From: Candidatus Chisholmbacteria bacterium RIFCSPHIGHO2_01_FULL_52_32
Lineage (GTDB): Bacteria > Patescibacteriota > Microgenomatia > UBA1400 > Chisholmbacteraceae
Length of the DNA stretch: 64,000 nucleotides
NCBI GenBank assembly: GCA_001816585.1
Contig: MHCJ01000003.1
Coordinates: 82,100-146,099, forward strand
Direction of reading: 5' to 3'
The notes beneath the pieces were generated by a model. It did no database searches, was not told where the DNA came from, and saw nothing but the letters and a program-made list of their open reading frames with translations. Made by a program: the position numbers and the translations under genes. Positions 1 through 64,000 of the stretch are shown here, one piece after another (position 1 is the first letter of the stretch; each line of letters begins with the position of its first letter).

Positions 1-695
1 TTCCGCTGGAGCGGTTTACACGACGCGCCTGAAATCTCTATTGTTGAGGGTATTTCTGTCGCACGGTTTGCTCCCGATCCGCTGGCGCGCGACGCCGACC
101 TTACCGTGTTTGTGCTTTCGCATCCGTTTCTCTCTGATCAAGTCCCGCGTGAGGGGTACGCGGTCCTTTACGCTAAAGATAATAATGCTTCGCGCTTGGT
201 TCGCCGCCATATTGCTCCGGCCTCGCTCATCAGCGGGCGCGAAGGGGGAAGGGTATTGAATAGGATGGGGACGTGGTGGCAGCCGAAGGTGCCGTTCGAG
301 TATCTTTTGGGCCTGAGTCAGCCGGGGTTATGGAAAAAACAACCGGACGGTAGTGGGGAGTAGGCTTCAATTTTCTTACCGGGTTCCGGTGATGAGTAAA
401 CTGCGTGAGAAGAATAAATTCAAGAACTTACCCCGCCTAAGATTGTTCTTCGTCAGTCTCTTTGGGGTGATTCGGAGCAGGCATTCCTTCAACAACAATT
501 TTCGTGACATCTGCCAGCCTTTTTGTAGGGTCGTCTTGACCCGGAGGAAGTCCAGGGTCAATGGCAATGCCTCGCTTGCTCGCCTCGTCAAGCTTAGAGA
601 GGGGAACACCTGATAAATCCGCTCTTCTGGGTTTTCTCACCCAATTCACTCGTTTAGGTCTATCTTCGGATTCGCCTGGCATTCTTGGTATTTTA

Positions 696-2030
696 TCAGA
701 CTTTCTGTAGCGTTAATAGCGTATTGAGGATGTTCTGGGCCCCGCTTAAGAAAAGCGTATCGAGATTTAAGGCTTGCTCAATTGCATGGGCAAACCAGGT
801 TTCGTGGTCATGAAGGGCGGGCTGTTCGAGGGCTTTGAGCTGGCTTTGGAAGGTTTCAGGGTTAGCCCGGCGGGCGATGCCTTTTTGCTCGAATGTTTCC
901 TGGATGCGTTCCTCCCACTCGCCCCATGGTTCCATGAGAAGGAGGAAACAGCCGGCTGCAGCCGAGTCGTACGCCATATCTCCGGAAGGTTTGGTGATTA
1001 CCCCATCGGCCCAAGGGAACATCCAAGAAACGAGTTTCTCATTGGCGTCCATAATGTTGTTTCCCCGAAGGATGCGGTAGGTGGCGGTTTGATCAAACTC
1101 GTTTCCGACGGCGATTTGGTGGGCGTTTGCAAAGAGCCCGAACATGGCGGCGAAGTCCTCGTGGGTTCCGGCATAACAGACCAGCTGAATTCTTGGTGGT
1201 GTGGCGGTGAGGTGGGGGAGGAGTTGGTTTAAGATCAATTCAATCTCGCCTTTGTTCGTGCCAAGGCCCCCAGTAGTAATCCCAAGGCGGAGGCTCGCTT
1301 CGATGGGGGACGGATGGGTGAAGCGCTCAACAAACTTATCTACGGACTTGGTTTTGCGGGCTTCGACGATACGCGGATCGACCGGCGGGCCGGTAACGTG
1401 GACGCGGTCGGCATCGAGGGTTTTCCTCTCACGCTGGGCTCCCTCAAGTAGCTCGATCTTGGTTTTGTCGTCAAAAACAGCAAAACTGAGATTGTTCTTG
1501 TCGGCATTCTTGAGGTACTGGGGGCGGACGTGGGGGTCGGTGACGGCCTGGAGGACGGTTTTACCAGCGTCAACGAGGAGGTTTCCGGTTTCGTAATGGA
1601 AGGAGGCGATGGGGCGCGTGACGTTTTGAAAAAAGAAAAGCAGCGGCTCCTTGATGGCGTCGGAGATGGGGAGCTTTTCGCGGGCCCGGGTATCGATGAT
1701 GCCCTTGATTTTTTTGAGGAGTTCATGTCGGGCGACGGCTTCGGCAATTTTCTCGGTCATGACGACTTTTTGCCAATCCTCAGCAGCGACGAAGTTCGTC
1801 GGATCAACGAACCAGAAGGTTTTGTCACTGTGGGCCGCGGTCACGAGGAGCGAGAGCGCTTGGGAGTAGTGGGCGCGGGAGAAGACGATTTCCTCTCTTT
1901 TAAACTTATACGCATACTCCTCGCCGATCTGGTCGAAGGCGGTGGCGGAGACGGTGGCGATGGGAACTTCGGCTTCTTCAAGAAGTTTGCGTTCTTTTTC
2001 GAGGATGGTTTGGAGCTCTGGGTCCATCAA
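696..2030 (-). CDS. GT-B glycosyltransferase (GT28 MurG/MGDG-synthase-like)
   Basis: 444-aa ORF. The C-terminal half has a GT-B pattern (…ADGVITKPSGDMAYDSAAAG…EPWGEWEE…) resembling the MurG/UgtP nucleotide-sugar-binding domain. Judged by eye only. Confidence 0.5.
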   Translation of the reverse strand: MMDPELQTILEKERKLLEEAEVPIATVSATAFDQIGEEYAYKFKREEIVFSRAHYSQALSLLVTAAHSDKTFWFVDPTNFVAAEDWQKVVMTEKIAEAVARHELLKKIKGIIDTRAREKLPISDAIKEPLLFFFQNVTRPIASFHYETGNLLVDAGKTVLQAVTDPHVRPQYLKNADKNNLSFAVFDDKTKIELLEGAQRERKTLDADRVHVTGPPVDPRIVEARKTKSVDKFVERFTHPSPIEASLRLGITTGGLGTNKGEIELILNQLLPHLTATPPRIQLVCYAGTHEDFAAMFGLFANAHQIAVGNEFDQTATYRILRGNNIMDANEKLVSWMFPWADGVITKPSGDMAYDSAAAGCFLLLMEPWGEWEERIQETFEQKGIARRANPETFQSQLKALEQPALHDHETWFAHAIEQALNLDTLFLSGAQNILNTLLTLQKV

Positions 2031-2089
2031 CTTTCATGATAAATATTTTTGGCGTGCTTGTCCAGGGAAGTATAGGTTGCTACTTTCTT

Positions 2090-2291
2090 GTTCGCACAAG
2101 AGGGCAGATACTTCTTTGCTCACCCAAAGAAGTATCCAAGAAAAGGTGCCCCATGAGCGTTCTTTCGGGAACACGTCTCGCTCACGCAATGCGATCAAAC
2201 TCCTTCGCGTCGAGCACTCGTCAGACAGTTGATCGCTTTTCAATGGTGTTCGCTTTCGCGTGTTCTCGAATAGCTCCGCTCAAAGGGGAAC
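2090..2291. repeat. Copy 1 of a ~200-bp interspersed hairpin element (family also at 22551-22755 and partially at 18100-18180)
   Basis: Long near-identical stretches shared with 22551-22755 (…gaatgacgcccc(a)tgagcg(g/t)tctttcgggaac…gcgatcaaactcct…gatcgctt…cgctcaaaggggaa). Contains a perfect 12-bp hairpin, GATACTTCTTTG…CAAAGAAGTATC. Confidence 0.5.
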
Positions 2292-2367
2292 AGCCAAAAT
2301 ACTAAAGACTAAAGACTAATGACTAAAGACTGAATGCTCAACCCTATACCCTATTCTTTGTTTTGCT

Positions 2368-3759
2368 TTGACGATGAGATTTACATACACTGAATGTATG
2401 GAGAAAGGGAGGTTTTCCGATTTCTTTGCCCGTGAGGATGTGATGGTGGTTTTAACCAGCTCACCTGCGGGGCTGGGACATGTACGGGTCACGGAAGCGC
2501 TGCGCGGGGGGTTGGAGGAAGGGGTGCGGGTGGAGGTGTTGGGACTTGAGGATCAGTCGGCTCAAGGGTTGCATCGGGCGGCAAGCCGAAACGTGATTTT
2601 GCGGGCAGTTATGGAGTTCGTTCAGAACAACCCATTGGTTGAGGAGAGTTTTTCAGAGCTGTATCGGGAGCGGCTGCGAAGAAAAGGCAAGGAAGCCTAC
2701 CATCGGCTGGTTGAGCTGGTCAAAAGACGACGGCCAAAACCCAAAGTGCTGTTGATTGTTTCCACCCATTTCGGTCTAGGATACCAGATAGCTGCGATCA
2801 AAAATAGGCTTGCCGAGGAGTTTAAACTGTGCGTGGTTTTGGCAGTGGTAGTGACCGACGATTCGCCGCAGAAGGTGTGGGGAGTGGTCGGTGCGGATTT
2901 TCTGTTTGTTCCAAGTCTAACCACAAAAGAATCTCTGGAAAGATACATGATGAGAATTACCAGAATTGTGCCGGAGGTGTTTGTAGTGCCGTATCCGGTT
3001 TCCGCAGATTTCTGTCAGCCTTTAACAAACAAAGCGTTTGCCGATCGGAAGTTGCAAGTCAATCCCCGGTTCAAAGAGCCGATGAAGATCATGATTCCAA
3101 TATCCGGTGCAGCCGTCCAATTGAACTATATTGAGGAAATGATTACTACATTAGAAAAGGAGAGGATTGCCGACATAACCGTTGTCTCTAGGGAATCAGA
3201 CTACACAAAACGGTTTTTGTCATGGTGCGGAGAGAGAAAATCGGTACGGGTGGTCGCGGAGATACAGGACCGGGATGTCGTCGCCGGCTATGAGAAGGAG
3301 TATGCCAACTCGGTATTCGGAGTCGAGATTACCAAACCCTCCGAGCAGGCTTTTAAGGCATTGATTACCCCGAAGCAGCGCGGTGGGGTCATCCTTCTTT
3401 TTTCGAATCCGGTCGGAAGGCAGGAGAATGATAACCTGGCGTTTTTGGTGCGGCACGATCTGTTGCCGTCTCCCGCTGATCGGGAGGTTCTCGGGAGATA
3501 TCTTTCTACCGGCGAGCGGAGGCTTATTGACGCAGCATTTTTAGAACGGGCGCAGCATTGGCGGGGGTTACTCCTCCCGTCTTCGGGAAGGGATGCCGGG
3601 AGGGCAATTTTGAAGCTTAGGCAGTGCGGGGTTTTGTCAGCGATGCTTGATTTTTCAGGGTACATGGACCACCCGGAATTGCGCAGCGATGGTGTCAGGA
3701 GGATTTGGAAGAAACTTGCGACAAGGGTGGGGGAGAAGTGCGGGATAGCAAGTAGCTAA
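2368..3759 (+). CDS. GT-B glycosyltransferase-like protein (MGDG synthase/UgtP-like N-terminus)
   Basis: 463-aa ORF. N-terminal 'VLTSSPAGLGHV' resembles the G-loop of MurG/MGDG-synthase family enzymes. Divergent from the upstream glycosyltransferase. The start may instead be the ATG at 2398. Confidence 0.45.
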   Translation: MTMRFTYTECMEKGRFSDFFAREDVMVVLTSSPAGLGHVRVTEALRGGLEEGVRVEVLGLEDQSAQGLHRAASRNVILRAVMEFVQNNPLVEESFSELYRERLRRKGKEAYHRLVELVKRRRPKPKVLLIVSTHFGLGYQIAAIKNRLAEEFKLCVVLAVVVTDDSPQKVWGVVGADFLFVPSLTTKESLERYMMRITRIVPEVFVVPYPVSADFCQPLTNKAFADRKLQVNPRFKEPMKIMIPISGAAVQLNYIEEMITTLEKERIADITVVSRESDYTKRFLSWCGERKSVRVVAEIQDRDVVAGYEKEYANSVFGVEITKPSEQAFKALITPKQRGGVILLFSNPVGRQENDNLAFLVRHDLLPSPADREVLGRYLSTGERRLIDAAFLERAQHWRGLLLPSSGRDAGRAILKLRQCGVLSAMLDFSGYMDHPELRSDGVRRIWKKLATRVGEKCGIASS

Positions 3760-3880
3760 TGGCTAATGGCTGATAGCTGATAGCAGATAGCATATAGCTA
3801 ATAGCTTATGGCTAATAGCGGATAGCAGATAGCGAGTAGCAAACGGCTGATGGCACATAGCGTTTAGGGTTTAGCGTATA
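3760..3880. repeat. Cryptic tandem array of (A/G)TAGC-type 5-6-mers (tagctaatggctaatggctgatagctgatagcagatagc…)
   Basis: Directly visible. The same family recurs at 15114-15230, 45835-45860 and 61110-61150. Confidence 0.6.
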
Positions 3881-3934
3881 GCGTACAGGATGTAGAAAGA
3901 TTGATGATTTATGAAGGTTTCTCATGGGGACTGT

Positions 3935-5065
3935 CTATGATTTTTGTGCGGCGGAGATGTCCCTGAGGATACGCTGCGGTTCAATCAACGGGGTGACGTG
4001 GAGGCCTTGCTCTTCTTTAAGGAAAACGACCTGGGGATTATCTGAGACTTCTTGCTCGAGTTCGTAACTCCTGGTTAAGCGATCGTTCTTTCCAGCCCAT
4101 ATGACTATTTTTCCTCCCTCTTTTACTTTCATCTGCTGCCAAGACTTTGCTTTTCGACAGACCTTGTCTAACTGAGCGTTGAAGATGGCAGATTTGATTT
4201 TATCCTGATGGGGGAGGTCTGGTGTTTTTCTTCCCCAGACCAACGAATAAGCGGGTAATCTGCCGAGCATTCCGGAGAATCCGCCGATCTCGTAGGCCAG
4301 GCCGGCAGCGAGCTCCATTCTCGATTGATCGACTGAACTGGCTGGGGAGAACAGGACGGCTTGGCTGACACGCTTTTGAAACGCCTGGTCGTTGAGGATC
4401 TCGCTGACGATAGGACCTCCGGTTGAGTCAGCCCAAAGCTCAATTTCTCCTTCTGGTGCAACTTGCCTTAGAGCACATTTGAAGAATGTGACATGGGGTT
4501 CGTAGTTCGGAGATCGGGAGGCCTTGTCGGCAAATTCCGCGGTCGTCCTTCCCAGGCTTGATTCCGGATAGCCAATGACTACAACTTTTCTTCCCATGAA
4601 AGCTAACTCCTGCGCTAGGCCACCCACAGGATCGATATCGGCAGAGATGCTGGGGATGAGATAGATTGGCGGTTTTTTCTCCGTTTCTAGGGTGGTCTGT
4701 GACTCCGGAGGATCGAGGATGAGGAGGCGGCTTGTCTGTGGGCCCAAGTCGGGGAGATTGACGGTGATTTCACCCTGGTTGAGGTAGCGACGGGCAATCT
4801 CGTCGCGGATGTGGGCTTCGGCGATGATGCGCTTGCGACCGTCGGGGTCGGTTTTTGGCAGTTCATAATAGCGGCGGAGAAGATCGGCTCTCACGTTGCG
4901 GTTAAGCAATGAGCGGTTGATCTCTCTGGGCTCTCCGGGGATGCGGCTTGGGTGGGTGGCAGCTCTGACGAGATACCAGAGCCTGTCGAACCGTTCGAGG
5001 AGGTTTCTCTCCGGGACTTCGGTTTCTTGAATGGGTGGATGTAGTTCTCCGTGCGCTTCGTTCAT
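3935..5065 (-). CDS. Alpha/beta-hydrolase-fold protein (hypothetical)
   Basis: The ORF track gives 3935..5206, but its first 47 codons are the reverse translation of tRNA-Trp ('AGPPGFEPG'). The start was therefore moved to Met48 (codon 5063-5065). The body has hydrolase-like composition; function unknown. Confidence 0.5.
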   Translation of the reverse strand: MNEAHGELHPPIQETEVPERNLLERFDRLWYLVRAATHPSRIPGEPREINRSLLNRNVRADLLRRYYELPKTDPDGRKRIIAEAHIRDEIARRYLNQGEITVNLPDLGPQTSRLLILDPPESQTTLETEKKPPIYLIPSISADIDPVGGLAQELAFMGRKVVVIGYPESSLGRTTAEFADKASRSPNYEPHVTFFKCALRQVAPEGEIELWADSTGGPIVSEILNDQAFQKRVSQAVLFSPASSVDQSRMELAAGLAYEIGGFSGMLGRLPAYSLVWGRKTPDLPHQDKIKSAIFNAQLDKVCRKAKSWQQMKVKEGGKIVIWAGKNDRLTRSYELEQEVSDNPQVVFLKEEQGLHVTPLIEPQRILRDISAAQKS

Positions 5066-5112
5066 GGAGTTTTCTTGGACATAGTATACATCTTGGGGTA
5101 AAATACAGGCAG

Positions 5113-5184
5113 AGGGCCATGATGTTAACGGCAGCATGGCGGTCTCCAAAACCGCTCGTCCAGGTTCGAATCCTGGTGGCCCTG
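5113..5184 (+). tRNA. trnW: tRNA-Trp (anticodon CCA)
   Basis: 72-nt cloverleaf folded by hand. Acceptor stem AGGGCCA/TGGCCCT. D-stem ATGT/GCAT with loop TAACGGCA. Anticodon stem GCGGT/ACCGC with loop CTCCAAA (anticodon CCA). T-arm CCAGG-TTCGAAT-CCTGG. Discriminator G. CCA is not encoded. Confidence 0.85.
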
Positions 5185-5267
5185 CAATGACTAGGTCATG
5201 AAACATTTGAGACTCTCAGCAGTCTCATGCCAGCTGATTTCCATTGCATTCGCTATCGAGCTCCCAA

Positions 5268-5303
5268 ATACTCATGGAGCGTGTATCGTGCGCTCATGAG
5301 TAT
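5268..5303 (+). other. Perfect 13-bp-stem hairpin (ATACTCATGGAGCG-tgtatcgtg-CGCTCATGAGTAT) 84 nt downstream of tRNA-Trp
   Basis: Inverted repeat seen directly. It is followed by a second GC-rich imperfect stem at 5304-5340 and has no T-run. It may be a processing or termination structure, or part of a small RNA. Confidence 0.4.
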
Positions 5304-5368
5304 ACTGGAGACCTCGCTCGGGTTCGGAGCCTCCGAGAGCTGCAAAAAGCATCTTGATGGAGTAAAAT

Positions 5369-5632
5369 ATGGTTATGAAGAATTGGAATACTGACGTTTC
5401 TCGTTTCAAATCACCTCAGCATAAGCGCCTTTGGGAACTCTCTCAGCTTATCAATTATGGCCTCGAAGGGCGTAAACTCAACAAACGCGAACTTGCTATA
5501 AATTGGGCCGATTTGAAACCACTGCTCGATCCTGAACGGGCAAGAATGTTAGAATTTATCCTATGGAGAAAACTGTACTCACTCCCAACCAACGCGCGGT
5601 TCTGGAATCTCTCGCCCAAGAAAAATACATAA
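5369..5632 (+). CDS. Small ORF upstream of and overlapping the AbiEii-like gene (candidate cognate antitoxin, truncated AbiEi-like?)
   Basis: 87-aa ORF ending 70 nt inside the toxin gene in another frame. The assignment is purely positional; no recognisable domain. Confidence 0.3.
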   Translation: MVMKNWNTDVSRFKSPQHKRLWELSQLINYGLEGRKLNKRELAINWADLKPLLDPERARMLEFILWRKLYSLPTNARFWNLSPKKNT

Positions 5633-6225
5633 CCGAAACCTTCTTCTTGTCCGGAGGAACTGCCCTTTCTGCATTTTATTTTAAACACAGAATCTCCGAA
5701 GACTTCGATCTTTTTTCCGAAAAGGTATACGAAGCTAAAAAAGTTGCTATCTGGGTGCAAAAGGCCGCAAAAAATCTCAAGGTTCAGAAAGCTGAACAAC
5801 AAAAACTCACTGGTCAGGATGTCTATTACTTCTCTTTTGGCAAAAACGACTTTGTTAAAGTAGATTTCTCGTATTTTCCGTTTCCTCACCTGGGAGAATT
5901 TACGAAATATCAAAAGCTGAGGATTTCGAGCCTTGAAGACCTTGCCGTGAACAAACTTCAGGCTATAGTAACGAGAAAAAGATCTAGAGATTACGTAGAT
6001 TTATACCTGTGTTTACGAACTCTCAAATGGTCTTCAGAAGATATGCAGAAATACTACAGGCTCAAGTTCGATATGCACGTCAGTTTTGAGCAACTTGCTA
6101 CTTCGTTTACTAACGTTGTTGATGCACACGACGCGCCAAAATTCTTGGGAAAGACATCCTGGGAGGTCGTGAGAAAATATTTTCTTTCCTTAGCCCAGGA
6201 ATTAAAAAGCAAAATTATTGAATGA
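5563..6225 (+). CDS. AbiEii/DUF1814-family nucleotidyltransferase (type IV TA toxin-like)
   Basis: 220 aa. Motif '…FFLSGGTALSAFYFKHRISEDFDLF…' matches the GGTAL…HR.SEDxD signature of AbiEii/AbiGii nucleotidyltransferases. Confidence 0.65.
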   Translation: MEKTVLTPNQRAVLESLAQEKYITETFFLSGGTALSAFYFKHRISEDFDLFSEKVYEAKKVAIWVQKAAKNLKVQKAEQQKLTGQDVYYFSFGKNDFVKVDFSYFPFPHLGEFTKYQKLRISSLEDLAVNKLQAIVTRKRSRDYVDLYLCLRTLKWSSEDMQKYYRLKFDMHVSFEQLATSFTNVVDAHDAPKFLGKTSWEVVRKYFLSLAQELKSKIIE

Positions 6226-6248
6226 TCTTGAAAATTGTGATGTTCAGG

Positions 6249-6278
6249 TAGGTTCGAACGTCGTCCATCAGGTGCTGC
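6249..6278. repeat. 30-bp direct repeat, copy 1 (taggttcgaacgtcgtccatcaggtgctgc)
   Basis: Identical 30-mer at 6684-6713. The two copies bracket ORF 6307..6681 exactly. Confidence 0.7.
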
Positions 6279-6306
6279 TATATAGCCTAAGTGATATACT
6301 TAATTT

Positions 6307-6681
6307 GTGAAGAGAAAATACCTAATTTTCTTTATAGTTCTAATCGCCTTTTTCCTCTTACTAATATTTAGACAAGGGTACTATCCCTGGGAACATATAA
6401 GCTGTATTTTTTCCAGAGGAGACTACCAGGGATTAGCAGGTCCGCTTGGCTCTCCCCCGCTCGGATTTAAATGCGTCCACACTTTTAGCGATGCAGGTAA
6501 AAAATGCTTCAGCAACAATGATTGTCAGGGAAATTGTCTGGTCACCAAAGATACAATTGTAGAAAAAACTGGACTACTAAAGTCCAAGGTCACTGGTGGA
6601 TTTGGAGCCTGCGAGGCAAACGATTTAAGATACCCATCCTATCCAGGTGATTTTGAAAATCCTCAAGGCTGGATAATCTAA
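6307..6681 (+). CDS. Small secreted/membrane-anchored Cys-rich protein (hypothetical), low-GC cassette
   Basis: 124 aa with an N-terminal hydrophobic segment and six Cys in the mature part. AT-rich relative to surroundings. Flanked by perfect 30-bp direct repeats. Confidence 0.5.
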   Translation: MKRKYLIFFIVLIAFFLLLIFRQGYYPWEHISCIFSRGDYQGLAGPLGSPPLGFKCVHTFSDAGKKCFSNNDCQGNCLVTKDTIVEKTGLLKSKVTGGFGACEANDLRYPSYPGDFENPQGWII

Positions 6682-6683
6682 AA

Positions 6684-6713
6684 TAGGTTCGAACGTCGTC
6701 CATCAGGTGCTGC
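6684..6713. repeat. 30-bp direct repeat, copy 2
   Basis: Identical to 6249-6278. Confidence 0.7.
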
Positions 6714-7035
6714 AACAGTCTTCTGGGATGTAACCTCTATCCTTCGACTACGCTCCCTTCGGCATTGCTCAGGGCAAGAAAGACCGGTTGGGGTTCGACT
6801 TGTGGTGTGCTTGTTGAACCATTCCCTCCGGCCCTGCACTTCGACGCGATTCTCTCGCTCAGTGCGAGGGAGTCGATGCGAAGTATAGCGGAGGGATGAG
6901 AAGTTTACCCTAAGCGAAGTCGAATGGGATTCCCTCCGGCCCTGCAAGGTGCCATTCGATAACTATAACTGGATCTAGCCAGTTGATACGCTTTGACTTC
7001 TTGAAATCCCTCCATAGATAATTTATAGTCAGGTC

Positions 7036-7329
7036 ATGTTAACAAAGACAGATTTAAAAGAAATCAGAAAAATAATAAGGGAAGAGGTTGAAACTGAGTC
7101 TGAAAATAATAAAAGTGAAATTCAGGCAGAAATGAAAATGAACATGATAAGAGTTGTTACGGAAATAAGAGAATTAAGTTCTCGGCTTAAGAATGTAGAA
7201 GTGAAGTTAAACAAAATGCAGAAAGACCTGAAATATTCAGTAAATTTCCTTGACAAATTTGGCTTGAAAATCCAAAGTAGGGTTGAAAGAATCGAAGCAC
7301 ATCTTCGTCTAGAACCCATTTCTTCTTAA
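7036..7329 (+). CDS. Small coiled-coil protein (hypothetical)
   Basis: 97 aa, K/E-rich with heptad-like composition. AT-rich. Confidence 0.4.
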   Translation: MLTKTDLKEIRKIIREEVETESENNKSEIQAEMKMNMIRVVTEIRELSSRLKNVEVKLNKMQKDLKYSVNFLDKFGLKIQSRVERIEAHLRLEPISS

Positions 7330-7511
7330 GCCAGTTCCCTTCAAGATTTACTGACCCCTGCCCGTTTTCAATGATGCTTCCTTCAATCTTCCGATGTCTT
7401 GGCCAAATTACTCCAGGATTGTCTTGACGGAGCGCAATCCATTCCGAGGCTGTTTTTAAAAAAACCTATAGCGCTTGACACCTATTTTAGCTGTGGTACG
7501 CTTGACTAAGC

Positions 7512-7931
7512 ATGGTAGAAATGCCATCGGTTGAGACCGCTCCAAAAATGGTCGCCCAAGACAAGGCTGCAGAAGAGCCCCATTTGCATACCGAGTTCGG
7601 CGCCATCAGCCCGGATGATGTCGGTATTTACGGAAGAGTGATCGGCCGCCTTCGTCAGCAACCTGATGCTGAAGGGGTATCAATCCTTATCCTTTCAAAG
7701 GGGGAGCGGTCTTTTGAAGGAAAGGATCTTACGATCCCTGAAGGGAAACTTGGGCTCATTTTTCAGGAGAACAAACCAGGGGCAATTGATGCCCGATTTT
7801 TTGGGGCGCTGTCCAGGGCACTTCAACTGGAGAAGGATGTTGAGAGCCGGAGGTTTGCGAAAATTGATGAACTCGCGAAGGCAAAAAGTGCACATCCAGA
7901 GGGTAATAAACCGAAACGCATGGCTGCTTAG
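7512..7931 (+). CDS. Hypothetical protein
   Basis: 139-aa ORF with ordinary composition. Confidence 0.45.
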   Translation: MVEMPSVETAPKMVAQDKAAEEPHLHTEFGAISPDDVGIYGRVIGRLRQQPDAEGVSILILSKGERSFEGKDLTIPEGKLGLIFQENKPGAIDARFFGALSRALQLEKDVESRRFAKIDELAKAKSAHPEGNKPKRMAA

Positions 7932-8079
7932 TCCGCTTCTGTTCATGTAGTCGCTCGGGTTTCTATATCGGCTGATCCAGCCGTCTCGCAATCCAGAGAG
8001 CGTTTTAGGTTGGATACAAGCGGAATTTTTGGTGAATATAGTTGCCCTGCTGTGCTAGACTATAAGCCTAAAGGTTGTT

Positions 8080-8898
8080 ATGCAAAGCCCTGAACAATCG
8101 AGCCAGAACTCGCATGTGAATTTTCGTGAGCTCCGCTATGGGCTACTCCCTGTGGGTGAACTCCTCATCCGCCTCACCGAGGCGAGCGGTGATGTTCATA
8201 CTCAGGAAGGTCTATCCAAAGCTTCCGCCATGCTCAGTCAAAGGGGAATGGTGGTTTTGGATGCCCACCTTGCACCCTTTGATATTATCGCAACCAGTAT
8301 TGCTCTGAGCGAGGGGTTGAAGGTTAGGAGTTGCGTGGCCCCGGTATCTGCCTACGATTACTATTTCCCGATCATTCGCCGGGGATTTTTTTCCAGGCTG
8401 GGAAAGATCAACGGTGTCGAGCTGTTTCCGGTGTATCGGGATCAAGACTTAGAACACTGGAAGAACAAACCGTTTCAGCCGCCCAAACAGGATTGGCGGC
8501 AGAGACGGGAAGCGGTGCTTTCGTACTATCGAAGGTCTCTCTCGGCTGTTGCGGAACCCGGTTCGCTGGTAGTGGTTGCCGCATACAACGGAGTCAACCG
8601 GCTCGGTGAGGATCTGGCCAACGGAGTGTCGCGGCTTTTAAAATCTGGAAGCCCGGCGCTGTGTTCCGTTTCCCGGTTCGATCAAAAGTCGGGTAAATTC
8701 CGTCTCTTCACGGCAGAGGACTTGCTTGAGTTTCCGCAGGAGGTGACAAGAAATGAGCTCCATCGTGCAGTGCATACCCAACATCGGGAAATACTGGGGC
8801 GCATTGGAGCGATGCGAGGAGCGGGGGAAATAGCACTTGAGGCCCGAGGACAAGAGTTTAGTCTGGACAGTGGCCCGGATTCTTCGAACTTAGGGTAA
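8080..8898 (+). CDS. Acyltransferase-like protein (HX4D motif 'HLAPFD')
   Basis: 272 aa. It has an HxxxxD motif typical of lysophospholipid acyltransferases. A further PlsC-like acyltransferase and a possible third (8890..9720) lie nearby. Confidence 0.4.
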   Translation: MQSPEQSSQNSHVNFRELRYGLLPVGELLIRLTEASGDVHTQEGLSKASAMLSQRGMVVLDAHLAPFDIIATSIALSEGLKVRSCVAPVSAYDYYFPIIRRGFFSRLGKINGVELFPVYRDQDLEHWKNKPFQPPKQDWRQRREAVLSYYRRSLSAVAEPGSLVVVAAYNGVNRLGEDLANGVSRLLKSGSPALCSVSRFDQKSGKFRLFTAEDLLEFPQEVTRNELHRAVHTQHREILGRIGAMRGAGEIALEARGQEFSLDSGPDSSNLG

Positions 8899-9720
8899 GG
8901 GATAAACGCCCCTCATGTTCGGCGGCAGAAGCAGGGAAAGCTTTTCCATCATCTTATCCACAACCCGTTGACCATCCTGTATCCCTTCCCGTTCCACTTC
9001 TTGTATTCGATACGGCTGTCCGGCGGCGATCTCGATTTTGCCTAATTTCAGCTTCCGGTTAAATTCACCTTTGGGGATGATGGCAAGCGGCAAAAACAGG
9101 ACATTCTCTCCGTATTGATGGAGCTCGGCCAAACCGTCTTTTGCCGGTTGGAGTTGTCCGTCGGTGCCTCGTGTTTCCTCAGGGGAAATCGCCCACACCC
9201 CACCGGGGCGGCTCAGGACTTCAACCGCTTTATCGCGATACTGCACCAGGAGTGAGCGCCGCTCGGTCCGGGAGTAGGAGTCAATATCATAACTCTGGAC
9301 AACCGGAGCGATTTCCACACCAAGCAGGTCAGCCAGGCGAAAGGCTGGTGCCCAAAGGCTGCGGGTGAAGTCGTAATGCTTGCGGGCAACCGGCCCTCCA
9401 CCGAGCTTCAGATTCCCGTCTTTTCCGCTGAGTTCCTTGAGCAGGAAAAAGGCAATAATCGGCCCATCGGCCATATTGATGTGGTTGAAGTAGGCGACTC
9501 CCGACCCCTGTTTCAAATGGTCATTGAACTGATTGAGGTTCTGGCGGGACTCGGGAGTGACCTCACAGCCGAAGATGGTTTGCATCAGTTCCCATCCGGT
9601 TGTGCCGAAAAATTCGTAGGAGAGGAGCCTGAGTTTCTCGCGTGTCTGCTCAGATGCTGCTGAATGCGGAGTGGGGTTTTCCAGTGTCATTTGAGGAGGT
9701 AGTGTAGCACATCTTTGCAA
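8890..9720 (-). CDS. Acyltransferase-like protein (HX4D motif 'HINMAD')
   Basis: 276 aa, 'YFNHINMADGPII'. Convergent with the previous gene. Confidence 0.4.
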   Translation of the reverse strand: MQRCATLPPQMTLENPTPHSAASEQTREKLRLLSYEFFGTTGWELMQTIFGCEVTPESRQNLNQFNDHLKQGSGVAYFNHINMADGPIIAFFLLKELSGKDGNLKLGGGPVARKHYDFTRSLWAPAFRLADLLGVEIAPVVQSYDIDSYSRTERRSLLVQYRDKAVEVLSRPGGVWAISPEETRGTDGQLQPAKDGLAELHQYGENVLFLPLAIIPKGEFNRKLKLGKIEIAAGQPYRIQEVEREGIQDGQRVVDKMMEKLSLLLPPNMRGVYPLP

Positions 9721-9760
9721 GATACGGTTGACCAGATGGTTGGCTGACTTTTCTGGAGCG

Positions 9761-9790
9761 TTGACTTTGGAAGGTGGAATAGCTAGAATA
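9761..9790 (+). promoter_or_regulatory. Sigma70-like promoter (TTGACT-18-TAGAAT)
   Basis: Hexamers read directly, ~70 nt upstream of the ATG at 9864. Confidence 0.45.
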
Positions 9791-9863
9791 TCGCACTGTG
9801 CTCGAACCAGGGAACGGATCGGGAGCTCGCTTACTTTGTTGTGTTTCGCTACAAGCAGATATT

Positions 9864-10727
9864 ATGGAACAAGAAGATCAACCTCAACCCAGCGCTCCTG
9901 CCGGATCCGGCGGTACTTCGAAATGGAAGAAGGCTTTTTTGAGTCTGGTTGTCGTTACTGTTCTCTTGATGGTCGGCGGCGGAATACTCTGGTTCGGGCT
10001 GCAGAAAGCCTCAAAATCACCATCCCGGGAGGGGGCAGCCAGTACGGAGGCGGTGAGTGAGGAAGCTACTTCCGCAAACGAGCTTGTGACGGATACAGAC
10101 GCGACACCCAGCGTTACCCCTCAACCGACCAAGACTCCGACCACGGCACCATTACCCACACCAACTCCAACACTCGCTCCAACACCAACCCCGACTACCC
10201 TGATTGAGACGTTCGACTCAAGCGCTGCGCTGGACGGATTCCGAGCGAGTAATGCGGGGGGCAACGCTGGACTTGAGCTGCGAGCGGGACGGAACGCTAC
10301 CCTGACAACGCGCGGGTTTGTCAGCTTCGGTATCGGGGAGATTCCCGATGGTGCGACCATCGAGCAGGCGACTTTGAAAATATACCAAGTGAGCGTGGTC
10401 GGGGATCCCTATGGGGCGGGCTTAAGGGTAATGCTTGACCACCTTGACTATGGTACAACCCTTGAGCATGCGGACTTTAGTGCGGCTTCGTTATCTTCCA
10501 GCTTTACCACACTTTCCACAAATGCGAGCGTCGGCTGGAAGGAAGTTGACGTAACCGATCAGGTACGCAGTGATCTCTCAAACAATCGGGAACGCAGCCA
10601 GTATCGGCTGCATATGGCTACCGAGACTGTCGGTGGGACGGTGACGGGTGACTTTGCCTATTTTGAAGCGGCGGATAATTCAACGGGAAGCGGGTATACC
10701 CCGCAGCTTGTCGTCCGCTACCATTAG
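9864..10727 (+). CDS. Membrane-anchored protein with Pro/Thr-rich linker and C-terminal globular domain (hypothetical)
   Basis: The ORF track starts at 9798; Met at 9864 is preferred because it follows the promoter. It has a TM segment (LSLVVVTVLLMVGGGILWF), then a 'TPTPT…PTPTPT' linker, then a ~200-aa domain. Confidence 0.55.
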   Translation: MEQEDQPQPSAPAGSGGTSKWKKAFLSLVVVTVLLMVGGGILWFGLQKASKSPSREGAASTEAVSEEATSANELVTDTDATPSVTPQPTKTPTTAPLPTPTPTLAPTPTPTTLIETFDSSAALDGFRASNAGGNAGLELRAGRNATLTTRGFVSFGIGEIPDGATIEQATLKIYQVSVVGDPYGAGLRVMLDHLDYGTTLEHADFSAASLSSSFTTLSTNASVGWKEVDVTDQVRSDLSNNRERSQYRLHMATETVGGTVTGDFAYFEAADNSTGSGYTPQLVVRYH

Positions 10728-10777
10728 TTTTTCCGGCTGATCCTGTTTGTTTTTTTTAAATAAGGCTTTATTTTTCT

Positions 10778-11464
10778 ATGGGAAAAGAACAGATCCTTTT
10801 TCGGCAATCCACACCGCTTCAGGAGTCCGCACGAAACTTTGCTTTGCATCTGTTTGATGCGTTCCGCTTTGAAGTATCCGGTGTAGAAAACCTCAATCAC
10901 CTTTCGGAGCCTTCGATTTTGGCGTTTTTCCCTCACTACGGACATGCCGATTTGCCTGCGATTCGTAAGGCCGTACCTTCGAATCTTCGCAAACTGCTGG
11001 TTTTTCCGGAAGCAGCCGATTACTGGAGCACCAACCCGTTTCGTTCCCAAATCAGCTCGCTTTTTTTACCGACAATCCCTTTGAATCGAGACGGCGCCGG
11101 GAGCGTCATCCTCGATGATCTCGATACGCTCGGTGGGCTGATGTCCTCTGGGTATTCCGTTGTCGTTTCCCCGGAGGGGACACGTTCCGAACTGCCGCTC
11201 GAAGAACGCGAACTGCGGACCGGGACCGCGGAACTTGCCTTGCGGACGCACTGCCCGGTGATTCCGGTTAGGCTTTACGGATTTGAAGATGTGATGCCAA
11301 AAGGCACTCCGCTCCCAAGACTCTTTGATCGGTTGCAGCGCAGGTCGGTCAAAGTGGTGTTTGGCTCGGCCCTCCGTTTTGGAAAAGAGGCTTTTTCTGG
11401 AACACGAGCCCAGACGCGGAAAGCGACCACGCACGTCCTACGGGAGGTTCTGCTTCGGATGTAA
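10778..11464 (+). CDS. plsC: 1-acyl-sn-glycerol-3-phosphate acyltransferase (PlsC family)
   Basis: Contains 'HYGHAD' (HX4D) and 'SPEGTRS' (PEGTR), the two PlsC signatures. Confidence 0.65.
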   Translation: MGKEQILFRQSTPLQESARNFALHLFDAFRFEVSGVENLNHLSEPSILAFFPHYGHADLPAIRKAVPSNLRKLLVFPEAADYWSTNPFRSQISSLFLPTIPLNRDGAGSVILDDLDTLGGLMSSGYSVVVSPEGTRSELPLEERELRTGTAELALRTHCPVIPVRLYGFEDVMPKGTPLPRLFDRLQRRSVKVVFGSALRFGKEAFSGTRAQTRKATTHVLREVLLRM

Positions 11465-11522
11465 TCGGGCAGCTTGTCCTTTTTCCTGCCAACAATGCGG
11501 GGGAAAGGAAGGTTTGAGCGGT

Positions 11523-12737
11523 CTATTTTTCGAGGTAATCCTTGAGTTGCTTCCGGTAGAATGGGTGCCTGAGATGGTTAAGTGCGTCGGCTTCGATTTG
11601 TCGAATCCGTTCCCTTGTAATATCGAACTTTCGGGCAATTGCTTCGAGCGTGTAACTTTTCCCATCCTTCAGACCGAAACGCAGTTCGAGAATCTTTGCT
11701 TCTCTGGGGGGGAGGTTTTCGAGGAGGGCTTGTAGTTGTGCGCGAAGCAGGTTTAGCGCGACTTCATCTTCCGGGGGAAGGTGTGTGTCGTCCGCGATAA
11801 AATCCCCGAGGTCTTCCTCGCTATCATCTCCGATGGGGGTTGACAGGGAGAGCGGACGCTGGGCGGATGTCTGCATCCTTTGGACTCTTTTTGCGTCCGT
11901 TTCGATTTCCTCTGCAAGTTCTTCAATGGTTGGTTCACGCCCGAGATCTTGGGTGAGCCTGTGGGTTGTTATCAGCATTTTGCGGATATTATCCGACATA
12001 TAGAGGGGAACCCTGATCGTTCTTCCTTGGTCCGCAACGGCATGAGTGACCGCCTGGCGGATCCACCAATTGACGTAGGTTGAGAACTTATAGCCGCGGG
12101 TGTAGTCGAACTTCGCCACGCCACGCATCAGACCGATGTTTCCTTCTTGGATAAGATCCGGAAAGGGAACCCCGCGATTCTGATACTTTTTGGCAACCGA
12201 GATCACGAGTCTGGCATTGGCCACAATGAGATGTTCCCGTGCCGACCACCCGTCCACCACAATCGCTTCAAGCACACTGCGGCGTGAATGGGACGCAAGG
12301 TTATTGAGAAGTTCAAGGCGGGCTCTTTGACCGGCCCTGATACGCTCGGCAAGTTCCACCTCCTCTGTCTTACTTAAGAGTGGTGTCGTTGAGACATCTT
12401 GGATATACATTCCAGTAATATCAGAGAGGTCAAATGGCTTTGTTTCACCAAGCGGTATATCTTCTTCTGCCTCTTCGAGCGGTATTTGGTCAGGCTCCCC
12501 GTCGGCCATCGGTATGCCTTCTTCCTCCATGATGTCGATAATGGCTTCCAGTTGTTCCACATCTTCGTCTGCGTGCGGCACGGTTGTCAGGATATCTTCG
12601 AGCGTGAGACCCCCACGTTCCTGCCCGAACTCAATGAGACCTTCAATGATTGGATTATGCCCCCCTTTTCCTTCCGGATCTTGGGGGCCGGTAGCCAGTG
12701 GACTGCGAGAACCCTGTTGTTCGGGTTTCATGTTCAT
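11523..12737 (-). CDS. rpoD: RNA polymerase sigma-70 factor RpoD
   Basis: Regions 2-4 are obvious (…DLIQEGNIGLMRGVAKFDYTRGYKFSTYVNWWIRQAVT…). The start was trimmed to an internal Met (ORF track 12776). Confidence 0.85.
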   Translation of the reverse strand: MNMKPEQQGSRSPLATGPQDPEGKGGHNPIIEGLIEFGQERGGLTLEDILTTVPHADEDVEQLEAIIDIMEEEGIPMADGEPDQIPLEEAEEDIPLGETKPFDLSDITGMYIQDVSTTPLLSKTEEVELAERIRAGQRARLELLNNLASHSRRSVLEAIVVDGWSAREHLIVANARLVISVAKKYQNRGVPFPDLIQEGNIGLMRGVAKFDYTRGYKFSTYVNWWIRQAVTHAVADQGRTIRVPLYMSDNIRKMLITTHRLTQDLGREPTIEELAEEIETDAKRVQRMQTSAQRPLSLSTPIGDDSEEDLGDFIADDTHLPPEDEVALNLLRAQLQALLENLPPREAKILELRFGLKDGKSYTLEAIARKFDITRERIRQIEADALNHLRHPFYRKQLKDYLEK

Positions 12738-12778
12738 TTCAGAAAGTATGGATTGTATATTACAATATCTTGGCAACT

Positions 12779-13453
12779 ATGCCATTTTTATTGATCGATA
12801 AACCGGAGGGAATGACTTCGCATGATGTGGTTGACCGGGTGCGGGCGATCACCGGGGAGCGTAGGGTCGGGCATGGAGGAACGCTTGACCCGATGGCTTC
12901 CGGACTGCTGATCGTGGGAGTGGGGAGGGAGGCGACGAGAAAGCTGGGTACGGTTACCAAAGGGATGGATAAGAAATACAATGCAGAGATTGTGCTTGGG
13001 GAAGAACGCGATACGGATGATCGCGAAGGGATGGTTATCACAAAAGCGGTCGGGGTTTTACCGCCGCCAAGGAAAGAAATTGAGGCGACGCTGGGAAAAT
13101 TTATCGGCAGGGTTTCGCAAGTCCCGCCGCAGTTCTCTGCAGTAAAGACTGGTGGGAAAAAAGCCTATCAACAAGCGCGCATGGGGGAGAGGGTGCATTT
13201 GGAGCCGCGGAAGGTAACAATTTATTCCATAAAACTCATTGATTATCGGTACCCGATTATTGAAATTGAGTCCAAAGTGTCTTCAGGAACATATATCCGT
13301 GCGCTGGCTCGGGATATCGGGAGAATGCTGGGTACCGGGGCTTATTTAGGTCGTTTGCGACGGCTGCGGATCGGAACATACGCGGTTGAACAGGCAGTTG
13401 AGCTTGATCGGCTGGGCAGGGAAAACTGGAAAACCCATGCGATAGAGTTCTGA
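12779..13453 (+). CDS. truB: tRNA pseudouridine(55) synthase TruB
   Basis: 'LLIDKPEGMTSHDVV…GHGGTLDPMASGLLIVGVG' is TruB motif I/II. The ATG at 12779 has its own start context. Confidence 0.85.
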   Translation: MPFLLIDKPEGMTSHDVVDRVRAITGERRVGHGGTLDPMASGLLIVGVGREATRKLGTVTKGMDKKYNAEIVLGEERDTDDREGMVITKAVGVLPPPRKEIEATLGKFIGRVSQVPPQFSAVKTGGKKAYQQARMGERVHLEPRKVTIYSIKLIDYRYPIIEIESKVSSGTYIRALARDIGRMLGTGAYLGRLRRLRIGTYAVEQAVELDRLGRENWKTHAIEF

Positions 13454-13519
13454 GATGTTGTGATAGCACATCGGCCGATTCAGGTTGCATTTTTACGGAA
13501 AGGTGCTTTACTATAGGTT

Positions 13520-14221
13520 TTGATGAGAGAGCAGAGCGGATCGGGCGATTCTTACAGTCAACTTACCGCGCGCCTTGAGCTCCACAGACAGCGTTTTCGG
13601 CTGGCTGAACGGGGACGGTTTAGCGTGGAAGAATTGATAGGGGAACTCCACCAGAAAGGCCGCGATATTGTTCAGCCGGATGAAGCTACGGAGTGGTTGG
13701 CTAACAAACAGGTGTTGGCGTATTCTTCCGGCGGCGGCTTCGGTATGTTTTACCGGAAAAAGGGGCAGGACCTCTACACGGTATCCTTTACCACAGAACC
13801 ACACGATTGGCCGAATCCCATCAGAGACGCACGGATCAGATATGCCGTTTCCTTTCAAGAGGATGTTGATGCCGGTGCTTCTTCAAGGCACAGTGCCTCT
13901 GTGGCGATTCGTATCCTGGGTGGGGGTGACAACAAAGGCTACCATTGGTGGTCTTATCTGAGTGAGGAGGGGCGTGACCGTCTGCAGTTTGTTCCCGAGA
14001 CTTCGGGGGTAATTTGGGGAGGACATGATTTCAAACGCGGAGTTGAGCCTTTATATGCCGTCGATCCGGCGCTGGTACCGACTGTCTTGTCTTGGGAAGA
14101 GGTGGGGGAGCGATTTAGCCATTTTGCGGAAAAGAGGATCGCTTGGGCAGAGGTGAGTGAGTTGCTGGCATCGCCCACGGCAGCAGGGCATGTTGATCCT
14201 TTTTTACCTGAGGGAGCCTGA
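13520..14221 (+). CDS. Hypothetical protein
   Basis: 233-aa ORF. The next gene begins 3 nt after its stop. Confidence 0.5.
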   Translation: MMREQSGSGDSYSQLTARLELHRQRFRLAERGRFSVEELIGELHQKGRDIVQPDEATEWLANKQVLAYSSGGGFGMFYRKKGQDLYTVSFTTEPHDWPNPIRDARIRYAVSFQEDVDAGASSRHSASVAIRILGGGDNKGYHWWSYLSEEGRDRLQFVPETSGVIWGGHDFKRGVEPLYAVDPALVPTVLSWEEVGERFSHFAEKRIAWAEVSELLASPTAAGHVDPFLPEGA

Positions 14222-14223
14222 TT

Positions 14224-14745
14224 ATGATGTTCAAGGACGCGGAGCCTGCCCGGTTTGCTGTGGAATCATCTCATCATCTGCGGGATTCTGAAAAGGAGCG
14301 GATGGTAGGGGAAAGGATGTTACTGGGTTTTGGACACGCAGTCGGATCGATGGATTCGGTTGCCCATCGAGTCGATATCCAGGTACGCAGGGAAGCACGC
14401 CCTTCTTGGAGGACCTGGATGTGGTTTGCGATGGAGGCTCCGAATATTAATGAGGAGGATGGCAGTATCGGCCTCAAGCTTGCCCTGAATGTTCGGCGGG
14501 TTGGGGAGGATGTTCTGACCCGCAGGTATGGGCTTTCCGAAGGGGATATCGCTGAAGTTGTTGGTTTTTACCTTCGGCAGTTGGTGCGACGTGTTGAACA
14601 ACCCGAGGCGGTGTTTTTAGGCAAGCCTCTTTCGGATTATCAGGAGGTTGGGGGATTGGATGAGCTTTGGACTGAGTGTCTTGGATTCTACGTGCTTGAT
14701 GTGTTCGAGCGGAAGTCCCAGTTTACGGAAAAGGTTCCTTCTTAG
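14224..14745 (+). CDS. Hypothetical protein
   Basis: 173-aa ORF, co-operonic with the previous one. Confidence 0.5.
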   Translation: MMFKDAEPARFAVESSHHLRDSEKERMVGERMLLGFGHAVGSMDSVAHRVDIQVRREARPSWRTWMWFAMEAPNINEEDGSIGLKLALNVRRVGEDVLTRRYGLSEGDIAEVVGFYLRQLVRRVEQPEAVFLGKPLSDYQEVGGLDELWTECLGFYVLDVFERKSQFTEKVPS

Positions 14746-15113
14746 TCGTTCTCAAGAGTGTCTTCATGCCTCTGGCTTTTTTAGTTAGTTATATTGTCGT
14801 CGTTTTTTTTGACTCCCTTGATTCCATCTGATAGACTTTCGGGTGATTTTTGGATCCGCCAACCGGCGGAAACTAAAACGAACCAGATAGGGCGAAGCGA
14901 TATTACGTTTCTCTTTGTGTAGCCCTGTTTGGGCATGAGGCTTTGTAGGGAGCCATTTTGGGAAGGTTTTTGCTCGCTTGGAGCAATAGCGCTTTGAATG
15001 GCGAGCCTTCCTTTCCATGACAACCTTACAGAACCGCTCTTTGAAAACCGTTGTGCGAAATAACCCGCATTCACTTGATGCGTGAGGCAATCATCTCAAG
15101 GCCTATGGCCGAA

Positions 15114-15230
15114 AAGGAGGCAGATAGCGTATGGCGAATGGCAGATAGCGTATGGCTAATGGCGAATGGCTAATAGCAAATAGCTGGTAGCAGATAGCAT
15201 ATTGCAAATAGCGTATAGCTAATAGCCAGA
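15114..15230. repeat. TAGC-type cryptic tandem repeat array (ggcagatagcgtatggcgaatggcagatagcgtatggctaatggc…)
   Basis: Directly visible. Same family as 3760-3880. Confidence 0.6.
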
Positions 15231-15304
15231 GGTCGACAGACAAGAAAGAAACAGGTCGATCGGATCCGGGACTTTTTCTCATACACCAAAAAGGAAGGTG
15301 GGCC

Positions 15305-16579
15305 ATGTCCGCAAGTATGTCGAGACCGCCCTTGTCACCAACGGCGCCGAACAGTTCGGGAGGTAGAGGGGGATGCTTTATGTCCCTCTTCGGAGTCCTC
15401 TTCGTGATTGGGCTCCTGCCTCTGGGGTACTTTCTGCTTGTAGCCTGGTCAAGCGGCGAATCCTTTGCGATGTTGGCCATTTACTTGGCCGTAGGGTTGA
15501 CGGTAGTGTTCTTCGGCGCGCTCTTTCTCGCCATCGGAGCACTGTTCCTTCTGCCGAAGCGCAAGGCACCATCCTCGGCGGAGAAGCCAGGGGAAAAGGG
15601 CCTGCCGCCCGTCAAGCCGTCCGGCGATCCCGAGCGAACCTTCAAGAACACCGTCCACACCATCAGCCGTGTCATCGGGCTCGGCACCCTCGCTCTTCTG
15701 GCCCTGGTGGGCATCGGTGCGTTGGTGATCGGCGCCTGGCCGATTTCGGTCATCGTGGCCGTCCTGGCCGTCTTTGCCTTGCCGCTGGTGGTGATCGTGC
15801 CCAGGGTGCTGCGTGATGCAGCCGTTGTGGTTCCACAGACGGAAGTCTGGATCGTCTTTCTGCTGGGGAAGTTCCGGCGCGTACTTCGGCCAGGGCCGAG
15901 AATTCTCATTCCCTGGCTTGAGCAGGTGGTCGCGCATGAAAGCATGCGCTGGAGACAGGAGGATATTGTTGCCAACAAGACGACCACCAAAGACAAGATC
16001 TCGGTGGATGTCCCTGGGGTTCTCCTCTGGAAGCCAGATGACAAGCATCCGGAGTTACCCTTCCTCATGGTCGAGAACATTGACGAAACATTGCGAAGAA
16101 CCGGTGAGGCATCACTGAAGCAGATTGCCTCGGTCTCGACAACTGAGGAGCTCGTCGAAGCGGCACCTACGACCATTGAGCGGCTGAACAGTATCATGAT
16201 GGAGCAGGTGCAGGCTTTCGGTGTGCAGTTCGCTTTGCGAATCAGCGATACCATCTTCAGTCCGGAACTTCAGGTGGCCATCTCTACGGAGAAGCGGGCG
16301 CATTACGAGGCATCGGCGAAGAAGATCAGGGCTGATGCCGATACCTACGTCATGCAACAGCTGAAGGCCGCTGTCAAGGCGCAGTTCCCGCACGCTTCGG
16401 AGGAGTGGCTGGGTGCAGCTGCCCTGCAACTGAAGGCGCTTGACACGATCCAGTCGTCTACTCAAGGTACTGGGGCGGTAAGTCTGTTCTCGCTTGGGGA
16501 GCTGCTAACCCGAAAGATGCCGGCATATCAACCGTCAGAAGGGGAAGCTGCCCCGCAGCCAGGTGGCCAGAGCACTTAG
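15305..16579 (+). CDS. SPFH/band-7 (stomatin/prohibitin-like) domain membrane protein
   Basis: N-terminal multi-TM region, then '…VVVPQTEVWIVFLLGKFRRVLRPGPRILIPWLEQV…TKDKISVDV…', typical of SPFH domains. Locally GC-rich. Confidence 0.7.
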   Translation: MSASMSRPPLSPTAPNSSGGRGGCFMSLFGVLFVIGLLPLGYFLLVAWSSGESFAMLAIYLAVGLTVVFFGALFLAIGALFLLPKRKAPSSAEKPGEKGLPPVKPSGDPERTFKNTVHTISRVIGLGTLALLALVGIGALVIGAWPISVIVAVLAVFALPLVVIVPRVLRDAAVVVPQTEVWIVFLLGKFRRVLRPGPRILIPWLEQVVAHESMRWRQEDIVANKTTTKDKISVDVPGVLLWKPDDKHPELPFLMVENIDETLRRTGEASLKQIASVSTTEELVEAAPTTIERLNSIMMEQVQAFGVQFALRISDTIFSPELQVAISTEKRAHYEASAKKIRADADTYVMQQLKAAVKAQFPHASEEWLGAAALQLKALDTIQSSTQGTGAVSLFSLGELLTRKMPAYQPSEGEAAPQPGGQST

Positions 16580-16816
16580 ATCCGCACAACGAGAGTCCGC
16601 TAGTTGGCGGACAAAGAGCGATACAAGAGACCGACGTCTGTTCCGCCACTGGCGGGATGGGCACGAGATTGGAACGAGTGGGTTTCTTATACCTTTGGGG
16701 CGCTGCGCGCCTCACTCCTGGTATTATCCACTCCCATTCTTTCTCGTCATTAGGTCTCTTGCTCTTTTTCTGGTGGTTTTGATTCTCGGCGGTTCTTGTG
16801 GTATAGTCTTGGTGGT

Positions 16817-17359
16817 ATGACAGATCACAGTCCGGAGACAACGGTTCCAAAAGTTCCCCATAGAGACCTCAGCCAGCGCTTTCAAAGGGCTCATGAGGTT
16901 TGGGATACAAGAACAGAGGAGCAGAGGGCGATGGGGCTACTGGTGAGGCGTTATGAGAGCGGCGACCCGATCCAACTTGAGGTGGCCCCGGCCCCATTTG
17001 CGGGAGTTGAAGTGAACCCGAACAATTGGGGGGCAAGGACAGATCCTTCACCAGCACAAGTTCCGTTGCGGCTCAATTTACGGGAGAGGGATATTCCTCA
17101 TCGTGAAGGGGAGATCATCCGTATTCCCACGAAGGATCCGCAACAAACCATTTTTCTAGAGATCATGGAGCCTCTATCAAGCGCGAACGGACGGGCAGTA
17201 GGCGAGTCGGTTTTCGTGATGCCCTTAAACCAGGAGGAATCCCAGCGAGTTCAGGAGTCCGGGAGGTATATGGACTATAAAGAACTCCTTGCCGAGAAGA
17301 CTATCAAGATGCTTGAAGGGAGAGAAGTGCTGCGGGTGATGGGAGCCCAGAGGGGCTGA
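16817..17359 (+). CDS. Hypothetical protein
   Basis: The ORF track starts at a TTG (16796). The first ATG is 16817, preceded by an extended -10 'TGGTATAGT' at 16798-16806. Confidence 0.45.
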   Translation: MTDHSPETTVPKVPHRDLSQRFQRAHEVWDTRTEEQRAMGLLVRRYESGDPIQLEVAPAPFAGVEVNPNNWGARTDPSPAQVPLRLNLRERDIPHREGEIIRIPTKDPQQTIFLEIMEPLSSANGRAVGESVFVMPLNQEESQRVQESGRYMDYKELLAEKTIKMLEGREVLRVMGAQRG

Positions 17360-17418
17360 TATTGAGATTACGGCTCTAGCAGCAAAGAAGAAAGTTTAAC
17401 AAATGCTTTTTTCTTGGA

Positions 17419-17442
17419 GGCGCCCGAGAGGGCGTTTTTTGT
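17419..17442 (+). terminator. Rho-independent terminator (GGCGCCC-gaga-GGGCG + TTTTTTGT)
   Basis: Stem-loop plus T-run about 60 nt after the stop of the 16817..17359 gene. Confidence 0.5.
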
Positions 17443-17776
17443 GGCTTTGGGCGAGTGTCAAGCTTATCGTCCCTGCCGACGGGCCGGGGCGCGGTCCGGA
17501 GTTTTTGAACTCTGGCTTTCCTGGGATATTCTGCCACCGTGCATCAGGGCTTTTTTCCTTGTCTCGAAAGCCGCTTGGTCTGTTTCAGCGCTTCCTGTGA
17601 TGGCTCCACCCCGGTTCCCCTGGAAAGCCCTTTCTAACCAAGTCTTTGGAGTCTGATCAGGAAGACTCTCTTGGTCTTCTTTGGGTATAACAGGGTCTGG
17701 TACCTCGGTGGTTTCTCTGCGCTGTCCTTCGGACATATCTGTATTCTACCACATTTCGTCTACCAAATGATATCCG

Positions 17777-18007
17777 TTACGGGCGGATGTTCAGCGGGCG
17801 GAGGATAAGGGAGGAGGCGAGCCCGAACACGAGCAGGATCCAGAAGATTTGGACAGCGAGGAAGATCAGGATGTGCTTCAGCTTTAAGGTTGTGCCGGTT
17901 TTGGCTTGTTTGACGAGGGCGACGATGAGGATGAGCGATGGCCAGAGGAGAAGGGGGGCGGCAAGAACCGCGAGGATGGGATAGAGTTGTTGCATATTAA
18001 TTAGCAT
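17777..18007 (-). CDS. Small two-TM membrane protein (hypothetical)
   Basis: 76 aa, highly hydrophobic. Confidence 0.4.
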   Translation of the reverse strand: MLINMQQLYPILAVLAAPLLLWPSLILIVALVKQAKTGTTLKLKHILIFLAVQIFWILLVFGLASSLILRPLNIRP

Positions 18008-18099
18008 AGCAGTTTTAGCAGAGGTTTGCTTGACCTATTTGTTGAGATTTTTACGCACCCAAGCAGGTGATTTCTTATCTTACTTATCCAAGCATGGCA

Positions 18100-18180
18100 G
18101 TTACTTCTTTGTGCGCACAAAGAAGGGCGGTTACTTTCTTACTCGTCTAAGAAAGTAACCAAAGAATGACGCCCTGTGAA
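18100..18180. repeat. Partial copy of the ~200-bp hairpin element (5' module only)
   Basis: 'gttacttctttgtgcgcacaaagaagggcggttactttcttactcgtctaagaaagtaaccaaagaatgacgccctgtga' matches 22551-22630 almost base for base. Confidence 0.45.
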
Positions 18181-18510
18181 GCCTTGTCGGCGATTCTTCG
18201 GATTCGACGGTGGGAGTCCTTCTCTGCCAGCTGGCGGATCAGGACATTTCATTCCCCTCCAAAATTCCTTCTCCGCCAACTGGCGGATCAGTCAGTTTTG
18301 GTTTCCCACTCGTCTCATCCTCGAATCGCTGCTGCAGCGGCTTCAAAAGGGTGAAGAAATCTCCGTGGGCTCCTCATTCATAATTCATGATTCATAATTC
18401 ATGATTCTTTCTTTTGGCTGCGTTCAAAGGGGACTTTTTTTAATTTCTAAACCCTCTACCCTCTACCTCCCCTCTTGCCTATTGTCTGCCGGGCTGTGTA
18501 GAATGGATCT

Positions 18511-18675
18511 ATGGCAGAGGAGGAGAAAAAGGACACCGGTAAGACGACCACAGTTCTGGTCCAGGAAGAGGAAAAGAAGAAGGGCTTTCCCATGCGACTT
18601 GCGCTCATCTACCTACTTATTTTGGCGACCGGGTTTTTTTTGGGGATTTTGTTTGCTTCGCTTCTTCGAAGTTAA
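18511..18675 (+). CDS. Possible 54-aa single-TM protein (not in ORF track, <60 aa)
   Basis: ATG at 18511 ('MAEEEKKDTGKTT…GFPMRLALIYLLILATGFFLGILFASLLRS*'), preceded by TTGCCT-18-TAGAAT. Weak call. Confidence 0.3.
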   Translation: MAEEEKKDTGKTTTVLVQEEEKKKGFPMRLALIYLLILATGFFLGILFASLLRS

Positions 18676-19017
18676 GAAACGTTTCGGTCTCTGCCTTTTT
18701 CCCCGGAATTCCCCGAGAAGCTCATCCGCTACGGCGGCGATTTCCCCTTTAAGCAATTTCACCGCATCTTTTCCGGTCTTTTCCGTGAGGTATACAAACA
18801 GCGCGTCGTTATGGGGAGCATCATGGAACCGTGTTAAGAAGTCGTGGTGGTGGTGGGAAGGCAGGTTATCCATGACGCAGCCAAGTACCCGATGGTGGAT
18901 GATTTCGTCAATCATCTGCCAGAGTTCCTCTTTCTCCGAAGGAGAGAGCGCGGTACGGTTGACTTCCCGCTCAAGCTCGTCGAGGACGATGAGGTGATCG
19001 TAAAAGACTTTACTCAT
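18613..19017 (-). CDS. Hypothetical protein
   Basis: 134 aa. It overlaps the upstream gene's stop by 4 nt. Confidence 0.5.
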   Translation of the reverse strand: MSKVFYDHLIVLDELEREVNRTALSPSEKEELWQMIDEIIHHRVLGCVMDNLPSHHHHDFLTRFHDAPHNDALFVYLTEKTGKDAVKLLKGEIAAVADELLGEFRGKRQRPKRFLTSKKRSKQNPQKKPGRQNK

Positions 19018-19964
19018 ATGGCTCCTTTCGTATAGTCTACCGGACCCAATGGGATTTGGTTTTGCGGATCATCGACAAAAAACAAAAGCACCGGGCCTTT
19101 TTTGTAGGTCGGTCCTCCCAAGGAAAACATGACCTCCGGGCTGCCCCCAAAATGCTTGCCAGTCCAGGCTGCGGGACCGGCGTCGGCTATTGATGCGACC
19201 ACGGTATTTCCGTTTTGGGTGTTTACAATGAGAACCTTCCGGTATCGGTACCAGTCGCGCAGATAGGGAAGGCGTCGGTTCCAGTCGGGTAGGTACATGG
19301 TTTGAACAACGGCGTACCAGCGCTCCTTCTCCTCAAGCGATGGAGTGAGCTCGGCTTTTGTCGGGGCGAATTGTCCCCAAGCGCCAAGCCCCGGCGCAAC
19401 CCCGGCTTGTAGGATTTTTCCTGCTCCATGGGCAGCGAGGCTATCACCCGGATATCTTTTGAGATGCTGTTCGGCGCCGATTAATCCAAAGGTGGTGTTG
19501 AGATGTTCTCCCTCAAGAGAGGCTTTGGCTTTGATGCCGAGCAGTCTGTCTATGATTTGCTCGAGAAGCTTTTCCTCATCGTGCGTTAACGGGCGAACTT
19601 TTTCGGGGAGGATCTCCCGTAACGATTTCACCAGAAGCCCTTTTGGTGTCGCATCGGGGAGTGATTGGCTGCGGCTGCGGAGCTTTTCAATGATTTCCTG
19701 GGGAACCGGGAGGGATTTGATCCCGGATGGGGGAGTGAGGAGAAAGCTGGCGGTGAGGGCACCGGCACCGATAATTTTAGCGGAGTGGCTGCGGATTTCC
19801 GAAAGATCGAGACCCCGATCCTGAAAAAATTTCTCTACATGGGGATGTTTGCCGAAGAGTTGTGTTTTTACCTTGTGGTGCTTGGCCTGGATGCGATGGA
19901 GGATGGGATGGACGGCTGTCCTTTGCAGGCGCGGATGGGGGAGGCGTTTGGTTGGTTTTCGCAT
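19014..19964 (-). CDS. RlpA-like double-psi beta-barrel domain protein (putative lytic transglycosylase family)
   Basis: C-terminus '…VLIVNTQNGNTVVASIADAGPAAWTGKHFGGSPEVMFSLG' resembles the RlpA/expansin-like DPBB core (VxVTNxxNGxSVVVRINDRGP…LS…LG). Confidence 0.45.
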   Translation of the reverse strand: MRKPTKRLPHPRLQRTAVHPILHRIQAKHHKVKTQLFGKHPHVEKFFQDRGLDLSEIRSHSAKIIGAGALTASFLLTPPSGIKSLPVPQEIIEKLRSRSQSLPDATPKGLLVKSLREILPEKVRPLTHDEEKLLEQIIDRLLGIKAKASLEGEHLNTTFGLIGAEQHLKRYPGDSLAAHGAGKILQAGVAPGLGAWGQFAPTKAELTPSLEEKERWYAVVQTMYLPDWNRRLPYLRDWYRYRKVLIVNTQNGNTVVASIADAGPAAWTGKHFGGSPEVMFSLGGPTYKKGPVLLFFVDDPQNQIPLGPVDYTKGAI

Positions 19965-19998
19965 GGCGCAGTTCTATTGTACCACTGGCGGAGGGGGG

Positions 19999-20135
19999 GA
20001 GAGAGGAATTTAGAGTTTACAATTCAAAGTTAAAAGTGAAAAATTACAATTCAAAATGAAAAGTTTCTCTCCAGACTTGTAACTTTAAACTACAACTTTG
20101 AACTTTACACTTTACACTTTAGACTTTTTAACCCT
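19999..20135. repeat. AT-rich palindromic repeat block (AAAGTTAAAAGTGAAAA / TTTACACTTTAGAC family)
   Basis: An imperfect long palindrome built from 'caaagttaaaagtgaaaa' units. The same family is at 30385-30445, 37040-37150, 38595-38690, 42448-42545, 47028-47068 and 61000-61100. Confidence 0.5.
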
Positions 20136-20153
20136 AGACCCAAGTGCCTTCTT

Positions 20154-20882
20154 GTGCAGGATGGTTTTGGGATGGAAACGAAGGCCGTACCTTTTCGGAT
20201 ATGGAAGCTCGCTCGTTCAAACGATGAAAGAAAGCGAGAGCTTTCCTTCGACAGGTTCAAGACAAGTCAGCCCTCAGAGCTTCAACTTGTTTTTGAAGGA
20301 CATTTTTGTTATAGAGGAAGGACTATGGAAGGACTGATTGAGGGGATTTTAAGCGGTAAAGAGAACCGCGTGGGGTTGGGGGGACTGTTTTCTGTTTCCT
20401 CCGGGGAACGGGTGTTCGTCGGAAGTGATCCGGGATCCGTACGCCAACCCGGAAAGGGAGAACGATCCATTGTAGTCAAGGGCTTGCCGGAGCGCACACT
20501 GTCACGCTTGGCAGTAGAACTGTCCCTTAATCCGGAGGGGAACCTGCGTGTGGTGAGAGGCTCTGGCTCACGGAAAGGGAAGCGCTACTTGCCGCAAAAC
20601 TCGGTAGATATCTGGGGTAGGGATCGTGAGAGGGGTATATGGGAAAAACAGCCGTTGGGCGTTTTACTGGCTGAGCAGATTTGGGCCAAATTTGACGGAG
20701 AGCCGGTGGTGGTGGATATCAACGTTCCCTTTCCCGGAGGCGGGAAGGGGATTGTCCGCTTGAACTCTGCCAGCACCAGTCGAGGAGAGCATGCGAGGTG
20801 GGAGTTTCGGGTTGAGACTGTTGAGCCCAGGAATGCAGATTTGAATTCGAGAGCGATAAGTAAACCGCGTCCTCATGCTTGA
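20154..20882 (+). CDS. Hypothetical protein
   Basis: 242-aa ORF. The start may be downstream at Met58. Confidence 0.4.
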   Translation: MQDGFGMETKAVPFRIWKLARSNDERKRELSFDRFKTSQPSELQLVFEGHFCYRGRTMEGLIEGILSGKENRVGLGGLFSVSSGERVFVGSDPGSVRQPGKGERSIVVKGLPERTLSRLAVELSLNPEGNLRVVRGSGSRKGKRYLPQNSVDIWGRDRERGIWEKQPLGVLLAEQIWAKFDGEPVVVDINVPFPGGGKGIVRLNSASTSRGEHARWEFRVETVEPRNADLNSRAISKPRPHA

Positions 20883-20947
20883 GGGAAAATCTTCAGGAAA
20901 GCTTGCCCACGGGTCGTTATTATTGAGATCACTGCCTAAGAAAGGGA

Positions 20948-21823
20948 ATGATGGTAGGAGCCGAGTCTGCGTCTTCAATGCAGTCTGAACAAAGAACCGA
21001 CCTCTTTTCGGAGCAGTTTGATCTGGCTTTAGCATTTTACGCACTCGACGATGGGACGCAGTCCCGCGAGCGGCACCGGGCGATCGTCCAAGAGATGGCC
21101 GACCGGGCAGTGGAGCTGGCATTGCCCCATCTTGCCCATGTAGTGGAAGAGCAACACGTTTCGCGAGCGGTACTGGTTGCCCCTTTACGGGGTGGGTTGG
21201 GATTGGTCACGCCCAGAACTTTGGGGCGGCTTCGAGGGGCGCTATCCGGGTTTGGGCCGTCTGATGTCTTGGTTGAGCCTTGGGCGGTGGGGGTGAAAAG
21301 GCACCCCGCCCAGGATCGGGCAGAGGTCTACTTTTCCTGCGGTCTTCAACGGGCTGACAATCATGATGCAGCTGCAATTATCCTTGACTTCGGAACGGCA
21401 ACCGGGTTGACGACCGTTGCAGTAGCGCGGGAACTCAAGCAGGCCGGCATTGATTATCGCCGAATGACTTCGATTTCGATGACCTTGGCGGAGAAGGGGA
21501 GGAAGAGGATCCTTGAGTCCTGTATAGATTCCGACGGCCGGCGGATTCAGATTGAGGCAGCGACACGCGCCAACTTGAACGACAAGGATTATGTCTACCA
21601 GATTGCCCCGACGTTCAGTGCTGCTTTTTGTGATGTCAACCCGAAGGATTGGGGAGAACGGATGTGGGGCATGGAAAATACCCATGGTTCACCGGATGTG
21701 CTTCATCATGAGGTCAATGAGTTTATGTACCATTTCTTTCAAACGTTCGAGGGTGTTACGGACTATTCCCAACGGGTGGCTCTCAAGGATTACTACCTCC
21801 GGCAGTACGCTCCTTTAGGGTAG
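20948..21823 (+). CDS. Phosphoribosyltransferase-like domain protein (hypothetical)
   Basis: 'AAIILDFGTATGLTT' resembles the type-I PRTase PRPP-binding motif. The rest is unassigned. Confidence 0.4.
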   Translation: MMVGAESASSMQSEQRTDLFSEQFDLALAFYALDDGTQSRERHRAIVQEMADRAVELALPHLAHVVEEQHVSRAVLVAPLRGGLGLVTPRTLGRLRGALSGFGPSDVLVEPWAVGVKRHPAQDRAEVYFSCGLQRADNHDAAAIILDFGTATGLTTVAVARELKQAGIDYRRMTSISMTLAEKGRKRILESCIDSDGRRIQIEAATRANLNDKDYVYQIAPTFSAAFCDVNPKDWGERMWGMENTHGSPDVLHHEVNEFMYHFFQTFEGVTDYSQRVALKDYYLRQYAPLG

Positions 21824-21888
21824 AGAACTTTCCTCTAGCGAGGCTTTTCGTATTGACAGGATTTTGGAAACTGTAGTACCGTTATGGT

Positions 21889-22110
21889 ATGGTAAAAAAG
21901 AGCTCGCTTGAAGCGCAGGTCGAGGGATGGAGGAATTTTGGGTTGTTACTCCTCCTTGTCTTAGGGGTTGTGGGGGCGATCAGCTACACCCTCATCGTTC
22001 GCCAAAAAACCCGCTTGGACATGCAGGAGCAGCGGATTGTTCAATTGACGGATTCCGTCAATGATCTTGAGGATTCGCTCAAGAGCCCCACTCCCATGCG
22101 CGGGCGCTAA
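21889..22110 (+). CDS. Small single-TM protein (hypothetical)
   Basis: 73-aa ORF with one hydrophobic segment. Confidence 0.35.
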   Translation: MVKKSSLEAQVEGWRNFGLLLLLVLGVVGAISYTLIVRQKTRLDMQEQRIVQLTDSVNDLEDSLKSPTPMRGR

Positions 22111-22144
22111 AACACCTGAATGCATGCCTTTTCTTTAAGGTTGG

Positions 22145-22438
22145 ATGCTTGTATCTCCTTCTTGGTTGATTTCTCCCGACGTGCATGGTATAACGACGAT
22201 CGTGTCTATTTCAATGCCTGAAGGATATCGAGGGGGAGTAAAAATTTGTCAGGATGCTGCCGATGATATTCGGGAAGTTGTGGTGAGGGATCTTCGGGAG
22301 AACGGCAGGCTTTCGCCCCCGATGCGACATATTTGCAAAGAGATCGCCACGAGCGATGCCCAGGTCCATTCGGAGATTGATCCAACGTTTACCTATGGCA
22401 GAGGACCTGCGGCAGGCAGGAGAGAGGAAATAAGGTAG
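22145..22438 (+). CDS. Hypothetical protein
   Basis: 97-aa ORF. Confidence 0.35.
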   Translation: MLVSPSWLISPDVHGITTIVSISMPEGYRGGVKICQDAADDIREVVVRDLRENGRLSPPMRHICKEIATSDAQVHSEIDPTFTYGRGPAAGRREEIR

Positions 22439-22550
22439 GGTTTGTATTTTCTTTCTTATCGCCTCTGTTCTCCTCTTGGTTTGATTGGTTTGATCGATTT
22501 CTCTTTTCCTCCAATGTCGTTTGTTCCCTCTTTGCTTGTCCAAAATTATT

Positions 22551-22755
22551 GTTACTTCTTTGCGCACACAAAGATGGGTGGTTACTTTCTTGCTCGTCCA
22601 AGAAAGTAACTAAAGAATGACGCCCCGTGAGCGGTCTTTCGGGAACAGGTTTCGCTCAGGTTTTGCGATCAAACTCCTCACCCTAAAGGTTCGTCGGACA
22701 GTCGATCGCTTACAAATGGTATTCGCTCAACCTGTTCTCGATACGCTTCGCTCAA
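22551..22755. repeat. Copy 3 (full length) of the ~200-bp hairpin element
   Basis: Contains hairpins TACTTCTTTG-cgcaca-CAAAGATG and GTTACTTTCTT-gctcgtcc-AAGAAAGTAAC, then a tail near-identical to 2150-2291. Confidence 0.5.
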
Positions 22756-22984
22756 AGGGGAATTTGTTTCAGCGGAATTCGTTCGCTTGCCCTTGACGAA
22801 ATTGTTCATAGGGATTTTCAGATTTGTAGTTTACCCATCGCTTTTTTATTGTCTATGCTTCGGTTCCCTCCTGAGGCGGGCAGGCGTATTAAATTGCTCC
22901 GCTCAAAGAGGGATTTGAGTCTAAGAAGCTACCAGCTAAGAAGCTGACTCCTAAACCCTAAACCCTAAACCATGCTCCTTGCTG

Positions 22985-23605
22985 TTAGGGGATGAGAATG
23001 CTGAAGAAGGCGTTTAAGACGGGAGAGATGAGGTAGGAGATTGGGGAAGTACCTCCGAAGGGGAGAATAAGCAATACCAGGAAGATCATGCCATATTGCG
23101 AGAGGATGGCGTTCCATTCATCGGCGAGATCGCGGGGCAAGAAGCCGATGAGGATCTTGCCTCCGTCTAAGGGGTGGATCGGAACGAGGTTAAAGATCGC
23201 CAGGACAAGATTCAAGCGGATGACGGAGGTCATGATAGCCCAGACAAGGAGTGAAGGGGGAAGAACGCGGAGAATGAGGGAGAAGAGGATGGCCACAGTG
23301 ATGTTTGAGGCGGGGCCGGCGAGGCCGATGAGGGCAGCGTCTTTTCGAGGGTTTTTCAAATTGTAGGGATCAAACTGGACCGGCTTTCCCCAGCCGAACC
23401 AGGTGATGAGCATGGCAACGGTTCCGACGAGATCCAAGTGGGCCCGGGGGTCCAAGGTGAGCCTTCCCTGGATTCTGGGTGTGGGATCCCCGAGTTTATC
23501 GGCAGCCAAGGCGTGGGCGAACTCATGAACCGCGATGGTCGCAACCAGGCTTCCGAAAATAACGATGAAAGCAAGGGGTCCGGCGGAAAAGAGTATACTG
23601 ATCAT
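22985..23605 (-). CDS. Peptidase M50 family (site-2 protease-like) membrane metalloprotease
   Basis: 'HEFAHALAA' is an HExxH in a TM helix. It has a multi-TM layout and a later 'LDGG' motif. Confidence 0.7.
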   Translation of the reverse strand: MISILFSAGPLAFIVIFGSLVATIAVHEFAHALAADKLGDPTPRIQGRLTLDPRAHLDLVGTVAMLITWFGWGKPVQFDPYNLKNPRKDAALIGLAGPASNITVAILFSLILRVLPPSLLVWAIMTSVIRLNLVLAIFNLVPIHPLDGGKILIGFLPRDLADEWNAILSQYGMIFLVLLILPFGGTSPISYLISPVLNAFFSILIP

Positions 23606-23675
23606 GGCTTGTTTTTTGCGATCTTGCCTGATATTATAGCGGAATATATTTGATTTGTCCTACGGGGAGACAACA

Positions 23676-24005
23676 ATGTACGCTTGTGAGCATTGCGGAA
23701 GAGGAGTTCAGGTCGGTCGACATATTCGCCATCATCGCGGTGTTGCCGGAGGACGCTGGAAGCGGAAGGCGCCGGTGACCGGGAGGTTGTGGCTGCCGAA
23801 CCTCCATATGGCCCGCGTCGTTGAGGGAGGGAAGATCCTTCGGCGCAGGCTTTGCACGCGGTGTTTGCGAAGGGCCGAAAGACCCCACCAGGCGCTTGAC
23901 GGCAATTCGAAACCTGTCGATTCTTCCGTTTCCAAAGTTGGAAGCTCCGGCGGGCAGGCGAAACCGAAGCCGGCTCTAGAAACACACGCTGTTCAAACGA
24001 TCTAG
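23676..24005 (+). CDS. rpmB: 50S ribosomal protein L28 with C-terminal extension
   Basis: 'CEHCGRG…VTGRLWLPNLHMARV…RRRLCTRCLRR' matches the L28 'R…PNLH' core. The ORF track starts at a TTG (23655); ATG 23676 with GGGGAG 6 nt upstream was chosen. Confidence 0.55.
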   Translation: MYACEHCGRGVQVGRHIRHHRGVAGGRWKRKAPVTGRLWLPNLHMARVVEGGKILRRRLCTRCLRRAERPHQALDGNSKPVDSSVSKVGSSGGQAKPKPALETHAVQTI

Positions 24006-24102
24006 TGTCTGTTTCGGGGAAACTCCGATATCGTTGAGAGGTTCGACCTTCTGACACTCGAGTTGAAAATCCGAGAGAATAGTGCTATAGTACGTTTCAT
24101 GA

Positions 24103-25848
24103 TTGGATCCAGCCGGAGGGCTGGATTTTTTAGAAGGGAAAATCCCGAGTCTTATGACAGAAAAACCACTTCCTATAGAGATCGAAGAACAAGACAGACA
24201 GATACCAATTACTCCGGAGGGCTTTTTCGATCTTTCCCGGTTCGCTGGTGTCCTACCGGAGAATGTCTGGAATCTCTCCGACGATGAGTTCGCTCTGTGG
24301 GCTGAGAAGCAAGCGAATTTGCAGGAGGGAGAGCCCGTCCTTCTAGCGCGGTTCCATCGACCAAAGCAGGGAGAGTTCGCAGGAAGAATGGTAACCCATG
24401 ATCTTGGGAAGAGCGGCGTGTTGGTGATGGATGAACCGGGAGCGACTACTGAGGTACACCTTCCGTATGTGGTCAAGGTTGTTGGTGAAACCAATCAGTA
24501 TTCCCAGCTGCGTCTGGTGAGAAAGCCCAACCTCGAAGACTGTGTGCGCTATCTTCGACAGCGGGAGGGAAAGGAAAGGAGAATCGAGATTCAGCAGATA
24601 TCCTTTCGTACGATCGTGTCCAGAGAGGATGAAAGCCCTGTCATGGGAAGGGAACCAGGTGGAAGGAAAACGTTTTTGAGAAAAAATCTCTCACCGGAAG
24701 TGAAAAATTCAGTAATTTATTCCGACGATCACGTGGTTGCGGTCGAACCGACCGAGGAGTCAAGGAAATATTCTTTTTGCGTTCCTATTGCCAAAGCGAG
24801 GGTTTGGGAACGAACCTCCGTTTCGGCCGTCCAAGAAAACGGAACACCGATTCCAGTTGTGTCAACTGAGCGCTTTTATGGCATCGACTCAGTGTATACA
24901 GGTGTCAAACGGATCGGTTGGTTTGATTCGCTGGCGAATGTGCTACCAGACCTCTCGCCCGAGAACCAAGCAATCCTGGCACGGTTGTGGAATGTTTATC
25001 GGAGAAAGGAGCTAGACAAGCAGAATAAGGGTGAGGAACTCAAGAAGCAAATCGCGGCAGACAAGCATGAGGCATGGGAAGCTTATGAGGATGGCAGGGT
25101 TGTGGTTGAACGAGATCGTCGGTATCGGGAGATTGGCGAGGATGGGGAAGAACACGATTTTGTGCCGGTTCTTGTTGATGGGGAGCGGTATGATATCGAG
25201 CCGTATTACCCCGACGGAACGCGCACGCGTTATGGCGGAAACTGGAAGGCATATACGGCTGCGGAAGCATTTGCCATCGTTGACAGTGATCGATATTTTT
25301 TAGAGAGTCTGTCGCGGGAAAAAGGGATTCAATTCCAGCCGGGACTGATTGCCGACCTTCGGCCGGATTCGGTTGAGATCGACATCGATCAATTGGCCCA
25401 TGCCCCACAGTACACTACGAATGGCTTTCGTTGGGGAAGGGAGCCGATCGCCAGGGACCATTTCAAAAGATTATTTGAATCAAAGATTGTGGAATTTGAG
25501 AGTAATGCGGTAAAACTCACCCTCGAATTTTCCCCCTGCCTTTACGAGCAAACAACTGTGGGGCAACAAGACGGAGGGATTGAGCCTGTACCGGTTGTCG
25601 AATATCGAGTGGCGTACCTCTTAAGCGATGAGATTGTCCAGTACGATGATCGAATCCTTTGCTTACGTGATCATGTTGAAGAACGGGTAGAGAAGATCCT
25701 GAATAAGGTGTTATCTGAACTCCATAAGCCTGCATGGATTCCTCCAGATGATGGTAGAAAAGTACGCTGGTTGGCAGGACAGGAGTGGGCGTCGTCAGAA
25801 ATTGATGGTGAGGCTGATGATGGAATAAAAGAGGAGAACGAGGTGTAA
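24103..25848 (+). CDS. Hypothetical protein, paralog A of a tandem pair
   Basis: 581 aa. The first ~300 aa parallel the next gene (shared 'F(A/L)LWA…', 'PYVV', 'SLED', '(E/P)(N/E)QAILARLWN'). Confidence 0.55.
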   Translation: MDPAGGLDFLEGKIPSLMTEKPLPIEIEEQDRQIPITPEGFFDLSRFAGVLPENVWNLSDDEFALWAEKQANLQEGEPVLLARFHRPKQGEFAGRMVTHDLGKSGVLVMDEPGATTEVHLPYVVKVVGETNQYSQLRLVRKPNLEDCVRYLRQREGKERRIEIQQISFRTIVSREDESPVMGREPGGRKTFLRKNLSPEVKNSVIYSDDHVVAVEPTEESRKYSFCVPIAKARVWERTSVSAVQENGTPIPVVSTERFYGIDSVYTGVKRIGWFDSLANVLPDLSPENQAILARLWNVYRRKELDKQNKGEELKKQIAADKHEAWEAYEDGRVVVERDRRYREIGEDGEEHDFVPVLVDGERYDIEPYYPDGTRTRYGGNWKAYTAAEAFAIVDSDRYFLESLSREKGIQFQPGLIADLRPDSVEIDIDQLAHAPQYTTNGFRWGREPIARDHFKRLFESKIVEFESNAVKLTLEFSPCLYEQTTVGQQDGGIEPVPVVEYRVAYLLSDEIVQYDDRILCLRDHVEERVEKILNKVLSELHKPAWIPPDDGRKVRWLAGQEWASSEIDGEADDGIKEENEV

Positions 25849-25876
25849 GGTATTAAACGAGAAAGGCTATACTTTT

Positions 25877-26857
25877 ATGGCTGGTATTCGTGAACGCCAA
25901 ACACAATTTCTCGGGAGTGGGGACCGCAACGACCGGGGCGCAGCTTTTGTGATTGCGTCAGATGGCTTTGTCGATCTTTCTCCTTTGGAAACCGCTCTTC
26001 CTACTACACTTCGGGAGCTGCCGGACGAAACGTTTCTCGCATGGGCTGCCGATCGGCCTGAAACCCACGAAGGGCGTGAAGGACGGGATTTTGACGATAT
26101 CGTAACTTTCGTTCGGGGAAGGAAGGGAGATTGGATTACGTTGGACATGAGTAAGCTTGGGATTTTCCGCAGCGAGGTTGAGAATTTAAAAATTGATGAA
26201 GGGGTGCCGTATGTGGTTAATATTACAGGTCGTAATCCCGCAGGGAACAAGGGAAAAGGGGTGTATTTTGTTGATGTCTTACGCCAACCCAGCCTTGAGG
26301 ATCTCGAGATTTATTCGCGGGCGTTGTCAAGGAAGTATAGCACCGGGACTCACCTGCAGCTGATGAGAGATTTTGTGCACGCAGAGTTTTATCCGACGTG
26401 GGATGGAAAAACAGAGGGTTATGTCAGCGGCAGAGGAGGACTTTTTGGAGGCTTTTCCGGACCCTTGAGTCTTGATTGGAGAGCCAAGATTCATCCCGAT
26501 ATTTATACAGAATGGGTCGGAATGGCGAATTTGCGCAGCCATCCGACAACATTTATCCCCGTTTGTGTTGCGAAGGAGTGGGAGCGTCAGAGGGTGACAC
26601 TCCAACGATACCCGTCGTTCGATGATCAGGCTATACCCGTAGTCCAGAGGACAAAATACTGGGGAATTCGTGGGCGTGATGTTAAAACCGTTCCCGTGGA
26701 TTCTTTAGGAGCTTTGGATCGGGTGTCCCGGAGTCTTCCAATACCGGAGCAGGCGATCCTGGCACGGTTATGGAATATCCATTGGCAAGGGCAGGGAGAG
26801 AGACGGGAGCTTATATCTTCGGTTCTTGATCGGCTCAAGAGCGAAAACTTGGAGTAG
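25877..26857 (+). CDS. Hypothetical protein, paralog B of the tandem pair
   Basis: 326 aa, homologous to the N-terminal half of the previous ORF. Confidence 0.55.
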   Translation: MAGIRERQTQFLGSGDRNDRGAAFVIASDGFVDLSPLETALPTTLRELPDETFLAWAADRPETHEGREGRDFDDIVTFVRGRKGDWITLDMSKLGIFRSEVENLKIDEGVPYVVNITGRNPAGNKGKGVYFVDVLRQPSLEDLEIYSRALSRKYSTGTHLQLMRDFVHAEFYPTWDGKTEGYVSGRGGLFGGFSGPLSLDWRAKIHPDIYTEWVGMANLRSHPTTFIPVCVAKEWERQRVTLQRYPSFDDQAIPVVQRTKYWGIRGRDVKTVPVDSLGALDRVSRSLPIPEQAILARLWNIHWQGQGERRELISSVLDRLKSENLE

Positions 26858-27911
26858 TTTTTTCTTTTTCTTCTTTGCTTTTCAACATGTGCGGAAGATG
26901 GTGTTTGAACTCGTTTTGCTTGCACCGATTGAGGACCTTTGAAATGAGCGCATCGGTTTGTTCGGGAGTTTTTTGGGTAAGAGGAGCGATTGTTTGGGCG
27001 ATTTTCTTTGGAGACAAATGTTGATCAAAATGAAGATAAAGGATCGGATCAGCCTCTTCATAAGAAAACCCTAATTCTGCTTCGTCGGTCTGACCTTGCC
27101 ATAAACCTGCGGTTGGGGTTTTGGTGATGATCGCATCGGGAATCGTCAGATATTTTGCGAGTTCGCGGACTTGGGTTTTGTAGAGATGGCGGATGGGCTC
27201 GACGTCGGAGGCTTCATCGCCGAAGCGGGTGTAGTAACCAAGCAGGTGCTCGGAGCGGTTTTCGGTTCCGATAACAAGAGCGTCATGGAGTTTTGCTTGA
27301 TCAAAGATGACTATCATCCGGGCGCGGGCGGCAAGGTTAGCCAGGCGGAGGCGGTTGAGAGATGCTGTCGCATCGGGTGACGCAGTTTGCTTGGTCGCTA
27401 AGGTTAGGTTTGTTGCTGTCTTTTCATCATGAGGAGCTTGCCAGGTTTTCAGCCTGGCCATCGCTCCCTTCGCAAACCGGTCACCCTTTGCTCCTTGTGT
27501 GGGGTGAGTCTTATGGGTTGATGCAAGCGGCGAAAATAGGCTACCCTCGCTTTCCCTTGTTTTAGCGTAGTGGTTAATGATGCGCCAGGTTTTTTGGATG
27601 ATGGCCGTGATGGGGATGATGCTGAGATGTTCCTCCGGGATCTTTGTAAGAGAAAGCAGCGAACGCAAATGTTCGAGGTGGATGGGACCTGAAGCTCGTG
27701 ATGGAAGGTAAATGACATGGAGATGGGTTGGACCGACTGCCTTTGCTGTGAGAACGAGGCTTACTGAGGAATCTACTCCGCCGGAGGCCGCAATCACCGC
27801 TTCGGTTTTGCCCGCATTTTGAACGGTCGCTTTGATGAATGATGAGATTGTCTGTGTTTCTGGTTTGGGATCGATTGTCGGAGGATATTTCTGAGAAAAC
27901 TTCGCCATGGT
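26835..27911 (-). CDS. nadE: NH3-dependent NAD+ synthetase NadE
   Basis: 'AASGGVDSSVSL' PP-loop. The start was trimmed to Met at 27909-27911 (ORF track 28058). Confidence 0.8.
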   Translation of the reverse strand, partial: TMAKFSQKYPPTIDPKPETQTISSFIKATVQNAGKTEAVIAASGGVDSSVSLVLTAKAVGPTHLHVIYLPSRASGPIHLEHLRSLLSLTKIPEEHLSIIPITAIIQKTWRIINHYAKTRESEGSLFSPLASTHKTHPTQGAKGDRFAKGAMARLKTWQAPHDEKTATNLTLATKQTASPDATASLNRLRLANLAARARMIVIFDQAKLHDALVIGTENRSEHLLGYYTRFGDEASDVEPIRHLYKTQVRELAKYLTIPDAIITKTPTAGLWQGQTDEAELGFSYEEADPILYLHFDQHLSPKKIAQTIAPLTQKTPEQTDALISKVLNRCKQNEFKHHLPHMLKSKEEKEKTTPSFRS

Positions 27912-27924
27912 AGAGGATCTCTTC

Positions 27925-28554
27925 TTAATAAAGTTTATGGACTCTAAGGTATTGTAGCACCGCTTTTGGGACAAGGTGGGCAATCGGAAGACGTTTCCCA
28001 ATTCTCTCGCGGATGAGGGTCGAGGAGAGGTTTGTGATGACTTGGTTTGGGGAGTCAAGCAGGGTCATATTGAGAAACTTCAAGTCGTTGGTATAGCCGG
28101 CTCGCGGGTAGATGTAAAAGGGAAGTTGTGAAAGGAGAATCTCCCAGTGGCCCCATTTGGTGAAGCCGCCGAGCTGATCGGAGCCCATTAGGAATGAATA
28201 ATGAATAGGGAATAATGAATTATGGTCGGAGAGATCCATTTTCCTTTGAAGATACTCCCTTTCTGAATGGAGTTTTTGCAGGGCTGCGTAGGTTTCGCCG
28301 GAGAGTCTGAAATCTACTTCTATGGGACAGCATTTTACCTTCGTTTGGACGTTGGGGGAAAGGGTGTTGATGAGGAGGTTTGCCATAGCAAGGCGGTGCT
28401 TGGCAGGGGCGAGGTTTTTTAAGAAGGTATGCTTGAAACAGGGAAGGATCCACAGTTCGTCGATGTTTGGGATGAGCTCAAACGCCTGCTCAATGACGAT
28501 CGCATGCCCAAGGTGCGGAGGGTTGAAACTGCCTCCGAAGAGCGTTATGTTCAT
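27925..28554 (-). CDS. nadD: Nicotinate-nucleotide adenylyltransferase NadD
   Basis: 'LFGGSFNPPHLGH' (H/T)xGH motif. Forms an operon with nadE. Confidence 0.8.
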   Translation of the reverse strand: MNITLFGGSFNPPHLGHAIVIEQAFELIPNIDELWILPCFKHTFLKNLAPAKHRLAMANLLINTLSPNVQTKVKCCPIEVDFRLSGETYAALQKLHSEREYLQRKMDLSDHNSLFPIHYSFLMGSDQLGGFTKWGHWEILLSQLPFYIYPRAGYTNDLKFLNMTLLDSPNQVITNLSSTLIRERIGKRLPIAHLVPKAVLQYLRVHKLY

Positions 28555-28629
28555 GACTTCAGATTATACGCGATTCCCGATTGTATTTTCAGGGGTGACA
28601 TATTCGTATTTTTCGGTACAATATAGGGC

Positions 28630-29370
28630 ATGGAAGATTCTGAACAGAGAAGCGGGAACGGGTTGCCTTCACCTGATCAGCCTCCGGGTCGAACCAGGCT
28701 TTCCGAAGTCATGGAAAAGTATCAGGGGCTGGTGAGGGAGATTTTTTACACCGGTCTTTCTGGAAAGAGAGCTAGGCTTCCGTACGACGATTACAGCAAA
28801 GCTTCCGAGACCCAGCAACAGCAGATCATGCGGGCACTTCATGAGGCAGCCGTTGCGGACGGAAAAAGGATCATTCTTGAAGTTGGGCCGGGGGAGCGTT
28901 TGAGTCCTTTGGAATCTGCGGTCTTTCGGCCGGATACGGTCGTTTTTGCTATTGATCCGTTCTTCGTGCCGAAGGAAACCTATGGTTCCGACCCGGCTCG
29001 CGAACTGACCGAACGTGCAAAGCAGCGAAAGACGTTTGCGGCGTTTTTCGGACTTGCAGCAGAAACCATAGACCCACAACTACGATTTGACCGTGTCCAG
29101 ACGGTCTTCCCCAATGCTTTTTCGCATGTTGAACTTGCCGTCTCTGCCAGCCGATTTGTCAAGAAAGGCGGGGATTTGGTCGTGGTGGTTGACCCGTTGC
29201 TCCACGGTGAACCGACCGCCGAAGACATTGTTGGCGCCCTGCCGAAGGATTTTGAGGCAGCTCTTACGACGATTGATCGGACCCAACTCAAGGATAGGTA
29301 CGGGATATCCGATACTGAATTGGCTCCCGATGCGCGGATGCCGGTCGTTCGGGCGGTTCGGAAATCATGA
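28630..29370 (+). CDS. Hypothetical protein (possible SAM-MTase-like 'ILEVGPGE' motif)
   Basis: 246-aa ORF. The motif resemblance is weak. Confidence 0.45.
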   Translation: MEDSEQRSGNGLPSPDQPPGRTRLSEVMEKYQGLVREIFYTGLSGKRARLPYDDYSKASETQQQQIMRALHEAAVADGKRIILEVGPGERLSPLESAVFRPDTVVFAIDPFFVPKETYGSDPARELTERAKQRKTFAAFFGLAAETIDPQLRFDRVQTVFPNAFSHVELAVSASRFVKKGGDLVVVVDPLLHGEPTAEDIVGALPKDFEAALTTIDRTQLKDRYGISDTELAPDARMPVVRAVRKS

Positions 29371-29396
29371 ATATGAAATAACCTTACGGAGGAAGG

Positions 29397-30191
29397 ATGA
29401 GCGAAAAATCACTCTTGCGGTCTGAAGTCGGACAGGGAAGGGCAGTTCCGGAAAGAAAAGAACTGCCGGGAACAGTCGTGGCTGTAGCCTGTATGGATGA
29501 GGCTTTAGGTTATAGTCCTGGGATACTGGTTGCCGGTGTCGGTGGTTCGGCTGTGACCGCGTATGAAACCGGCAATCAAACCTTCTTCCCGGATCAGAAG
29601 CGGAGGTTGGTTGAGCGGGTTCGGCCGGTACTCTACCATTCTCTGGGCAAGATGGCAGATCAACTGGGGCTCGGTTTTGGGGTGACGAGCCATGTCGGAT
29701 GCGGGTGGGCAGGAGTTCAAGGTATCGAGAGCATTTCTATTCCCAGGTTAACCCAAGCGATGTCGTTTGGGTTGGGAAGGGAGTATTTCGGCCACATCCC
29801 GTTTGCAAAAGAACCATCGGCACTAGATAAACCCGGTGTTGCAGCGTATACCAAAAGATCGGCGTCGGACCATTATCACAATGCAGAAAGTATCGTCTTG
29901 ACCGTTGGGGGGTTTATTTCCCAGAACGAGATTGACCGGATTGCCAGCCGGCATGGCAGGCCATTTATTCTCAGCGCTGATTGGTTGAATGATGTCGTCA
30001 TAAGCGGTGGTGATATCCATGAAGCGCTTGATTTTTTAGAGGTTGAAATCAATATCGCAAGAGGGATTGCGGAGGGTGTGGTGAAGCCGGGCGCATTTCA
30101 GATCTTTGATGGGCAGCGGCTTGATACGATGACTACAGTACGGAATCGGGCGTTTGTCCACCGCCTGTTGCAGCGGTTTACCCGGGCATAG
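29397..30191 (+). CDS. Hypothetical protein
   Basis: 264-aa ORF. Confidence 0.45.
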   Translation: MSEKSLLRSEVGQGRAVPERKELPGTVVAVACMDEALGYSPGILVAGVGGSAVTAYETGNQTFFPDQKRRLVERVRPVLYHSLGKMADQLGLGFGVTSHVGCGWAGVQGIESISIPRLTQAMSFGLGREYFGHIPFAKEPSALDKPGVAAYTKRSASDHYHNAESIVLTVGGFISQNEIDRIASRHGRPFILSADWLNDVVISGGDIHEALDFLEVEINIARGIAEGVVKPGAFQIFDGQRLDTMTTVRNRAFVHRLLQRFTRA

Positions 30192-30238
30192 GCTCTCTGC
30201 TTTTCAAGGCCGGAAAGGTGTCTTTATGTCCTTCGGCG

Positions 30239-31360
30239 TTAGAGGGAGAGGATGTTTTGGATGTTACTGAAGGAAGTGGGATTTTTCCCTTCGAGTTGTA
30301 CCTGATCGAGGATAAGAATAGGGTTTAACCTGCCTGCCGGTGGGGCAGGGGTATAGGGTTTAGGGTATAGGTGGGCAGTTAAGATTTTCATCCGTTTCTC
30401 TTCACTTTTAACTTTTAACTTTTGACTTTTAACTTTTACTTTCGTCCAGATACCTGGCCAGGGAGAGAAGGCGCGAACAGCACGCTCGAGAAAATCGGCT
30501 CGGCCGACCGAAATTTTCTTGGCTGCTGAAGGGTTATCTTGAATGGCTTTTCTCTTCTGTTGTGTCTGCCATGCCTTTGGCCTGGCCGTCGCAGCCGGCG
30601 AAAATTTGTCGACCTCGCTCTGTTGAAAAACTTCTTTGAGCCGTTGATTGAGCCTATTTGGGGCGAAAAGTTTCCCTGCCATTGCCTGTTGGATGAGTTT
30701 CCAGGGAACAAAGCCATCATCGCGGGTGAGGCGGGGAGCGTAGGTGGCTCTCAGATGATCTTGTGCGCGGGGAGTGATCTTTCCTTCCACCCACGAGCGG
30801 AGGATGGTGATGAGGACTTCGCCGCCTTTAGAAAAAAGACGTTGGTAGAGCGTTTTTGAGGTGTCGTCCGCGCGGATTTCTTCCTTGAACTGAGCGATAA
30901 TCGGACCGTGGTCAAACTGCTCATCCATCCTGATGATCGTCATTCCGGTTTCTTTTTCGCCGGTGAGAATGGCGAACTCTCCGGGTGAGGCGCCGCGGAA
31001 TTTTGGCAGAAGAGAGGGGTGAAGGTTGAGACACCCATGCTTGGGGTAGTCGAGGAGTTCCTTTGGAATGAGTTGGGCGTAGTCAGCGACGATCGCAACA
31101 TCCAGCTGTGGAAGGTTTAATACCTTTATGGGAGTCTCCCTTAAAGGTGCGGGGGTTATGACGGGAATGAAATGTTCTTTAGCAAAAGTGTGGGGCGGGG
31201 TTTTGGTTAATATCTGTCTTCTGCCTACCGGACGAGGCGGAGCGGTTATTACGAGTTTTACTGGAAACCTCGCGTCTAATAAGGCTTTGAGGACGGTTAC
31301 CGAGTTTGGGGAAGAGCCAAAGAAGGCTAAAGAAAACGGTCGGTTCATCGAATTGATCAT
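30239..31360 (-). CDS. fmt: Methionyl-tRNA formyltransferase Fmt (with C-terminal repeat-derived insertion)
   Basis: N-terminal formyltransferase domain (…LNLHPSLLPKFRGASP…). A ~30-aa low-complexity insert 'KVKVKSQKLKVKSEEK…HLYPKPYTP' is encoded by the AAAGTTAAAAGT and GGGTTTAGGG repeat units at 30349-30445. Confidence 0.8.
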   Translation of the reverse strand: MINSMNRPFSLAFFGSSPNSVTVLKALLDARFPVKLVITAPPRPVGRRQILTKTPPHTFAKEHFIPVITPAPLRETPIKVLNLPQLDVAIVADYAQLIPKELLDYPKHGCLNLHPSLLPKFRGASPGEFAILTGEKETGMTIIRMDEQFDHGPIIAQFKEEIRADDTSKTLYQRLFSKGGEVLITILRSWVEGKITPRAQDHLRATYAPRLTRDDGFVPWKLIQQAMAGKLFAPNRLNQRLKEVFQQSEVDKFSPAATARPKAWQTQQKRKAIQDNPSAAKKISVGRADFLERAVRAFSPWPGIWTKVKVKSQKLKVKSEEKRMKILTAHLYPKPYTPAPPAGRLNPILILDQVQLEGKNPTSFSNIQNILSL

Positions 31361-31374
31361 ATACCCTTGTTGGA

Positions 31375-31998
31375 TCAGAAGAGGGGCGCATATGCGAGGG
31401 ATACTTCTTCAAGCTTTTCACCTTTTGCCTCGTAGATCGGGAGATTGTCTTTTACCGATCGGTCGGTAAAAAGGATGCCGTTTAAGTGGTCGAGTTCGTG
31501 TTGAAAAACCCTGGATGGGAAGTCAATGAGCGTTTCGCTTCGCTTGCGCAGGGCATAGGGTTTAGGGATTAGGGTAGAGTATTTGACGGTTACCCACCGG
31601 TGGCGATAGACGGGACCCCAGAAGCCCGGAATTGAGAGACATCCTTCGAGGGTGGGTTTTTCTTTGTTCGGACCTAAGGTCAGTTCAGGTGAGGCCTCGA
31701 TGATCTCGGGGTTGATGATGATTTGGAGGATCGGTTTTTCCTTGTCTTCCGGATCGCCCGATGGGGGGAGGAGGATGGCAAAGACGCGGAGGGTTTTACC
31801 GATTTGGACCGCGGAGAGACCGACTCCGCGGGGACTGCGGCTTTGCAGGGTATCTCCGAGATCCTTGATCAGGCGTTGGGTTTTTCTGTCGATTGACTGG
31901 ATCGTCTTTGAAGTTTGCCGGAGGATCGGGTTGGGAACGGTGAGGATTTTTTTCATTCCTCCATTATACCAGCTAGACTTTCGGGTATAGATTGACAT
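31375..31998 (-). CDS. def: Peptide deformylase Def (with repeat-derived insertion)
   Basis: 'GVGLSAVQIG' and 'HELDHLNG' motifs. The in-frame insert 'YSTLIPKPYAL' is encoded by the tagggtttagggattaggg repeat at 31553-31585. Confidence 0.8.
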   Translation of the reverse strand: MSIYTRKSSWYNGGMKKILTVPNPILRQTSKTIQSIDRKTQRLIKDLGDTLQSRSPRGVGLSAVQIGKTLRVFAILLPPSGDPEDKEKPILQIIINPEIIEASPELTLGPNKEKPTLEGCLSIPGFWGPVYRHRWVTVKYSTLIPKPYALRKRSETLIDFPSRVFQHELDHLNGILFTDRSVKDNLPIYEAKGEKLEEVSLAYAPLF

Positions 31999-32060
31999 AA
32001 GTTGCCCTATAATATATACTTCTGAGGCTATTGATCGTATAGTTTATACTATAAAAGATT

Positions 32061-32537
32061 ATGCCATACGTTGAAAAATGGGTTGTGCCTCATGATCGCG
32101 AAACACTGCTTTGGCAAGTGCAACAGGTTTTTCCTGATCCCAAGCCATTGCCCACCGGCATTTGGTCGAATACCGAACTGGCGGAGGTGTTTGGCGCGAA
32201 GGTATTAAACGAATTGGTATCTGCGTTTAAATATGAAGCTGAAGGGAACCCGATGATGCTTCGGATGGTTCTTTCCCAAGGAGCCGAGAAGGCGATGATT
32301 TCCCAAAAGGAAAGTGAGCGGGACGTGCCCTCGCCACATATGGAAACGAAGAAAAATTTCGGAGCGGAGGAGCGAGCCAGGATGTTTCATGAGATGAGTG
32401 AAGCGGAATGCCGCCACTACGAAGGACTTTCGGAAGCGTTCGAATTGTGGATGAATTTAGACGGGGAACTACAGCAGATTGCAGATGCGCGTGACCTGCA
32501 GCGTCTTCGCCTGGAATTAATCCCCAAGGCGGCTTGA
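32061..32537 (+). CDS. Hypothetical protein
   Basis: 158-aa ORF. Confidence 0.45.
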   Translation: MPYVEKWVVPHDRETLLWQVQQVFPDPKPLPTGIWSNTELAEVFGAKVLNELVSAFKYEAEGNPMMLRMVLSQGAEKAMISQKESERDVPSPHMETKKNFGAEERARMFHEMSEAECRHYEGLSEAFELWMNLDGELQQIADARDLQRLRLELIPKAA

Positions 32538-32620
32538 TTATTTCGTAAAAGTTAGCGACTCTTAACGGCTGTCTTTGGGACCGACAGGCGGTTTCTTTTT
32601 TTTGGCTTGAAACTTAAGCA

Positions 32621-32670
32621 GAAGTATCGTTAACTATGCGACGATCGTCGCATAGATAAGAACATTTAAG
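32621..32670. repeat. 3'-flank palindrome element (…AGTATCGTTAACTATGCGACGATCGTCGCATAGATAAGAACATTTAAG…), second copy at 47888-47938
   Basis: Contains a 22-bp perfect palindrome, CTATGCGACGATCGTCGCATAG. A near-identical block follows the topA stop codon. Confidence 0.45.
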
Positions 32671-32696
32671 TCATCACTGTCTTGGGGGCAGTCACC

Positions 32697-35132
32697 CTAT
32701 TTCCTTATCTCATTCCTCTTCCCAGACACCGTCGCCAGGCGCTCAAGGGCGTTCAGCGCTGTTTGGTTACTCGGGAAAAACTCCAGAATAGCTTGGTACT
32801 CAAGTTTGGCGTCTTCGAGTTGGCCTTTCTTTTCAAAGGCTGCAGCTAGCGCGAGTCCCGCTGGTTCGTAGTCCGGCTTGAGTCCGACCGATTGTTTGAA
32901 TCCTTCTATGGCTTTATTTGGCTCATCCGCGGCATAGAAGAGACCGAGGTTGTAGGGGAGTTTGGGGTCGGTGGGGGCGAGCTCTATAGCCCGCTTCAGT
33001 GCTTTTTCTGCTTCTTGGCGATAGAGAGGATCAACGGCGGAAAGATGGAGCATGGTTGCGGCGCGGTTTTTCAGGAAATTGAGGTGTACCGGGTTTTGCA
33101 GAAAGACGAGATCAGAATGGATTTTTGCAAGCTGGGCAAACTGAGCGGACGACGTCGCTTCCTGGCTCTGGGCGAGGGCTGAGGCAGAGCGAGCCAGATC
33201 GAGACTGAGACGATCGCGGAAGAGCGGTTCGCCGGGAACCAGTCGCACCGCCCGCTGCATGAGGAGGAGGCCTTGACTGATTTTATCGGCATCGGAGAGG
33301 GCTTTGCCTTCGGTAAACAAGCGGTCTGCATACCAGCGGGTCATGACTTGGAAGAGGAGAACGATGGCTATGGCAATGACAATGATACTGAGGAGCCATT
33401 GGTAAAGCGACGGCTGTTTCTCATTTACTTCCTCCTCGTTGTTTATTGACGTAGGTTCTTTGGGACTTAGGGCGATGGCAAAGGCCGGAAACATGAAAAA
33501 GAGAAGACCGTCCGTGACCGTTGAGAAGCCGAAGAAGTTGGTGATGAGGACACCGAGGAAGCCAGAGAGAAAGGCGGGGAGGAGTGAATTATGAAGGATG
33601 AATAATGAATTAGGGGGGGAGTCGCTTTTAGTTTCACTACTATTCATGATTCTTGATTCATGATTCTTGATTCCTATCTGCCTGATTGACCAGAAGATAT
33701 AGGAGGCGATGAAGAAGAGATAGGTTCCCAGGCCGAATGCGCCCGTGGTAGCCAAGAAATTCAGGTATTCGTTGTGGGCTTTGTTGTAGAGGAAATCCCA
33801 TTCGGAGACGAAGTTGTGCTCGATGGGACGAAAGTTGTAGTACGAGTAGGCGAAGGTTTCAACACCGGAGCCGAACAAGGGCCAATGGCGCCAGACTTCA
33901 ATGGCGCCGCGCCAGACAATTTTTCGAATTTCGCCGGATTCCGTTCCTCCAAGTTCCGCGAGCGGAGCTTTCGAAAGTGCAGCTTCACTTTGGGCGGTTT
34001 CCGTGGTTGGCCCAATCCGGTTTATGATTGACATTGCGGACGGAGTGAAGGGGGTGCCTACCACTGCCGTTAAAAGGAGAATGAGGCTCGTTGTCACAAG
34101 GAAAGATTTTGCCGCTTGTTTTTGTTGTCGGACGGTTCGCCAAGCGAGGAGCCAAAACGCTCCATACATGAGTGTAAATCCCAGGAGTCCGGAGCGGGAT
34201 TTGGTGTAGAGGAGGGTGAGGAAAAAGATACCAAACAGCGTGTACGGCATAAGGATTGAAAACGCTCGTGGTGCAACAATTTTTTGGTCGCTAACGGTTG
34301 CATTTCCAGCGCTTGCCTTTGATGGAGGATTTACCAGGCCGATTGCCTGGCCTAAGCGACGCGCAAAATTGGCGCCCCGCGCGTTTCTGTCTAAAAGTTG
34401 TTTCTCTGAAAGGAGAGGGGTGAGCGTGAGGGGGGTGACCATGACGAGAAGGGCAGCGAGCCAGTTGGGTTGACCCAGGGTTGAAAATACCCGATTGCGA
34501 ACATCCTGTACCCAATAGTTTTCATCAATACCGAAGTGCTCGAGGATTCCGTAGAGAGAAACGATGGTGGTAGAGATGATGAGGAAGAAGAGAGAGAGCT
34601 TAAGCGGCGAGGTCGGCGAACGAAATTTCTTTGGCTGCATACGGTTCGATTTAGTTGCTGATTCTTTTCCTGTTTCGCCTGCAAGGTTGCTAGCCTTGCC
34701 TATCCAGCCAGCAGAAATTTGTTCCCCGCCCTCTCGTTTATAAGAGAGAAATGATGACATGTTTGAAACAAACGCGTAGTAGAGCAGGATGTAGGAGATG
34801 GTTGAGAAGAGACCACCGTGGAATCGGGAGTAGTATCCGAAGAGCGAGGTGTGCGGCTCGATAGAAAGGACGGTGCTTGCGACTTGGGAGATTAAAAAGA
34901 GCAGGATGGGGATATCCAATGGCGTTTTTCTAAAGAGAATACGCTTTTTTATCACCATCCTTATCAACCATGAAGCGGTAATGATGATCGTTCCCAGGTA
35001 CACCGTTATCATTTTATTGAACTGGAAGAGTTCGACGTGGCCGGGGAGAAAGATGAGGGGGACAGCGAAGAACAGGGTGTAGAAGGTGAGGCGGATGGTT
35101 TTGTGGGCTATGGCTTCACTATCCATGAGCAT
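32697..35132 (-). CDS. Large polytopic membrane protein, O-antigen-ligase/polymerase-like N-terminus with C-terminal TPR repeats
   Basis: 811 aa with more than 10 predicted TM helices, then a TPR-like C-terminus (…AYQAILEFFPSNQTALNALERLA…). It carries an in-frame ATTCATGATTC-repeat insert at 33586-33675. Confidence 0.6.
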   Translation of the reverse strand: MLMDSEAIAHKTIRLTFYTLFFAVPLIFLPGHVELFQFNKMITVYLGTIIITASWLIRMVIKKRILFRKTPLDIPILLFLISQVASTVLSIEPHTSLFGYYSRFHGGLFSTISYILLYYAFVSNMSSFLSYKREGGEQISAGWIGKASNLAGETGKESATKSNRMQPKKFRSPTSPLKLSLFFLIISTTIVSLYGILEHFGIDENYWVQDVRNRVFSTLGQPNWLAALLVMVTPLTLTPLLSEKQLLDRNARGANFARRLGQAIGLVNPPSKASAGNATVSDQKIVAPRAFSILMPYTLFGIFFLTLLYTKSRSGLLGFTLMYGAFWLLAWRTVRQQKQAAKSFLVTTSLILLLTAVVGTPFTPSAMSIINRIGPTTETAQSEAALSKAPLAELGGTESGEIRKIVWRGAIEVWRHWPLFGSGVETFAYSYYNFRPIEHNFVSEWDFLYNKAHNEYLNFLATTGAFGLGTYLFFIASYIFWSIRQIGIKNHESRIMNSSETKSDSPPNSLFILHNSLLPAFLSGFLGVLITNFFGFSTVTDGLLFFMFPAFAIALSPKEPTSINNEEEVNEKQPSLYQWLLSIIVIAIAIVLLFQVMTRWYADRLFTEGKALSDADKISQGLLLMQRAVRLVPGEPLFRDRLSLDLARSASALAQSQEATSSAQFAQLAKIHSDLVFLQNPVHLNFLKNRAATMLHLSAVDPLYRQEAEKALKRAIELAPTDPKLPYNLGLFYAADEPNKAIEGFKQSVGLKPDYEPAGLALAAAFEKKGQLEDAKLEYQAILEFFPSNQTALNALERLATVSGKRNEIRK

Positions 35133-35185
35133 CTATTGTAACAAAGATCGGCGATCCTGTTCGGGTTGACAGGTGCCGAAGCGAT

Positions 35186-35566
35186 GTGGGAAAATGCGGG
35201 CGTTTTAATATGTCGTTTGTGTGTAGCATAGGAGAGGGGGTGGATGGAATGGGAATTGCGGAAGGGGAAGGTTCACCGGCTAGGGAGAAGGATGTGATGG
35301 GATCCGTCGATGATGTGGTGGATTCTTCCTACTTATTACAACGACAAGAGCTCGCCGAAGGGGTTCCGCTGATCATCCGTTACGGAGATAGGGCATTGAT
35401 TTTGGTTTCCGGACCGTATACACCCGAGAGCGGTGATGTTCCGATGGTCGAGGCGTTGGAAGTTCAGGTACTTTCCGAGCGGAGCGGAGTTCATCCGGAT
35501 CGAGCTGTGGATATATTCAAAGAGGCATTGAGGAGGGAAGCGAGTCAGGAACCCACCGGGGTATAG
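35186..35566 (+). CDS. Hypothetical protein (uncertain; overlapping opposite-strand ORF exists)
   Basis: 126-aa ORF. Competing ORF at 35336..35839(-). Confidence 0.3.
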   Translation: MGKCGRFNMSFVCSIGEGVDGMGIAEGEGSPAREKDVMGSVDDVVDSSYLLQRQELAEGVPLIIRYGDRALILVSGPYTPESGDVPMVEALEVQVLSERSGVHPDRAVDIFKEALRREASQEPTGV

Positions 35567-35954
35567 GACGTTTCTGTAATTATTCTTGTTGATTCTTCCA
35601 AAGTTCTTCTTGCGCCACATGGCCTTTCTGTTATACTGGTCGCGGATTTTGTCCCAGATGGTGCTGGGGTCTGATGCTTTGGGATGTGGTTGTTCTTCTG
35701 CCTCCCACGCCGACAAAGATTTCCTTGCCTTTTTATGCATCCTGGCATCAGTTGATCGGACGTATGCAGGCATTTCACTTGTTAACTTTTGTTGCTCACA
35801 CCATTTATGTTCAACCGGCTCTTTGGTCTCTTCAGCCATGATATCGGGATAGACCTGGGCACCCTCCTTCGCGAGACTGCATTGCGCAGACTGCCTATTC
35901 GGCCGTTTCGCAAGCCGGTCGCTTCGGCAGGGCGAGCTGTCATAGGAACTTATT

Positions 35955-37046
35955 ATGTTTAATAGGTTTTTCGGATTATTCAGTCACGATATTGGAATAG
36001 ACCTTGGGACCGCAAATACCCTGGTATTAGTGCGGGGGAAAGGGATTGTGGTGCGGGAGCCATCGGTTGTCGCGCGCCATAAGAAAACCGGTGCGGTGTT
36101 GGCGATCGGCACGGAGGCAAAATTGATGGTGGGAAAGACCCCGCAAGCCATTGAGGCCTTGCGTCCTTTACGTGACGGGGTGATAGCGGATTTTGATGCG
36201 GCGGAGGCGATGCTTTCTTACTATATCCGCTTGGTTCATGAGACGCACGGTATCATCCCAAAGATTCCCCGCCCGAGAGTTGTGGTCGGTATTCCCTCAG
36301 GAGTTACGGAGGTGGAGCGGCGGGCTGTGCAGGAGGTTTGTCTGTCTGCCGGAGCGCGGGAGGCGTATCTAATTGAAGAGCCGATGGCAGCCGCAATCGG
36401 GGCAGGGCTTCCGATTGAGGCGCCTCAGGGCCACTTCATCGTTGATATCGGAGGAGGGACGACCGAGATCGCAGTCATCTCTTTGGGAGGGATTGTTCTC
36501 AATCGTTCGATCCGGATCGCGGGAGATGAATTGGATGAGGCAGTCCAATCTTTCGTGCGGCTGAAGTTCGGACTCTTACTCGGCCTGCCGAGCGCCGAGG
36601 AAGTCAAGATTGCGGTTGGGAGTGCCTACCCGTTTGAGGAGCAGGATCGTGATGAGACGACACAAGCAAAGAAGCGGTCTTCGGGAACCCTTCAGATCGT
36701 GGTCCGGGGGCGGGATCTGGAGACGGGACTGCCGAAGTCTTTGAAGATCAATAGCTTTGAGGTTCGTGAGGCGCTCTCACCGGTCATCCGACAGATCATT
36801 GAAGAAATCAAGGATACGCTTGAGGAGACGCCTCCGGAGCTGATTGCAGATGTTTTAGAGCACGGGATCACTATGGCAGGGGGAAGCTCGCTCCTCCGTG
36901 GGATTGATCGCTTGGTTTCGGAGGATACAAAGATGCCGGTGTGGGTGGCGGATGATCCTCAAACGGCGGTTGTACGGGGGTGCGGGATGTTGCTTGAAGA
37001 TGCGCGCCTTTTGTCCAAAGTGCGGGTGAGAGGAGCCTTAAGATAG
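35955..37046 (+). CDS. mreB: Rod shape-determining protein MreB
   Basis: 'IGIDLGTANTLV' actin-fold phosphate-1 motif. Full-length MreB. Confidence 0.9.
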   Translation: MFNRFFGLFSHDIGIDLGTANTLVLVRGKGIVVREPSVVARHKKTGAVLAIGTEAKLMVGKTPQAIEALRPLRDGVIADFDAAEAMLSYYIRLVHETHGIIPKIPRPRVVVGIPSGVTEVERRAVQEVCLSAGAREAYLIEEPMAAAIGAGLPIEAPQGHFIVDIGGGTTEIAVISLGGIVLNRSIRIAGDELDEAVQSFVRLKFGLLLGLPSAEEVKIAVGSAYPFEEQDRDETTQAKKRSSGTLQIVVRGRDLETGLPKSLKINSFEVREALSPVIRQIIEEIKDTLEETPPELIADVLEHGITMAGGSSLLRGIDRLVSEDTKMPVWVADDPQTAVVRGCGMLLEDARLLSKVRVRGALR

Positions 37047-37150
37047 TTAAAAGTTTCAAGTTAAAAATTCAAAGTTACAGTTTAATATTCAACATTGAAA
37101 CACTATCACTCATTCTTCTCTAATGCCTTTAACTTTTCACTTTTGACTTT
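37040..37150. repeat. AT-rich palindromic repeat block (AAAGTT/AACTTT family)
   Basis: 'gttaaaagtttcaagttaaaaattcaaagttacag…ctttaacttttcacttttgactttgatctttacac'. Confidence 0.45.
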
Positions 37151-37185
37151 GATCTTTACACTTCTCTTCCTGTATACTGCTGTCG

Positions 37186-37761
37186 ATGAAAAGCCTTGCC
37201 CATCTGATTTCGAGAATCTTTGATCCGATGGTTGAAATCCCAATTCTTCTGGGGCTGGCGGTGTGGTTTGCGTACCTCAATGGTTTTGCCTGGAAGTTCC
37301 TCCTTGTTCTCATGCTCATCGATGCTGTCATCCCTTTCCTCTTCTTTCTCCATCTCTACAGAACCCGGGAGGTTCATGATTGGGACATCTCGCGAAGGTG
37401 GGAACGGATCCCTGTTTATGGGTTTACTCTCCTGGCACACCTTGGTGGTATCGGATTGGCAATCCTGACCGGACGGACCGAAGTTGCCCAGATCCTGTCG
37501 GTGTTTTGGTTACTTGGGATACTTTTCTTCGGGCTGACGTTCTTCTGGAAGGTGAGCGTTCATGCCGGTGTGAACGCGGCCATGGCGACGTTCTTAGTGC
37601 TTATGGTAGGAGTGCAGTTTTCATGGGTTTATGGTTTGCTCATACCGGTTGGTTGGGCCCGGATTTCCTTGGGGCATCACACGTTCACCCAATTTTCCGT
37701 CGGTGCGCTTCTGGCAAGCTTGAGCATGTGGCTCGGATTTCGTCTTTTTGGTCTCGTCTAA
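37186..37761 (+). CDS. PAP2-family (phosphatidic-acid-phosphatase-like) membrane protein
   Basis: 6 TM helices. 'KVSVHAG' and 'SLGHHTFTQFSVG' resemble PAP2 motifs 2 and 3. Confidence 0.5.
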   Translation: MKSLAHLISRIFDPMVEIPILLGLAVWFAYLNGFAWKFLLVLMLIDAVIPFLFFLHLYRTREVHDWDISRRWERIPVYGFTLLAHLGGIGLAILTGRTEVAQILSVFWLLGILFFGLTFFWKVSVHAGVNAAMATFLVLMVGVQFSWVYGLLIPVGWARISLGHHTFTQFSVGALLASLSMWLGFRLFGLV

Positions 37762-38566
37762 GAATCCAGTTTCGGGGGGAGAAGTGAGGAAAGGTTTTTC
37801 ATCTTCACTGATCTTGTTTCTGAGTTTGGTGTTCGCCTCCATTCTCCTTTTTCTGGTTGACCGTTCCGGATGGATCAGGGAAGTGCGGGGAGGATTTGAG
37901 CGCTTACTCCTTCCTGTTGAGGGAGCCGTGTATCGGACCTCTCAGGGCTTGGTGACTCCGTTACGGTTGTTGCGGTTCGCCCGAAGCGGGACGGCGCGGA
38001 TCGCAGATTTGGAACGGCAAGTTTCGGAGCTTGCCGTTGATGCTGTCCGCGTTTGGGATTTGGAGAGGGAGAACGAGGCGATGCGAAAGCTCCTCGGTTC
38101 ACCACTTCCTCCTCAATGGATCTACGTTCCTGCCCCAATTGTCGGCAGGGGTGACGAGTTGGCCTTAGGGGTGGGAGAAGTTGCAGGAATTGCGGGTGGC
38201 GAGGCGGTTGTCTGGCAAGACATGTTGTTCGGTACTGTTGCCACTGTTTCGAAGCGGCAAAGCAGCGTCCGTCTGCTTACGGACCCTGAGAGCCGTATTC
38301 CCGTGTTCGTTCCCCGAAGCAGGGTTGATGGATTGGTTGAAGGGCGCTTCGGTTCTCAGGTGGTGTTGACTCAGGTGCTTCAATCCGGAGATCTTATTGA
38401 GGATGATTTGGTCGTGACGAGCGGAGAATCCGGCATTCCCAGAGGTCTCGTCGTTGGGAAAGTGGGGGCCGTTATTTCTGATGAGACGGATGTCTATAAA
38501 GAGTTGCTGGTTGAGCCGATTGTTGATATCGGACTTATTGATACCGTGTTTGTGATAAAAGGGTAA
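37748..38566 (+). CDS. mreC: Rod shape-determining protein MreC
   Basis: N-terminal TM segment, coiled-coil, then a beta-rich C-terminus (…LVVTSGESGIPRGLVVGKV…). It sits between mreB and mreD. Confidence 0.7.
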   Translation: MVSSKNPVSGGEVRKGFSSSLILFLSLVFASILLFLVDRSGWIREVRGGFERLLLPVEGAVYRTSQGLVTPLRLLRFARSGTARIADLERQVSELAVDAVRVWDLERENEAMRKLLGSPLPPQWIYVPAPIVGRGDELALGVGEVAGIAGGEAVVWQDMLFGTVATVSKRQSSVRLLTDPESRIPVFVPRSRVDGLVEGRFGSQVVLTQVLQSGDLIEDDLVVTSGESGIPRGLVVGKVGAVISDETDVYKELLVEPIVDIGLIDTVFVIKG

Positions 38567-38594
38567 TGCAAGGGCAACCCATTCGGCAAGCTCA

Positions 38595-38690
38595 GGGCGA
38601 GAGTACAAAGTGAAAAGTTTCAGAGAAGAATAAAGAATATCATTCCCAATTTTGAACTTTTAATTTTTAACTTTTACCAAATCTGGGGTT
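38595..38690. repeat. AT-rich palindromic repeat block (AAAGTT/AACTTT family)
   Basis: 'caaagtgaaaagtttcag…ttttgaacttttaatttttaacttttacc'. Confidence 0.45.
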
Positions 38691-38696
38691 GATCAA

Positions 38697-39131
38697 ATGT
38701 CAATCTTTATTGTCGGTCTGACCGTCTTATTTTTGGCGATTTTAGGGAAGAGCGCATTCGGACTGTCCTTGGTTATGCCGCTGACTCTTGCAATAAGTTT
38801 TCAACTTGATGCACGGAAGAGCTTTTTTACCGCTTTTGTCGGCGGGCTTGTCCTCAGTTTGGTCGAGGGTTCTCCCTTGGGACGGGAGAGCCTGGCTTTG
38901 CTTTGTGCGGCTGGTTTCTTGCATGCCTACGGACGGCGGTTTTCCAGCAAGCACTGGTTTTTCTTTGTTGTATTTGCGGTTTTGGGGAGTCTTATCTACC
39001 TTGGGATTGCGGGGAGGCGGATCGGGTTTTGGGTGGTCGCTTCGGAGGCATTATTGGTTGTGATGTTCTTGTTTGCTGTGCGGGGGATCAGGGAACGCCT
39101 CTTTTCGGATGCCATCACACTTAAAGTATGA
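38697..39131 (+). CDS. mreD: Rod shape-determining protein MreD (putative)
   Basis: 144-aa polytopic membrane protein immediately after mreC. Its stop overlaps the mrdA start (ATGA). Confidence 0.55.
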   Translation: MSIFIVGLTVLFLAILGKSAFGLSLVMPLTLAISFQLDARKSFFTAFVGGLVLSLVEGSPLGRESLALLCAAGFLHAYGRRFSSKHWFFFVVFAVLGSLIYLGIAGRRIGFWVVASEALLVVMFLFAVRGIRERLFSDAITLKV

Positions 39132-40855
39132 AGACTTCTGTTTCCCTCGGACCATTGTTTGCGGATGAATTGCAAGGCAGAACTCTCAAGGAAGCAACGG
39201 AAGTATCTCCTGTCCGGCTTCGGTGGTTGGGGACGGCTCTGGTTATTATTTTCGGAGCCTTTTTTCTTCGTTTGGTTTGGCTCCAAGTTGTCAAAGGACA
39301 GGAGAACCGGATCCTTTCTGAGGAGAATCGGATTCTCGCGCGCCGGATTCCCGCTCCAAGGGGGTTAATTCAGGATAGAAACGGAGAGATTTTGGTGCAG
39401 AACATCCCCGTTTATCGGAAGCGGAACCCTGCATGCCCTCGTCTGAATGGAGAAGCAGCTTCCGAAGACTGCACGGAATTTTTGGGAATTTCCAGAGAGG
39501 AGGCGCTTCAGCTTGAGGTTTCGGGGAGGGGGAGCGAGGTGGTGACCCTGGTCGGTCGTACCTACCCTTTAGGTGCTTCGGTTTCTCATCTTACCGGATA
39601 CGTTGGCGAGGTTACCCGTGAGGAACTCTCCCTTCATTCCGAATACTCCTTGGGAGATTTGATCGGAAAGACGGGTGTTGAGCGGACGTACGATGGACTG
39701 CTTCACGGGAGGGATGGAGCTGAGCTCGTGGAAGTCGATGTTCGGAATCAGGTTGTCCGTGAGGTTTCGCAAAAAAAACCGGTTTCCGGAACGGACCTCG
39801 AACTCACCATTGATCGGAGGCTTCAGCTGAAAGCCTTTGAAGCGATTTCGGATCGGAAAGGGGCACTGGTTGCGCTTGACCCGAGAAACGGAGAGGTACT
39901 GGCTTTGATCTCTTCTCCCAGTTTCGATCCGAATAATGTCGCCATCAGTTTGGATCGCCAGGATGAGCCATTCTTCTTTCGGGCTATCGGAGGGGCTTAC
40001 CCTCCGGGTTCTGTGTTTAAGGTGGTGACGGCGTCCGCAGGTCTTGAGGAAGGCAAGATTGACGCGCAAAGTGAGTTTGAGGATACCGGGGAGATCCGGG
40101 TCGGCCTTTTCCGGTACGGTAACTGGTATTTTGACCAATACGGTCGGAAGGAAGGATTTCTTAATATTGTTCAGGCGATCAAGCGTTCCAACGATATCTT
40201 CTTTTATAAAGTCGGGCAGCTTGTGGGGCCGACGCGACTTTCGGAATGGGCGAAGGTGTACGGATTCGGCAGGCTTTCTGGCATTGATTTACCGGGCGAA
40301 GCGGAAGGATTGGTTCCGTCTCCTTTGTGGAAGGAGCGGGAGCGGGGGGAACGCTGGTTTCTGGGAAACACCTATCATTTTGCCATCGGGCAAGCGGATC
40401 TTGAGACAACGCCCTTGCAGGTGTCGCAAATGACTGCTGTCGTTGCCAGCGGTGGCAGGTTGTGCCGGCCGCATGTGTTGTTTCGGGAAGGATCAGAGGA
40501 GACTTCAGACGACGGGCTTTGTCAAGAGCTCAATATTGCGGATGAGACGATCCGCTTGGTCTCGGAAGGGATGGTTGAGGCCTGCCGACCGGGCGGGACC
40601 GGATTTCCATTCTTCAACTTTGGGGTTACCAAGGATGGGGAGTTTCGGCAGATTGAAGTCGGATGTAAGACGGGCACAGCGGAGTATGGGGATTCGGAGG
40701 GACGTACCCATGCATGGTTTACCGTATTCGCTCCGGCGGAGGCACCGCGGATTGTGGTGACGGTGCTTTTGGAGGGGGCGGGGGAGGGATCGTATCAAGC
40801 GGCTCCGGTGGCGAAGGAGTTCCTTTCGTACTATTTTTCGGAAGTATCCGAATAA
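39128..40855 (+). CDS. mrdA: Penicillin-binding protein 2 (elongasome transpeptidase)
   Basis: N-terminal TM segment and a transpeptidase with 'GSVFK' (SxxK). It follows mreBCD. Confidence 0.85.
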   Translation: MKTSVSLGPLFADELQGRTLKEATEVSPVRLRWLGTALVIIFGAFFLRLVWLQVVKGQENRILSEENRILARRIPAPRGLIQDRNGEILVQNIPVYRKRNPACPRLNGEAASEDCTEFLGISREEALQLEVSGRGSEVVTLVGRTYPLGASVSHLTGYVGEVTREELSLHSEYSLGDLIGKTGVERTYDGLLHGRDGAELVEVDVRNQVVREVSQKKPVSGTDLELTIDRRLQLKAFEAISDRKGALVALDPRNGEVLALISSPSFDPNNVAISLDRQDEPFFFRAIGGAYPPGSVFKVVTASAGLEEGKIDAQSEFEDTGEIRVGLFRYGNWYFDQYGRKEGFLNIVQAIKRSNDIFFYKVGQLVGPTRLSEWAKVYGFGRLSGIDLPGEAEGLVPSPLWKERERGERWFLGNTYHFAIGQADLETTPLQVSQMTAVVASGGRLCRPHVLFREGSEETSDDGLCQELNIADETIRLVSEGMVEACRPGGTGFPFFNFGVTKDGEFRQIEVGCKTGTAEYGDSEGRTHAWFTVFAPAEAPRIVVTVLLEGAGEGSYQAAPVAKEFLSYYFSEVSE

Positions 40856-40856
40856 G

Positions 40857-40900
40857 TACGAAATTCGAAGCACGAAGCACGAAATTCGAAACAAATTCGA
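40857..40900. repeat. CGAAATTCGAA-type palindromic repeats (left flank of four-helix-bundle gene)
   Basis: 'cgaaattcgaagcacgaagcacgaaattcgaaacaaattcgaat'. The right flank at 41274-41335 holds the perfect 16-bp palindrome CGAAATTCGAATTTCG. Confidence 0.5.
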
Positions 40901-41266
40901 ATGACAAAAATTCAAAATTCAAAACGATATGATCTTGAAGAGAGATCCTTTCGCTTCAGTAAGAGGGTTAGAGATTATACGAGAGAGCTTCCTAAAGGAA
41001 TGGCCAATCGGGAGTATATAAGACAACTTCTTCGGTCATCCGCCTCAATAGGGGCGAACTACATAGAAGCAAATGAATCGTTAAGTAAGAAGGATTTCTT
41101 GATGAGAATCAAGATCTGCCGCAAAGAGGCAAAGGAAAGTTGCTACTGGTTGCGGTTAGTAGAGGTTGGAAGTAATCGAGAGTTGGAGCGAGAGCGAGCG
41201 GATCTCACTAAGGAATCTTCAGAGCTAATGATGATCTTTAGTGCAATTATGAGGAAATCTGGATGA
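40901..41266 (+). CDS. Four-helix-bundle protein (23S-rRNA-intervening-sequence-type family)
   Basis: '…LLRSSASIGANYIEANESLSKKDFLMRIKICRKEAKESCYWLRLV…' matches the conserved core of this family (…RSA.SI..NIAEG…KDF…E…Y…L). Confidence 0.6.
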   Translation: MTKIQNSKRYDLEERSFRFSKRVRDYTRELPKGMANREYIRQLLRSSASIGANYIEANESLSKKDFLMRIKICRKEAKESCYWLRLVEVGSNRELERERADLTKESSELMMIFSAIMRKSG

Positions 41267-41340
41267 TGTTTATGTGTTTTGAATTTAGAATTTAGATATT
41301 GTTTCGGATTTCGAAATTCGAATTTCGGATTTTCTGATAT

Positions 41341-42450
41341 ATGGCTGAAATCGATCAGACTGAACGTGCTTACCGAGCGGCGGTGTATGAAGTGGATGGG
41401 ATCGGGCCGGCGAGGATGAAGGTTTTGTTGTCTGCCTTTGGCAGTGCAGAGAAGGTTTGGGGAACGGAAGAGAAGAAATTTCGTGAGATTGGGCTTTCCG
41501 GGGCGATTGTATCGGAGATCCGTAAAAAACGGGCAACAGTAGAACCGAAAAATCATCTTGCGGCTTTAGCAAAGCTTGGGATCCGTGTTTTAGTCATAGA
41601 AGACGAAGAGTACCCGGAACTTCTTAAAAAGATTGATGATTCCCCGCAAGTCTTATTTGTCAGAGGGCACTTTGATGCTTCGGACGCACGGGCAATCGCG
41701 GTGGTGGGAACGCGGAAGCCGACACCCTACGGGAGAGAGGTGACCGAGCGGTTGGTTGAACAATTGGTGGCGCTGGGATTTACCATCGTGTCGGGATTGG
41801 CTCGGGGAATAGACGGGATTGCCCATCGGACCGCTTTGGCAAGCGGAGGGAGGACCATTGGGGTTTTGGCGGGAGGGGTGGATCGGGTTTACCCGCCGGA
41901 GCATGTGGGGCTTGCGGAGGATATCTCAAAGCACGGAGCCGTGGTTTCCGAATTTGCGCCGGGTAAGTTGCCGATACCGGGGAATTTTCCGGCGAGGAAT
42001 CGCGTTATTTCCGGGCTGGCTTTGGGGGTGTTGGTCACGGAGGGGGCGGCAAAATCGGGGAGCAAAATTACCGCTACCTGGGCAGCGGAACAGGGGAGGG
42101 AGGTGTTTGCGGTACCGGGGCCGATAACAAGCCACCTTTCGCAGGCGCCAGCCGACTTGATCAAACTTGGGGCAAAGGTGGTGACGGATGTTTCGGATAT
42201 TTTAGAGGAACTTCGCGTACAGGTCGCACCTGTACGCGCTGGCGAAGTACGGGAGGTTGAAATTCCATTAGAGAATCTCGGTGCAGACGAGCGGAAGGTA
42301 TGGGAGGCGCTTGCGGACGGGAGTTTGCAGGCGGATGATCTTGTGCGAAAAGTTGGAATGGAAACGAGCGCCGTTTCGGCGATCCTCACGATGCTTGAGC
42401 TTCGGGGGTTGGTGAAGCATCTTGGGGGAATGGTTTACTGTAGAAAGTGA
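41341..42450 (+). CDS. dprA: DNA processing protein DprA (Smf)
   Basis: Rossmann-like core '…GRTIGVLAGGVDRVYPPEH…' with a C-terminal wHTH. Confidence 0.85.
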   Translation: MAEIDQTERAYRAAVYEVDGIGPARMKVLLSAFGSAEKVWGTEEKKFREIGLSGAIVSEIRKKRATVEPKNHLAALAKLGIRVLVIEDEEYPELLKKIDDSPQVLFVRGHFDASDARAIAVVGTRKPTPYGREVTERLVEQLVALGFTIVSGLARGIDGIAHRTALASGGRTIGVLAGGVDRVYPPEHVGLAEDISKHGAVVSEFAPGKLPIPGNFPARNRVISGLALGVLVTEGAAKSGSKITATWAAEQGREVFAVPGPITSHLSQAPADLIKLGAKVVTDVSDILEELRVQVAPVRAGEVREVEIPLENLGADERKVWEALADGSLQADDLVRKVGMETSAVSAILTMLELRGLVKHLGGMVYCRK

Positions 42451-42545
42451 AAAGTTCAAAGTTAAAAGTGAAAACTTACCATTCAAATTCAAAACTTGCT
42501 GTCAACTTGTCACTTTCAACTGCAACTTTTAACTTTTCATTTTGA
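42448..42545. repeat. AT-rich palindromic repeat block (AAAGTT/AACTTT family)
   Basis: 'gaaagtgaaaagttcaaagttaaaagtgaaaac…caacttttaacttttcattttgaactttaaac'. Confidence 0.45.
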
Positions 42546-42858
42546 ACTTTAAACTTTTTTCACCCTAAACCCTATTGCCTAGTGCCTATTTTTTGCATTC
42601 TGCAGGAAACCTTAAAGAAAGATTTCTTCCAGAATGCAGGAAATCACGGAATTGAGGGGGACGAGGGGGGGCTTTTGAGGGCCCAAGGTAAGAAGCCTCG
42701 TCGGCTCAAATGGTGCGATTTCCTACACGCATTCTGATTCGGGTGAATCCTGAGACGTAATGCAACGCAAGTGTTGTGTTGTCCAGGACTTTCCCGGATC
42801 GATGCAGTGAATAGCGGAATGAATGATGCTCCTCATGATGGAGGAGGAATGAGTGCGG

Positions 42859-42883
42859 AGGCTGGCGATCGAGCTGCCAGCCT
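42859..42883. repeat. REP-like hairpin AGGCTGGC-n9-GCCAGCCT (copy 1 of 3)
   Basis: Perfect 8-bp stem. Copies at 43210-43234 and 43595-43619 each lie 19-45 nt past the stop of a minus-strand small gene. Confidence 0.5.
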
Positions 42884-42928
42884 GTGTCGGTGTCGATCGG
42901 ATTTGGCTCACGACCGCCATCATGGATT

Positions 42929-43138
42929 CTATTTCTCGATGACTTCGACCTCCTCCTTGGGGTCGAATCGGTCGGCAATGCCATCGCCCAGCCAGAGTGA
43001 ATGACCTTCCTCGTCAGATCCAGGTTTGGTTTTGACATGAAAGGCCTCGTTGAGCTTGATGAAGAGCTCACCACTCTGCCGGCGATAGACGGCGCAAGCC
43101 CGAAGTCTCCCAATTCTTCGCATTCTTCGCTTTCCCAT
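42929..43138 (-). CDS. Small basic protein (hypothetical)
   Basis: The ORF track gives 42929..43258, but its N-terminus runs through the REP-like hairpin. It was trimmed to Met at 43138 ('MGKRRMRRIG…'). Confidence 0.3.
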   Translation of the reverse strand: MGKRRMRRIGRLRACAVYRRQSGELFIKLNEAFHVKTKPGSDEEGHSLWLGDGIADRFDPKEEVEVIEK

Positions 43139-43209
43139 CTGTCGTTTCCTCCTTTTCTTGGACGCAACAGGTTGAACCCGTGGTTCAGTGGATGTTATTA
43201 GAGTGGTAG

Positions 43210-43234
43210 AGGCTGGCGAAAGAGCTGCCAGCCT
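43210..43234. repeat. REP-like hairpin (copy 2)
   Basis: aggctggcgaaagagctgccagcct. Confidence 0.5.
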
Positions 43235-43258
43235 GTAGTGGTTGATCCAGTTGAGCAT

Positions 43259-43534
43259 TCAGATGTCGTTACGGCGCAGCAGGATCCTCTCCGGGATGTG
43301 ATATCTCCAGAGACCCCAGATCACAAGGAGCAGTGGACCTCCAAGCGCAGCGGCGAATGCCCATGTTGGAAGGAAGAACAGGATGGTAAACGCCCAATGG
43401 GTCAGGAGGCTTGTATTCGGGTACTGCAATCTCGTATACAGCGCTATGATCAACGACAACACGAGGAGCGACCCAAGCCAGAGTCCAGCCACCCGAACGA
43501 GAGCCACTATCCATTTCCGTCTTTGCGCAAACAT
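43259..43534 (-). CDS. Small membrane protein (2-3 TM; holin-like?)
   Basis: 91 aa, hydrophobic. Flanked by REP-like hairpins on both sides. Confidence 0.4.
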   Translation of the reverse strand: MFAQRRKWIVALVRVAGLWLGSLLVLSLIIALYTRLQYPNTSLLTHWAFTILFFLPTWAFAAALGGPLLLVIWGLWRYHIPERILLRRNDI

Positions 43535-43594
43535 GTCATTTTCTCCTTCTCGCCAATGGCGAGGCTAAGGTGACGGATCAGTAGATGATGGCGG

Positions 43595-43619
43595 AGGCTG
43601 GCGAAAAGCTTGCCAGCCT
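43595..43619. repeat. REP-like hairpin (copy 3)
   Basis: aggctggcgaaaagcttgccagcct. Confidence 0.5.
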
Positions 43620-43639
43620 TTTCGCTCGGGCCGGAGTGA

Positions 43640-44044
43640 TTAGATGGTGAGCAAGGTGGTAAGGAACCCGAAACCGCCTAAAGCGAAGAACATCACCATG
43701 ATGCAGATTCTGCCGAGCATCATGGAGGCTTCGCGTTCGAGTCCCCTTCGCTTCGTTGCAGCCCTGACTGGACCATCATGTCCAGGCCAGTCCACGATGA
43801 CGTCATCTGCTGTCCCACGCAGCTCTCTGAGCTCTCGGCGCAGGCGATGGTACTCCTTTAATCCTCCGTCTTGCATCACTCGACGCAGCAGCAGACAGCC
43901 AAAGAGCAGGTAGGCTAAGGCAATGGAGATGCTGATGAAGATACGGATCAGAATTGGAATTGTCATTCCCTTCCTCCTCCAACCAATGGCTAGGCTTATC
44001 AGATCGGATCGGTTGGCCTCTAAGGGGGCAGTTCCTTCCGGCAA
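43640..44044 (-). CDS. Small membrane protein (hypothetical)
   Basis: 134-aa ORF with TM segments at both ends. The start may be the internal Met. Confidence 0.4.
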   Translation of the reverse strand: MPEGTAPLEANRSDLISLAIGWRRKGMTIPILIRIFISISIALAYLLFGCLLLRRVMQDGGLKEYHRLRRELRELRGTADDVIVDWPGHDGPVRAATKRRGLEREASMMLGRICIMVMFFALGGFGFLTTLLTI

Positions 44045-44076
44045 AAGTCCTCCGGGATCAGTTGTCGTTGTCGGCG

Positions 44077-44451
44077 TCAGCCGATGGCCAAGAGGGCGGT
44101 TGAGGTCAGGGCGCCGACGGGCGGGCCGATGAAGGCTTCAGCGGTGAAGCCAGCTACAAAGGCCAGTGCGAAACGGAACGGTCGGCTAGCAGGCTTGAAT
44201 TTCGTGGACCAGAGCGCGGCGATGATGACAAGCCCCGCAATGAGCGAAAGGATGACCCGGGCGGCAATCGCCAGGGTTGACCCAAAGTACAGCTCACCGC
44301 CATTTGCGACGACTTCCAGGACTTGCCAGAGCCAGCGACAGCTGTGCCCGATGACGACGAAGAGGTAGGTGATTCCCATCTCTCCGGCTTCGGACATCTC
44401 CTGGTGTCCGTTTTGGACGGCCTGGGCGAAAAACACGATTCGGTTCATGGG
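44077..44451 (-). CDS. Membrane protein (hypothetical)
   Basis: The ORF track 44077..44781 overlaps the upstream gene out of frame. It was trimmed to Met at 44451, just past the upstream stop (44483). Confidence 0.4.
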   Translation of the reverse strand, partial: PMNRIVFFAQAVQNGHQEMSEAGEMGITYLFVVIGHSCRWLWQVLEVVANGGELYFGSTLAIAARVILSLIAGLVIIAALWSTKFKPASRPFRFALAFVAGFTAEAFIGPPVGALTSTALLAIG

Positions 44452-44482
44452 GTTCCTCCTCAGTATGAGCCGGTTTCGACGG

Positions 44483-45568
44483 TCAGGCGTCGATGACGCC
44501 TCGACCCAACAGATCGTCTCGGACGATATACCAGCGTTCTGCCTCGGGACGTTCGAGGAACGGTGTTGACGGTGGTGGTGGAGGTTGGACTTGCCACTGC
44601 GGCCATTCGGTGAATGCCTTCCACCACCCTTCATTGGTGATTCCAGTACCGAAATGCCATCCACCACCTCCGATAAGATTGCGGGTATGGAGCTCTTGGC
44701 CGAAAGCTGCGATGGCTTCAGTGGTTGCTGTTCCACCGTCTCCGGTGTAGAGACGGCCGATCGGGATGATCGGCTTACCACCTGCGATTTCAGACCACTG
44801 GGCGAGTGAGTGGTTGAGCATCCAGAGCATGTTGGCTACATATGAGCCCCACCAGTAGACCATCGGCATGCCGAAGTCGCAGTACTGCATGAACGCGGTG
44901 TACATTGACTTGTCGTGCCAAGTGCCTCCGGTGTTCGGGGAGCGGAAGAGGGGGAAGCAGACGAAGACCGTCGGCATTGTCGGTGCGACCAGTTTGAAGC
45001 TTTTCATATAGGTGTGGGCGTTACCCGCTGGATTGGCTTGGACTTCAAACGGTGCCTTCATCAGGGCTTGTGGGGGGACATCTAGCCCTTCGGCAATCCT
45101 CAGTGAGGCGACTTTGAGCGTCAAGCCTAAGTTCACTTGAGGAGTTACTTCGATAAACCCTACCTTTGTGCCCACTGCGGTGGCGACTGCCTGGGCGGTT
45201 TCGAACTCGATTTCGACGTCGAAAGCGACACCATCGAGTCCGATATTGAGCGCCTCTTTGGCTGCTACCTCGGCTTCCAGTGAGGGATTCTCTCCCAGAA
45301 TGTAGGCATAGCCCCAGACCCGGAGGCCTAGGCTCTGCCAGAGTAGGACGTGCTCTTTCTTGAGATTGATACCCCAAGTCGCAAATCCAGGCGGCGTATA
45401 GACGTACTTGCCGTTGACGAACTTCACGATGAGGGTATCGATTCCAGCGGAGAGGGCGGTTTCACCGATATTTTGGGGATTACCCCCAAGCAGCGCCGGA
45501 ACCTTCCAGATGAAGACGTACTTACCGAAGGGAGACATGGGGTTTACTCCTTTCAAAGTCTCCAACAA
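44483..45568 (-). CDS. Putative TIM-barrel glycoside hydrolase (GH25-muramidase-like pattern), Pro-rich linker and small C-terminal domain
   Basis: '…KYVFIWKVPALLGG…GIDTLIVKFVNGKYVYTPPGFATWGINLKKEHVLLWQSLGLRVWGYAYILG…' loosely parallels GH25 (…IDW…GVDFAIIKATEG…Y.DP.F..N…GL.VGAYHF). Followed by 'QPPPPPSTP'. Low confidence. Confidence 0.4.
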   Translation of the reverse strand: MLETLKGVNPMSPFGKYVFIWKVPALLGGNPQNIGETALSAGIDTLIVKFVNGKYVYTPPGFATWGINLKKEHVLLWQSLGLRVWGYAYILGENPSLEAEVAAKEALNIGLDGVAFDVEIEFETAQAVATAVGTKVGFIEVTPQVNLGLTLKVASLRIAEGLDVPPQALMKAPFEVQANPAGNAHTYMKSFKLVAPTMPTVFVCFPLFRSPNTGGTWHDKSMYTAFMQYCDFGMPMVYWWGSYVANMLWMLNHSLAQWSEIAGGKPIIPIGRLYTGDGGTATTEAIAAFGQELHTRNLIGGGGWHFGTGITNEGWWKAFTEWPQWQVQPPPPPSTPFLERPEAERWYIVRDDLLGRGVIDA

Positions 45569-45859
45569 GTGACGGGTTCCCTGTGTGTCTGTTTTGACAC
45601 TTTATCGCGGCAGGATAGCCGCGTTTGATTCCGCTATTCGGTTGTAAAGGTGCGCTTCGGTCTGCCGAGACGACCTTGCATGAGTGTTCAGGGCGTGCCG
45701 ACAGATCTGGCACGATATTTTTCAAAAAAGGCTTCAGTTGCCTGAAGCGGATGTCGATTATATCACAAATTCTCCCTGCAACTTGGCATTTTTCCGTTTC
45801 TCCGCTTGACATGGGTGGTAGAGTTTGAAAGAGTTTTACAAGCTACAAGCTAACAAGCT

Positions 45860-47863
45860 ATGAAATTAGTCATCGTCGAATCTCCAACAAAAGCACGGAC
45901 ACTATCCCGTTTCTTGGGTAAGGGCTATCAGATCGAGGCGAGCATGGGGCACGTGCGGGATTTACCGAAGAAGAAGCTCTCGGTTGATGTCGAGCATGAT
46001 TTCGCTCCGGACTACGCGGTCGTTCCGGAAAAAGAGAAGATCGTTAGGAAGTTAAAAGAGGCTGCGAAGAAAGCTTCGGAGATTTTTCTTTCCATGGATC
46101 CCGATCGGGAAGGTGAGGCGATTGCCTTCCATGTGAAGCACCTGATCGGAGGGAACGGAAAGTTCCGGCGTGTCGTGTTCCACGAAATCACCAAGCCGGC
46201 TATCGAGGCGGCATTTCTCAAACCGCGAGGCATCGATAAGAACCTCGTTGAAGCCCAGCAGGGGAGGAGGGTGCTTGACCGTCTGGTTGGCTACACGCTG
46301 TCGCCTCTTTTATGGCGCAAAGTCAGACGTGGGCTTTCGGCGGGACGTGTGCAGTCGGTGGCTGTTCGTCTGATCGTTGAGCGGGAGCGGGAGATTGAGG
46401 CGTTTGTTCCGGAGGAGTACTGGGTGATTGGTGCGGATGTTTCCAAACTGACCGATCCGAACTCGGTGTTTACGGTTTGGCTGTGGAAGATCGACGGGGG
46501 AAAAGCGAAAGTATCTGACGTAGAGCAGGCAAAGACCGTCGTTTCCGATTTAGAATCTTCAAACTACACGATATCTTCGGTTGAGCGGAAGGAGGTTCGC
46601 AAACATCCATACCCGCCGTTTACCACTTCGACCTTACAGCAAAGCGCTTCGAACCTGTTCCATATGACCGCCAAGCAGACGATGCGGCTCGCCCAAACAC
46701 TGTACGAGTTGGGACACATTACGTACCACCGTACCGATAGCGTTCACCTGGCACCCGAGGCGGTTGCGGCGGCACGGTCCTTTATTCAGAAAACCTACGG
46801 AGATGCCTATCTTCCCGAGAAACCGAGGTTCTATAAAGTGCAGAGTAAGCTTGCCCAAGAGGCACACGAGGCGATCCGGCCGACGCATGTGGAAGTTGAG
46901 CCGGATGCGCTTGATTTTCCCGACAAGGCCGGCGGCGGCCTTCGGCGCTTATACCAACTTATCCACCGGCGGTTTGTGGCCTCGCAGATGGCGGATGCAG
47001 TTTACGATCAGACGACGGTAGAAGTAATAACTCACTCAAAACTGAAAACTCAAAACTTAAAAGTATATCTCTTGCGGGCGGTCGGGAGTCTTCGGAAGTT
47101 TGACGGGTGGAAGAAATTGTTTGGTAAAAATAACGACGAACAGCAATTCCCGGAGCTTGTCACCGGGGAGGGATTGAACCTTGTCAAGGTTTTGTCGGAG
47201 CAGAAATTTACCGAGCCGCCTTCGAGGTACACCGACGCGACCTTAGTGAAAGCTTTGGAGGAGCGGGGGATCGGGCGGCCCTCAACGTATGCGCCGACGA
47301 TCTCCACAATTTTGGCCCGGCAGTACGTTACCTATGATGAGCGAAAGTTTGTCCCGACACCGGTTGGGATTGCGGCCAACGATTTCTTGGTGGGGAACTT
47401 CGATACGATCGTTGACTACGATTTCACCGCCAGCATGGAGGATGATCTGGACAAGATTGCAGACGGGAAGCGGGAATGGGTTCCGGTGATCCGGGAGTTT
47501 TGGGGACCGTTCCATTCAAAAGCGGAGGCCGTGGCAAAGAATGCCAAGCGGGTGAAAGTGGCGACGGAGGCAACGGGGGAGAAGTGCCCGGTTTGCCACG
47601 AGGGAGATGTGGTGATTCGGGTCGGGCGGTTCGGGAAGTTCCTCTCTTGTTCCCGGTTTCCGGAGTGCAAATACACGGCGAATTATGTTGAGAAACTGGC
47701 GGGAGTGAAGTGCCCCCTAGACGACGGGGATGTTGTTATTAAGCGGACGCGGCGTGGGAAGCAGTTTTACGGGTGCTCCAATTACCCTAAATGCAAGTGG
47801 GCGAGTTGGCGGAAACCGACTCCACCCACGGTCACTCCGTCTTCCACTGTTCAAACTTCCTAA
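45860..47863 (+). CDS. topA: DNA topoisomerase I
   Basis: TOPRIM 'KLVIVESPTKA', catalytic-Tyr region, and C-terminal Zn-ribbons (CPVC…C; CPLDDG…C). Carries a ~9-aa in-frame insert 'ITHSKLKTQNLKVY' made of repeat units (47028-47068). Confidence 0.9.
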   Translation: MKLVIVESPTKARTLSRFLGKGYQIEASMGHVRDLPKKKLSVDVEHDFAPDYAVVPEKEKIVRKLKEAAKKASEIFLSMDPDREGEAIAFHVKHLIGGNGKFRRVVFHEITKPAIEAAFLKPRGIDKNLVEAQQGRRVLDRLVGYTLSPLLWRKVRRGLSAGRVQSVAVRLIVEREREIEAFVPEEYWVIGADVSKLTDPNSVFTVWLWKIDGGKAKVSDVEQAKTVVSDLESSNYTISSVERKEVRKHPYPPFTTSTLQQSASNLFHMTAKQTMRLAQTLYELGHITYHRTDSVHLAPEAVAAARSFIQKTYGDAYLPEKPRFYKVQSKLAQEAHEAIRPTHVEVEPDALDFPDKAGGGLRRLYQLIHRRFVASQMADAVYDQTTVEVITHSKLKTQNLKVYLLRAVGSLRKFDGWKKLFGKNNDEQQFPELVTGEGLNLVKVLSEQKFTEPPSRYTDATLVKALEERGIGRPSTYAPTISTILARQYVTYDERKFVPTPVGIAANDFLVGNFDTIVDYDFTASMEDDLDKIADGKREWVPVIREFWGPFHSKAEAVAKNAKRVKVATEATGEKCPVCHEGDVVIRVGRFGKFLSCSRFPECKYTANYVEKLAGVKCPLDDGDVVIKRTRRGKQFYGCSNYPKCKWASWRKPTPPTVTPSSTVQTS

Positions 47864-47982
47864 CACAAAGCTACTCTGGAATTCCCAGGAAATATCGTTA
47901 TCTATAGTACGATCGTCGCATTGATGAGAACATTTGATGAGCATCGTGCATCGTGATATGGGAGTTTTTGGGGTTGATCTTA

Positions 47983-48588
47983 TTATGAAGTGAGTAACCC
48001 GCTTTTGAGGAGTGAACGCCTGACTGCCTCAAATATTTTTTGGTGACCGCCGAGGTTGGGATGGAGGCCATCGTCAAAATCCTCATCGGTTAATAGTTGG
48101 AAAATGTCTAAATACGTAATTCTGTGTTTGGTACACACCTTTTGAAGGATTGTATTGTACTTTCGGACATTGTCTTTGCCGTAGCACTTTCCGGTAGTAC
48201 TTCTTGGTAGGGGGAGGGTTTTGGAGTCGTCTCCTTTTACTAATCCGACAAAGAATATGCTTTCGGTCATTTTCTTTGCTGTTTCAATCAGTTTGTTGAT
48301 ATTGTTCTCAAATTGGCTTAGAGGAACAACCGGGTTATCTTTCGTTTTCCTGTAGGCGGAATCATTGATTCCAACGGCAAAAATGATCAGGTCCGGTTTT
48401 CTTGACTCGGCTTCAGGCTCAAATCTTTTTAATACCTCCTCGGAGGTATCTTTATCTACCCCAAGATCGTAGAGAGCGATGAAGGGATTTATTGTTTCCA
48501 GATAGTTTCTCAATAGATTCGCCCAGGCTCCTCTAAACGGGAGAAAGGCTCCCCATGTGATACTGTCCCCAAAAACGCAGATGTTCAT
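47983..48588 (-). CDS. SGNH/GDSL-family hydrolase
   Basis: 'VFGDSIT' block I and 'DGLHPN' block V. AT-rich gene. Confidence 0.7.
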   Translation of the reverse strand: MNICVFGDSITWGAFLPFRGAWANLLRNYLETINPFIALYDLGVDKDTSEEVLKRFEPEAESRKPDLIIFAVGINDSAYRKTKDNPVVPLSQFENNINKLIETAKKMTESIFFVGLVKGDDSKTLPLPRSTTGKCYGKDNVRKYNTILQKVCTKHRITYLDIFQLLTDEDFDDGLHPNLGGHQKIFEAVRRSLLKSGLLTS

Positions 48589-48658
48589 AACCTCTTTATG
48601 TTATCACGTTCTCCGAATCGTGATGTTTCCAGGCCGGCAGCCTTCTCACCGTAGCGTC

Positions 48659-48693
48659 AAGAGGTCGGACCTCTGCACAAAGGTCCGACCTCT
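48659..48693. promoter_or_regulatory. Tandem palindromic boxes AAGAGGTCGGACCTCT-n6-AGGTCCGACCTCT ~125 nt upstream of nrdJ (candidate operator)
   Basis: Palindromes read directly. A near-identical tandem pair is at 56238-56274. Confidence 0.35.
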
Positions 48694-48820
48694 CTGCCCA
48701 AGTGAGAAAGAAAGGTGATCGATTTTTTACGATTTCTTCTTTCCCTTGAGGATGATCGGATTTGATGTCGATATTGATGGTTGCGCCGGGTTTGAGCGGT
48801 CTGTTATCGTGGTTTATGAA

Positions 48821-51034
48821 ATGGCTTTATGGCAGGTTCGTAAACGAAGTGGGGAGCCTGAGGATTTCGATCCGGCAAAGATCACCCGGTCAATCGTCAT
48901 GGCGCAGTCCAATGTAGGGGTTACCGATGCCGAAACCGCCAAGCGGATCGCGAAGATGGCGGTTTCCGATCTTTCCGATCGGCTGGCGTCGGAGCGGGTG
49001 ATCGGGACGGATGAGATCGGGGATACGGTTGAGCGGATCCTGATTGACGAATCCCTCTATGTGATCGCCCGCGCCTATATCATTGCCCGCGAACGCAGGC
49101 GGCAGGAGCGGAAGGCGGAGAAGCAGTTAGGCGTGGTGGATGATGTCGGCCTGCCATACAATTCGGTCGTTGTCATTCGCAACAAGTACCTTCGCAAAGA
49201 CGACAACGGGCACCCGGTTGAGACGCCAAAACAGATGTTTCTGAGGGTGGCGCAGGCGCTGGCTCGGGCGGAATCTTCGAGAAAAGGGTTGTATGAAAAG
49301 CGGTTTTTCGATGTCATGGTTTCTCTGCGGTTTTTGCCCGGCGGGCGGACGCTTGCCAACGCGGGGACGGTCAATAATCAACTCGCCAATTGCTTTGTTC
49401 TGCCCATGCCGGATTCGGTTGAAGGGTTTTTTGAGGTGGTCAAGGCAAGCTCTATCCTCAAGAAGAACGGCGGCGCGGTCGGGTTTAACTTCGGAAAGAT
49501 CAGGCCAAAAGGGGACATTGTCGCCAGGACGAGCGGGAGGGCGTGCGGGCCGGTGGCTCTCATGAAGATCGTGAATGATGCTTCGGATATTTTGCTTCAG
49601 GCAGGCGGTCGACGGAGCGGGAATATGGTCATTTTGCCGGTATCCCATCCTGACATTTTGGAGTTTATCACCTGTAAGGAGGATGAAACGCTTCTTCCCC
49701 ACATCAACTATTCCCTGGGTGTGACGGGGAAGTTCATGGAGGCGGCGGCGAAGGATCGCAGTTGGAACCTTATCAATCCGAGGAATGGCGAGGTTGTCAA
49801 CACGGTTTCGGCGCGGTCAATCCTTGAGCTTGCCTGTTCCATGGCATGGAGAAATGGGGATCCCGGCTTGGTTTTCTTGGATCGGATCAATGTGGATAAC
49901 CCAACGCCCCAAGTGGGCGTGCTTGAGGCGGTGAACCTCTGCGGGGAGCAACCACTCCTTCCATGGGAGGCGTGCAATTTGGGCAGTATCAATTTGGCAG
50001 CGCACCTTATGGGGAACGGGAAACGGACCGTCGATTGGGAGCGTCTTTCCGAGTCGGTTCGTCTCGGTATCCGCATGCTTGATGATGTCGTGACAGTGTG
50101 CGGCTATCCTCTGCGGAAGATCCAAGAGGTGGTTCGCAGCAACCGGAAGATCGGGCTTGGGGTGATGGGATGGGCGGATGTTTTGGTACGCTTGGGGATA
50201 CCCTACACCAGCGAAGAGGCATTGCGGCTGGCCCACCGGACGATGAAATTTATTCGGGAAACTGCGGAAGATGAGAGCCAGAGGCTGGGGAGAGAGAAAG
50301 GGAGTTTTCCCAATTTCAGAGGTTCGGTTTGGGAGAAACGGGGTTTCAAGCATTTTCGGAATGCGACCTTGCTTACCATCGCTCCGACGGGGTCGATCAG
50401 CATGGCGGCCGGCGTCTCGTACGGGATTGAGCCTTTGTTTGCCCTGGCTTTTTATAAAGAGGCGATGGGAGGGGTACAGCTTCCTGAAGTTAACAGCGAC
50501 CTCATGGAGGCGCTCCGGAATGCCGGTGTCGAGGAGAACGGGCTCTTGGATGAGGTGGCGCAAACCGGAACGATCCAGCACCTTACTAAGATTCCCGAGA
50601 GGATCCGCAGAGTGTTTGTGACCGCCCACGATCTCTCGATCCGCGACCATGTCTTTATGCAGGCTGCGTTTCAGAAGTATACCGACAACGCGGTTTCGAA
50701 AACGATCAATCTCCCGCATACCGCCCGGGTTGAGGATGTGGAAGCTGCCTTCGTGCTAGCCTGGAAGACCGGGTGCAAAGGGATCACGGTTTACAGAGAT
50801 GCGAGCCGAAAGGTGCAGGTCCTGCACGTCGGGAAATATTCAATAGACACAAGACACAAGACACAAGACACAAGACAGGGGAAAAAAGATGTCCCCGTGC
50901 AGGCTAAGAAGCTGCAAGCGAGTAAGCTACTAAGCTCCTCTTCCCTCGAGTGTCCGCAGTGCGGGGCGATGATGCAGATGGCGGAGGGGTGTGCTACTTG
51001 CCCTTCTTGCGCGTTTTCGGTCTGCAGTCTATAG
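48821..51034 (+). CDS. nrdJ: Class II (adenosylcobalamin-dependent) ribonucleotide reductase NrdJ with N-terminal ATP-cone and C-terminal Zn-ribbon
   Basis: ATP-cone '…QVRKRSGEPEDFDPAKITRSI…'. Class II core '…NLCGEQPLLPWEACNLGSINL…'. C-terminus 'CPQCG…CATCPSC'. Start trimmed to Met at 48821. Carries an in-frame (ACACAAG)x5 repeat at about 50846-50877. Confidence 0.85.
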   Translation: MALWQVRKRSGEPEDFDPAKITRSIVMAQSNVGVTDAETAKRIAKMAVSDLSDRLASERVIGTDEIGDTVERILIDESLYVIARAYIIARERRRQERKAEKQLGVVDDVGLPYNSVVVIRNKYLRKDDNGHPVETPKQMFLRVAQALARAESSRKGLYEKRFFDVMVSLRFLPGGRTLANAGTVNNQLANCFVLPMPDSVEGFFEVVKASSILKKNGGAVGFNFGKIRPKGDIVARTSGRACGPVALMKIVNDASDILLQAGGRRSGNMVILPVSHPDILEFITCKEDETLLPHINYSLGVTGKFMEAAAKDRSWNLINPRNGEVVNTVSARSILELACSMAWRNGDPGLVFLDRINVDNPTPQVGVLEAVNLCGEQPLLPWEACNLGSINLAAHLMGNGKRTVDWERLSESVRLGIRMLDDVVTVCGYPLRKIQEVVRSNRKIGLGVMGWADVLVRLGIPYTSEEALRLAHRTMKFIRETAEDESQRLGREKGSFPNFRGSVWEKRGFKHFRNATLLTIAPTGSISMAAGVSYGIEPLFALAFYKEAMGGVQLPEVNSDLMEALRNAGVEENGLLDEVAQTGTIQHLTKIPERIRRVFVTAHDLSIRDHVFMQAAFQKYTDNAVSKTINLPHTARVEDVEAAFVLAWKTGCKGITVYRDASRKVQVLHVGKYSIDTRHKTQDTRQGKKDVPVQAKKLQASKLLSSSSLECPQCGAMMQMAEGCATCPSCAFSVCSL
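50980..51017. repeat. Direct repeat A (last codons of nrdJ); 35/38 identical to 52643-52680
   Basis: A reads gcggaggggtgtgctacttgcccttcttgcgcgttttc. B reads gcggagaggtgtgctacttgcccctcctgcgcgttttc. In the nrdJ frame both continue to encode …CATCPSCAFS(V/A)CSL and end in a stop codon. Confidence 0.7.
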
Positions 51035-51133
51035 ACCTTTTTGGGCGGTTCTTCTTCTTGAGAGATGGGTGCAATTCCAAAATTCTTATTTCCCATCGTC
51101 TTTGATCATATATCCCTTTTACGGCAAATAAAC

Positions 51134-51161
51134 TTGACAAATTGAAAAAGCACGTTATACT
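51134..51161 (+). promoter_or_regulatory. Sigma70-like promoter TTGACA-16-TATACT inside the insert
   Basis: Read directly. Followed by hairpin CCTCAAA-taac-TTTGAGG and the ATG at 51238. Confidence 0.45.
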
Positions 51162-51237
51162 ATCGGTCATTCTTTCTTCCTCAAATAACTTTGAGGAAAT
51201 TTTATAGGCTTTATTGCTTAGTCAGGGAAACGTCTAA

Positions 51238-51999
51238 ATGAATATGAATAAGACGAGCCGAAAAATGAAAATATTGAGTCTTTTTTCAGAAATTCTTATC
51301 ACCATTGTGGTCCTATCGGGAACCGTCGTTTTGGTCGCACCGGCGATAGTTTCCGAGGTGGTCGACGGAAGCATCTCAGTATTGGCATGGGCCGACGACG
51401 ACAAGGATGACGGGGAGGAAGCTGATGATGAAGATGAGCGAGGACGCAAAGATCGGGACGACGATCAGGATGGTGAGGATGATGAGGACAATGAGGATAA
51501 TGATGGGGATGATGAAGATCAGGGGAGAGACGATGACGAAGACGACGATGAGGATAATGATAATGATGATGACGATGACAGGGATGATCGGGATCACAAA
51601 GTTGATGTCTGTCATGTTTCCCCAGGAAATCCGGCGAACGCCCATGTTGTGCGGGTCGATGCCCATGCTTGGAATCGGGGTCACAGTCCGCATAACGCAG
51701 GTAATCCGGGACACTCCCTTGACTTTCTAATGGGTTCTGGTGACAGTTGTCCACGATCGGTTGGGGGTCCCGCACCCACTCCTGGTGGACAGGGAGGTTC
51801 TTCTAGCCAATCCAGTTCGAGTTCTAGCTCAAGTTCTAGTTCAACGAGTGAATCGAGCTCGCCATCGACCGGGCAGGTTCTGGGGGCGGCTACATCTCAA
51901 TTGGCGGCAACGGGTGATGGTGTCCTTGATTTAGTGGTTCGGTTTTTGGGAGCCTTACTTTCGGGGGGCGGGATTCTCGTTTGGAGAAGGAGTCGCTAG
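51238..51999 (+). CDS. Sortase substrate: signal-anchored, extremely acidic (Asp/Glu-rich) low-complexity protein with C-terminal LAATG sorting signal
   Basis: N-terminal hydrophobic segment. A ~90-aa D/E tract and a Ser-rich tract. C-terminus 'LAATGDGVLDLVVRFLGALLSGGGILVWRRSR' is an LAxTG motif plus hydrophobic stretch plus basic tail. Confidence 0.65.
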   Translation: MNMNKTSRKMKILSLFSEILITIVVLSGTVVLVAPAIVSEVVDGSISVLAWADDDKDDGEEADDEDERGRKDRDDDQDGEDDEDNEDNDGDDEDQGRDDDEDDDEDNDNDDDDDRDDRDHKVDVCHVSPGNPANAHVVRVDAHAWNRGHSPHNAGNPGHSLDFLMGSGDSCPRSVGGPAPTPGGQGGSSSQSSSSSSSSSSSTSESSSPSTGQVLGAATSQLAATGDGVLDLVVRFLGALLSGGGILVWRRSR

Positions 52000-52590
52000 A
52001 TGCGAAGGATCGTCCGATTCCTTGCAGTTCTTTCGGTTTTGGGCGGAGCGTTCCTTTTGGCTCTGCCTTATTTTTGGAGTTCGCATAGGTCAGAAAGCGA
52101 GAGATCGCTTGAGAAGGATCAAGCTGTGATTGCGAAATCGCGAGTCGAACGCGAACCAGATGAATTGCCTTTACGGGTTCGGGTTAACAAGGTTTCAGTC
52201 GATCTGCCGGTCAAGTCGGCGACGGTTTCAGAGAACGACTGGGGACTTTATGTTGATGCGGTTTCGTACCTTAAGACGAGTGGAAAGCCTGGAAAAAAGG
52301 GAAATTTGGTGCTCTATGGGCATAATACCAATCGACTTTTAGGTCCATTGCGTTGGGCAGGGGTGGGAGATAGGGTTTTTCTTGAGACTGAAAGCCGGTT
52401 ATTGAGCTATCGAATTGTCGAGAAAAAAATCGTTCCTCCGACTCAGCTTGATATCGTTTTTCCAACGAATGATGAGCGACTTACACTGTTTACGTGCACC
52501 AACTTCAACGACGCTGACCGCTTGGTTCTTGTGGCACAGCGAAGTGCGACGTTTGGAGATTTGCTAAGCTCCGACATTTTAAGTGAGTAA
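52000..52590 (+). CDS. srt: Sortase (transpeptidase; LAxTG-type, class E-like)
   Basis: 'LVLYGHN' (catalytic His), 'LTLFTCT' (TLxTC Cys) and a downstream Arg. N-terminal membrane anchor. Its start abuts the substrate gene's stop. Confidence 0.8.
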   Translation: MRRIVRFLAVLSVLGGAFLLALPYFWSSHRSESERSLEKDQAVIAKSRVEREPDELPLRVRVNKVSVDLPVKSATVSENDWGLYVDAVSYLKTSGKPGKKGNLVLYGHNTNRLLGPLRWAGVGDRVFLETESRLLSYRIVEKKIVPPTQLDIVFPTNDERLTLFTCTNFNDADRLVLVAQRSATFGDLLSSDILSE

Positions 52591-52642
52591 CTTTACGTGT
52601 CTCCTTCCGGTTTCAATCTAGCTTGCTCCAAAGCCAGACTTG

Positions 52643-52680
52643 GCGGAGAGGTGTGCTACTTGCCCCTCCTGCGCGTTTTC
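52643..52680. repeat. Direct repeat B (duplicated nrdJ 3' terminus)
   Basis: See repeat A. An in-frame stop lies just upstream (tag at 52619-52621), so only the last ~24 codons are present. Confidence 0.7.
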
Positions 52681-52707
52681 CGCGTGTTCCTTGTGAAACC
52701 TCCCGGC

Positions 52708-52736
52708 TTGACAACCTTTGTATTATAGGGTATCAT
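52708..52736 (+). promoter_or_regulatory. Sigma70-like promoter TTGACA-17-TATCAT
   Basis: Read directly upstream of the 52813 gene. Confidence 0.45.
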
Positions 52737-52812
52737 ATGATTATTCCCGGACAGGTGGTTCGGGATTTTTTAAAGGGTTTTGTCGAAAAAAGTGTATATG
52801 CGGGGGTAATCC

Positions 52813-53586
52813 ATGGCATCATCTGAAGGAAACCAACCGTCATTTGCGCAAGAAGCTGTGCTTGAAGAAGTCGGCAGGATATTGCCCGATACTGATCGGT
52901 CTTCTTTGTACTTTTCAAACCGAGATTTATTTCGGGCGTATGGAGTGGAGTTGGGGGATATTGCCCATCAGCTTGGGGAAGTGAGCGGTGTTTATCCGAA
53001 GGAAACACGCCTTGCCTTGTCGATTTTAGCCTTCAACAAACTCGGTGAAGCTGGTGATGGACAAGACCTGACTAGAAAAGAACGGTACTTACGAGAGTCT
53101 TACCAGGCTTTGGATCAGACAGAGCAGGGTATCGTTGATGTTCTGGTAGGCTCAATTTCTCGTCCTCCCGAAGAGAGGCGAATGGTGGAGGTTGATCTAC
53201 CGTTCTATGAACAGGTCGTCAGTGCAGTGGTAGGGAAGGATTGGGAAATGCACAAAGACCTTCGTGACAGGATATTTGGTGATGAACAGTTTGACCCTCT
53301 CGTATTCAAGAAACGATTGCGTGCTGAATATGCAGTGATTCAGAGAGAGCAGTTTATAAGATGGGCGAGTGACAATTTCTCGAATGATAATGGGAATCTC
53401 GAGCGGTTTGAGGCCTTATTGGCAAAGTATCCGGATGTCGCTCCATTGTTGGACAGCAGAGTGGAAGATACCTCCACAGAGAAGCACAAACAGGTCAAGG
53501 CGATTCTATACGGGCTGAGATCAACCACTCCACCTCGCGCTGTTACTCCTGGTGTCTATCAGTCGTGGGTACGGCCTCATTCGTAA
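52813..53586 (+). CDS. Hypothetical protein
   Basis: 257-aa ORF. Confidence 0.5.
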   Translation: MASSEGNQPSFAQEAVLEEVGRILPDTDRSSLYFSNRDLFRAYGVELGDIAHQLGEVSGVYPKETRLALSILAFNKLGEAGDGQDLTRKERYLRESYQALDQTEQGIVDVLVGSISRPPEERRMVEVDLPFYEQVVSAVVGKDWEMHKDLRDRIFGDEQFDPLVFKKRLRAEYAVIQREQFIRWASDNFSNDNGNLERFEALLAKYPDVAPLLDSRVEDTSTEKHKQVKAILYGLRSTTPPRAVTPGVYQSWVRPHS

Positions 53587-53600
53587 ACTCTTGAGCCTCT

Positions 53601-53635
53601 CTTCGTATCCTGACGAAGATGCATCTGCTTTTTTC
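53601..53635 (+). terminator. Putative terminator (CTTCGT-atcctg-ACGAAG, palindrome AGATGCATCT, T6)
   Basis: Stem-loops plus T-run 15-50 nt after the stop at 53586. Confidence 0.4.
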
Positions 53636-53761
53636 CGGCCTTCTTGTACGTTTCCCTTGTGTTCTACTGTCCGCTACACAGGAAGCCATACCATTTGGCA
53701 TTGACTTTTTGTGCTAGGATACGCGTGTGAGACTTCTTGAGGAGCCTTAGGAGGAGTATCT

Positions 53762-54160
53762 ATGGATATAGAGAAGAAGCGCGTCTATGTGGTTCCGAAT
53801 GGGGATGCTCATGAGGCTCTTCATTACGGGGCAGACACCCAGATTTTCGTTGCCGGTCCGGACGGCATTCGGGGACCATACGAGACTGCAACACATGTAG
53901 TGGAGCGAGGGTTCCGGATAGTTGGAACTCTTGACCGCTTTCGGCCGCTTCCGGAGATTGCCCAAGAATTGGGTGCGGAGGATTTTGCCAGCCTTCATTC
54001 TCAGCTGAAGGCTGTGGTAAGTGCGATTCAGGGTCGGATGGAAAATGCCGATTTCTACTTGAATGAGTGTGGGGCGACAGCTGAACAAAGAGAGCGAGTA
54101 TTTACAATGGCAGAGCAATTACGTCAGGATGTGAGGGGTGAAACGTATGACAGAAGGTAG
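53762..54160 (+). CDS. Hypothetical protein
   Basis: 132 aa. AGGAGG 7 nt upstream. It overlaps the next ORF by 23 nt. Confidence 0.45.
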   Translation: MDIEKKRVYVVPNGDAHEALHYGADTQIFVAGPDGIRGPYETATHVVERGFRIVGTLDRFRPLPEIAQELGAEDFASLHSQLKAVVSAIQGRMENADFYLNECGATAEQRERVFTMAEQLRQDVRGETYDRR

Positions 54161-54479
54161 CGGAGGTGGCGCACCAGACGGGATGTTTGATCCTTTCTCA
54201 CAGAAAGGACGAGAGCGGGAGCCGCTGGGTGCCGAGAGTCCCGGTGAGGCGGATGAGATGAAGCAGAAGGGCCCGGCAATTTCCGGGCGGGTGGATAGTA
54301 TTGAGGTTATTCCGCCAATCTTTGGTGATACCGGAGGAGAATCAGATATTGATACGGGTTCAAGTTTACCGGCGCCTGTGATAGATGTTAAGGCTTCTCT
54401 CAGTATCCAGGACCGAATTGATCTTGCAGCGAAGGCAATGGAGACCGAAGCCTGGATTAGAATGCGGGACGGCGGATAA
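54138..54479 (+). CDS. Hypothetical protein
   Basis: 113-aa ORF, translationally coupled to the previous one. Confidence 0.4.
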   Translation: MKRMTEGSGGGAPDGMFDPFSQKGREREPLGAESPGEADEMKQKGPAISGRVDSIEVIPPIFGDTGGESDIDTGSSLPAPVIDVKASLSIQDRIDLAAKAMETEAWIRMRDGG

Positions 54480-54599
54480 AGTTTAACGGAGTTTGCCTGA
54501 AGTAAAAAAGTTAGTCCGGCGTCTTCGCTATTATTCCTTTCCCCATAATCAATACTCGTTACTCATTATTTCTCGCTCGGGGCTTGTATTTGTGAAGTC

Positions 54600-56192
54600 T
54601 TGTGTGCTACGTTCTTTCAGATGAGTCTTCGGGTGCGCGGGTGGCCGATCTATTATAAAGATATCCTTCGGGTGAAAGACCCTGATCATCATGTGGGGGT
54701 TTGTTCGTTATGGACGGAGCGGCAGGTGGTTGAGAAGCTCGTCTCGGGCACGCGATACAACCTCATCGGCAACCTCTACAGTGCGCAAGGGATCAATGCG
54801 ATGATCCGAAACATCTTTGCTAACCCTTCGATCCGTACGGTTGTGTTATGGGGAGCGGAGATGAGTTTGTCGGGGCATTCGCTGTTGATGCTGATGAAGG
54901 AGGGAGTGGATGAGGCAAGGCGGATCAAAAACGGGCGAGGGGAGATTGAGGAGGAGATTCCGCTTCCTGTCGTTGACCAGTTCCGAAAGGTGGTTGAGGT
55001 GGTTGATCTGCGGGGAAGGGATCGGGATTTCCTCGTTGCCACACTTCGGCAGTTGGATAAAGTAAAGAAGCCGCCATTTGCACGAAAGCCAAAACTCTTT
55101 CCTAAATCGGAACCGAAGACTACGATGTTTCCGAGCGAGAGTGTTGGGTTTCGGGTATCCGGAACAAAGGTCGCCAAGACGTGGCTTAAGCTTCTCAATG
55201 AGATCTACAAATATGGAAAACCCAAGCATACGCGTTACAGCAGGGATAACTCGATTCGTGAGATTTTGAATCTGACGGCGGTTGTCACCGATGAGGACCC
55301 CGAGAAGATTTATTTTCCCTCTTACCTTCCGTTTTCCGAGACCGAACTTATCGCGTACTATGCTGAACTGTTGACGGACCGGCAGATTCCGGGAGTCGCC
55401 TACAACTATGGGAGAAGACTGCGCAGGGAGCTGGGGGTGGATCAGATTGCCAAGATGAAGGAGCTTGTTAAAAAGCGGCCGGCATCCAAAAAAATGGCAG
55501 CCTTCACCGCGGACGTGAAGAAGGATTGGGGAGCGGTGCATAAGGGTGACACGCCGTGTTTGACACAAATATTAGGAAGCATCTTCGAAAAACGGTTTTA
55601 CATGACTGCCCATTTTCGGAGCCAAGACATGGTGCACGGTTGGCCGCGGAATGCCTTTGCCCTTCGGAAACTGCAAAAAGAAATTGCGGATGCTACCGGC
55701 TATAGAATGGGACCGCTGACGGTTATTACCCACAGTGCGCACATCTACGGAGATGACTTTTTGCTGGTTGAAAATCTTCTCATGGATCATTACGAGAAAG
55801 AATTGGGCTTCTCGCCGGCCGTTCATTTTACCTTTGATCCGCGCGGCAATGTGGTGATTGAAATTGTGAGTATGAAAGAAGCGCTGCAATTTCATGAATA
55901 CTCCAAACGTTATGAAAAGGGGGCAGTTCCTTTTGCCGTTTCACAGACGCTGAAGCGGCTGCCCAAGCGGGGGAGAAATTCCGGCAAGCTCATCCGGGCG
56001 ACGCTGTTTGCTCCGGACGGCGGCGCACCTCTCAAAATATTTGAAGGAAGAACAGCACAGGAAGTGGCATATCAAATTGCCGATTGGGGATATCTTTCGG
56101 ATCCCGCGCACGCGATGTATGTCGGCCAGGAACTGCAGCGGGCGGAAGAGGCGATTGTTCGTGGCGGGAGGTATCACCAGGATCCGGCGTGA
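54600..56192 (+). CDS. Thymidylate-synthase-family (ThyA/dUMP- or dCMP-hydroxymethylase-like) enzyme with ~150-aa N-terminal and ~110-aa C-terminal extensions
   Basis: Central ~270 aa align by eye to ThyA: 'TRYSRDNS' ~ DRTGTGT; 'YNYGRRLR' ~ YG.QWR; 'GDTPCLTQI' ~ LAPCH (catalytic Cys); 'HFRSQDMVHGWPRNAFAL' ~ YQRSCDVFLGLPFNIASY (Arg-Ser…Asp and Asn retained); 'HSAHIYGDD' ~ THLYSNH. The flanking extensions have no recognisable motif. The start may be Met at 54621. Confidence 0.7.
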   Translation: MCATFFQMSLRVRGWPIYYKDILRVKDPDHHVGVCSLWTERQVVEKLVSGTRYNLIGNLYSAQGINAMIRNIFANPSIRTVVLWGAEMSLSGHSLLMLMKEGVDEARRIKNGRGEIEEEIPLPVVDQFRKVVEVVDLRGRDRDFLVATLRQLDKVKKPPFARKPKLFPKSEPKTTMFPSESVGFRVSGTKVAKTWLKLLNEIYKYGKPKHTRYSRDNSIREILNLTAVVTDEDPEKIYFPSYLPFSETELIAYYAELLTDRQIPGVAYNYGRRLRRELGVDQIAKMKELVKKRPASKKMAAFTADVKKDWGAVHKGDTPCLTQILGSIFEKRFYMTAHFRSQDMVHGWPRNAFALRKLQKEIADATGYRMGPLTVITHSAHIYGDDFLLVENLLMDHYEKELGFSPAVHFTFDPRGNVVIEIVSMKEALQFHEYSKRYEKGAVPFAVSQTLKRLPKRGRNSGKLIRATLFAPDGGAPLKIFEGRTAQEVAYQIADWGYLSDPAHAMYVGQELQRAEEAIVRGGRYHQDPA

Positions 56193-56237
56193 AGGAGAAG
56201 TAAGGAGCAGGGAAGTTGTCGAAAGGTCGACGGCGTC

Positions 56238-56274
56238 GAGAGGTCGGACCTCTAAACACAGAGGCCCAACCTCT
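56238..56274. promoter_or_regulatory. Tandem palindromic boxes GAGAGGTCGGACCTCT-n6-AGAGGCCCAACCTCT (second site of the same motif as 48659-48693)
   Basis: Read directly. It lies between the TS-like gene and the downstream kinase/HAD/tmk genes. Confidence 0.35.
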
Positions 56275-56503
56275 ATAGAAAAATTGTTCTCAGAGATGCG
56301 GCCGCACCCGCGAGAACAATAGTTGTGAGAGGGTGATTCATTTGATAGGTGGTTATTGGAGCTTTTTTCCCCGAAACTGAATCTCATTCTTCCGATCCTG
56401 AAACTTCCTAGACCCTAGACCCTGCATCCTAGCGCGGTTTCGGGTCATTTTCTTCTTTACAAGCTTTCCTTTATCGTGCTACCGTGCTTGCGGTATTACC
56501 GAT

Positions 56504-56776
56504 TTGTTTTATGTGAAAATGAGCGGACCAGAAGGTAAGCGAACATTCCCTCCATATGCTGTTCAAGGACCGGACGGGTTAATATTCCCCGAAGCAATGA
56601 GTCAGACTCCTCCGAGGCCGTTCTCAGAAGTTGTGAATGAGCGGGCGAAGATGCTCGATCTCAAGCCCGGTGAGTGGTTATTGGGAGCTGATGGCCCGGT
56701 CGGCGTGGTTGATCCTGAAGGCAATGTTGTGCTCATTCAGGATCTGCCGGGTTTCCGACCGGAAAACCTGTCTTGA
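56504..56776 (+). CDS. Small hypothetical protein
   Basis: 90-aa ORF. Confidence 0.4.
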   Translation: MFYVKMSGPEGKRTFPPYAVQGPDGLIFPEAMSQTPPRPFSEVVNERAKMLDLKPGEWLLGADGPVGVVDPEGNVVLIQDLPGFRPENLS

Positions 56777-56827
56777 TGAAAGATGCCTCTGATTTGTGTT
56801 GGCTTAAAGTAACGGAGGACATAATCT

Positions 56828-58111
56828 GTGAGTGGTGTTGTTGAGCGCAGAAGCCTAACTGAGACTGGCGCGAGATTGGTTGAGGAGTTGATTCCGGATG
56901 AGGGATTGTCGCTTGATATTCGGGAAGAGATTCATACCGTTTCAACCGGGTTTCGCATCCTCAAGACCGAACCTTCCTCGAGTTTCTCGGCTTTTCTTGG
57001 GAAGAACTACCCCAAAGTTTCCGATGCTTTTTCCGGTGAGATAGTCCTGAAGTCCTGCGGAAAAACGGAGCATTCGTTTTTCCATAATGACGGACCGATC
57101 GGAGAGATGACGCTTGCAATGGAGACGGATGTCGATCTTCGGCAATCAAGCGTTGGCATGCCTTCAAGCTTTGGGGTTGCCTATATGAGTGCTTCGCGCG
57201 GGCCACGCAGACAGGCTGTCCTTACCTCAAGTCGGGTACGGGGAAGCGAACCCTGTGTCGTTATGCCACAGTTCCCTGTGGGCTCATCACTGTCTGAGAT
57301 GTATACCTCTTTCACTCCGTCTTCAACGGCGGAACAGGAAATTGCGCGCACTCTACTTAAACGGCTATTTTCCATGAAACGTCCGGTTTCCCAGGATGTG
57401 GCTGAGACGTACGGTTCTGTCCCGGCAACCCTTGGGCTTATCCGCGATGAACGGATGCAGAGATTTGAGTTTGAGGATCCCCTGTTTTCCGAACAGGCAA
57501 GGGTTGTTAACCGGGCTTTGGAGAGGGCGCTTCTTGGGCAAGAAATGGGAGTGTTTCTTGCCGATGAGATCCGTGCCGGCCGGGTGGGGGAGCAACATGG
57601 GGACGCGCGGGCGTTTGATAACCTCCACTTCGTGCGGAGGAAAGACGGAGGTATCGAGGCATTCATACGCGATCCGGTGCGCTTGAGCCGGAAGACCAGC
57701 GGGGGGCCCAAGCTCATGCGGGAGTGGTTCGTTACTCATGATGATTTGCAGGCCGGGATGCTGATCGGCGGTCCTTTTGTCCAAGAGCGATTTCACGGAT
57801 TCGTACGGAATCTCATTACCGCGTATATGGATTCTGACCCTCAGAACCGGGCAATTCTTACCAACCCTCTGCGTTCTCAGCTGTTTGGGCTCGGAATCGC
57901 ATACGGGGTAAGCATCGACCTTGCGGTTGCCAACTACCATCGCAGAGATCTTGAACATCGCCTTGATACACTCCGGCATTCTGATTCCGGCCGGGGAACT
58001 GAGGAAATAGACGCCCAATTCAATGAGCGCGTACGACTGATGGATCGGTATTGGGATAGCCTCGCGTTTTTGGCCGAAACCGATTTTGTCGGGTGGAAGG
58101 AGGCCTTATGA
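56828..58111 (+). CDS. Kinase-fold protein (APH/ePK-like catalytic-loop motif 'HGDARAFDNLHF…IRDP')
   Basis: 427 aa. 'HGD…N' followed by 'I(R)DP' resembles the HGDxxxxN…IDxE catalytic core of aminoglycoside/choline-kinase-like phosphotransferases. Overlaps the next gene by 19 nt. Confidence 0.45.
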   Translation: MSGVVERRSLTETGARLVEELIPDEGLSLDIREEIHTVSTGFRILKTEPSSSFSAFLGKNYPKVSDAFSGEIVLKSCGKTEHSFFHNDGPIGEMTLAMETDVDLRQSSVGMPSSFGVAYMSASRGPRRQAVLTSSRVRGSEPCVVMPQFPVGSSLSEMYTSFTPSSTAEQEIARTLLKRLFSMKRPVSQDVAETYGSVPATLGLIRDERMQRFEFEDPLFSEQARVVNRALERALLGQEMGVFLADEIRAGRVGEQHGDARAFDNLHFVRRKDGGIEAFIRDPVRLSRKTSGGPKLMREWFVTHDDLQAGMLIGGPFVQERFHGFVRNLITAYMDSDPQNRAILTNPLRSQLFGLGIAYGVSIDLAVANYHRRDLEHRLDTLRHSDSGRGTEEIDAQFNERVRLMDRYWDSLAFLAETDFVGWKEAL

Positions 58112-59346
58112 ATGTTGAGGCAAGACCGATCGGTACGGAGCGCCACATTCCGGCCCGTATTGAGCAGCTTGGAGGTTTACGACGGATCGGGCCGATTGAG
58201 GTTTCCCGGGATCTTACCTATGAGCCGGAAGGTGCGGCGATCGGTTTGCATGAGACTTTGTCCGACGACCCGACTTCCACCGGAAGATTGGTTCGGTTTC
58301 TCGCAAACGGAGAGGATTTCGGGGTGAAGACATGGCTCGACCAGGGACATGGGTTCCTGCAATTTTCGATGCCATGGCAACGCCTGTGGTCGCTGGCGGC
58401 GGAGTGCCAGAAAGCCCAGGAAGGACAACGCGATTGGAGTGAGGGCAGCCGAACCCATCTCGGATTGGTCGGTGTGCGCCGGATGGGTGAGGGTCGAGTT
58501 GAAGTTTCGGACGCCTCAACCATTGACGGGGGAGCGGTTGATCCGGGGCTTCTCATGCGTTGGCTTCCCAGCGAGACGAACCTGCCGACGATACTTGTGA
58601 ACGATCCGGAGCGTTTCGTACGTCTTGTGCCGAGGGCGATTATGGCAATTGCCGATAATGAGGTTGTGCTTTCCCCGGAGGAAGGCTTGCGGCTTGGGGG
58701 GGCGGAGGGGATTCGCTTTTGGATTGACAAGGGGAATCTCGGTGCGCTTCGGACCGATTTTGATCCGGCGGCGCGCAGGTTTGCGTCGGAATTTTGGGAG
58801 TCGTTTTCGGGATTTATTGATCGGTTTGCTCCTGTCCTTAATCAACGTGCCTTGGCCGGCAATATCGTTTGGGGGAACGGAGATACCAAGCCGTACAACA
58901 TGTTTGAGGTGGACGGGCGTGTCGGGATCATCGATCCGATCACGCTTCTTTTAAAGACCGGCAGTAGAGGGGAGTACACCCTTGCGCCCTGGCCGTTTCG
59001 GGATCGGATTTCCGAGCTGGCGTATTTTACCTGCTACTTTCGGGCGGGTGAGCGCTTGGTGGGGTCGGCCGACCGCTTCGTTTACGATCGAGCCATTGCG
59101 ACGTACGAGCAGCTCCACGGAGAAGCGGTTTCGGAGGGTCCCGGCCGGGCCCTGCTTTCATTCCATGAAGCGGCTCTTTCGCAGGTCGAGTTTGAGGTCA
59201 ACCTTCGTTTGTCCCGTGATCCTGGTTGCCGGGATAGCGCGATGCGGCAGGAGTTGGCTTGGGCGCTTGAGGAGGAAGCCCTCGAGGCGATCGGGGATGC
59301 CCATGTTCAAGCTTCAGACAGCGGACTTGCAAACGTGGCCTTGTAA
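58093..59346 (+). CDS. Kinase-fold protein (APH/ChoK-like; 'NIVWGNGDTKPYNMFEVDGRVGIIDP')
   Basis: 417 aa. Degenerate 'GNGD…N…IIDP' catalytic-loop/DxG-like pattern. Translationally coupled to the previous gene. Confidence 0.5.
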   Translation: MEGGLMNVEARPIGTERHIPARIEQLGGLRRIGPIEVSRDLTYEPEGAAIGLHETLSDDPTSTGRLVRFLANGEDFGVKTWLDQGHGFLQFSMPWQRLWSLAAECQKAQEGQRDWSEGSRTHLGLVGVRRMGEGRVEVSDASTIDGGAVDPGLLMRWLPSETNLPTILVNDPERFVRLVPRAIMAIADNEVVLSPEEGLRLGGAEGIRFWIDKGNLGALRTDFDPAARRFASEFWESFSGFIDRFAPVLNQRALAGNIVWGNGDTKPYNMFEVDGRVGIIDPITLLLKTGSRGEYTLAPWPFRDRISELAYFTCYFRAGERLVGSADRFVYDRAIATYEQLHGEAVSEGPGRALLSFHEAALSQVEFEVNLRLSRDPGCRDSAMRQELAWALEEEALEAIGDAHVQASDSGLANVAL

Positions 59347-59379
59347 CCCAACAATAATCTTTGGTATTCTGAATGTGGA

Positions 59380-60294
59380 ATGGCAAAACGCGTCAAAGTC
59401 ATCATGGATTTTGATGGAACCTTGACCGATGAGGGACGGCAGGCTCTGGAGCTTGCCACCATTGCCAAAGGAATGCTCGCCGATATCTTAGGAGTTCCGC
59501 TGCCTCGGATCGAAGCAAGTTACAACCGGATTCGCCAGCGTATTCTTCGTACCCCTCAGCATTTCCATTGGGAAGTCAATGGTCTCCCGGCGACCTATGC
59601 CTATGAAGGGGCGTATCTTCTTAACACTACGATCGTACAAGAGATCATCCGCTCCAAACCTGCCTATCTTCACAAAATCCGTAAACTCTATCCTACTGAC
59701 GGGCTTGACCCGATGACCAAATGTACGAACCACCTCTTTCACGCCGGGACTTTTCAGGTCCATCCCTATTTCTTGGATGGTGTACGGACACTTTTGGTTT
59801 CCCTGATTGAACATCCCTTAATTGACCCTGTTATCATGACAAACTCGGAAACGCGGAAGATTACGAAAAACCTTCGGAAGCTTCGGATCGGGCAGCGCGG
59901 AGCCCGGCACAAGTTTCCCCACGAGATTGATGTTCTGGGAGATACCCGGCAGTACCATATGGATCCGGCGTGGGAACAGGCGTTCGACTCTGGAAAAAAT
60001 GGGCTGATTCAAGTTCTGCCGATCAATGAGCATTTTACGGTCGATCTGCGGCGGCCGGTCTATCATGCGGCTTTACAGAGGATTATGGATGAGGGTTATG
60101 ATCAGGTTGTGGTGGTTGCCGACGGTTTTTCTCTTGCCGGTGCGTTGCCGCTTGCGATGGGTCTTCGCTTTATCCTTAAGAAAACTGACTTCACCCCTGC
60201 GTGGACTGAGGAATACGTTTCGACACACCCGAATGGGTCGGTGGTTTCGGGTATACCTGAGCTTGGGAGCCTGCTTCGATCTTTGGTAGAATAG
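59380..60294 (+). CDS. HAD-superfamily hydrolase (phosphatase)
   Basis: Motif I 'IMDFDGTLTD'. 304 aa with a large cap insertion. Confidence 0.7.
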   Translation: MAKRVKVIMDFDGTLTDEGRQALELATIAKGMLADILGVPLPRIEASYNRIRQRILRTPQHFHWEVNGLPATYAYEGAYLLNTTIVQEIIRSKPAYLHKIRKLYPTDGLDPMTKCTNHLFHAGTFQVHPYFLDGVRTLLVSLIEHPLIDPVIMTNSETRKITKNLRKLRIGQRGARHKFPHEIDVLGDTRQYHMDPAWEQAFDSGKNGLIQVLPINEHFTVDLRRPVYHAALQRIMDEGYDQVVVVADGFSLAGALPLAMGLRFILKKTDFTPAWTEEYVSTHPNGSVVSGIPELGSLLRSLVE

Positions 60295-60298
60295 CGGC

Positions 60299-61009
60299 AT
60301 GGACGAACAAGCGGCGGGAACTCTCCTTGAGCAAGCTTCTCATACGGAGTTTTCACCTTCATGGATTTCAGAGATTCGGGCGTTAGGCTGGGACTTGGAT
60401 GGGACGCTTTACCGGGACGTCCCGGAAATACGTGAGCGGATGGAAGGGCAAGTTCTCACGACCATCTCGGAGCGTCTTGGTCAGGATCTTGCTTGGGTGA
60501 AGAAGGAATATCGACAGCGGCTCAGGAAGATCGGGAGCAATACCAAAGTGATCGGGAGCTTTGGTCTTGATGGGCCTGAGGTTGTTGACCTGTCTTTTGA
60601 TCAGATTCCCTTCGAGCAATTGCTTCGACCTGACCCGAAGCTTAAAAGAATGTTTGCGTCACTGCCAAACCTAAGGCATGTGCTGATCACCCATAACCGT
60701 ATTGACCAAGCCCGAAGAAAACTTGCCTGTTTGGGTTTGCCGGAATCGGTTTTCACCCTCGTCGTGCCGGTGTATGATTGGGAGATGAGCAAGCAAGATC
60801 CTTCCCTTTATCGAAAGGTTCTCGAGCTCTTAACAATTCGCCCTCATCAGATGCTCTACTTAGGGGATCGGGAAGCTGTTGATATCCTCCCTGCGAGGGA
60901 AGCGGGACTGCGAACGGGAATGGTGTGGGGGGATTCGAGCGCGGCTGACATCTCGCTGCCGACGGTGTACGATGTGGGGGAATTGTTTCAAGTTACAAGT
61001 GAAAAGTGA
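60299..61009 (+). CDS. HAD-superfamily hydrolase (pyrimidine-5'-nucleotidase-like)
   Basis: Motif I 'GWDLDGTLY'. Motif III/IV '…LYLGDREAVDILPAREAGLRTGMV'. Confidence 0.7.
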   Translation: MDEQAAGTLLEQASHTEFSPSWISEIRALGWDLDGTLYRDVPEIRERMEGQVLTTISERLGQDLAWVKKEYRQRLRKIGSNTKVIGSFGLDGPEVVDLSFDQIPFEQLLRPDPKLKRMFASLPNLRHVLITHNRIDQARRKLACLGLPESVFTLVVPVYDWEMSKQDPSLYRKVLELLTIRPHQMLYLGDREAVDILPAREAGLRTGMVWGDSSAADISLPTVYDVGELFQVTSEK

Positions 61010-61105
61010 AAAATGAAAAATTACAATTCAAAATTAAAAGTTTTCTCCCATAATTTTTAATTTTAAACTGCAACTTTGAACTTTGAATTTTAAACTTTAA
61101 ATTTT
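61000..61105. repeat. AT-rich palindromic repeat block (AAAGTT/AACTTT family) plus CCCTAA unit
   Basis: 'caagttacaagtgaaaagtgaaaaatgaaaaattacaattcaaaattaaaag…ttaattttaaactgcaactttgaactttgaattttaaactttaaatttttta accctaag'. Confidence 0.45.
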
Positions 61106-61152
61106 TTAACCCTAAGAACCTAATACGCTAAATAGCTAAAAGTTAACAAGCT

Positions 61153-61782
61153 ATGAAAAAGGGTGTTCTCATCAGTTTTGAAGGGGGAGAGGGGTCGGGG
61201 AAGACCGTTCAGATCAAGCGGTTGCGGGACCGACTGACGAAAGCGGGTAAGGATGTTGTCGTGGTTCGGGAGCCCGGAGGGACTGTGATTTCCGAACAGA
61301 TCCGTGAGGTACTGCTTTCTCCGAAGAATATCGGGATGGCATACACGACGGAGGTTCTCCTCTTCCAAGCGGCTCGGGCGCAGATTTTTCGGGAGATTGT
61401 CCTTCCTTCGCTTGCAGCCGGCAAGGTGGTCTTGATGGATCGGTCGCGGGACAGCTCGACCGTGTACCAGGGTATGGTGCGGGGATTTGGGGTGGATCTT
61501 ATTGAGGGATTGAATGAGCTGTCGACAAAGAAAACGTACCCTGACCTGACGTTCCTTTTGGATGTTCCGGTCGAGACCGGACTTGAGAGACGAAATCATA
61601 CTTCCAAGATGGATCGGTTAGACATGGAGGCGCGGGAGTTCCATGAGCAGGTCCGCAGAGGCTACCTCACACTTGCACGCAAGAATGACCACCATCGTTG
61701 GGTGATAATTAATAGCCAGCAAAGCATTGATGCTATTTCCGAGCGTATTCGGGACGAAGTTCGCGCGCGAAAGATTGTGTGA
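61153..61782 (+). CDS. tmk: Thymidylate kinase
   Basis: P-loop 'ISFEGGEGSGKTVQ', DRS-like 'LMDRSRDSSTVYQG', and lid region. Confidence 0.85.
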   Translation: MKKGVLISFEGGEGSGKTVQIKRLRDRLTKAGKDVVVVREPGGTVISEQIREVLLSPKNIGMAYTTEVLLFQAARAQIFREIVLPSLAAGKVVLMDRSRDSSTVYQGMVRGFGVDLIEGLNELSTKKTYPDLTFLLDVPVETGLERRNHTSKMDRLDMEAREFHEQVRRGYLTLARKNDHHRWVIINSQQSIDAISERIRDEVRARKIV

Positions 61783-61930
61783 GTACCGAATCACTTCATC
61801 ACGCCTTGACAGCAGTTGTACTTCTGCGGTAAAATTCGCCGCACGAAACGGTCATTTCCTGCCGTTTCTTTTCAATTGACCTTAACAAACATTACATTGT
61901 AAAACTGGCTGCCTTTGCTTTATAATTCCT

Positions 61931-64000
61931 ATGGCTTCAGCAGAGTCAAGCTTGCCAAGACGAGTTGAGACAGAATCTTCGGTTATTCACGGGAAGCAGG
62001 GGGAGGACTTTGAGGGTCGTCGTGGAATGAATCCTGAACGTTCGGAGCCAGATCCAATTCCGGTTGTACGGATCATCCCCCTGACATTCAAATCCGTACA
62101 AAAGCTGCGCGATGAACTCGATTCCGGGCAGAAGATTGATGACATCGAGCTCACCCGGGTCGTCATGAGCGTAAAAAGTAGTAGTAGCACTACCAGTTAT
62201 GGAATGACGATGCCGCTCGGCGGGAAGATGGAGCCGGGAGAGACTTTCCTTGCGGCTGCGCGTCGGAGGATCCGGGGTGAATCGATGCTCTATCCGATGG
62301 GCGGGCACTGGTGGGAGGATCGCCCGCTGTTTCGGCCGATTGATGGCAGCTACACCTACTCCATTCTCGGACAGGAAAGAACTACCGAGAGTCCTCCAGA
62401 GCCTCGGTTTGTAACCATCCTGCCTTATCCGGTGCTGCCCCCCGAATATACGCGGCTTCACCTCAAACCCAATCCGAAAAAAGATAAGATCGCTTCCTTT
62501 GAGTCATTTACTCCAAGCGAATTGAACGTTCTCATCCGGCATGGGGAGGTTGATCGGCTCCGCGACGAAACAGGTCCCTTAGGCGAAGCGCTGACAACCT
62601 TTGACCTCGCCGGCCACTTCAGTGTTGCGGCAAAATATGATATCGAGATAGAACCCGCGGAAGCGCAAAAGAAGAACCGCGTACTTGAGAATCTCCTTGA
62701 GCGGGTTGATGATTTTGAATGGCAGACACGGTCGGCGGTGCTGTCCGAAATTCAGAGTGAGCGGGTACTTCGAAGTGAAGCTTCCGTTCCTTCCCTCACG
62801 AATTGTCGACCGGACGAGATTATCCGTGCCTTTGAACGCGTCCACATTTTTTGGCTCCTTAGGGACGAGAAATCCCGTGAAGCCTCGGGTGTCCGACGTC
62901 CTCCTCCCGGATTGGATCTCCTCAAGTTTGCCTGGTTTATGTCCGGAGAGGGGATTGAACCAAAAGATATGGTATCCCTCTTATTTGAAAGCCCCACTGA
63001 TCATATCCGAAAGACCGTGCGGTCTGTCGTCCTGTCTCTTCGTCGAGCGGTACTTACTGTTGAACAGAAGCGCTTGGAGGCCGAGCATGGTCCAGATCAA
63101 GCCAATAGTTTGATGAAAGCGGTGAAGCTCGATACCATGCTTGAGCTTGTCCGAAGCCGATTTGGGAAGATGGCCCCCCTTGGTCGGTTTGAATATCTGC
63201 GTGAACTCGATGCGATCTTTGTAAGGGAATTTGCCAAACATCTCGGTACTACGCCTGAGGCGATTTGGGAAGTCAAACCGAAGATTGATCGCTTCTTCTA
63301 CTCCATGGTTGATCAGAGTTTGCAGGCGAACCCGAAGTTTGCCCGGATGCACCAACCCAGCAAGCCGTTCAATGAGATTATGAACTCTGAAGTGGCGCGG
63401 TTGATCCTCATCTCCCTTGGCGTGAACCCCCTGTCTCCCAGTGATCGGATCACCGATGATCGACTGCGGCGGCAATTCACCTACGAAGCGACCAGACACT
63501 TGGGTTTTATCGTCCGAGGAGTTGAGTCCCATAAACGGTACATGGAACTTCTCCGGAATGGGAATGCTCCCATTGAGGCGATCATGGATAGCCTGTTTAC
63601 CCCGCCGGATCATGAGGAAGTGAGACATGCGGGAGACCGGACGTATACCGTGCTTCATAGACGAACGCGGTTCCGGGTTGACGGGGAAGAGCAGCACGTT
63701 TTCGTTGATGAGAAGCCGCCGAAGGATTTCGAGTCATTCCTCCGGAAGTCTCTGCTTGAACCGCTTGATGAGATCTACGATGTGTTCTCGCGGAACATCG
63801 TCCTTGTCGCGAATGAAGACATCGAACATGGGGAAGAGACGTCTCGAACCGCCGAGTCGTTTGCCGACCTCCTTAAGAAACGGATACGGGTCGCAAATAC
63901 TATCAAGAATTCCATCAAGCGCCACTTCGTCGATATCTGCACTGATTCTGGCTGGAGGATTGAATTTATTGGTGAGAAGGATTCGTTTGCCCAACTGGGT
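61931..64000 (+). CDS. Large hypothetical protein, 3'-truncated by window end (≥690 aa); degenerate Nudix-like box near N-terminus
   Basis: An uninterrupted reading frame from ATG 61931 to the last base of the window was checked codon by codon. It is absent from the ORF track only because no stop occurs. 'GGKMEPGETFLAAARRRIRGES' partially fits Gx5Ex7REUxEExGU. A TATAAT sits 5 nt upstream of the ATG. Confidence 0.6.
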   Translation, partial: MASAESSLPRRVETESSVIHGKQGEDFEGRRGMNPERSEPDPIPVVRIIPLTFKSVQKLRDELDSGQKIDDIELTRVVMSVKSSSSTTSYGMTMPLGGKMEPGETFLAAARRRIRGESMLYPMGGHWWEDRPLFRPIDGSYTYSILGQERTTESPPEPRFVTILPYPVLPPEYTRLHLKPNPKKDKIASFESFTPSELNVLIRHGEVDRLRDETGPLGEALTTFDLAGHFSVAAKYDIEIEPAEAQKKNRVLENLLERVDDFEWQTRSAVLSEIQSERVLRSEASVPSLTNCRPDEIIRAFERVHIFWLLRDEKSREASGVRRPPPGLDLLKFAWFMSGEGIEPKDMVSLLFESPTDHIRKTVRSVVLSLRRAVLTVEQKRLEAEHGPDQANSLMKAVKLDTMLELVRSRFGKMAPLGRFEYLRELDAIFVREFAKHLGTTPEAIWEVKPKIDRFFYSMVDQSLQANPKFARMHQPSKPFNEIMNSEVARLILISLGVNPLSPSDRITDDRLRRQFTYEATRHLGFIVRGVESHKRYMELLRNGNAPIEAIMDSLFTPPDHEEVRHAGDRTYTVLHRRTRFRVDGEEQHVFVDEKPPKDFESFLRKSLLEPLDEIYDVFSRNIVLVANEDIEHGEETSRTAESFADLLKKRIRVANTIKNSIKRHFVDICTDSGWRIEFIGEKDSFAQLG

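Follow-up and report, generated by a model that had tools for sequence, protein, structure and literature searches.

Positions 5186-6946 of the 64-kb window, by which we mean the whole stretch of 64,000 nucleotides analysed, are probably (we put the likelihood at about 0.6) a 1.8-kb islet of small foreign units inserted at the 3' end of a tRNA-Trp gene of a groundwater bacterium with a small genome, an islet in which no integrase was found and which carries a MenT/AbiE-like module. The tRNA gene is followed by a first cassette made of the small gene orf87 and an AbiEii-like nucleotidyltransferase (NTase) gene, a repeat (R1), a second cassette with orf124, a second repeat (R2), and two ORF-free segments, each of which ends in a displaced tRNA-Trp 3' fragment (R3 and R4). 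Cassettes of the window recur in repeat-separated arrays beside other tRNA genes in related genomes, and such comparisons suggest cassette mobility by insertion at tRNA-Trp, although neither an excised circle nor an empty site was seen. An initial annotation had described an island-like accessory stretch 3' of this tRNA gene; the observation is confirmed, all the elements it listed lying at or near the places it gave, and its island interpretation is supported.

The tRNA-Trp anchor and its displaced tails

The anchor of the islet, on the attL side, is tRNA-Trp(CCA) at 5113-5185 on the + strand (ARAGORN; Rfam RF00005 tRNA, 54 bits), the strand on which all the features described below also lie. 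Its own 3' part reads GGTTCGAATCCTGGTGGCCCTGCA. The 423-aa hydrolase ORF that reads through the tRNA is, as already suspected, an artefact of the ORF track, with homologues beginning at Met 5065; in the public annotation of the locus the neighbouring gene is fused with the tRNA and orf87 is missing. GC content at 5200-6800 is 0.38-0.43 (800-nt windows), which is the minimum of the window and about 3-4 sd under its mean of 0.516 (sd 0.034). The islet sequence is identical across more than 10 independent assemblies, so that its repeats are not an assembly artefact.

An ORF-free spacer with two hairpins (5186-5368; fold z = -2.5) comes directly after the tRNA. The larger hairpin, at about 5267-5302 and with 9+5 pairs and one bulge, is the strong hairpin reported earlier after trnW, and the smaller one (7 bp) occupies 5208-5227. 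A 55-aa ORF called by some pipelines at 5227-5394 matches identical contigs only and is not conserved, and a candidate tRNA-end relic at 5320-5347 was not significant (score 19, shuffle mean 19.9).

At the far end, 6714-7035 contains no conserved ORF, a long hairpin (z = -2.5) and an 18-nt perfect repeat at 6821-6838 and 6929-6946, in agreement with the roughly 320 bp of ORF-free DNA with internal repeats of the initial annotation. The repeat copies belong to R3 (6788-6838), composed of TTGGGGTTCG, a 23-nt insert and ATTCCCTCCGGCCCTGCA, and to R4 (6928-6946), GATTCCCTCCGGCCCTGCA. ORF-free filler separates the two (6839-6927), with a strong hairpin at 6839-6883 and Rfam matches at chance level only; over 4800-8300 Rfam found the tRNA alone and, in the ORF-free DNA, nothing above noise. 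The last 18 nt of R3 (6821-6838) are identical to the tRNA-Trp 3' end of L049, the closest relative with the same left flank (score 36; shuffle mean 19.9, sd 2.3, maximum 32), and R4 is identical to it at 19/19 nt (score 38), both matches standing at about z = 8 against shuffles. This agreement settles, at the level of sequence, the identity of R3 and R4 as tRNA-Trp tails. With the 3' end of the window's own tRNA-Trp, in contrast, the downstream search proposed earlier gave best local scores of 20-23, chance to marginal against shuffles and real-sequence controls. The resident allele resembles R1-R4 at that level only, and such similarity alone proves nothing.

The absence of an attR copy, and with it the unclear island boundary, had been the weak point of the initial annotation. 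Two copies, at 6821-6838 and 6928-6946, are now found in the form of the L049 allele, and the boundary can consequently be placed at 6946, close to the earlier limit of 7030, with R4 as the best candidate for the distal (attR) end. Further candidate tail relics at 7351-7361 and 8041-8058 were not significant. Just past R4 lies orf97 (7036-7329), a 97-aa ORF of coiled-coil-like character whose GC, 0.313, is the minimum of the region, with no significant family match in Pfam, NCBIfam, PADLOC or PHROG; it could represent one more foreign cassette, and is only a candidate member of the islet. A model in which the host tail was displaced by an incoming element fits uncleanly, since the allele matched by R3 and R4 is that of a relative, L049, whose tRNA-Trp gene also differs from the window's own in the 5' half. 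Furthermore, R1 and R2 look older than R3 and R4 though closer to the tRNA, an order that would require en-bloc transfer or insertion at a secondary site.

In L049 the hydrolase gene (64% identical) and trnW are followed by an unrelated 130-aa gene and then by the same R element, so that cargo differs at the same hydrolase-trnW site in a relative (n = 1). The same gene order next to trnW in relatives, which had been named as an observation that would speak against an island, was thus not what we found. In more distant relatives the hydrolase-trnW linkage is missing. Synteny through the flanking hydrolase was uninformative in GTDB genomes, which gave one distant Daviesbacteria locus with no tRNA, and so were hydrolase homologues at 45-47% identity, which lie in other gene contexts. 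That every contig from the source population carries the locus with 100% identity would suit an ordinary core-genome neighbourhood, with a vertically inherited toxin-antitoxin-like pair and incidental repeats. This explanation is nevertheless contradicted by the different cargo in L049 and by the exact matches of R3 and R4 to a tRNA tail, and the GC depression and a 30-nt perfect repeat absent from shuffles also argue against it, so we regard it as very improbable.

The search for mobile genes covered the islet ORFs, Pfam calls from -4.4 to +16 kb and 20 more window ORFs, and gave no Phage_integrase match in any of these sets. A prophage remnant is likewise unsupported: the orf87 family and the core of the 30-mer are absent from viral collections, and the PHROG search was negative.

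The two cassettes

The NTase gene of cassette 1 (5563-6225) is a complete ORF of 220 aa that matches the Pfam AbiEii family PF08843 at 63.7 bits (E = 3e-17; cut-off 22.5) and 22 PADLOC AbiEii models. Proteins of the DUF1814 family have pol-beta motifs I and II and C-terminal motifs III and IV (PMC7450476). All four are invariant or nearly so in an alignment with 16 homologues (G31-G32-T33; S45-x-D47-x-D49; K99-x-D101-F; N130-K131...R138...D143..D146), and the catalytic motifs, whose lack on proper alignment would have told against the family assignment, are all retained. The AF2 model (pLDDT 91.7) has the bi-lobed fold of the MenT or JHP933 type, with Foldseek matches to JHP933 (4ok0/4o8s, 7e-8), TglT/MenT3 Rv1045 (6j7n, 1e-5) and MenT1 (8an4, 9e-5). 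By motifs and predicted fold, the protein is the putative toxin of a likely toxin-antitoxin or phage-defence pair.

The small ORF that the initial annotation had seen overlapping this gene, orf87 (5369-5632), shares 70 nt with it out of frame. Nine database homologues of its 87-aa product were found, of 85-87 aa and with 27 invariant positions. The gene stands upstream of AbiEii homologues in about 20 loci, where the overlap is 52-88 nt and mostly exactly 70 nt. From this co-conservation orf87 is a real conserved partner gene, and its family appears new: it has no match in Pfam, NCBIfam, PADLOC or PHROG, and its AF2 model of four helices (pLDDT 68) found no match in the PDB and no recognisable antitoxin or DNA-binding fold. 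The pair has the generic organisation of a toxin-antitoxin system, a two-gene operon with a small, co-conserved and translationally linked partner, and orf87 may be the antitoxin or a regulator. Of the earlier assignment to the abortive-infection, type IV toxin-antitoxin family, the AbiEii NTase part stands; the type IV AbiE label is not established, the partner being, by profiles and fold search, no AbiEi/COG5340 winged-helix antitoxin. Where the upstream sequence was long enough to judge, about half of the loci have no tRNA near the module, and in the 12 loci checked for flanking direct repeats these were significant in L023 only.

Cassette 1 most likely works like MenAT/AbiE, the toxin-antitoxin systems built on DUF1814 nucleotidyltransferases (PMC7450476, PMC10435456, PMC11375011). 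It shares with them motifs I-IV and the Ser-x-Asp active-site segment, and with MenA1-MenT1 a small gene upstream of the NTase, in addition to the fold of MenT1 and TglT/MenT3. Unlike them, it has a partner that is neither AbiEi/COG5340 nor a MazE-like MenA1 but belongs to a helical family of 85-87 aa, its genes overlap by the conserved 70 nt, and its toxin is short (220 aa) and structurally closest to H. pylori JHP933. The NTase would modify the 3' ends of tRNAs and so halt translation, and orf87, its translation coupled to that of the NTase by the overlap, would counteract the toxin. If it resembles the 7.4-kDa MenA1 in this, the orf87 protein might bind the NTase and possibly induce autophosphorylation of Ser45, which is invariant in the S-E-D-x-D motif. 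DUF1814 toxins pair with diverse antitoxins, one of them of 68 aa (PMC7450476), and antitoxin-induced autophosphorylation of an active-site Ser/Thr has been described (PMC11375011). Such a module could stabilise the islet and provide abortive-infection defence.

Cassette 2 carries orf124 (6307-6681), supported by the ORF call and by homologues at 61-63% identity, whose 124-aa product has a hydrophobic N-terminal segment and six Cys and starts at GTG. It is the repeat-bracketed Cys-rich mini-protein gene of the initial annotation. The bracketed cassette is present as described there, but is not an isolated oddity, being one unit of a cassette array; one homologue closes an array of four cassettes, with repeats between them, that lies 3' of tRNA-Glu in L019. 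The bracketing repeats, R1 (6249-6278; TAGGTTCGAACGTCGTCCATCAGGTGCTGC) and R2 (6684-6713), are perfect 30-nt direct copies that were matched in 0 of 100 shuffles, and the 64-kb window contains just these two. R1 includes a T-loop-like segment, AGGTTCGAA, that equals tRNA-Trp 5160-5168, and its gapped alignment with the tRNA 3' end reaches a score of 20-23, where shuffles average 17.8 (sd 2.1). This is only suggestive of a derivation from the tRNA, as a degenerate att-like element. Among relatives, the R element is found in L013 at 27/30 positions and in L049 split by a 32-nt insert. Homology of the R 30-mer to the repeat of the L023 array was considered and rejected: an nhmmer profile of the L023 repeat misses R even at E <= 100, which indicates that repeats are array-specific. 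Read directly from the sequence, an extended -10-like box, TGaTATACT (6292-6300), precedes the orf124 GTG by seven bases and may be a promoter-like element; TGnTAyAmT-like boxes follow the repeat or tRNA end in L049, L017, L046 and L018.

Cassette arrays beside other tRNA genes

The orf87-AbiEii cassette also lies directly after tRNA-Asp in a Woesebacteria genome, with an array at the syntenic locus elsewhere. In L023/L035 at least 12 direct repeats lie behind a tRNA-Asp gene that contains a group I intron. They copy tRNA-Asp from its T-loop as far as the 3' end, together with 20 nt of flank (scores 41/35/32/32), and separate cassettes of 1-3 genes, orf87-AbiEii among them. L017, syntenic with these loci (PolX 58% and LysM 45% identical), has the orf87-AbiEii cassette only. 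The sequences of L024 and L023 are the same downstream of one repeat and diverge on its upstream side. L013 has an R half-site, TAGGTTCGAAC, and a full R, with 3.3 kb of other toxin-antitoxin genes between the two, and its segment after AbiEii could not be aligned convincingly with window positions 6714-6946. The L019 repeats share GTGGG(G)TCAC and the flank TAGCCTCA with the tail of their own tRNA-Glu, at a score of 18 that is only suggestive. Only one array, L023, was strong, besides two short ones, and no array accompanies other tRNA genes in the same loci. Arrayed cassettes occur in both orientations, with promoter-like boxes of their own.

We propose that a site-specific recombinase inserted the units into the T-loop/3' part of the tRNA gene, or into relics of that gene. 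The 30-nt R element itself may be a recombination site, because orf124 is flanked on both sides by identical copies. The enzyme would have to act in trans, since no recombinase was found among the window genes checked; nor was an integrase or intI found in the flanks of the window, L023/L035, L017 and L019 arrays or inside the arrays.

Alternatively, no site-specific recombination takes place today and the tRNA-tail copies are old relics. Cassettes would then be exchanged when DNA is taken up and recombines homologously, anchored by the conserved tRNA gene, the repeats and the core genes on either side. That neither the window genes examined nor the flanks of any array yielded an integrase would be in keeping with this, and so would the presence in the window of DprA, a recombination mediator of natural transformation; a breakpoint inside the repeat, as between L024 and L023, is also expected from homologous exchange. 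The anchors, however, span no more than 30-50 nt, a short length for exchange that depends on RecA, and the L013 half-site is followed by unrelated sequence in a manner that resembles a crossover within the palindromic core TTCGAA. Furthermore, the relics themselves must first have arisen through integration at a tRNA. We consider this explanation rather unlikely.

Relation to known systems and significance

Genomic islands at tRNA genes, with a displaced tRNA 3' fragment, are the subject of the Islander definition (PMC4383910), and among them are tandem arrays and cis-mobilizable elements that arise by accretion (PMC5704250). Like them, the islet has an intact tRNA at one end and direct 3' copies at the other (R3 and R4) and between units, cargo that varies between relatives and a foreign base composition. 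Unlike them, it has no integrase of the kind that Islander calls for among the genes checked, its units are 0.1-1.1 kb (and up to at least 12 tiny units make up L023), and its displaced fragments fit the tRNA allele of a relative, L049, better than the resident one. In Prochlorococcus, tycheposons and tRNA-flanked islands grow by repeated insertion at a tRNA, so that older units move inward and partial tRNAs remain scattered within the island (bioRxiv 10.1101/2020.12.28.424599). The islet resembles these in its streamlined genome, tRNA linkage, partial tRNA copies and cargo-only remnants; it differs in its phylum (Patescibacteria/CPR) and its far smaller units, and neither a tycheposon-type tyrosine recombinase nor a gene for replication was found.

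The arrays share with chromosomal integrons and CALINs a one-directional series of short, homogeneous, array-specific repeats between cassettes of 1-3 genes. They could be products of a dedicated CPR platform in which the tRNA 3' end serves as attI, the tail copies as attC, and a specific recombinase encoded elsewhere inserts and shuffles small cassettes that carry promoters. Arrays of up to at least 12 units of 0.3-1.5 kb agree with such a platform, as do the absence of integrase remnants within the arrays, the occurrence of a single cassette in different arrays, and a cargo typical of chromosomal integrons (toxin-antitoxin modules, NUDIX, cupin, APH and small unknown proteins). On the other hand, the repeats originate from a tRNA tail and show no folding into attC-like hairpins (single-stranded folds of the window, L023 and L019 repeats on both strands, z -0.7 to +0.6), and no integron core-site pair (GTTRRRY/RYYYAAC) is visible in them. 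No adjacent integrase, intI or attI/Pc arrangement was found, the cassettes stand in both orientations with their own promoter-like boxes, and strong arrays number one against two short, with no array at other tRNAs of the same loci. A dedicated platform of this kind seems to us improbable.

A broader generalisation of the tRNA-Trp islet can be put forward only tentatively: in CPR/Patescibacteria, promoter-bearing cassettes of 0.3-1.5 kb, without an integrase of their own, may gather in integron-like fashion at the 3' part of tRNA genes, with a recombinase encoded elsewhere. If so, tRNA-tail copies would keep the cassettes apart in arrays of 1 to at least 12 units, the cargo would be toxin-antitoxin and defence modules, small secreted proteins and small enzymes, and the tRNA-Trp islet would be a short example, with orf87-AbiEii circulating between arrays on different tRNAs (Trp, Asp).

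To our knowledge, few mobile elements have been described in CPR bacteria, whose genomes are tiny, and the exchange of their accessory and defence genes is largely obscure. A tRNA-anchored array of minimal cassettes, if true, would be a concrete mechanism for such exchange, easily searched for by a simple rule, a tRNA gene and then repeated copies of its tail, and it would also explain why such genes are missed in annotation. Furthermore, orf87 adds a small partner family to the MenT/AbiEii toxins, which should be useful for testing the generality of antitoxin-induced autophosphorylation.

Layout and composition of the islet

All the elements that the initial annotation had listed at the 3' side of tRNA-Trp (5113-5185) are found in the sequence. 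Two hairpins lie within 5186-5368 and are followed by an 87-aa ORF (orf87, 5369-5632), which overlaps a 220-aa ORF coding for an AbiEii nucleotidyltransferase (NTase, 5563-6225), and by a 124-aa ORF with a hydrophobic N-terminus and six Cys (orf124, 6307-6681). A perfect 30-nt direct repeat, R, flanks orf124 on both sides (6249-6278 and 6684-6713); the 64-kb window holds just these two copies, and 0/100 shuffles matched. The approximately 320 nt 3' of the second copy carry no conserved ORF, and contain a long hairpin and a perfect 18-nt repeat (6821-6838 and 6929-6946). The GC content of 5200-6800 is 0.38-0.43, the window minimum, compared with 0.516 ± 0.034. Contig MHCM01000003.1 of assembly GCA_001816955.1 contains the window sequence without any difference, as do many contigs from groundwater metagenomes.

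The 423-aa hydrolase ORF is an artefact, as had been claimed, yet several public gene calls run the hydrolase gene (3935-5206) through the tRNA. Two intergenic regions hold heptanucleotide tandem arrays: about 20 copies of ATAGCNR (3744-3884) between a 453-aa gene and the gene for the hydrolase, with five copies of AAAGACT (2297-2336) on the upstream side of the 453-aa gene. In an older scaffold of the same population, L007, positions 2240-2360 contain N gaps and an unrelated recR-like fragment joined at a short shared ATTTGTGAA, and at about 2729-2752 there is a 16-nt longer variant at the orf124 3' end, just before the right 30-nt repeat. Contigs L008 and L012 end exactly at or beside a copy of this repeat. 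These variants and contig ends hint at population heterogeneity at cassette borders.

The orf87-AbiEii module

The product of the 220-aa ORF is a genuine member of the DUF1814/AbiEii nucleotidyltransferases, scoring 63.7 bits against Pfam (cut-off 22.5) and matching 22 PADLOC AbiEii models. In an alignment of 16 homologues, with identity down to 29%, GGT, S45-E-D47-x-D49, K99-x-D101-F and N130-K131...R138...D143..D146 are invariant or nearly so, and the catalytic motifs, whose possible loss the initial annotation had raised, are kept. They correspond to the family's four defining motifs (PMC7450476). The AlphaFold model is confident (pLDDT 91.7), and in structure it comes closest to JHP933 of H. 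pylori, TglT/MenT3 (Rv1045) and MenT1. Where AbiEii homologues carry an organism name, it is that of Woesebacteria or 'Patescibacteria group' MAGs; together with the Daviesbacteria match of the flanking hydrolase, this suggests a source within the Patescibacteria/CPR.

The upstream orf87, though uncalled, is a real gene. It is absent from the NCBI and ENA annotations of the contig, and some public gene calls (contigs L001-L012) have a non-conserved 55-aa ORF (5227-5394) in its place. Its homologues are 85-87 aa long and share 27 invariant positions. By tblastn, orf87 is detected ahead of AbiEii homologues in about 20 independent loci; there its stop and the homologous NTase ATG overlap out of frame by 52-88 nt, in most cases by exactly 70 nt. 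No family match was obtained in Pfam, NCBIfam, PADLOC or PHROGs; the predicted structure is a small four-helix protein, which matched no solved structure.

Together, orf87 and the NTase have the architecture of a toxin-antitoxin pair. Strictly speaking, the module is not an AbiE system, since it lacks the AbiEi/COG5340 antitoxin. Its nearest functional analogue is MenA1-MenT1, likewise with a small protein gene upstream of the toxin: MenA1 is a 68-aa protein encoded ahead of MenT1 (PMC7450476), and binding of this small antitoxin leads to autophosphorylation of an active-site Thr/Ser (PMC11375011). The Ser-x-Asp equivalent to the MenT1 active-site segment is invariant in the NTase of the window and its aligned homologues. 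Toxicity of the NTase, its neutralisation by orf87 and a tRNA target are inferred. The orf87-AbiEii pair is a new MenAT/AbiE variant with a new partner family.

tRNA tails in the islet and cassette arrays elsewhere

The islet is probably accessory rather than core. In L049, the closest relative with the same left flank (a 64% identical hydrolase, and beyond it a gene holding the place of the 453-aa gene), trnW is adjoined by an unrelated 130-aa ORF on the opposite strand. Next come the 30-nt element R, which a 32-nt insert divides in L049, and a further small ORF. Therefore the cargo is not conserved and the element R is. In GTDB, the flanking hydrolase has a single match, a Daviesbacteria MAG.

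The window's own tRNA-Trp resembles the repeats weakly, sharing the 9-mers AGGTTCGAA (30-mers) and GGCCCTGCA (18-mers), with gapped scores of 20-23 that are marginal at best against shuffles and real-sequence controls. The tRNA-Trp of L049, which differs from that of the window in its 5' half as well, has the 3' end ...TTGGGGGTTCGATTCCCTCCGGCCCTGCA. This end matches the window at 6928-6946 (19/19 nt, score 38) and at 6821-6838 (18/18 nt, score 36), whereas shuffled sequences averaged 19.9 (sd 2.3, max 32); 5' of the copy at 6821-6838, TTGGGGTTCG extends the match across a 23-nt T-loop insertion. The exact match identifies R3 (6788-6838) and R4 (6928-6946) as displaced tRNA-Trp 3' fragments, which are a hallmark of tRNA-gene integration (PMC4383910), and they place the distal boundary of the islet at 6946. 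The earlier failure to find an attR copy of the tRNA end holds for the window's own allele, but the L049 allele reveals these two tails. Just past the last tail, orf97 (7036-7329) has a GC content of 0.313, the minimum of the region, with promoter-like hexamers directly upstream (6993-7029). It may be a further foreign unit; no significant att relic was found after it.

In a second relative, L013/L029, the AbiEii protein is 69% identical to that of the window. Directly 3' of its stop lies TAGGTTCGAAC, and a 27/30 copy of R is found 3.3 kb further, with PIN and BrnT/CopG toxin-antitoxin modules between the two and YafQ/RelB after R; a CBM96-like gene lies downstream both there and in the window. 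The half-site junction in L013 may reflect crossing-over within the palindromic core TTCGAA. Upstream of orf87, the L013 contig opens with the C-terminal part of an IS-type transposase and has a DUF3800 gene; it also carries a second repeat family, TAAATCGCGYGCAAAAAA, at three gene-block borders (1184-1201, 3090-3107 and about 4495).

Longer arrays occur at the L023/L035 locus, on contigs of 588 kb and 826 kb, where tRNA-Asp(GTC) (L023 505-708, L035 2508-2711) is split by a group I intron (Rfam RF00028, 82 bits), because of which ARAGORN misses it. At least 12 direct repeats lie 3' of this tRNA. Each is a degenerate copy of the part of the tRNA that starts at the T-loop and runs through the 3' end, with 20 nt of flank added; the tRNA flank and the repeats have CCGCTCCAGACTTTAGGCACAAAA in common without change, and repeat scores against tRNA-Asp are 41/35/32/32, versus at most 19 for other tRNAs. 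The cassettes between repeats hold 1-3 genes each, and orf87-AbiEii is one of them; products are APH-like, cupin, NUDIX, exo/endonuclease-phosphatase and MerR+DUF4325. In L017, a syntenic locus of a Woesebacteria MAG (flanking PolX gene 58% and LysM gene 45% identical; intron-bearing tRNA-Asp at 5557-5738), orf87-AbiEii is the sole cassette, immediately 3' of the tRNA, and L046 has the same arrangement at a syntenic, intron-less tRNA-Asp (9896-9967) with an odd T-arm. The intron in the array-anchoring tRNA is present in two lineages (RF00028, 82 and 59 bits). On the 3' side of tRNA-Glu in L019, repeats separate four cassettes, the last of which is an orf124 homologue (63% identical); derivation of that repeat from the tRNA-Glu tail is only suggestive.

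Two populations, L024 (139-500) and L023 (7606-7662, 9672-10033), are identical downstream of one repeat. On its upstream side their cassettes differ: one population has a DUF4325 paralogue of 84% identity, the other a NUDIX block. The populations are polymorphic at the level of cassettes, and the breakpoint falls in the repeat. A dedicated integron-like platform in CPR bacteria is a less probable explanation of the islet, and the most novel one. Identity of the repeats with integron attC sites was rejected, as they show no attC-like hairpin fold, and no integrase was found in any array, array flank or window gene examined; there were no viral matches. The array repeats are array-specific, and kinship of the L023 repeats with R was also rejected, a profile of the former failing to detect the latter. 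Extended -10-like boxes (TGnTAYAMT) lie a few bases after a tRNA end or a repeat and shortly ahead of the first gene of the cassette (window 6292-6300; L049, minus strand, about 105-113; L017 about 5790-5800; L046 9983-9993; L018 about 5975-5985), and suggest that each cassette may bring or gain its own promoter.

Assembly of the islet

The evidence best supports an islet built up at tRNA-Trp through site-specific recombination, which would have acted on the 3' part of the tRNA gene and on relics of that part. No integrase was found in the small units, and they would have relied on a recombinase acting in trans or been carried along en bloc by accretion. The older-looking R is proximal, and the exact tRNA tails, which match the L049 allele, are distal; this order would favour either the arrival of a composite that was already assembled or insertions at secondary sites. 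A rival to be taken seriously is that cassettes are swapped by homologous recombination following DNA uptake, with the tRNA and repeats as anchors; in its favour, the window carries at 41341-42450 a gene for DprA, which processes DNA in natural transformation.

Precedents exist for tRNA-gene integration, for partial repeats of the tRNA, and for tandem accretion and cis-mobilizable remnants (PMC4383910, PMC5704250), tycheposons among them (10.1101/2020.12.28.424599). Unlike these, the window islet has very small units with no integrase trace found, and it is further set apart by the long arrays in its relatives, by the recurrence of one cassette at more than one tRNA, and by the phylum. Our literature search found no description of such arrays in CPR bacteria. 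A dedicated recombinase or active exchange, if shown, would substantially raise the importance of the finding. Toxin-antitoxin cassettes stabilise chromosomal integrons, and by analogy the toxin-antitoxin-like cassette may stabilise the array; it may also be an abortive-infection defence.

Follow-up and report, generated by a model that had tools for sequence, protein, structure and literature searches.

A single-gene cassette between identical 30-nt direct repeats behind a tRNA-Trp gene of Candidatus Chisholmbacteria: candidate attachment-type sites of an integrase-less unit

On Acinetobacter plasmids, pdif (XerC/XerD) sites of about 28 bp bound modules of one to a few genes, often TA, that carry no recombinase gene. 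These sites stand in inverted orientation, and the dif architecture consists of two 11-bp arms and a 6-bp spacer. Duplicated partial-tRNA att sites and the stacking of elements by successive integration are established for the tycheposon islands of Prochlorococcus (bioRxiv 10.1101/2020.12.28.424599), and integrase-less elements that keep their attL and attR, formed by accretion, have been described as CIMEs (PMC5704250). The locus presented here comes from Candidatus Chisholmbacteria, of the Microgenomates group of CPR, and was analysed within a window of 64,000 nucleotides (64 kb), which is the whole stretch of DNA under study. Its features, in coordinates of the window, are these:

5113-5185, + strand: tRNA-Trp (CCA) gene (ARAGORN; Rfam tRNA, 54 bits), 3′ end AGGTTCGAATCCTGGTGGCCCTGC; proposed anchor of the hotspot
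5320-5343, + strand: possible degenerate site ('copy 0'), GGGTTCGGAGCCTCCGAGAGCTGC, upstream of the AbiE module; a weak, tentative assignment
5369-6225, + strand: AbiEi-like ORF (5369-5632) and AbiEii ORF (5563-6225; Pfam AbiEii 3e-17; PADLOC AbiEii)
6249-6278, + strand: W30 copy 1, TAGGTTCGAACGTCGTCCATCAGGTGCTGC; the identical 30-mer is also found in loci L019 and L020
6279-6683, + strand: cassette body, made of a 28-nt leader, the Cys-rich ORF (6307-6681) and 2 nt
6684-6713, + strand: W30 copy 2, an exact match of copy 1
6714-6789, + strand: conserved noncoding spacer between W30 copy 2 and the next tRNA-like site
6790-6838, + strand: long-form site resembling the tRNA-Trp 3′ end, GGGGTTCGAC[..23 nt..]TCCCTCCGGCCCTGCA
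6917-6946, + strand: second fragment resembling the tRNA-Trp 3′ end, AAGTCGAATGGGATTCCCTCCGGCCCTGCA, with GGCCCTGCA in common with the real tRNA end
7036-7329, + strand: coiled-coil ORF of 97 aa, conserved, with homologues in Woesebacteria and other CPR; distal flank of the proposed hotspot

An earlier inspection of this DNA from its letters alone (the sequence-only reading) had reported exact 30-bp repeats around a 124-aa Cys-rich ORF, and both are there: the 30-mer TAGGTTCGAACGTCGTCCATCAGGTGCTGC, hereafter W30, has two exact copies in the 64-kb window, at 6249-6278 and 6684-6713, both on the + strand. The distances it gave, 29 nt before the start and 3 nt after the stop, agree with the 28 nt lying between copy 1 and the GTG and the 2 nt lying between the stop codon and copy 2. 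There is no third copy in the window at up to three mismatches, dinucleotide shuffles of the window (n = 100) gave 0 matches to W30, and the identity between the two copies breaks off abruptly at either edge. The copies are 435 bp apart with a conserved protein gene between them (spacings at other loci range from 369 to 1307 bp), and the unit that they enclose is a 405-bp body with a single ORF of non-mobility type. This spacing and the enclosed gene rule out a CRISPR array, just as the mere two copies in 64 kb rule out a DNA uptake sequence. Folding of W30 is no better than that of shuffles on either strand, and an element with no hairpin is not an integron attC; the RYYYAAC/GTTRRRY pair, as read from the sequence, is also absent from W30. 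No terminal inverted repeats are present at the ends of the Cys-rich unit, the flanking 30-nt repeats being direct, which rules out a MITE or IS-derived element and disposes of the MITE delivery that had been suggested. A dif/Xer site was set aside for lack of resemblance and because of the direct orientation. In RNAalifold, W30 copy 2 pairs with a segment about 100 nt downstream, with three compensatory pairs that come from two sequences only; this downstream partner is missing at copy 1.

The ORF between the repeats (6307-6681, + strand, GTG start, 124 aa) is a real, conserved gene, because its start, GTG-AAG-AGA-AAA, is common to homologues at 61-63% identity and six Cys are invariant in 13 of the 13 diverse family members compared. 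Its product has an N-terminal membrane anchor or signal and the six conserved Cys; the N-terminus, MKRKYLIFFIVLIAFFLLLIF, is a hydrophobic helix and the sole part modelled with confidence, the AlphaFold2 model (from a four-sequence alignment) being unusable at a pLDDT of 46.7. A profile search with the family returned 48 cluster representatives at E <= 1e-3, and the Cys-rich ORF, the coiled-coil ORF and their neighbours had no family match in Pfam, PHROGs, NCBIfam or PADLOC. Homology at the DNA level to the gene in locus L007 spans 6283-6705 of the window, that is, the ORF and the first 22 bases of W30 copy 2; it begins 5 nt past copy 1 and reaches into a downstream 30-mer that is decayed. In L008, a 63%-identical homologue lies between the third and the fourth of four direct repeats downstream of a tRNA-Glu gene. 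These repeats terminate in GGGTCAC, as does the 3′ end of the tRNA-Glu (overall alignment p = 0.06), and the flank behind the second repeat resembles the flank behind the tRNA-Glu. The idea that the repeats of L008 and of the window are a duplicated gene 5′ end on the minus strand found only short ORFs and is unsupported. A more distant homologue (42%), in L053, is located 68 nt past a tRNA-Val, between two 15-nt hairpin repeats; that of L052 has no context of tRNA or repeat array. Six loci, most of them weak, came from a metagenome scan with the protein alignment, and among these L014-L018 have neither a tRNA nor flanking repeats.

The sequence-only reading had taken the AT content to set the ORF apart from its flanks. 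The entire islet behind the tRNA-Trp gene (5186-7329) is in fact low in GC, at 0.417 versus 0.516 for the window, with the Cys-rich ORF at 0.41 and the AbiE genes at 0.406; the only GC-rich piece of the islet is the noncoding stretch 6714-6946 (0.554). The AbiEi-like/AbiEii pair is a toxin-antitoxin/abortive-infection cassette that ends with W30 copy 1, and it is homologous (33% and 42% at the amino acid level) to the AbiE module that some Woesebacteria strains have and others lack. There are thus two clear ORF-plus-site units in the window, AbiE and the Cys-rich ORF, and up to four sites in L020 and L008. Downstream of the Cys-rich ORF, window positions 6685-6837 are 76.5% identical to positions 259-424 of L019, and an 18-nt repeat, ATTCCCTCCGGCCCTGCA, at 6821 and 6929, resembles the tRNA 3′ end. 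The sole Rfam match, in gathering and in E-value mode, was the tRNA-Trp, with the spacer 6714-6789 belonging to no family. DprA, a transformation protein, is encoded in the window as well.

W30 is not confined to this locus, and the outcome that the sequence-only reading had named as speaking against its proposal, a 30-mer present nowhere else, does not hold. One genome per species was scanned with the central 24 bases, and both matches obtained (n = 2) contain the full exact 30-mer: one is in a Patescibacteria MAG (L019) and the other in Candidatus Woesebacteria RIFCSPHIGHO2_01_FULL_39_23 (L020). A mismatch-tolerant scan of these two loci found further copies:

L019, all on one strand: W30 copies at 258 (8 mismatches) and 1463 (exact)
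L020, all on one strand: W30 copies at 2090 (exact), 2128 (partial), 3397 (1 mismatch) and 3766 (7 mismatches)

The flanks of W30 in L019 and L020 are unrelated to those of the window and to one another, with sharp boundaries. What the copies bracket are a methyltransferase, YafQ/RelB together with an M23 peptidase, a coiled-coil ORF and BrnT/BrnA, and in L020 it is the coiled-coil ORF itself that lies between them. Several copies begin or end 0-2 nt from a stop codon. The bracketed units hold one to three genes, some on the strand opposite to the site; the TA pairs of L019 and L020 are on the minus strand, and the orientation of the W30-type sites is constant. In a Woesebacteria locus (L021-L025), a 248-aa gene is enclosed by copies of a sister variant, AAAGTTCGAATACTTTCCATCC[A/G]GGGCTGC. 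Alignment of the variants gives two conserved boxes, GTTCGAA and TCCATCNGGNGCTGC, on either side of a variable 5-nt spacer, and the strict two-box pattern has 11 forward and 0 reverse matches in 196 kb. All 11 are upstream of or just beside the coiled-coil ORF, and downstream of tRNA-Trp wherever the fetched stretch includes that tRNA. The coiled-coil protein is clearly divergent in sequence among the three genomes with W30, and persistence of the exact 30-mer in spite of this argues for a constraint on the site itself. Direct repeats of other kinds also occur in the arrays: in L020 a 1.43-kb block is enclosed by a 32-35-mer, and L022 has a 51-mer. Viral contigs contained neither the 24-mer core nor a 22-mer taken from the conserved region downstream, and they matched neither the protein family nor the two-box pattern in its degenerate form, so nothing suggests carriage by phages.

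The link to tRNA-Trp, the likeness of the repeat to a tRNA 3′ end, and the place of the cassette as one unit of a small array had escaped the sequence-only reading. The tRNA-Trp gene sits 1.1 kb upstream of the W30 pair, and in nine loci a tRNA-Trp gene is found upstream of the coiled-coil ORF on the same strand. In L027, L028 and L030 the gap between the two is 115 nt and is made of tRNA-Trp-3′-like sequence split by hairpins; from this layout, relatives in which the tRNA-Trp is followed directly by the coiled-coil ORF look like the empty hotspot. In the window, L020, L023, L026, L031 and L035, the same two genes are separated by 0.5-9 kb of variable genes. L031 has in addition, 5 nt past the intact gene, a pseudo-tRNA-Trp fragment of 48 nt that covers everything from the anticodon arm to the 3′ end. 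W30 aligns to the 3′ end of its own tRNA-Trp as AGGTTCGAA[CGTCG]TCC..GG..CTGC, where a 5-nt gap is needed; the similarity is modest (p ~ 0.008, mononucleotide shuffles), and the end of W30 falls at the position equivalent to the end of the tRNA-Trp gene. The GTTCGAA box corresponds to the T-loop of the tRNA, and the TCCATCNGGNGCTGC box to the 3′ strand of the T-stem and the acceptor end. The long-form site at 6790-6838 is, by its sequence, clearly tRNA-Trp-like (p <= 0.0005 versus the tRNA-Trp 3′ ends of Woesebacteria). For copy 0, local alignment with tRNA-Trp 3′ ends gave p = 0.002-0.05 by shuffles in 5 of 6 comparisons and p = 0.40 in one. The strand of the sites is that of the tRNA in the window (+), L020, L023 and L008. 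A true tRNA fragment was dropped as an identity for W30, whose T-stem cannot pair, and these alignments suggest instead that W30-type sites are likely to be derived from a tRNA 3′ end.

Whole units are gained and lost in the Woesebacteria locus, where five near-identical strain variants differ by entire blocks, the neighbouring AbiE type of cassette among them. In L025 and L021, an AbiEi/AbiEii module stands in front of a short-form repeat; it is precisely this block that is missing from L022, which has a single site, with the junction within ..CATCCAGGGCTGC/T, the 3′ end of the repeat, a junction that requires only 14 identical bases. L022 has also an additional 206-nt unit, bounded by 51-nt repeats that end tRNA-Trp-like (..AGTTCACTAGCCCCTGC), and L023 departs from L025 exactly at a 51-nt-type repeat, with a different gene on its left. 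In the Chisholmbacteria population, searched by exact look-up of the proteins on either side (AbiEii and the coiled-coil protein), the picture is one of constancy: more than 15 contigs yielded none of the circular or empty-site variants of the Cys-rich cassette that the sequence-only reading had proposed to look for, and none of them differs in what lies from the AbiE genes to the coiled-coil ORF. Wherever a contig spans the locus, both W30 copies are present; three contigs break off in or next to a 30-mer, and a further one does so shortly before copy 2. L039 was rejected as a true length variant: it is a chimeric scaffold, interrupted by an N-gap and containing a recR-like fragment of foreign origin. 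What stands of the recombination-type cassette first proposed is therefore its general form, since W30 bounds unrelated units elsewhere and a module gained and lost between strains is delimited by a sister repeat; its attribution to an integron or a MITE does not.

No integrase, resolvase, transposase or other recombinase domain, tyrosine or serine, was found in the 57 ORFs of the 64-kb window, and with neither IntI nor an attC-type hairpin the unit is not an integron cassette. The precomputed Pfam lists of related loci contain no recombinase near the arrays, and neither an integrase nor a fragment of one was detected in the arrays examined.

The reading that we favour, with rather more confidence than doubt, is that the W30 copies are att-type sites of an integrase-less mini-cassette, inserted in the Campbell manner into a tRNA-linked hotspot. 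A small circle made of the Cys-rich gene and one site, 435 bp in total, would have recombined with a pre-existing site, the one in which the AbiE module ends, and W30 would thus have been duplicated. W30 would belong to a family of sites of about 30 nt in which two boxes, set apart by a variable 5-nt spacer, imitate a tRNA-Trp 3′ end; in CPR of the Microgenomates group (Chisholmbacteria, Woesebacteria, the Patescibacteria MAG), such sites would delimit units of one to three genes. These would be stacked between the tRNA-Trp and the coiled-coil gene, with the sites on the strand of the tRNA, successive integrations pushing older units inward. That same-strand sites delimit units stacked behind tRNA-Trp suggests a tRNA-anchored integration hotspot with integrase-less mini-cassettes, the cargo of which would include TA/Abi modules, peptidases and small secreted proteins. 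The insertion was probably site-specific, and as the responsible enzyme we infer a tyrosine integrase that acts in trans or has since been lost. Counting against att-type sites are the lack of a recombinase domain and of an empty site, the modest similarity of W30 to the tRNA, the unrelated bracketing repeats and the position of L052 outside an array. A bolder claim, which we hold to be possible but doubtful, is that of an active tRNA-anchored integron analogue in Microgenomates-group CPR, with a recombinase encoded elsewhere that inserts and excises one-gene cassettes and trades them between genomes. Each cassette would bring its own two-box site of about 30 nt, a pseudo-tRNA 3′ end, and arrays would build up behind tRNA-Trp and, where the site matches, behind tRNA-Glu. 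Under such ongoing cassette traffic, the letter-perfect W30 across genera would be explained by the traffic and by the specificity of the recombinase.

The arrays could also be shaped by homologous recombination in the absence of a dedicated recombinase, units being looped out by RecA-type events or slippage and re-inserted or swapped after DNA uptake, with W30 as simply the repeat that has spread furthest. We consider this unlikely, yet it remains a serious rival because unrelated repeats of about 30-50 nt also bracket blocks (the 32-35-mer around 1.43 kb in L020 and the 51-mer around 206 nt in L022), and homology-driven recombination fits this as well as a single dedicated site does. The AbiE junction, which needs no more than those 14 identical bases, the absence of a recombinase gene nearby and the presence of DprA among the proteins of the window all point in the same direction. 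Pulling the other way is the sharp-edged, exact identity of 30 nt in three genomes despite the divergence of the coiled-coil protein; moreover, two boxes with a variable spacer and an 11:0 strand bias are typical of a site recognised by a protein, and 30 bases is near the lower limit of efficient homologous recombination. W30 could, on the other hand, be a cis-acting element that each gene needs, be it an operator or a signal for RNA processing or stability that mimics a tRNA end, and the copies lying 0-2 nt from a stop codon, the perfect conservation across genomes and the compensatory pairs of copy 2 would suit such a role. That the strand of the genes varies within the units and the site never flips, and that whole modules are gained and lost at the repeat between strains, which is a signature of DNA rearrangement, makes this less likely. 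With the 30-mer alone no more structured than shuffles, copy 1 devoid of a pairing partner and a covariation drawn from just two sequences, we leave it only a slim chance.

Two simpler accounts are effectively excluded. A one-off local duplication in this lineage, by slippage or unequal crossing-over, which the sequence-only reading had offered as its alternative (as a tandem duplication), would agree with copies that are 100% identical at 435 bp from one another and with a population free of polymorphism. It cannot explain identical 30-mers in three genomes: the same sequence stands, in several copies, around unrelated genes in the two others, and between the copies here lies a separate gene, homologues of which are bracketed at other loci too, which makes duplication highly improbable. 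An artefact of assembly or scaffolding has an even smaller share of our confidence, close to none. It was suggested by the length of the repeat, as 30 is k-1 for k = 31 and Logan contigs (k = 31) stop exactly at W30, the behaviour expected at a k-1 repeat, and by L039, which is chimeric at this locus. The two-copy arrangement is, however, the same in more than 15 independently assembled contigs (NCBI, JGI, ENA/MEGAHIT, Logan) and is for this reason not an artefact; MEGAHIT k141, JGI and NCBI assemblies of many samples have the same two copies, in long contigs of 438 kb and 1.16 Mb.

To our knowledge, almost nothing is known about gene exchange in the tiny, uncultivated CPR bacteria. The locus suggests that behind tRNA-Trp they may maintain a small and flexible reserve of genes, consisting of integrase-less single-gene cassettes for defence, TA functions, peptidases and secreted Cys-rich proteins of small size. 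Should the cassettes prove mobile in trans, tRNA attachment sites would have given rise to an integron-like system, and the W30 motif would offer a simple way to track down flexible genes in CPR metagenomes, as well as the missing recombinase. Should the repeats be no more than scars of old integrations, it would be an ordinary tRNA island in an unusual host.

Among known systems, integron arrays have in common with this locus the mostly single-gene units, each closely followed by a site and all sites in one orientation, the cargo of TA modules and small uncharacterised ORFs, and the absence of mobility genes from the units. Unlike integrons, there is no IntI, attI or Pc here and the array is anchored at a tRNA gene; and unlike attC, W30 is a linear, conserved 30-mer with neither an imperfect hairpin nor R''/R' boxes. 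The pdif modules are similar in that short conserved sites bound small gene modules with no internal recombinase, but the W30 copies are direct repeats and show no evident resemblance to the dif consensus. The resemblance to tRNA-targeted islands, tycheposons and CIMEs extends to the hotspot 3′ of a tRNA gene, the same-strand direct repeats that resemble a tRNA 3′ end, the stacking of units, the defence and TA cargo, the variation in content between strains, and the existence of units that have no integrase and keep both flanking sites. The two identical sites around a body with a single non-mobility ORF also correspond to the attL and attR that a CIME keeps while lacking genes for integration and transfer (PMC5704250). 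The differences from these islands are that the units are of only 0.1-1.4 kb and often hold a single gene; that no integrase of their own was found in the islet, the window or the precomputed Pfam annotations of related arrays; that the repeats are two-box sites of about 30 nt, whose 5-nt spacer destroys the pairing of the T-arm; and that one site variant is letter-identical in three genomes, the hosts being CPR. In conclusion, we class the locus as the att-repeat architecture of tRNA islands reduced, in CPR, to integrase-less mini-cassettes, and it is unusual in the minimal size of its units, the absence of integrase remnants, its two-box site with a spacer, and the letter-perfect conservation of that site across genera.

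Across Microgenomates-type CPR genomes, a constant neighbour of tRNA-Trp is the small coiled-coil protein (97 aa at window 7036-7329; loci L019-L035), and in the Woesebacteria locus L020 copies of the 30-nt direct repeat W30 lie on both sides of the coiled-coil ORF itself. It would be purely speculative to give this protein a role in recombination, for instance that of a directionality factor. Three further features of tRNA-linked loci lie outside the window:

L020 1404-1439 and 2836-2868: unrelated second direct repeat, 32-35 nt, CGTGA..AATTTAGTCCAAATTACCC[C/T]CACCACC
L031 9253-9306 (also in L035): pseudo-tRNA-Trp fragment, 48 nt, from the anticodon arm to the 3' end
L053 3725-4289: homologue of the Cys-rich gene, 42% identity, 68 nt downstream of tRNA-Val

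The second repeat of L020 encloses a 1.43-kb block, made of a methyltransferase, W30 and YafQ/RelB, which is found just downstream of tRNA-Trp, the first repeat copy beginning 16 nt past the tRNA. In L031, a locus with tRNA-Trp upstream of the coiled-coil ORF, the pseudo-tRNA starts 5 nt past the intact tRNA-Trp and has a perfect T-arm (GGAGGTTCGAGTCCTCC); it looks like a footprint left when an element integrated or was excised earlier. Variation is also seen among strains of one Woesebacteria locus, where a 206-nt noncoding unit with 51-nt repeats at its ends is present in one strain and missing from another (L022 1246-1502 vs L025 1860-1910), and where, in a third (L023), the upstream genes change to different ones exactly at the 51-nt repeat. 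On both sides of the Cys-rich homologue behind tRNA-Val stands a perfect repeat of 15 nt that forms a hairpin, CACACACCGGGTGTG, and that does not look like the end of this tRNA.

Two other features belong to the window:

3745-3877: tandem repeat, 7-nt ATAGCTG-like unit, about 19 copies, reported as a 14-nt period
3935-5206, minus strand: ORF, long 423-aa form, called in some assemblies

The tandem repeat is placed in the intergenic gap between the ORFs 2368-3759 and 3935-5071. The 423-aa form runs across tRNA-Trp in antisense (N-terminus ..GPPGFEPGRAVLE..); the plausible gene here is instead the 376-378-aa form, which has no family match.

A single public scaffold of the window's own locus (L039/L048) deviates from the rest, at 2240-2355 and 2730-2752, and includes a 10-N gap. 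In it the Cys-rich ORF has a recR-like fragment joined on at its GTG, and the final 16 nt of this ORF ahead of the 30-mer differ; the scaffold is probably chimeric, fused via a shared 20-mer.

The stretch 3' of the second W30 copy (window 6714-6837) is noncoding and GC-rich, and matched no Rfam family. Its counterpart in a Patescibacteria MAG, which precedes the coiled-coil ORF there (L019 288-424), shares 76% identity with it, and RNAalifold, applied to two sequences only, gives three compensatory pairs between the 30-mer and a segment about 100 nt downstream. This stretch could be a structured RNA or an att-site arm.

What the first reader, a model, noticed from the sequence alone, without database searches (positions are those of the whole stretch)
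24103..26857. Tandem paralogous genes of an uncharacterised family sharing the '(E/P)(N/E)QAILARLWN' signature
The 326-aa protein (25877..26857) is homologous along its length to the first ~300 aa of the 581-aa protein just upstream. Shared blocks are F(A/L)LWA(E/A)…EG(E/R), PYVV, SLED and …QAILARLWN(V/I). No known domain was recognised by eye. The pair sits between rpmB and nadE. A locally duplicated, diverging family of unknown function is a candidate for a lineage-specific system, possibly host-interaction or nucleotide-related.
Basis: seen in the sequence. Interest (0 to 1): 0.5.

Follow-up and report, generated by a model that had tools for sequence, protein, structure and literature searches.

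The report
Lineage-restricted paired OB-fold proteins, function unknown
Two neighbouring genes in an uncultured groundwater bacterium (Candidatus Chisholmbacteria) are old paralogues of a tiny protein family found almost only in that lineage; their predicted structure contains small beta-barrels of the OB/S1 type, the kind that usually bind RNA or single-stranded DNA, but nothing else about their role is known.

Summary
ORF A (24154..25848, 564 aa; 581 aa from TTG 24103) and ORF B (25877..26857, 326 aa) are collinear paralogues: 28% identity over about 298 aa, E 6e-17. All the shared motifs are present. The pair lies between rpmB and convergent nadE/nadD.

No Pfam, NCBIfam, PHROGs, PADLOC or PDB-sequence match exists. 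An exhaustive profile search of 1.84 billion representative proteins found only 19 members. Named members are all Candidatus Chisholmbacteria. A 746-766 aa form occurs in an unidentified 37% GC lineage.

The family keeps the rpmB-nadE position in at least seven distinct loci. Copy number and form vary there: about 300 aa short, about 560 aa long. B has orthologues in other genomes (bootstrap 100), so the duplication is old, not recent.

The proteins have no signal peptide or membrane segment, and no conserved catalytic-looking residue set.

Best reading (about 0.4): soluble, non-enzymatic OB-fold proteins that bind nucleic acid, probably RNA. This is an uncharacterised family of moderate interest.

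The parts
23676..24005 (+). rpmB (ribosomal protein L28), the conserved upstream neighbour of the family locus
   Evidence: Pfam PF00830, E 2.6e-9. Called as 109 aa in GCA_001816955.1. rpmB is also directly upstream of the family locus in L016, L018, L022 and L060.
24063..24091 (+). Promoter-like site (TTGAAA, 17-nt spacer, TG-TATAGT) just upstream of gene A
   Evidence: Consensus scan, 10 of 12 matches with an extended -10 TG. This is a consensus match only, not shown to function.
24154..25848 (+). Gene A, long form (subtype L-I), 564 aa; the ORF extends to TTG 24103 (581 aa)
   Evidence: ORF. 564-aa form P0002 in public assemblies. Family profile E 1.4e-178. AlphaFold2 mean pLDDT 84.7, pTM 0.69.
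24328..24918 (+). A residues 59-255: beta-rich core of the shared N-module. It comprises barrel 1 (59-125, PYVV at 104-107), barrel 2 (144-215, strand/helix order beta-beta-beta-alpha-beta-beta) and a three-strand meander (216-255, WER at 218-220).
24967..24993 (+). Signature QAILARLWN in A (residues 272-280), at the start of a 44-residue helix (269-312)
   Evidence: The motif is conserved in short and roughly 560-aa forms and degenerate in the 746-766 aa forms.
25090..25788 (+). A residues 313-545: C-module present only in long forms (mixed alpha/beta, conserved LP[ED]H[IV]xxR[IV] near residue 504-511, acidic, pI 4.8)
   Evidence: Alignment A2, conservation list, charge table, model. No fold-search hit could be attributed to this module.
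25877..26857 (+). Gene B, short form (subtype S-I), 326 aa: the N-module plus a short conserved C-terminal helix (RRELISSVLDRLKS)
   Evidence: ORF. P0001, identical in 23 contigs. Family profile E 1.5e-85. Groups with P0005, P0006 and P0010, bootstrap 100. GAAAGG lies about 10 nt upstream of the ATG and the gap after A is 28 nt.
26750..26776 (+). Signature QAILARLWN in B (residues 292-300)
26835..27908 (-). nadE (NAD synthase), convergent, overlapping the 3' end of B by 23 nt; the conserved downstream boundary of the locus
   Evidence: Pfam PF02540, E 9.4e-57. Called as 357 aa. The same boundary is seen in L011, L014/L022, L016, L023, L024 and L060.
27925..28554 (-). nadD-like cytidylyltransferase, context only
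   Evidence: Pfam PF01467, E 3.2e-17

Best explanation
A and B are two anciently diverged members of a small protein family restricted to Candidatus Chisholmbacteria (Microgenomates, CPR) and one other unidentified lineage. Both are soluble cytoplasmic proteins.

The shared module of about 290 residues has three parts: an acidic N-terminal helical segment, two small beta-barrels of the OB/S1 type plus a beta-meander, and a capping hydrophobic helix that carries the signature LPxxEQAILARLWNIYW. The long form continues this helix into a highly charged stalk of about 30 residues and adds an acidic alpha/beta C-module of about 230 residues.

I infer that the barrels bind single-stranded nucleic acid, most likely RNA. 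I also infer that the proteins act as non-enzymatic binders, chaperones or adaptors, because no conserved catalytic-type residue set exists. The signature helix would then be mainly a structural core element, and possibly an interface through which long and short forms associate.

Shown: paralogy, family limits, conserved locus, variable copy number, purifying but relaxed selection, a confident fold model, and domain-level OB/S1 similarity.

Inferred: nucleic-acid binding, RNA as the ligand, and A-B association.
For: - Paralogy: E 6e-17.
- Family size: only 19 proteins at E<=1e-3 among 1,835,955,588 representatives. Named members are Candidatus Chisholmbacteria. Only one true hit among 185,579 GTDB species representatives with the motif pattern.
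- Locus: a conserved rpmB-[family]-nadE position in at least seven distinct loci, holding 1-3 copies.
- Real genes: dN/dS about 0.38 for L-I orthologues and about 0.23 for a strain variant of A. The model rises from pLDDT 31 with 2 sequences to 84.7 with 18, which fits a real coevolving fold.
- Foldseek best hits are NusA, bS1 and the multi-S1 protein sp_0946 in PDB, and LEF-3 (a multi-OB ssDNA-binding protein) and a phage S1 in BFVD.
- Residues 145-214 of the model have the canonical OB order beta1-beta2-beta3-alpha-beta4-beta5.
- No TM or signal-like segment in any member.
- Conserved positions are almost all F/W/Y/G/P/L.
Against: - No member matches S1, CSD, TRAM or any other Pfam model even at E<=1, and no PDB sequence match exists.
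- The barrel segments are only neutral to mildly basic, and long forms are acidic overall (pI about 5).
- A itself has lost the otherwise conserved W of the GExWxG strand (R193).
- Adjacency to rpmB may be purely historical, and a promoter-like site separates them.
- The C-module has no recognised analogue.
Confidence: 0.4

Rival explanations
1. The OB-like barrels serve protein-protein or other non-nucleic-acid binding. On this reading the family is a lineage-specific structural or scaffold component, for example of a cytoplasmic assembly, with long and short forms as alternative subunits.
For: - Long forms are acidic and the barrels are not strongly basic.
- Conservation is almost wholly hydrophobic and structural.
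- A long charged helix joins two modules.
- Long+short pairs of matching subtypes recur: L-I+S-I in three loci, S-II+L-II in two.
Against: - Most structural neighbours are RNA-binding S1-type domains.
- No partner or assembly is identifiable.
- Pairs are not obligatory. Single long forms occur in L022 and L011, and a single short form in L024.
Confidence: 0.25
2. The locus is a conflict or defence-type cassette array. Each unit would be a small helical ORF of about 105 aa plus a multi-OB sensor or effector protein, fast-evolving and with copy-number turnover. The window genome would retain only the large components.
For: - In relatives each family gene is often preceded by its own small ORF of a related family (A5).
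- Copy number and subtype differ between close genomes, and a decayed copy exists in L016.
- dN/dS of about 0.38 is high for a bacterial core gene.
Against: - No PADLOC or PHROGs match.
- No relatives in the phage, plasmid or IMG/VR collections.
- The position is fixed between housekeeping genes in every Chisholmbacteria-like locus, and at least one copy is always kept.
- There are no mobility genes nearby.
- The window and L018 lack the small ORF, which a toxin-antitoxin logic would not tolerate.
- No enzymatic effector motif is present.
Confidence: 0.1
3. The ORFs are decaying or non-functional remnants: B would be a truncated pseudogene copy of A.
For: - B corresponds only to the first half of A.
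- A genuine remnant of another copy exists in L016.
Against: - B is intact and identical in 23 contigs from many samples.
- It has full-length orthologues of the same length with their own conserved C-terminal helix in at least three other genomes, bootstrap 100.
- Selection is purifying.
- The coevolution signal is strong enough to give a confident fold.
Confidence: 0.03

Closest known systems
S1 / cold-shock / TRAM-type OB-fold RNA-binding domains (e.g. NusA S1, ribosomal protein bS1, exosome Rrp4/Rrp40/Csl4, RNase R/II, IF1A)
   Different: No sequence-profile match to any of these families in any of the 18 members. The N-terminal acidic helices, the beta-meander, the signature helix, the charged stalk and the C-module have no counterpart. 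Whole-chain TM-scores are about 0.1.
Multi-OB single-stranded-DNA-binding proteins (baculovirus LEF-3, Teb1/RPA-like)
   Different: TM-score is only 0.09-0.14 with very large rmsd, and there is no sequence similarity. The biological context differs: a chromosomal locus beside rpmB in a CPR bacterium.
Uncharacterised UniProt/GenBank entries of Candidatus Chisholmbacteria (OGY16692.1 / A0A1G1VMT2, OGY21348.1; the window's own A3F04_01680)
   Same: These are members of the same family, all labelled hypothetical or uncharacterised.
   Different: They carry no functional information. One JGI label, 'YeaO (DUF488 family)', on a member (P0027) is not supported by Pfam.

Membership tests
S1 RNA-binding domain / OB-fold nucleic-acid-binding proteins | Sequence match to the S1 (PF00575), CSD or TRAM profile at or near the curated threshold | tested here: not met
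   No such hit for A or B at E<=10, nor for any of the 18 family members at E<=1.
S1 RNA-binding domain / OB-fold nucleic-acid-binding proteins | Structural superposition on solved S1/OB domains | tested here: met
S1 RNA-binding domain / OB-fold nucleic-acid-binding proteins | Closed five-stranded barrel with beta1-beta2-beta3-alpha-beta4-beta5 topology | tested here: inconclusive
   The secondary-structure order of residues 145-214 fits. Model coordinates and aligned ranges were not available for inspecting barrel closure.
S1 RNA-binding domain / OB-fold nucleic-acid-binding proteins | Binds single-stranded RNA or DNA | not testable with these tools
   Only indirect evidence: barrel segments are neutral to mildly basic, and the whole long form is acidic.
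Any curated protein family (Pfam-A, NCBIfam) | Profile match above the gathering or curated cut-off | tested here: not met
   The only hits are noise, such as FN3_IL27B_N at E 0.28.
Known anti-phage defence systems (PADLOC-DB) | Match to a defence-system protein model | tested here: not met
   No hit at E<=1.
Phage or plasmid proteins | Homologues in phage, plasmid or viral-contig collections, or in PHROGs | tested here: not met
   PHROGs best hit is E 0.22. tblastn against INPHARED and PLSDB gives no match. The IMG/VR scan gives none.
Type II toxin-antitoxin-like two-gene module (small upstream ORF plus larger protein) | Obligatory adjacent small partner gene | tested here: not met
   The small ORF family (A5) is present in L016, L022, L023, L024 and L060. 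It is absent from the window and from L018.
DUF488 / YeaO (the label JGI gives to member P0027) | Match to the DUF488 profile | tested here: not met
   No Pfam hit for the near-identical P0004 or any other member at E<=1.

The most novel reading that the evidence does not exclude
The rpmB-nadE interval of Chisholmbacteria holds a previously undescribed, fast-turnover cassette array. Each cassette would be a small helical protein plus a multi-OB protein, in co-diverging long/short pairs. Together they would form a lineage-specific RNA-binding or ribosome-associated module, for instance doing part of the job of an S1-like mRNA-binding factor in these reduced genomes. The C-module would be a new fold.
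Probability: 0.12. Interest if true: 0.6.

Novelty: new variant of a known kind. Interest (0 to 1): 0.3.

Why it matters
CPR bacteria have small genomes, yet a large share of their genes has no known function. This family is a clean example.

- It is always present at one conserved chromosomal position next to a ribosomal-protein gene in Chisholmbacteria.
- It is under purifying selection, though relaxed.
- It has expanded into long and short paralogues.
- It now has a confident structural model that points to nucleic-acid-binding barrels.

If it proves to be an RNA-binding or ribosome-associated factor, it would add a lineage-specific component to CPR translation or RNA metabolism. If not, it is one more well-delimited family of unknown function. 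It does not bear on a long-standing open question as it stands.

Tried and rejected
- Word-index homology searches with B, A and the 18-sequence alignment returned only self hits or one relative. The exhaustive HMMER search was what found the family.
- The genome-contig scan with the A/B alignment found nothing. A degenerate DNA pattern for Q-x-[IV]-L-A-R-[LF]-W-N-[IV] gave 34 hits, about the number I estimated for chance, of which one is real.
- AlphaFold2 with only A+B failed, with pLDDT 31.
- The afdb50 fold library was unavailable, so no comparison with predicted structures of cellular proteins was possible.
- Pfam, NCBIfam, PHROGs, PADLOC and PDB sequence searches gave nothing.
- Rfam found only an unrelated tRNA in the window.
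- Internal-repeat test: barrel 1 against barrel 2 gives hhalign P 22%, E 1e-3, which is suggestive only. No other segment pair is related.
- Secreted or host-interaction role was rejected for lack of any hydrophobic N-terminus or TM segment.
- Pseudogene origin of B was rejected.
- A toxin-antitoxin reading was rejected because the window lacks the small ORF.
- Taxonomic naming of the 746-766 aa lineage through neighbouring proteins failed, because none carries an organism name.

Full report
**1. The observation**

The window carries two co-directional ORFs. A runs 24103..25848 (581 aa from TTG, or 564 aa from ATG 24154). B runs 25877..26857 (326 aa).

BLASTP of A against B gives E 6e-17 and 28% identity over 298 columns, collinear over A 36-304 and B 26-312. 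Within the 64-kb window each protein finds only the other (E about 1e-14); all remaining tblastn hits have E > 0.6.

The neighbours are as stated: an M50 peptidase (-), rpmB (+), then A and B, then convergent nadE and nadD. nadE overlaps the end of B by 23 nt.

A promoter-like site (TTGAAA, 17-nt spacer, TG-TATAGT) ends at 24091. Most public gene calls start A at the ATG at 24154. B follows after 28 nt and has a GAAAGG upstream.

**2. Source and family limits**

B is identical to 'hypothetical protein A3F04_01680' of a Candidatus Chisholmbacteria MAG from Rifle groundwater (GCA_001816955.1, contig MHCM01000003.1, 1.16 Mb). The same locus occurs in 23 contigs from several samples.

A and B have no hit in Pfam, NCBIfam, PHROGs or PADLOC. 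Word-index searches found only the proteins themselves.

An exhaustive HMMER profile search of 1,835,955,588 representative proteins found 19 proteins at E<=1e-3, including A and B. They fall into these groups:
- Long forms of 541-575 aa.
- Short forms of 274-326 aa.
- Extra-long forms of 746-766 aa.
- One 97-aa fragment.

None of 18 members matches any Pfam family at E<=1 in a consistent way. The family profile finds no PDB sequence.

Named members are all Candidatus Chisholmbacteria. A degenerate DNA pattern for the motif, scanned over 185,579 GTDB species representatives, gave 34 hits. That is close to the roughly 35 I estimated for chance, and only one hit is real: Candidatus Chisholmbacteria RIFCSPLOWO2_01_FULL_49_14.

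There are no relatives in the phage, plasmid or IMG/VR collections.

**3. The locus in relatives**

The family occupies the same interval, between rpmB and convergent nadE/nadD, in every Chisholmbacteria-like contig recovered. The content of that interval varies:

| Locus | Content |
|---|---|
| window | rpmB, L-I (A), S-I (B), nadE |
| L023 / L012 | small ORF, L-I, S-I, nadE |
| L013 | L-I, S-I |
| L018 | rpmB, L-I, L-II |
| L011 | L-I, unrelated 73-aa ORF, nadE |
| L022 / L053 / L014 | rpmB, small ORF, L-II, nadE |
| L016 and L060 | rpmB, small ORF, S-II, small ORF, L-II, nadE |
| L024 | small ORF, one short form, nadE |

L016 also carries a roughly 100-aa remnant of an S-I-type copy.

The small ORFs (104-119 aa) form a family of their own (alignment A5). 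They are absent from the window.

The extra-long forms lie in a different, mutually syntenic context (Nramp, SIMPL, thioredoxin-like, P-type ATPase). They sit on 37% GC contigs of an unidentified organism.

**4. Age of the duplication and selection**

A neighbour-joining tree was built on the shared module.
- B groups with P0005, P0006 and P0010, bootstrap 100.
- The S-II short forms and the extra-long forms each form their own clades, both at bootstrap 100.
- A's position among the long forms is unresolved.

The S-I short forms also share a C-terminal helix, RRELISxVLxxLKS. The A/B duplication therefore predates the divergence of these genomes, and B is a stable short paralogue rather than a recent truncation.

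Nei-Gojobori estimates give dN 0.145 and dS 0.38 (ratio about 0.38) for L-I orthologues. A strain variant of A shows 4 non-synonymous against 5 synonymous changes (ratio about 0.23). Selection is purifying but relaxed.

**5. Structure**

With only A and B as input AlphaFold2 failed, at pLDDT 31. With the 18-sequence alignment it gave mean pLDDT 84.7 and pTM 0.69, with 331 residues at or above 90.

Elements of the model, in order:

| Residues | Element |
|---|---|
| 27-56 | acidic helices |
| 63-123 | beta-barrel-like segment, ending in PYVV strands |
| 127-136 | helix |
| 145-214 | strands and one helix in the order beta-beta-beta-alpha-beta-beta |
| 217-253 | three long strands |
| 257-266 | helix |
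| 269-312 | 44-residue helix; starts with the signature motif and continues as a highly charged stalk |
| 316-542 | mixed alpha/beta C-module |

Foldseek against PDB found nothing at E<=1e-3. Its best hits were again NusA, bS1 and the multi-S1 protein sp_0946. Against viral models the best hits were LEF-3 (E 1.9e-4) and a phage S1 (E 7.9e-4), with TM about 0.1.

The afdb50 library was not available. The tools do not report aligned ranges, so placing the OB similarity in the shared module rests on the strand order of the model.

**6. Other properties**

- No member has a transmembrane or signal-like hydrophobic segment.
- Conserved positions are nearly all F, W, Y, G, P or L. The few conserved polar positions are D129, N280, H507 and R511, and they do not form a recognisable catalytic set.
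- Long forms are acidic (pI about 5). Short forms are neutral to basic. The barrel segments are neutral to mildly basic, whereas the N-terminal helices and the C-module are strongly acidic.
- Barrel 1 and barrel 2 show a weak profile-profile similarity (P 22%, E 1e-3).

**7. Interpretation**

The best-supported reading (about 0.4) is a soluble, non-enzymatic family of OB-fold binding proteins, most likely binding single-stranded RNA or DNA. The signature helix would be a structural core or interface element. Long forms would carry an additional acidic module on a charged stalk.

The position beside rpmB is conserved, but a promoter-like site separates the two genes. The adjacency may therefore be historical only.

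Rivals:
- A protein-binding scaffold role for the barrels (about 0.25).
- A conflict-type cassette array of small ORF plus OB protein (about 0.1). A fixed housekeeping position, the lack of any defence or mobile-element signal, and the absence of the small ORF from this genome all weaken it.
- Pseudogene remnants (about 0.03), which the evidence already contradicts.

**8. Comparison and novelty**

By sequence the family belongs to no described family. By predicted fold it resembles tandem S1/OB proteins at domain level only. The overall architecture and the C-module have no recognised analogue in PDB or BFVD.

I file it as a new variant of a known kind (OB-fold binding proteins), not as a member of the S1 family, because the sequence-profile criterion was tested and not met.

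Interest is moderate to low (0.3). The family is well delimited, lineage-specific and now structurally tractable. However, CPR genomes are rich in such families and nothing here contradicts expectation.

Noticed in passing
L022 9494..9814; L023 576..890; L016 911..1246 and 2220..2558; L060 2435..2794 (plus a frame-split copy at 901..1264); L024 52..366: A second small family of helical ORFs (104-119 aa, no Pfam hit) sits immediately upstream of family members in related genomes, sometimes one per family gene. It is absent from the window and from L018.
   Followed up: partly
L016 2575..2880: A remnant of about 100 aa from an S-I-type copy (profile positions 202-296, E 2e-18) lies between the S-II and L-II genes. 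It is evidence of copy turnover in the locus.
   Followed up: partly
L015 3327..5627; L025 10001..12244: Extra-long (746-766 aa) family members carry an additional C-terminal region of about 200 aa. They lie on 37% GC contigs (one of 941 kb) in a different, mutually syntenic context (Nramp, SIMPL, thioredoxin-like, methyltransferase, P-type ATPase). The organism was not identified.
   Followed up: partly
window 54600..56192 (+): A 530-aa ORF combines MtrA-like, thymidylate-synthase-like and pterin-binding DUF4346 domains, an unusual fusion.
   Followed up: no
window 28630..29370 and 29397..30191 (+): Two ORFs (246 and 264 aa) without any Pfam hit lie between nadD and fmt. The same interval holds different genes in related genomes (L022, L023), so it is a second variable spot.
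   Followed up: no
window 2368..3759 (+), 696..2030 (-), 56828..58111 (+), 58093..59346 (+): Four large ORFs (417-463 aa) have no Pfam hit at E<=1e-5.
   Followed up: no
window 20948..21823 (+): A 291-aa ORF has a sub-threshold uracil phosphoribosyltransferase-like hit (23.3 bits against a cut-off of 27). It may be a divergent PRTase.
   Followed up: no
P0027 (JGI member of the P0004 cluster; the same gene as L011 225..1973): JGI labels this family member 'YeaO (DUF488 family)'. Pfam gives no support for the label in the near-identical P0004, so it looks like an annotation error.
   Followed up: yes
window 26835..28058 (-): The mechanical nadE ORF (407 aa) is 50 aa longer than the public call (357 aa). 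The NAD_synthase match is split into two stretches, which suggests an insertion within the domain.
   Followed up: no
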